Below the pieces are notes generated by a model, which searched no databases, had not been told where the DNA came from, and saw only the letters and a program-made list of their open reading frames with translations. 5,275 nt of DNA. Source: a virus (lineage: Duplodnaviria; Heunggongvirae; Uroviricota; Caudoviricetes). Below are positions 1 through 5,275 of this stretch, piece by piece. How positions within the stretch are numbered: the stretch's first letter is position 1; each line of letters starts with the position of its first letter. The stretch lies in IMG/VR virus record IMGVR_UViG_2534682227_000016. One strand, written 5' to 3'. Made by a program: the position numbers and the translations under genes.

Positions 1-2
1 CG

Positions 3-359
3 GCAAAACGGGATGTGGGGACAGGGGAAAATCAGATACCGGACATGGCCTCTTTTGCCAGTGGTAATGGATGGATGAAATTACCCAACGGGAAAATCCT
101 GCAATATGGTCGTGGTGCGGTTACGCCGACATTATCGACGCAAACAATGAGAATTACATTCAGCATCCCTTTCCCCAAAAAAGCGGACTGCGCCATGCTT
201 ACTCATTCTGGTGATGGCGGTGCGCCTTTAGGCGCTGGGCGAGGGTTCGTGATGACTGCAGAAGGCCCAACGTTAACCGGCTTTAATTCTGCTTACAGAA
301 CGTCATCAACCAGCGACACGGTATCGATGAATTACAGTTGGTGGGCTGTTGGTGAGTAA
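3..359 (+). CDS. Phage tail fibre protein, C-terminal variable (receptor-binding) segment; 5'-partial, reading frame open to the window edge
   Basis: The frame of ORF 15..359 has no stop back to position 3, so the gene enters from upstream. TAA stop at 357-359. A Tfa-type chaperone gene follows 20 nt downstream, the usual stf-tfa arrangement. Gly/Ser/Thr-rich composition is typical of fibre tips. Lies inside the Pin-invertible segment. Confidence 0.65.
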   Translation, partial: AKRDVGTGENQIPDMASFASGNGWMKLPNGKILQYGRGAVTPTLSTQTMRITFSIPFPKKADCAMLTHSGDGGAPLGAGRGFVMTAEGPTLTGFNSAYRTSSTSDTVSMNYSWWAVGE

Positions 360-379
360 TTTTATTCAGGGTGATTTAT

Positions 380-823
380 ATGGACGAATATGTTTATAGC
401 GCAAGGCATAATGCTTTTTTCCCTGTGGATATGATTGATAAATATAAATCAGAGGGATGGGATTTATCAGACGCTAAGGAAGTAAATCAAAATATTATCA
501 GTGAGTTTATGGCTGAACCGCCACAAGGAAAAATCCGTATTGCCGGAGATGATGGGCTGCCTGCGTGGGCAGATATTCCTCCACCCACGCATGAAGAGCT
601 TATTGAAATTACTGAATCAGAAAGACAGCTACTAATTAACCAGGCCAACGAATACATGAACAGTAAGCAATGGCCCGGTAAAGCGGCTATTGGTCGTCTG
701 AAAGGTGACGAACTGACGCAATATAATTTGTGGCTGGATTATCTGGACGCACTGGAGCTGGTCGATACTTCCGGTGCGCCAGATATTGAATGGCCTACGC
801 CTCCGGCAGTTCAGGCCAGATGA
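380..823 (+). CDS. Tail fibre assembly protein (Tfa chaperone family)
   Basis: ATG at 380 is preceded by AGGGTGA (366-374) with a 5-nt spacer; the ORF-track GTG at 371 is a less likely start. C-terminus ...DTSGAPDIEWPTPP matches the conserved Tfa C-terminal motif (DTS-x-APD-x-x-WP). Sits directly downstream of the tail-fibre cassette. Confidence 0.7.
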   Translation: MDEYVYSARHNAFFPVDMIDKYKSEGWDLSDAKEVNQNIISEFMAEPPQGKIRIAGDDGLPAWADIPPPTHEELIEITESERQLLINQANEYMNSKQWPGKAAIGRLKGDELTQYNLWLDYLDALELVDTSGAPDIEWPTPPAVQAR

Positions 824-1388
824 CATCCGGCGCGGTGCTGGTATCTGTTGCCGTCACCGCGTCAATGTAATCCAGCACGGCGTTAAGTCGGGTTGTTTCT
901 GCCTGAGTCAGTTTCCGTCCGGCCTGTAACTTCAGCTGAATCAGACTAATGGAAGCCATTGCTGCATCAATCAGTGATTGGCGCTGTGCTTCTGCCGCGT
1001 CTACTGCGGCACTGTGTTGTGCCTCAGTGTCTGTCACCCATTTCTCACCATCCCATTTATCGTATGGCGTTAACGGTGAAATCGTGACATAACCGTCTTT
1101 GATGGCACCGATATAATCCACTGTAACAGCTGCGCCATTTTCGATTGAGTAAACAGTCTCATTGCGATGGTCTTCTTCATGGCTCCATCCCTTACCTGTA
1201 AATACTGCCACTCTTCCCGGAATGTTTTCGCCAGGGTCAATACCAGTGGAACAGGCGGGCATACTTACGCCAGTATTAATATATTCATCAGACCAGCCCG
1301 TATACTCAGATGTTTCAGCATCATAATAAAAACAACGCATATCGCCCGGCACTGTAGCCAGCCCATTTTCATCAAAAACAGGTTTCAT
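795..1388 (-). CDS. Tail fibre assembly protein (Tfa family), partner of the opposed cassette
   Basis: 197 aa. ATG at 1388-1386 is preceded by GGTGAGGG with a 7-nt spacer. C-terminus ...DTSTAPDVIWPELPEA carries the same Tfa motif. Its start overlaps the stop of the upstream - strand fibre segment (TAATG, 1386-1390), suggesting translational coupling. 3' end overlaps the + strand tfa by 29 bp. Confidence 0.75.
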   Translation of the reverse strand: MKPVFDENGLATVPGDMRCFYYDAETSEYTGWSDEYINTGVSMPACSTGIDPGENIPGRVAVFTGKGWSHEEDHRNETVYSIENGAAVTVDYIGAIKDGYVTISPLTPYDKWDGEKWVTDTEAQHSAAVDAAEAQRQSLIDAAMASISLIQLKLQAGRKLTQAETTRLNAVLDYIDAVTATDTSTAPDVIWPELPEA

Positions 1389-1885
1389 TATTTAGCCCTC
1401 ACCAGAAAGTTAAATGCAATATTTCGCGGTCTGACTGCAACAAAATTCACACCATCACCCACAGAGTTACTGGTGAAATTAAATCGTGAAAATCCTGGCT
1501 GATTTCCGGCGATGCCATCATGAAAGTTAATTGCGTGTCCCGCACCTTCGCCTATATTCCCGGCAAACTGAGAAAAGTTTGTAGCTGCCTGCCAGCTTAA
1601 TAATTCGCGACCACCGTCTGCACCTCGCCCGTCATCCCAGATACGAATGAAATCACCGCGGGCTTCAGGTAATACCAGCGAAGGAAACACTTTCGCCAGC
1701 ACAGGATAATCAGTGGCAGAGAATTTCGCGCCGTTGAACTTCAAAAACACCATACAGGACCAGCTGTCGATTACAGTATTTGGCATTGCAGCGGACGGCC
1801 AGAAGAACGGAACGCCAATAGCTGGAGCACCTTCTCCCAAACCAACGTTTATGAAAATGCAGAAATAACGAGCAAATGGCATCAT
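1388..1885 (-). CDS. Alternative tail fibre C-terminal variable segment (silent, start-less cassette of the invertible segment)
   Basis: 165-aa ORF with Gly/Asn/Phe-rich fibre-tip composition, immediately followed by its own tfa. Its first ~18 codons span the crossover site at 1832-1857, so the real coding unit probably begins at the crossover and is only expressed after inversion fuses it to the constant 5' part upstream of the window. The M at 1885 is probably not a genuine start. Confidence 0.6.
   Translation of the reverse strand: MMPFARYFCIFINVGLGEGAPAIGVPFFWPSAAMPNTVIDSWSCMVFLKFNGAKFSATDYPVLAKVFPSLVLPEARGDFIRIWDDGRGADGGRELLSWQAATNFSQFAGNIGEGAGHAINFHDGIAGNQPGFSRFNFTSNSVGDGVNFVAVRPRNIAFNFLVRAK
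1832..1857. other. Site-specific inversion crossover site (pix/gix/hix type), right boundary of the invertible segment
   Basis: TTCTCCCAAACCAACGTTTATGAAAA is a 26-bp site with two imperfectly symmetric 12-bp halves around a central AA. It resembles the gix/hix sites as I recall them (TT-TCC-AAACC-..-GTTT-...-GAA). It lies ~55 bp upstream of pin, inside the 5' end of the - strand fibre cassette, as expected for a Gin/Pin system. Confidence 0.6.
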
Positions 1886-1911
1886 TCCTGCTTTTGTCAG
1901 GGAGATCTACC

Positions 1912-2466
1912 ATGCTTATTGGCTATGTACGTGTGTCAACAAATGACCAGAACACAGATCTACAACGTAATGCGCTGAACTGTGCAGGATGCGAGCTGAT
2001 TTTTGAAGACAAGATAAGCGGTACAAAGTCCGAAAGGCCGGGACTGAAAAAACTGCTCAGGACATTATCGGCAGGTGACACTCTGGTTGTCTGGAAACTG
2101 GATCGGCTGGGGCGCAGTATGCGGCATCTGGTCATTCTGGTTGAGGAGTTGCGCGAACGTGGCGTTAATTTTCGCAGCCTGACGGATGCTATTGATACCA
2201 GTACCCCAATGGGGCGCTTTTTCTTTCATGTGATGGGGGCCCTGGCTGAAATGGAACGAGAACTGATTGTTGAACGAACAAAAGCTGGACTGGAAGCTGC
2301 TCGCGCACAGGGACGAATTGGTGGACGTCGTCCCAAACTTACACCAGAACAATGGGCGCAGGCCGGACGATTAATTGCAGCAGGAATTCCTCGCCAGAAG
2401 GTAGCGATCATCTATGATGTTGGTGTATCGACACTGTATAAGAAGTTTCCGGCCGGAGATAAATGA
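1912..2466 (+). CDS. pin: Serine DNA invertase Pin (Hin/Gin/Cin/Pin family site-specific recombinase)
   Basis: 184 aa beginning MLIGYVRVSTNDQNTDLQRNAL..., with the catalytic Ser in RVSTNDQ and a C-terminal HTH (...GIPRQKVAIIYDVGVSTLYKKF). Near-identical to my recollection of e14 PinE. AGGGAG at 1899-1904 is 7 nt upstream of the ATG at 1912; the ORF-track start at 1876 is an in-frame upstream ATG without an SD. Confidence 0.95.
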   Translation: MLIGYVRVSTNDQNTDLQRNALNCAGCELIFEDKISGTKSERPGLKKLLRTLSAGDTLVVWKLDRLGRSMRHLVILVEELRERGVNFRSLTDAIDTSTPMGRFFFHVMGALAEMERELIVERTKAGLEAARAQGRIGGRRPKLTPEQWAQAGRLIAAGIPRQKVAIIYDVGVSTLYKKFPAGDK

Positions 2467-2469
2467 AAC

Positions 2470-2510
2470 CGTAGCACGTCGTATGCAAGATCGTGCTGCG
2501 GTTTATGCTT
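2470..2510 (+). terminator. Possible intrinsic terminator between convergent pin and the GIY-YIG gene
   Basis: Inverted repeat CGTAGCACG (2470-2478) / CGTGCTGCG (2492-2500) gives a ~9-bp stem (one G-T wobble) with a 13-nt loop, followed by GTTTATGCTT. The U-tract is weak. Confidence 0.25.
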
Positions 2511-2523
2511 ACCACTTGAAGAT

Positions 2524-3393
<870 letters not shown>

Positions 3394-3476
3394 CTAACCC
3401 TTTGAATTTACATAGCGCAAAAAGATACCTTTCCTCATAATGTGAGCTAATTTTATGTTTCGTTTGATGATCGGGT

Positions 3477-3538
3477 CGGTCTCGAAAACCGGAGTAGGGG
3501 CAACTCTACCGGGGGTTCAAATCCCCCTCTCTCCGCCA
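3477..3538 (+). other. 3' fragment (~62 nt) of a tRNA-Ser(CGA) gene; attachment-site (attR-type) scar, not an intact tRNA
   Basis: CGGTCTCGAAAACCGG (anticodon stem-loop, U33-CGA-A37), GAGTAGGGGCAACTCTAC (long class-II variable arm), GGGGGTTCAAATCCCCC (T-arm), TCTCTCC-G-CCA (3' acceptor strand and CCA). The D-arm and 5' acceptor strand are absent; identity to the tRNA begins at 3477. Matches my recollection of E. coli serU. Confidence 0.8.
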
Positions 3539-4120
3539 CTTTATCAATGACTTATCTCCCGACTTCCCGTCTTGCTTTTCCTAAACAGAACAATCGTAGA
3601 ATATTCTTGAAGGGTTAGATCGTCACTGTTTTCTGTTCGATACTGTGACATTCAGCACTTGATTCGCTATGGATCTGACAGGAAGGTTTTGAGCGAAAAT
3701 CTGCAGTTATTCAGTCGTTTTCTTATCGGTCACCATTATTCTTTTAGACATTGATCCTACAAAGCTGCCGCAAAGTTGGTGGTGGGAACTGAAGTTGCGT
3801 AGAGAAGGGGTCAATACCCGGAGGCAAACATGGGCTGGCAAAAGTGTAGCGGTATTAGGCGCAGCTATTTAGCCTAGTTATGTTTTATGAAAACTTGATA
3901 TCATATAAGTGTCTTACTTATTGGCTGTAAATAAGTTTTTCCTAAGGAATTGTTTCTTGAGTATCATTTGTAACTGTAACGGAATTTATAATCCTTTGCT
4001 TTATTGTTACGGTATTTTTTATCACACCCTATTTTTAGTGGTTTTTTATACTGAAGTTTGGCAAAGTGAACTTTATATACATATACTTCATCCTGGTTTC
4101 AGTTAAATTGGGGGGATGAT

Positions 4121-4864
4121 ATGGCAACTACATGTTCAGTTATATTGATTTTGGAGTCCTTTGATGTTTATTTCGGAAAAGAGAGTGTGTTTCTGGAGAG
4201 AGGTTCATCTGTACTTGTCGACTCTAGCTCTAGAGATTTTTTCCTGACATATCCTGAAAGAGTGATAGTGGCGGATTTTGGCGCTGAGTTTATTAGTCGC
4301 TATTTGAAAGCTAATAACTTAAGGGATATTTCTGATTGTAGGGAATATCCATCTTATTTAAAAATAAACTTTGCTGACTTCAGTTTAATTAAAGGATTAA
4401 TTAGTTGGGCTAATCACTGTGCTGAATACATAGAAATTTTTGATGAGTCTATTGCTTTTACATGTCTCTCTGCATTTTCTTCTGAAAAACAATTTGGAGT
4501 ATTTCTGTTTGGATGTTTGAAAAGCACAGGGGCTAAAGTTAAAACGATTATTCATACGGATTTATCTGCACCATGGCGTCTTAAGGATATATCATCAAGA
4601 TTATATCTCAGCGAAAGTTTACTAAAGAGGAAATTGAAAGAAGAGGGGGTATCATTCAGTAAGATCATACTTGATGAGAGGATGCAAATGGCTGAATATT
4701 TACTCAGCACTCGTTGTTATCCTATTAGTAAAGTAGCTAAGGTCTGTGGTTATGCCAGTGTCTCATACTTTACTTATGTATTTAGACGTTATTTTGGTGT
4801 TTCTCCAAGTCAATACTCTCAGAGGAGTTCAGAAAGTAAAATTCTTACTCACCAGGGAATCTGA
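4121..4864 (+). CDS. AraC/XylS-family transcriptional regulator (AppY/YdeO/EnvY-like)
   Basis: 247 aa. The C-terminal AraC-type double HTH (...WRLKDISSRLYLSESLLKRKLKEEGVSFSKIILDERMQMAEYLL...KVAKVCGYASVSYFTYVFRRYFGVSPSQY) closely parallels the YdeO/AppY pattern W.LKDI...Y.SESLLKK.LK.E...F..I.LD.RM..A..L...CGY.S.SYF...F...YG.(S/T)P. G-run SD at 4110-4115 is 5 nt before the ATG. Gene and upstream region are visibly AT-rich. Confidence 0.85.
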   Translation: MATTCSVILILESFDVYFGKESVFLERGSSVLVDSSSRDFFLTYPERVIVADFGAEFISRYLKANNLRDISDCREYPSYLKINFADFSLIKGLISWANHCAEYIEIFDESIAFTCLSAFSSEKQFGVFLFGCLKSTGAKVKTIIHTDLSAPWRLKDISSRLYLSESLLKRKLKEEGVSFSKIILDERMQMAEYLLSTRCYPISKVAKVCGYASVSYFTYVFRRYFGVSPSQYSQRSSESKILTHQGI

Positions 4865-4867
4865 TCA

Positions 4868-5275
4868 TTGTTCTTGCCCCCTTATTTCCAGACAGGGGGG
4901 GTATCTTAAGTTAACGTTACCCGCTGACGTCGATATTCTCGCGGAGAGCGATAACCCAACGCACTGTGCGGATGGTTTTCATTGTAATGTTCGATCGCCA
5001 CTGCAAGATTATGCAATGCCGTTCTTACATTCGGTTTCGGCATGAACGCGATGTAGTCTTCCTTCATCGTTTTCACGAACCTTTCTGCAATTCCATTACT
5101 CTGAGGACTGCTGATTGCCGTTGTGCAGGGCTCCAGATTCAACTCTCTGGCGAACTGCCGTGTTTCATGCGCTCTATACGCTGAACCGTTATCTGAACCG
5201 CCCCGGGTTTCCTGGAGAGTGTTTTATCTGTGAACTCAGGCTGCCAGATCATCGTTTCCGATGGAAGCATAATAA
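4868..5275 (-). mobile_element. IS3-family (IS2-like) insertion sequence, terminal ~400 bp; continues past the window end
   Basis: Terminal sequence TTGCCCCCTTATTTCCAGACA...TATCTTAAG... resembles the IS2 end as I recall it (TGGATTTGCCCCTATATTTCCAGACA...). The - strand encodes an IS2 OrfB-like C-terminus with the DDE-region motif SDNGS and ...[14 protein letters not shown].... The element boundary is approximate (4866-4870). Confidence 0.75.
4906..5223 (-). pseudogene. IS2-like transposase OrfB, C-terminal region; reading frame interrupted upstream
   Basis: The frame reading ...[50 protein letters not shown]...[22 protein letters not shown] is open from 5223 to the stop at 4906-4908 but hits an in-frame TAA at 5224-5226. 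The upstream transposase-like reading (...[16 protein letters not shown]...) is in the -1 frame, implying a 1-nt indel near the CCCCGGG run at 5201-5207. Cannot tell a real pseudogene from a sequencing or assembly error. Confidence 0.5.

What the first reader, a model, noticed from the sequence alone, without database searches (positions are those of the whole stretch)
1..1857. Pin-invertible tail-fibre host-range switch: two opposed fibre-tip cassettes, each with its own Tfa chaperone
The layout stf-C(+) - tfa(+) - tfa'(-) - stf'-C(-) - crossover site - pin is the classic Mu G / P1 C / e14 P segment architecture. The + strand cassette continues upstream in frame, so it is the one currently fused to the constant 5' part and expressed. 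The - strand cassette has no credible start of its own and would be expressed only after inversion. The two tips differ strongly in sequence, implying two receptor specificities. The left crossover site is not in the window; I looked for a reverse-complement-like copy in positions 1-360 and found none.
Basis: partly seen in the sequence, partly recalled or inferred. Interest (0 to 1): 0.5.

Follow-up and report, generated by a model that had tools for sequence, protein, structure and literature searches.

The report
Pin-invertible tail-fibre segment, O157 Sp1
This is the well-known Pin (Gin/Hin-family) invertible tail-fibre segment, here in the decayed Sp1/CP-933H prophage of E. coli O157:H7. 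It still flips between sequenced strains, but it is a textbook kind of switch and not a new one.

Summary
Window 1-1857 holds a gp53-like fibre tip (+), tfa (+), tfa' (-), a collar-type fibre tip (-), a 26-bp crossover site (1832-1857) and pin (1912-2466).

The window is 100% identical to the E. coli O157:H7 thrW prophage remnant Sp1/CP-933H. The missing left crossover site lies immediately upstream: its 15-nt shared repeat ends on the base before window position 1. It sits inside a complete 236-aa fibre gene whose first ~117 residues are the constant part.

Inverting the segment in silico at the TT/AA cores reproduces the Sakai reference exactly (0 mismatches in 10,190 nt) and gives an in-frame 264-aa alternative fibre. 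Both orientations are common among complete genomes: 92 vs 124, 144 vs 170 and 87 vs 156 with three probe pairs. Near-isogenic cattle strains 110 and 107 also differ in orientation.

Pin is 96.7% identical to e14 PinE and 80% to Mu Gin, and the right site is identical to e14's.

Two corrections:
- The minus cassette does have an ATG-led ORF (MMPFARYFCIFINVGLGE...), as e14 stfE does.
- Sp1 has lost every other virion gene, so as a host-range switch it is vestigial here.

This is already known biology and of low interest.

The parts
1..1831 (.). Unique interior of the invertible segment. The segment is 1,858 bp core to core, and its left 26-bp site lies just outside the window at L001 19974-19999.
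   Evidence: All 1,320 mismatches between this strain and Sakai fall in L001 20001-21830. After in-silico inversion there are 0 mismatches over 10,190 nt.
3..359 (+). Variable tip 1: the C-terminal 118 codons of the 236-aa fibre gene (a gp53-like C-terminal domain), currently fused to the constant N-terminal part upstream of the window.
   Evidence: Pfam Gp53-like_C 6.7e-13. Full ORF L001 19649-20359. PHROG 1396/11303 tail fibre.
380..823 (+). tfa1, the tail-fibre assembly chaperone for tip 1 (147 aa).
   Evidence: Pfam Caudo_TAP 2.7e-30. 54% identity to e14 TfaP.
795..1388 (-). tfa2, the tail-fibre assembly chaperone for tip 2 (197 aa). It converges on tfa1 and overlaps it by 29 nt.
   Evidence: Pfam Caudo_TAP 2.3e-27. 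65.5% identity to e14 TfaE.
1388..1831 (-). Variable tip 2 (collar-type fibre tip). It is silent as a fibre in this orientation and is joined to the constant part after inversion.
   Evidence: PHROG 3100 5e-53 and 523 'tail collar fiber' 1e-41. 41.7% identity to e14 StfE. An in-frame 264-aa fusion forms after inversion and is annotated in Sakai.
1832..1857 (.). Right crossover site TTCTCCCAAACC AA CGTTTATGAAAA: two 12-bp half-sites around the core AA at 1844-1845.
   Evidence: Identical to the e14 and phage pro483 right sites. Same architecture as Mu gixR, TTCCTGTAAACC GA GGTTTTGGATAA.
1858..1885 (-). ATG-led leader (MMPFARYFC...) of the pin-proximal ORF 1388-1885. It lies outside the segment, so it is fused to whichever tip faces pin.
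   Evidence: ORF; leader comparison with e14. Equivalent ATG-led open frames in pro483 and Mu were read by hand from the sequences returned. Native translation has not been shown.
1912..2466 (+). pin, a serine DNA invertase of 184 aa.
   Evidence: Resolvase + HTH_7. 96.7% identity to e14 PinE, 88% to the pro483 invertase, 80% to Mu Gin. PDB 3UJ3/4M6F Gin, E~1e-93.
1933..1996 (.). Presumed recombinational enhancer (Fis sites) inside the 5' end of pin. This is inferred, not shown.
   Evidence: The first 130 nt of pin are 97.7% identical to e14 pinE and 76.9% to Mu gin. A degenerate Fis motif at +71..+85 is conserved in all four invertase genes. That the enhancer lies in the 5' coding region of gin, hin and cin comes from established literature, recalled from my own knowledge.

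Best explanation
Window 1-1857 plus pin is a Din-family (Gin/Hin/Cin/Pin) site-specific inversion system. It is a close relative of the e14 P segment and sits in the Sp1/CP-933H prophage remnant next to thrW in E. coli O157:H7.

Mechanism. Pin, a serine recombinase, synapses two inverted 26-bp sites. One lies inside the fibre gene just upstream of the window. The other is at 1832-1857. Pin cuts at the identical 2-bp cores (TT/AA) and inverts the 1,858-bp segment. This swaps which C-terminal receptor-binding tip follows the constant ~117-aa N-terminal part of the fibre. It also swaps which cognate Tfa chaperone follows on the same strand. The gp53-like tip gives a 236-aa fibre (this window). 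The collar-type tip gives a 264-aa fibre (Sakai, EDL933).

Shown:
- the sites;
- frame continuity in both states;
- the identity of the recombinase;
- both states occurring in otherwise identical genomes, so inversion is recent and probably ongoing.

Inferred:
- dependence on Fis and an enhancer;
- transcription, possibly by read-through from the early promoter, since cro-cII-O-P' now runs straight into the fibre gene.

Because all other virion genes are deleted, the switch no longer changes the host range of Sp1. It is an active relic of a phage host-range switch.
For: - Source and context.
- Domains.
- Left site and inverted repeat.
- In-silico inversion equals Sakai with 0 mismatches in 10,190 nt, and all differences are confined to the segment interior.
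- Sakai annotation shows the flipped gene order and a 264-aa fibre.
- Orientation counts among 5,426 complete genomes: 87 vs 156 with the 600-nt junction probes; 92 vs 124 with the Sp1-specific 3,129-nt probes; 144 vs 170 with the window-size probes.
- Strains 110 and 107 (5,442,850 vs 5,442,851 bp) carry the same IS1203 inside tfa2 but have opposite orientations.
- The JEONG-1266 assembly has ~22 single-base deletions, all between the two sites and none in the flanks, as expected if reads of both orientations were mixed in the consensus.
- Pin identities and the Gin structures.
- e14 has the same gene order and the same sites.
- The P2-like phage pro483 carries the same module at 92.8% DNA identity.
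- e14 inversion has been shown experimentally: PMC4272514 and PMC12529663.
Against: - No experimental or read-level data for this strain. Ongoing inversion is inferred from differences between assemblies.
- Absolute genome counts differ between probe designs (87/92/144 and 156/124/170). I could not explain this, although the ratio is stable.
- Promoter and terminator scans were at background, so expression is unsupported.
- The enhancer is inferred only from homology.
- IS1203 disrupts tfa2 in some strains and O is frameshifted in several. This indicates decay rather than maintained function.
Confidence: 0.9

Rival explanations
1. Domesticated anti-phage switch. As reported for K-12 e14 (PinQ/PinE inversion creates StfE2, which blocks T2 adsorption), the host may use the inversion to control the pin-proximal ORF. 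That ORF is the leader MMPFARYFCIFINVGLGE fused to whichever tip faces pin. In the Sakai orientation this gives a 136-aa leader + gp53-like protein (ECs_0283 / WP_001115553.1), the formal analogue of StfE2. In the window orientation it gives leader + collar tip, the StfE analogue.
For: - The leader ORF and its ATG are conserved with e14. Equivalent ATG-led open frames in pro483 and Mu were read by hand.
- The flipped-state protein is annotated.
- The e14 precedent is PMC12529663.
- The segment is kept and still flips in a prophage that has lost all other structural genes.
- The adjacent gene is the anti-phage type IV restriction enzyme PD-T4-3/CMoRE.
Against: - The gp53-like tip is only ~35% identical to the K-12 one, so the T2-blocking activity cannot be transferred.
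- The Shine-Dalgarno context of the leader is poor.
- No PADLOC model matches the fibre ORFs.
- IS1203 interrupts tfa2 in some strains.
- The conserved ATGGCAT could instead reflect pin promoter or leader constraints on the other strand.
- The e14 claim itself rests largely on plasmid-expressed proteins and docking.
Confidence: 0.15
2. Frozen relic: the segment inverted in the past, but Pin or the sites are now inactive, and the two orientations simply mark two old O157 clades.
For: No read-level heterogeneity data were available. Sequence divergence in the lineage is too low to judge selection.
Against: - pin is intact and 96.7% identical to the active e14 PinE.
- The sites match e14's: the right site is identical and the left has 24 of 26 positions.
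- Strains 110 and 107 are near-isogenic, share a derived IS1203 insertion inside the segment, and still differ in orientation.
- The JEONG-1266 consensus errors are confined to the segment.
Confidence: 0.05
3. The opposite orientations are assembly artefacts at an inverted repeat.
For: Short inverted repeats can mislead assemblers. One assembly (JEONG-1266) is visibly error-prone in this segment.
Against: - The repeat is only 15-26 bp, far shorter than any read.
- Hundreds of independent complete genomes show each state with 100% identical junctions.
- The break points fall exactly at a canonical recombinase core.
Confidence: 0.01

Closest known systems
e14 P segment / PinE of E. coli K-12 (Plasterk & van de Putte 1985; PMC4272514; PMC12529663)
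   Same: - Identical gene order: stf(const+tip)-tfa-tfa'(-)-stf'(-)-site-pin.
- Pin is 96.7% identical.
- The right site is identical and the left site matches at 24 of 26 positions.
- The junction peptide N(L/V)GLGE is conserved.
- The pin-proximal leader ORF is conserved.
- Both lie in a defective lambdoid prophage and both flip.
- In both, a type IV restriction gene follows pin: mcrA in e14, CMoRE here.
   Different: - Different prophage and locus: Sp1 next to thrW, not e14 at icd.
- The N-terminal part of the constant region is different.
- The tips are only 35-42% identical and the Tfa proteins 54-66%.
- The segment is 1,858 bp against 1,827 bp by the same core-to-core measure.
- Sp1 has lost even the baseplate genes that e14 partly keeps.
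Mu G segment / Gin
   Same: - 80% identical invertase.
- 26-bp sites of the same architecture.
- Sc + Sv/U versus Sv'/U' logic.
- The invertase gene lies immediately right of the segment.
   Different: - Mu is a viable phage, and there the switch really changes host range.
- The G segment is ~3 kb with much larger variable parts.
- The core dinucleotide differs (TC/GA against TT/AA).
Invertible fibre module of P2-like Escherichia phage pro483 (NC_028943)
   Same: 92.8% DNA identity from the left site through the invertase. It has the same gp53-like tip, two tfa genes, a collar tip and an identical right site.
   Different: In pro483 the constant part is a P2 H-type fibre of 399 aa in a complete phage genome. 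The left outer half-site also differs (TTCTCGCATACC).

Membership tests
Din family (Gin/Hin/Cin/Pin) DNA-inversion systems | Small serine recombinase (~185-195 aa) with an N-terminal resolvase catalytic domain and a C-terminal HTH. | tested here: met
   Pfam Resolvase 8.3e-52 + HTH_7 1.1e-15. 80% identity to Gin over 181 aa, with the first 22 residues, including the YVRVSTNDQ serine motif, identical. PDB Gin 3UJ3/4M6F.
Din family (Gin/Hin/Cin/Pin) DNA-inversion systems | Two 26-bp crossover sites in inverted orientation, each with two 12-bp half-sites around a 2-bp core, and with matching cores. | tested here: met
   CTCTTCAAAACC TT GGTTTGGGAGAA (L001 19974-19999) and TTCTCCCAAACC AA CGTTTATGAAAA (window 1832-1857). 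Compared with gixL and gixR.
Din family (Gin/Hin/Cin/Pin) DNA-inversion systems | Inversion of the intervening DNA actually occurs, with break points at the cores. | tested here: met
   Comparative evidence only. In-silico inversion at the cores equals Sakai with 0 mismatches in 10,190 nt. Both states are found in many genomes and in near-isogenic strains.
Din family (Gin/Hin/Cin/Pin) DNA-inversion systems | A cis-acting, Fis-bound recombinational enhancer, located in the 5' part of the invertase gene. | tested here: inconclusive
   The 5' 130 nt are 97.7% identical to e14 pinE and 76.9% to gin. One degenerate Fis motif (+71..+85) is conserved in four genes. The expected second site at +22..+36 does not fit the degenerate motif at up to 2 mismatches. 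Coding constraint confounds the conservation.
Din family (Gin/Hin/Cin/Pin) DNA-inversion systems | Requirement for Fis and negative supercoiling. | not testable with these tools
   This is a biochemical property.
Mu G / P1 C / e14 P-type tail-fibre host-range switch | A constant N-terminal fibre part outside the segment, and two alternative C-terminal tips in opposite orientation inside it, both in frame across the site. | tested here: met
   236-aa and 264-aa products share residues 1-117. The tips are unrelated in sequence.
Mu G / P1 C / e14 P-type tail-fibre host-range switch | Each tip is followed by its own tail-fibre assembly chaperone. | tested here: met
   Two Caudo_TAP genes, one per strand.
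Mu G / P1 C / e14 P-type tail-fibre host-range switch | The fibre is part of a virion whose host range changes with orientation. | tested here: not met
   Sp1 retains int', cI, cro, cII, O and a P'::DUF2612' fusion, followed directly by the fibre gene. There are no head, tail or baseplate genes. The intact arrangement is seen in strain A41. The switch works like this family but is a relic in a non-functional phage.
Recombinase-activated phage inhibition (PinQ/PinE-StfE2; PMC12529663) | A pin-proximal ATG-led leader outside the segment that becomes fused to the gp53-like tip in one orientation. | tested here: met
   Leader MMPFARYFCIFINVGLGE against e14 MPFACYFFIFINVGLGE. The flipped-state 136-aa gp53-like protein is annotated in Sakai and in strain 107.
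Recombinase-activated phage inhibition (PinQ/PinE-StfE2; PMC12529663) | The chimeric protein blocks adsorption of lytic phages. | not testable with these tools
   The tip is only ~35% identical to the K-12 tip, so the activity cannot be inferred.

The most novel reading that the evidence does not exclude
In O157:H7 the Sp1 segment may be retained because the host uses it, not the phage. Pin flipping would then be a bet-hedging switch. It would set which tip is fused to the pin-proximal leader (and to the orphan constant part), producing a surface- or receptor-masking protein that blocks adsorption of particular lytic phages. It would work alongside the adjacent type IV restriction enzyme CMoRE as a small defence locus. 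This would extend the single K-12 e14 report to a different tip pair in a pathogen lineage.
Probability: 0.12. Interest if true: 0.5.

Novelty: already known. Interest (0 to 1): 0.15.

Why it matters
The practical value is mostly for annotation and assembly.

- The two orientations give different protein sets. Window orientation: a 236-aa fibre plus a 'truncated' phage tail protein. Flipped: a 264-aa fibre plus a 136-aa gp53-like protein. These should not be read as strain-specific gene content or pseudogenes.
- Mixed orientation in a culture can degrade long-read consensus, as in JEONG-1266.
- Biologically, it is one more case of an invertase system that keeps flipping long after its phage has died.
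- It sits beside a characterised anti-phage nuclease. That makes O157 a convenient second system for testing the recent claim that Pin-driven inversion in cryptic prophages serves host defence.

Tried and rejected
- ARAGORN found no tRNA in the window.
- Rfam gave only two sub-threshold hits. One is the antisense of the tRNA-Ser fragment. The other is a CssrB hit at 32.7 bits against a 76-bit cut-off, taken as chance.
- The sigma-70 promoter and intrinsic-terminator scan of L001 19300-22600 was at shuffle background, 5 vs 4.8 and 4 vs 3.7. It says nothing about expression.
- Literature searches for a specific description of Sp1/CP-933H inversion found nothing.
- I tried to explain why orientation counts differ between probe designs. 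I inspected the left flanks of three further genomes and all were normal. The discrepancy remains unexplained.
- A 636-nt left-flank probe was not Sp1-specific, because nt 65-636 also match intact prophages.
- Some fetched loci (L003, L006-L008, L011, L012) never appeared in the Python sandbox. The strain 110/107 comparison therefore rests on annotation tables and strands, not on a base-by-base alignment.
- The idea that the + ORF is an independent gene with no shared constant part is rejected.
- The assembly-artefact explanation is rejected.
Full report
**Source and context.** The 5,275-nt window is 100% identical to E. coli O157:H7 chromosomes, for example ATCC 43890, NZ_CP045863.1 76964-82238. 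The annotated neighbourhood (locus L001; window position 1 = L001 20001) runs as follows:
- thrW, a truncated integrase, cI, cro, cII, O (frameshifted in this strain) and a P fragment;
- a 236-aa 'gp53-like domain-containing protein';
- two tail-fibre assembly genes on opposite strands, then a 'phage tail protein, missing N-terminus' on the minus strand;
- pinE, a GIY-YIG gene, an AraC-family gene and IS fragments;
- a P4-like element.

In the Sakai reference this region is annotated as prophage Sp1.

**Checking the observation.**
- Window 3-359 is the end of a + strand ORF with a Pfam Gp53-like_C domain.
- 380-823 (+) and 795-1388 (-) are Caudo_TAP tail-fibre assembly proteins.
- 1912-2466 is Resolvase + HTH_7.
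- The minus-strand tip (1388-1849) has no Pfam hit but has strong PHROG tail-fibre and tail-collar matches.
- The two tips show no similarity to each other.

**The left site.** Reading upstream in the source genome gives CTCTTCAAAACC TT GGTTTGGGAGAA at L001 19974-19999. An inverted-repeat search finds it as the top pair: 20 nt, 95% complementary, 1,830 nt apart. The perfect shared 15-mer TTGGTTTGGGAGAAG occurs only twice in the 45-kb locus, in inverted orientation, against 0.13 expected. Its left copy ends at L001 20000, the base before the window begins. So the window starts exactly at the inner edge of the left repeat.

The site lies inside a complete 236-aa fibre ORF (L001 19649-20359). Residues 1-117 of that ORF are upstream of the crossover point and are the constant part.

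**Does it invert?** I inverted L001 in silico between the two core dinucleotides.
- The fibre ORF stays open and becomes 264 aa...TALQNLGLGE|GAPAIGVPFFWPS....
- The inverted sequence is identical to Sakai Sp1 over 10,190 nt, with 0 mismatches. Without inversion there are 1,320 mismatches, all within L001 20001-21830.
- Sakai annotates the flipped gene order: a 264-aa fibre ECs_0280, tfaE (+), yfdK (-), yfdL (-), pinE.

Orientation-specific probes against 5,426 complete E. coli genomes gave these counts of genomes with at least 80% coverage in one place:

| Probe | Window orientation | Flipped orientation |
|---|---|---|
| 600-nt left junction | 87 | 156 |
| 3,129-nt Sp1-specific, P' to pin | 92 | 124 |
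| Whole window | 144 | 170 |

The absolute numbers differ between designs for reasons I could not establish. Three further genomes I inspected had normal left flanks. The ratio is always roughly 35-46% to 54-65%.

Two further observations argue for recent or ongoing flipping.
- Cattle strains 110 and 107 have genome sizes of 5,442,850 and 5,442,851 bp and adjacent accessions. Both carry the same IS1203 insertion inside tfa2, which is inside the segment. They nevertheless have opposite orientation relative to pin and the flanks. The inversion therefore happened after the IS insertion, on a 3.17-kb segment.
- The JEONG-1266 assembly differs from ATCC 43890 by ~22 single-base deletions. All lie between the two sites and none in the flanks. 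That is what a long-read consensus built from reads of both orientations would look like. This reading is an inference.

**What family it belongs to.**
- Pin is 96.7% identical to K-12 e14 PinE, 88% to the invertase of P2-like phage pro483 and 80% to Mu Gin, whose structure is solved (3UJ3, 4M6F). The N-terminal serine motif is identical to Gin's.
- K-12 e14 has the same gene order ycfK(stfP)-tfaP-tfaE(-)-stfE(-)-pinE. Its right site is identical, and its left site differs at 2 of 26 positions.
- The sites have the gix architecture.
- The tips and chaperones are much less conserved: 35-42% and 54-66% identity to e14's. This is a separate member with its own tip pair, not a copy of e14.
- The whole module, from left site to invertase, is 92.8% identical at DNA level to that of phage pro483. 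There it is attached to a P2 H-type fibre in a complete genome. Parts of it also occur in lambdoid mEp043/mEp213 side tail fibres.
- The recombinational enhancer could only be inferred. The first 130 nt of pin are 97.7% identical to e14 pinE, and one degenerate Fis motif is conserved in four invertase genes.

**State of the prophage.** A 636-nt probe of the left flank shows that nt 1-64 are the start of a lambda-type P gene. Nt 65-636 match the end of a DUF2612 baseplate gene plus the fibre constant region in other strains. In strain A41 that region is part of a full contractile-tail gene set: sheath-like DUF3383, baseplate J, DUF2612, fibre. Sp1 has therefore lost everything from P codon ~21 to the last ~80 codons of DUF2612, while the fibre gene itself is complete.

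The switch is intact and active, but there is no virion whose host range it could change. Because cro-cII-O-P' now runs directly into the fibre gene on the same strand, transcription from the early promoter is conceivable. This is an inference, and the pattern scans were uninformative.

**Correction about the minus cassette.** It is part of an ATG-initiated 165-aa ORF (1388-1885). Its first 9-10 codons lie outside the segment, in the 54-nt spacer before pin. The leader MMPFARYFCIFINVGLGE matches e14 stfE (MPFACYFFIFINVGLGE). Equivalent ATG-led open frames can be read by hand in pro483 and Mu from the sequences.

Kirigo et al. 2025 (PMC12529663) report that e14 inversion fuses this leader to the gp53-like tip. 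They call the product StfE2 and report that it blocks T2 adsorption. The formal O157 analogue is the 136-aa protein annotated in the flipped state.

I hold this defence reading as a minority rival, for these reasons:
- the tip is only ~35% identical to K-12's;
- the Shine-Dalgarno context is poor;
- the segment shows signs of decay;
- the conserved ATGGCAT could reflect constraints of the pin leader on the other strand.

**Verdict.** The finding is real and correctly interpreted, and it belongs to a long-known kind: Mu G, P1 C and e14 P, with Sp1 pinE already annotated. Goldberg et al. 2014 (PMC4272514) showed phase variation of the e14 homologue by sequencing. I found no paper that describes the Sp1 orientation polymorphism specifically, but it is an expected property.

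Noticed in passing
window 2524-3297 (-): The gene immediately downstream of pin is a full-length match to the PADLOC model PD-T4-3 (E=2e-140) and to PDB 9U75 (E=8e-175). 9U75 is E. coli O157:H7 CMoRE, a GIY-YIG type IV restriction endonuclease that cuts hmC/ghmC DNA (PMC12923530). e14 carries mcrA, another type IV enzyme, in the same slot after pinE, and Mu carries com/mom there. The position after the invertase looks like a defence/counter-defence cargo slot.
   Followed up: partly
window ~3468-3560 (+): This is the 3' part of a tRNA-Ser gene plus ~20 nt of its downstream flank. It matches annotated tRNA-Ser genes in nearly all E. coli genomes at 96.8-100%, but ARAGORN calls no tRNA here. It is probably an att-site remnant marking a junction between two mobile elements inside what is annotated as Sp1. 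From memory the sequence looks like serU; this was not verified.
   Followed up: partly
window 3601-4864: A low-GC block (33-39% GC, against 42-52% elsewhere) holds an AraC-family regulator (4121-4864). Its best NCBIfam similarity is to YdeO/GadX/HilD, far below their cut-offs. It matches PHROG 1450 at 1e-95. Its function and target are unknown.
   Followed up: no
window 4906-5275 (-): An IS3-family transposase fragment (rve_3). A complete IS1203 and further IS debris follow just beyond the window. The right end of the window differs between strains through IS1203 insertions.
   Followed up: no
L003 (JEONG-1266) 3005-4806, equivalent to window 5-1805: About 22 single-base deletions relative to ATCC 43890, all between the two crossover sites and none in 400 nt of either flank. 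They produce four 'frameshifted' annotations. This is probably a consensus artefact from reads of both orientations.
   Followed up: partly
L011 2458-4365 (strain 110) and L012 2431-4338 (strain 107), equivalent to window tfa2: IS1203 is inserted inside tfa2, and so inside the invertible segment. The two near-isogenic strains still differ in orientation, so a 3.17-kb segment with an IS inside still inverts.
   Followed up: yes
L001 19338-19649 (just upstream of the window): The deletion junction of Sp1. The first ~21 codons of a lambda-type P gene are fused in frame to the C-terminal ~80 codons of a DUF2612 baseplate protein, giving a 103-aa chimeric ORF that ends where the fibre gene starts. 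The O gene upstream is intact in some strains and frameshifted in others.
   Followed up: partly
E. coli genome searches (vs 13, 37, 65): The number of genomes scored as window-orientation or flipped depends on the probe (87/92/144 and 156/124/170). I could not explain the differences. There may be additional arrangements of the left flank in some strains.
   Followed up: partly

Follow-up and report, generated by a model that had tools for sequence, protein, structure and literature searches.

The window, as the whole analysed stretch of 5,275 nt is called here (IMG/VR record IMGVR_UViG_2534682227_000016), was 100 % identical throughout to chromosomes of E. coli O157:H7, and at least 144 complete genomes covered at least 80 % of it in one place. 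It is the thrW locus of E. coli O157:H7, within the prophage remnant Sp1/CP-933H, and EDL933 was among the genomes listed with the element. The features of the window, placed in part with the annotation of the identical locus in strain ATCC 43890 (L001), were as follows.

1–359, plus strand: 3' end of a tail-fibre gene (gp53-like domain), the window beginning inside the gene (RefSeq annotation, L001 19649–20359; ORF list)
380–823, plus strand: tail fibre assembly gene (annotation, L001 20380–20823)
795–1388, minus strand: alternative tail fibre assembly gene (annotation, ORFs)
1388–1849, minus strand: alternative tail-fibre C-terminus, annotated as a pseudogene (annotation, ORFs)
1912–2466, plus strand: pinE serine invertase (annotation; Pfam Resolvase, 8e-52, and HTH_7)
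2524–3297, minus strand: gene with a LEM-3-like GIY-YIG nuclease domain (annotation; Pfam PF22945, 3e-14)
3298–3476, no strand assigned: P arm (phage side) of the attR of a serU-targeting e14/SfV-like phage (collinearity with strain MB15; flank comparison)
3477–3538, plus strand: serU nt 29–90, fossil att core and tRNA 3' end (sequence match)
3539–3816, plus strand: captured native chromosome, the 278 bp directly downstream of serU (serU–yodB spacer; 96–99 % identity to native loci)
3817–3872, plus strand: last 56 bp of IS630 including the right terminal repeat, internally truncated (98 % to the annotated IS630 3' end, L012 1501–1556)
4058–4087: promoter-like site near patE, outside the serU-derived part
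4121–4864, plus strand: AraC-family regulator, taken as patE of CP-933H (annotation; Pfam HTH_AraC/HTH_18)
4906–5195, minus strand: IS3-family transposase remnant (rve_3), continuing past the IS1203 insertion (annotation, Pfam)
5196–5275, minus strand: end of an IS1203 copy inserted in the IS3 remnant (IS1203 transposase at L001 25236–26449)

The two tail fibre assembly genes at 380–823 (plus) and 795–1388 (minus) are convergent and overlap by 29 bp. The region 795–1849, with its alternative tail-fibre C-termini beside pinE, is an invertible host-range segment. No inverted crossover repeats for pin were found in window positions 1–2600 at the settings used, so the left crossover site probably lies upstream of position 1. 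A match to the Rfam model CssrB (a Shigella sRNA) at 2444–2500 stayed below threshold (32.7 bits, gathering score 76). It spans no more of the model than the 3' hairpin and comes directly behind the stop codon of pinE; a terminator hairpin of that gene is the probable explanation. Near the right end, the IS1203 copy inside the IS3-family remnant is 1.3 kb long (L001 25196–26503) and polymorphic among O157 strains: a minority of the O157 genomes matched the window through 5275 and many matched 1–5195 only. The uninterrupted IS3 remnant in L004 served as comparison for this insertion.

The earlier note had read 3477–3538 as the 3' part of a tRNA-Ser(CGA) gene, and both the fragment and its coordinates proved exact. 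The 90-nt serU sequence used as query (tRNA-Ser, anticodon CGA) was 100 % identical to annotated tRNA-Ser in E. coli genomes and had a full-length copy in 5420 of the 5426 genomes searched. Positions 3477–3538 on the plus strand (CGGTCTCGAAAACCGGAGTAGGGGCAACTCTACCGGGGGTTCAAATCCCCCTCTCTCCGCCA) matched nt 29–90 of this gene at 62 of 62 bases (an offset of 28 in the mapping). The match begins at base two of the anticodon stem, takes in the CGA anticodon loop, the variable arm and the T arm, and ends with CCA; identity to the 3' end of the intact gene is therefore complete. The pattern occurred once in the window, with no match in 200 dinucleotide shuffles when up to three mismatches were permitted. 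The 28 nt upstream of 3477 agreed with serU nt 1–28 at 10 of 28 positions, in line with the earlier statement that no intact 5' half is present. ARAGORN called no tRNA in the window, and the match of the fragment in Rfam was a partial tRNA-clan match below threshold (27.5 bits against a gathering score of 47). On these three grounds the fragment fails as a functional tRNA-Ser; it lacks a full cloverleaf, for which two acceptor-stem strands and a D arm are needed, and is without tRNA function. A terminator scan around the fragment returned no candidate.

At the left edge of the fragment (3473–3476), the O157 copy reads ...GATCGGGT directly before CGGT, and most other copies with the e14-type arm read ...GATTGGAC there, the comparison set being L003, L004, L009 and most IMG/VR copies. 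Identity with serU extends over 66 nt in most of these other copies, compared with 62 in the O157 copy. The differing edge bases indicate that the O157 arm has diverged at the border of the att identity block.

The boundaries of the element that now holds the fragment were given by a different tRNA gene. In strain ATCC 43890 the gene order runs from proB, proA and intact thrW through a truncated integrase, cI, cro, cII and replication-gene fragments to the tail fibre gene, two tail fibre assembly genes, a partial tail fibre gene, pinE, the LEM-3-like GIY-YIG gene and the tRNA-Ser fragment, and then on to the AraC-family regulator, the IS3-family remnant split by IS1203 and a P4-like integrase with its island. 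ARAGORN found thrW as the sole tRNA in this 45-kb locus. The intact thrW lies 8.4 kb left of the fragment with the truncated thrW-type integrase beside it, and core chromosome (proBA, phoE) lies left of thrW. A copy of the last 47 nt of thrW is present at L001 26932–26978, just before the P4-like integrase and 3.4 kb right of the fragment, 1.3 kb of this distance being IS1203; a shorter thrW-end repeat is present at L001 39858–39881. The thrW repeats at both sites show that two elements lie in tandem at thrW and that the fragment is inside the first, so it is not a boundary marker of the present element. In strain Sakai, Sp1 and Sp2 are located at thrW and a different prophage, Sp14, at serU (PMC8190617).

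Two side observations concern these neighbouring parts. Five tandem iteron-like repeats of 18–23 nt (TATCCCTCAAAACGAGGG type) are found at L001 18766–18873 in a frameshifted replication gene of the Sp1 remnant and are presumably a lambdoid origin. The adjoining P4-like (Sp2-like) element at the second thrW repeat (L001 27140–39881) carries an ABC-three-component system and an AAA ATPase beside its integrase, likely as defence cargo.

The DNA right of the fragment is native for 278 bp and is then followed by the truncated IS630, patE, the IS3 remnant, the thrW repeat and the P4-like element. The span 3477–3816 matched native serU and its downstream DNA at 96–97 % in essentially every E. coli, K-12 included, and the native match ends at 3816; in K-12 the matching DNA is the spacer that separates serU from the 3' end of yodB. 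For the spacer by itself (3539–3816), identity was 96–97 % to K-12 and most E. coli native loci and 99.1 % to strain 3347558. Of the two options that the earlier note gave for the DNA right of 3538, native chromosome or a second island, the first is thus upheld for 278 bp and fails beyond them. At 3816/3817 the sequence GAAGGGGTCAATA meets CCCGGAGG. This joint falls inside IS630, 56 bp from its end and not at the IS terminus, and because the IS630 copy is cut internally the joint is illegitimate and not a transposition end. Flanking homology at the joint appears to be absent, from our own reading of the two parental sequences. The right flank also differs from the P' arm of the MB15 prophage (30 % identity over 3539–3816), which shows that the fragment junction is not an attP.

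A true attR of the same kind was found in other strains. A chimeric query, in which the left flank of the window, the fragment and the 278 bp were joined to the K-12 continuation into yodB, recovered four genomes with exactly this arrangement, and a continuation of the junction into yodB was found only in these 4 of the 5426 genomes. In one of them, MB15, intact serU (1,925,955–1,926,044) is followed by three hypothetical genes and then a tyrosine integrase. The three hypothetical genes (L010 4183–6434) occupy an attL-side cargo slot between serU and the integrase of this serU-integrated e14-like phage. The MB15 prophage is complete, about 39 kb long and e14/SfV-like, with ymfL, ymfR, ymfQ, HK97-type head genes and sheath, tube and baseplate tail genes; its right part holds an invertible tail-fibre segment, pinE and the GIY-YIG gene, and at its right end a 66-nt serU repeat runs directly into yodB. 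Window positions 1831–3816 are collinear with this right end at 96 % identity, from which it follows that the DNA left of the fragment in the window is genuine arm sequence from an e14-like phage that targets serU, and that the fragment marks a genuine attR junction. In the genome of the window this junction is no longer in use as attR.

Strain 138 carries a relative of the MB15 prophage at the other site. Its intact 39.5-kb e14/SfV-like prophage is bounded by thrW and the 47-nt repeat, and the serU fragment with the cassette described below lies 2.1 kb inside the thrW attR at the right end. The strain 138 and MB15 prophages are collinear, most of the genome falling in blocks of 86–99 % identity (mostly 94–99 %), and these relatives carry ymfL, ymfQ, ymfR, tfaE and pinE together with sheath, tube and baseplate tail genes. 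Their integrases are of different kinds: the MB15 serU-type enzyme matched the thrW-type enzyme at 31 % over 58 aa and was otherwise unrelated. Sp1 of O157 has in common with strain 138 the thrW-side integrase fragment, since its truncated left-end integrase is 99.65 % identical at the DNA level to the strain 138 thrW integrase region, and the part from the tail fibre to attR; it differs in its immunity/replication module and has lost the structural genes.

Several earlier proposals can be judged against these loci. The phage side was expected left of the fragment, and pinE, the GIY-YIG gene and an e14/SfV-like arm are indeed there, with the same junction serving as a true attR in MB15. The e14-like order of invertible tail-fibre segment, pin, cargo and att duplicate, together with e14-homologous genes, was likewise found, the GIY-YIG gene occupying the cargo position. 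An e14-like tail and invertase module with another integration specificity was also borne out, with relatives at serU (MB15) and at thrW (strain 138 and O157) and no integration at icd encountered among them. As to an e14-like attR at a tRNA-Ser gene, the junction and the type of phage were correctly recognized, but the fragment is a relic and the present site and boundary belong to thrW. An intact tRNA-Ser gene with an integrase at the other end of the element, as predicted, was seen about 39 kb to the left in MB15 and not in this genome, where only thrW and a truncated thrW-type integrase are found and no tRNA-Ser occurs within 20 kb left of the fragment; the lack of such a pair at prophage distance is what the earlier note had itself named as speaking against its reading.

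The fragment is the left end of a cassette of about 1.87 kb that consists of the serU fragment, the 278 bp of host DNA, the truncated IS630, patE and the IS3 remnant. The shared block extends from window position 3476 to 5195 and on into the IS3 remnant, about 1868 bp in all (L004 20279–22144), its homology with lambda-like phages reaching L004 22144 and L006 10869, and its right boundary therefore falls within the IS3-family remnant. The AraC-family gene at 4121–4864 is taken to be patE because it is the sole AraC-like gene in the thrW-bounded element and because CP-933H, according to two papers, encodes the AraC-like acid-resistance activator PatE (PMC3681947, PMC11879457); the assignment thus derives from position and from secondary citations. 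No evidence was seen of a role of the fragment in cis in patE expression.

The cassette was 98.8–99.3 % identical in Escherichia phages ev099 and mEp332 and in a prophage of NCTC9104, and phage PhiR70_1 matched window positions 3476–4899 at 99.3 %; the phage records are regarded as virion-derived on the strength of their deposit as phage genomes. In ev099 and mEp332 it follows J, the tail fibre gene and the tail fibre assembly genes. Another 520 bp on, ev099 has the lambda attP core (GCTTTTTTATACTAA) with the phage's own int next to it, and then xis. The NCTC9104 prophage adjoins ybhB/bioA beside the bio operon (att-lambda) and matches ev099 up to the lambda attP core. The left flank of these lambda-like carriers differs from that of the window right up to the tRNA fragment, and at 98 % over 195 bp their left arm is the one found at the true attR of the lambda-like serU lysogen 3347558. 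In this strain a 40.8-kb lambda-like prophage lies between serU and a true attR at the native serU locus, with its integrase 27 bp from serU. Both kinds of left arm join the cassette at 3475–3477, no more than 2 nt from the first base of the tRNA identity block, as at true attR sites. The spacer haplotype is the same in both types of phage and is 3347558-like (99.1 %), not K-12/MB15-like (96 %). With its ends fixed, the cassette is carried by temperate phages that represent at least two architectures and three sites of integration.

The joint was present in 30 IMG/VR contigs, with the e14-like arm in 21, the lambda-like arm in eight and one odd case due to IS421, and the cassette was found in 428–644 of the 5426 E. 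coli genomes. The odd contig (L021) had been considered as a third type of left arm and a sign of repeated integrase-mediated exchange; this was rejected, as E. coli BE311 has an IS421 insertion in the serU fragment with the GIY-YIG gene still upstream. The IS421 (IS4-like) copy, at L045 18848–19960 in BE311 and also in strains F41 and K99S, leaves the last ~20 nt of the serU fragment beside the 278-bp spacer and so mimics a short att duplicate with a new arm. A patE copy without the serU part in strain E6 was likewise rejected as an ancestral state, being a secondary IS1 insertion or deletion. In E. coli O6:H16 strain 2014EL-1346-6 the cassette is joined to a truncated LysR gene beside paoD; the element there (L003 10072–19231) is rearranged, with two pinE genes, an Avs2 (AVAST type 2) defence gene and an inverted copy of thrW-arm sequence.

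Very probably, then, the fragment represents an attR that has become a fossil within a prophage at thrW, where it belongs to a shared cassette. This rests on what was observed: every segment was identified, the joints and the thrW boundaries were located, the cassette was seen at att-lambda as well as in lambda-like genomes of virion origin, and true serU lysogens were found for either left arm. That the fragment is instead the present right boundary of a prophage integrated to its left at a tRNA-Ser gene is scarcely credible. The layout of pin, cargo and tRNA 3' fragment with native tRNA-downstream DNA to the right does suggest it, as does the use of the same junction as attR in MB15 and three other genomes. 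However, thrW with its own type of integrase stands at the left end, the element ends 3.4 kb to the right in a thrW repeat, core genes and no tRNA-Ser are met within 20 kb to the left, and the native DNA stops after 278 bp at the truncated IS630; all of the at least 144 concordant complete genomes would have to be misassembled. A rearrangement confined to the O157 lineage, in which recombination between Sp14 at serU and the thrW prophage moved the serU attR region to thrW, is highly improbable. O157 genomes do have three serU-derived places (from counts of places per record), Sp14 lies at serU (PMC8190617), and long homologies are common to prophages. Against this, the same joints (the start of the serU fragment, the joint of the 278 bp with IS630 and the end of the IS3 remnant) recur at 99 % identity in lambda-like phages, NCTC9104, the O6:H16 strain and strain 138, so that the cassette is phage-borne and older than any O157-specific event; moreover, just 278 bp of the serU flank moved, and no chromosome arm.

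Independent capture, through imprecise excision, by lambda-like and e14-like serU phages of a chromosomal islet, with patE and the IS remnants once located 278 bp downstream of serU, would directly account for the authentic P arm that each phage type has against the serU fragment. It is nevertheless improbable, since intact serU followed by the 278 bp, the truncated IS630 and patE occurred in 0 of the 5426 complete E. coli genomes, and two independent illegitimate events would be unlikely to give the same right cassette boundary in the IS3 remnant of both phage types. The joint was also absent from GTDB species representatives in an exact-match scan, a result that is uninformative on other strains. 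We further regard as unlikely that the fragment is still active in attachment, serving as a secondary attB or within a working attP so that serU integrases move the cassette site-specifically. In its favour are the position of both arm junctions (3475–3477), no more than 2 nt from where the identity block begins, the retention of the whole block used by serU phages, and the serU phage carried by O157 (PMC8190617). On the other hand, no nested prophage split across the fossil site was seen and the apparent third arm was an IS421 insertion. Homologous exchange needs no more than the 340 bp of homology to native attR regions, the O157 copy departs from serU in the bases immediately 5' of the core, and the right flank is not the MB15 P' arm, so that it is no attP. 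There is a small chance that serU-specific integrases, of the MB15 type or the lambda-like type of 3347558 (Sp14 is also at serU), insert phages into resident prophages at the scar and that the nested prophages resolve by recombination. Were the scar usable in this manner, the patE cassette would hop between unrelated backbones, each keeping its own P arm, and there would be a site-specific route for the exchange of morons and a possible source of serU-to-thrW rearrangements in O157.

The fossil-attR reading suggests the following history. An e14/SfV-like temperate phage with a serU-specific integrase would once have integrated at serU, and its right junction would then have consisted of the phage arm, serU nt 29–90 and chromosomal DNA. 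This junction, with 278 bp of host spacer, may have been carried into a phage genome through a single illegitimate joint at 3816/3817 to a truncated IS630 beside the moron patE. The capture could have taken place by imprecise excision of the serU prophage, as in lambda bio, or by phage–prophage recombination, in either case with one illegitimate end beyond attR. An origin of the cassette by imprecise excision or illegitimate recombination appears rather likely. What a capture of this kind leaves behind was found: a hybrid of P arm and serU fragment inside a thrW-bounded prophage and in ev099, mEp332 and PhiR70_1, and contiguous host DNA (the 278-bp spacer, 96–99 %) with a novel illegitimate joint. 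The cassette would seem to have been captured once, as all copies agree in the joint of the 278 bp with IS630, in the right end and in the spacer haplotype; the 99.1 % similarity to one native haplotype could also reflect later gene conversion. No intermediate of the capture was found. Neither patE nor IS630 was present at the integrase end of the lambda-like serU lysogen 3347558, so this lysogen does not supply the phage-side breakpoint expected of a classical imprecise excision. Spread among backbones may have occurred by homologous recombination within the 340 bp of serU-fragment and spacer homology or by integrase action at the fossil core, either of which explains the authentic arm of each backbone. 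The cassette now lies close to the functional attachment site, on its inner side, in temperate phages that integrate elsewhere, the copy in the window being placed at the right end of Sp1/CP-933H at thrW. The primary product of an imprecise excision, expected to lack phage DNA from the opposite prophage end, no longer exists, and the present carriers have complete int/att modules of other specificities.

Specialised transducing phages such as lambda bio and lambda gal arise by imprecise excision. They resemble the cassette in their hybrid phage–bacterial att junction with contiguous, one-sided host DNA and in the non-homologous joint that closes the segment. Unlike a laboratory lysate variant, the cassette is natural, fixed and widespread (hundreds of genomes and several virion isolates), and the phages that bear it have since gained other int/att modules. 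Only 278 bp of non-coding host DNA survive, which indicates that the captured host DNA was not itself the selected cargo. The attR repeats of tRNA-integrating prophages (e14 at icd serves as a parallel, with lambdoid and P4-like elements at tRNA genes) are similarly built from a phage arm and the 3' part of the target, from anticodon stem to CCA, followed by native DNA; the fragment described here differs in lying neither at an element boundary nor at serU and in having its native DNA reduced to a 278-bp stub. The b-region of lambda is the classical position for accessory genes (morons), and the cassette of ev099 and mEp332, between the tail fibre assembly gene and attP/int, corresponds to it, but it also contains a foreign att scar and host spacer that record how the region was assembled. 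The class of mechanism (specialised-transduction-type capture, and morons beside attP), Sp1/CP-933H and patE are already known, and the window is part of a known element. A literature search, which matched words by their beginnings and in which 'serU' may, we assume, also have meant 'serum', found no description of the serU scar, of the captured spacer in CP-933H or of a cassette shared with lambda-like phages.

The main practical value of the finding lies in the calling of prophage boundaries. The boundary of Sp1/CP-933H is corrected to the thrW repeat in place of the tRNA-Ser fragment, and programs that equate every 3' fragment of a tRNA gene with an att site would split this element in the wrong place. 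The 340 bp of serU-locus homology within a thrW prophage are a potential recombination substrate with the serU locus. The cassette is common, at 99 % identity, to myovirus-type and lambda-type phages using three integration sites, and its attR scar, host DNA and non-homologous joint beside patE, a gene of acid resistance, provide a legible natural record of a route that is usually assumed for the accessory regions of phages.
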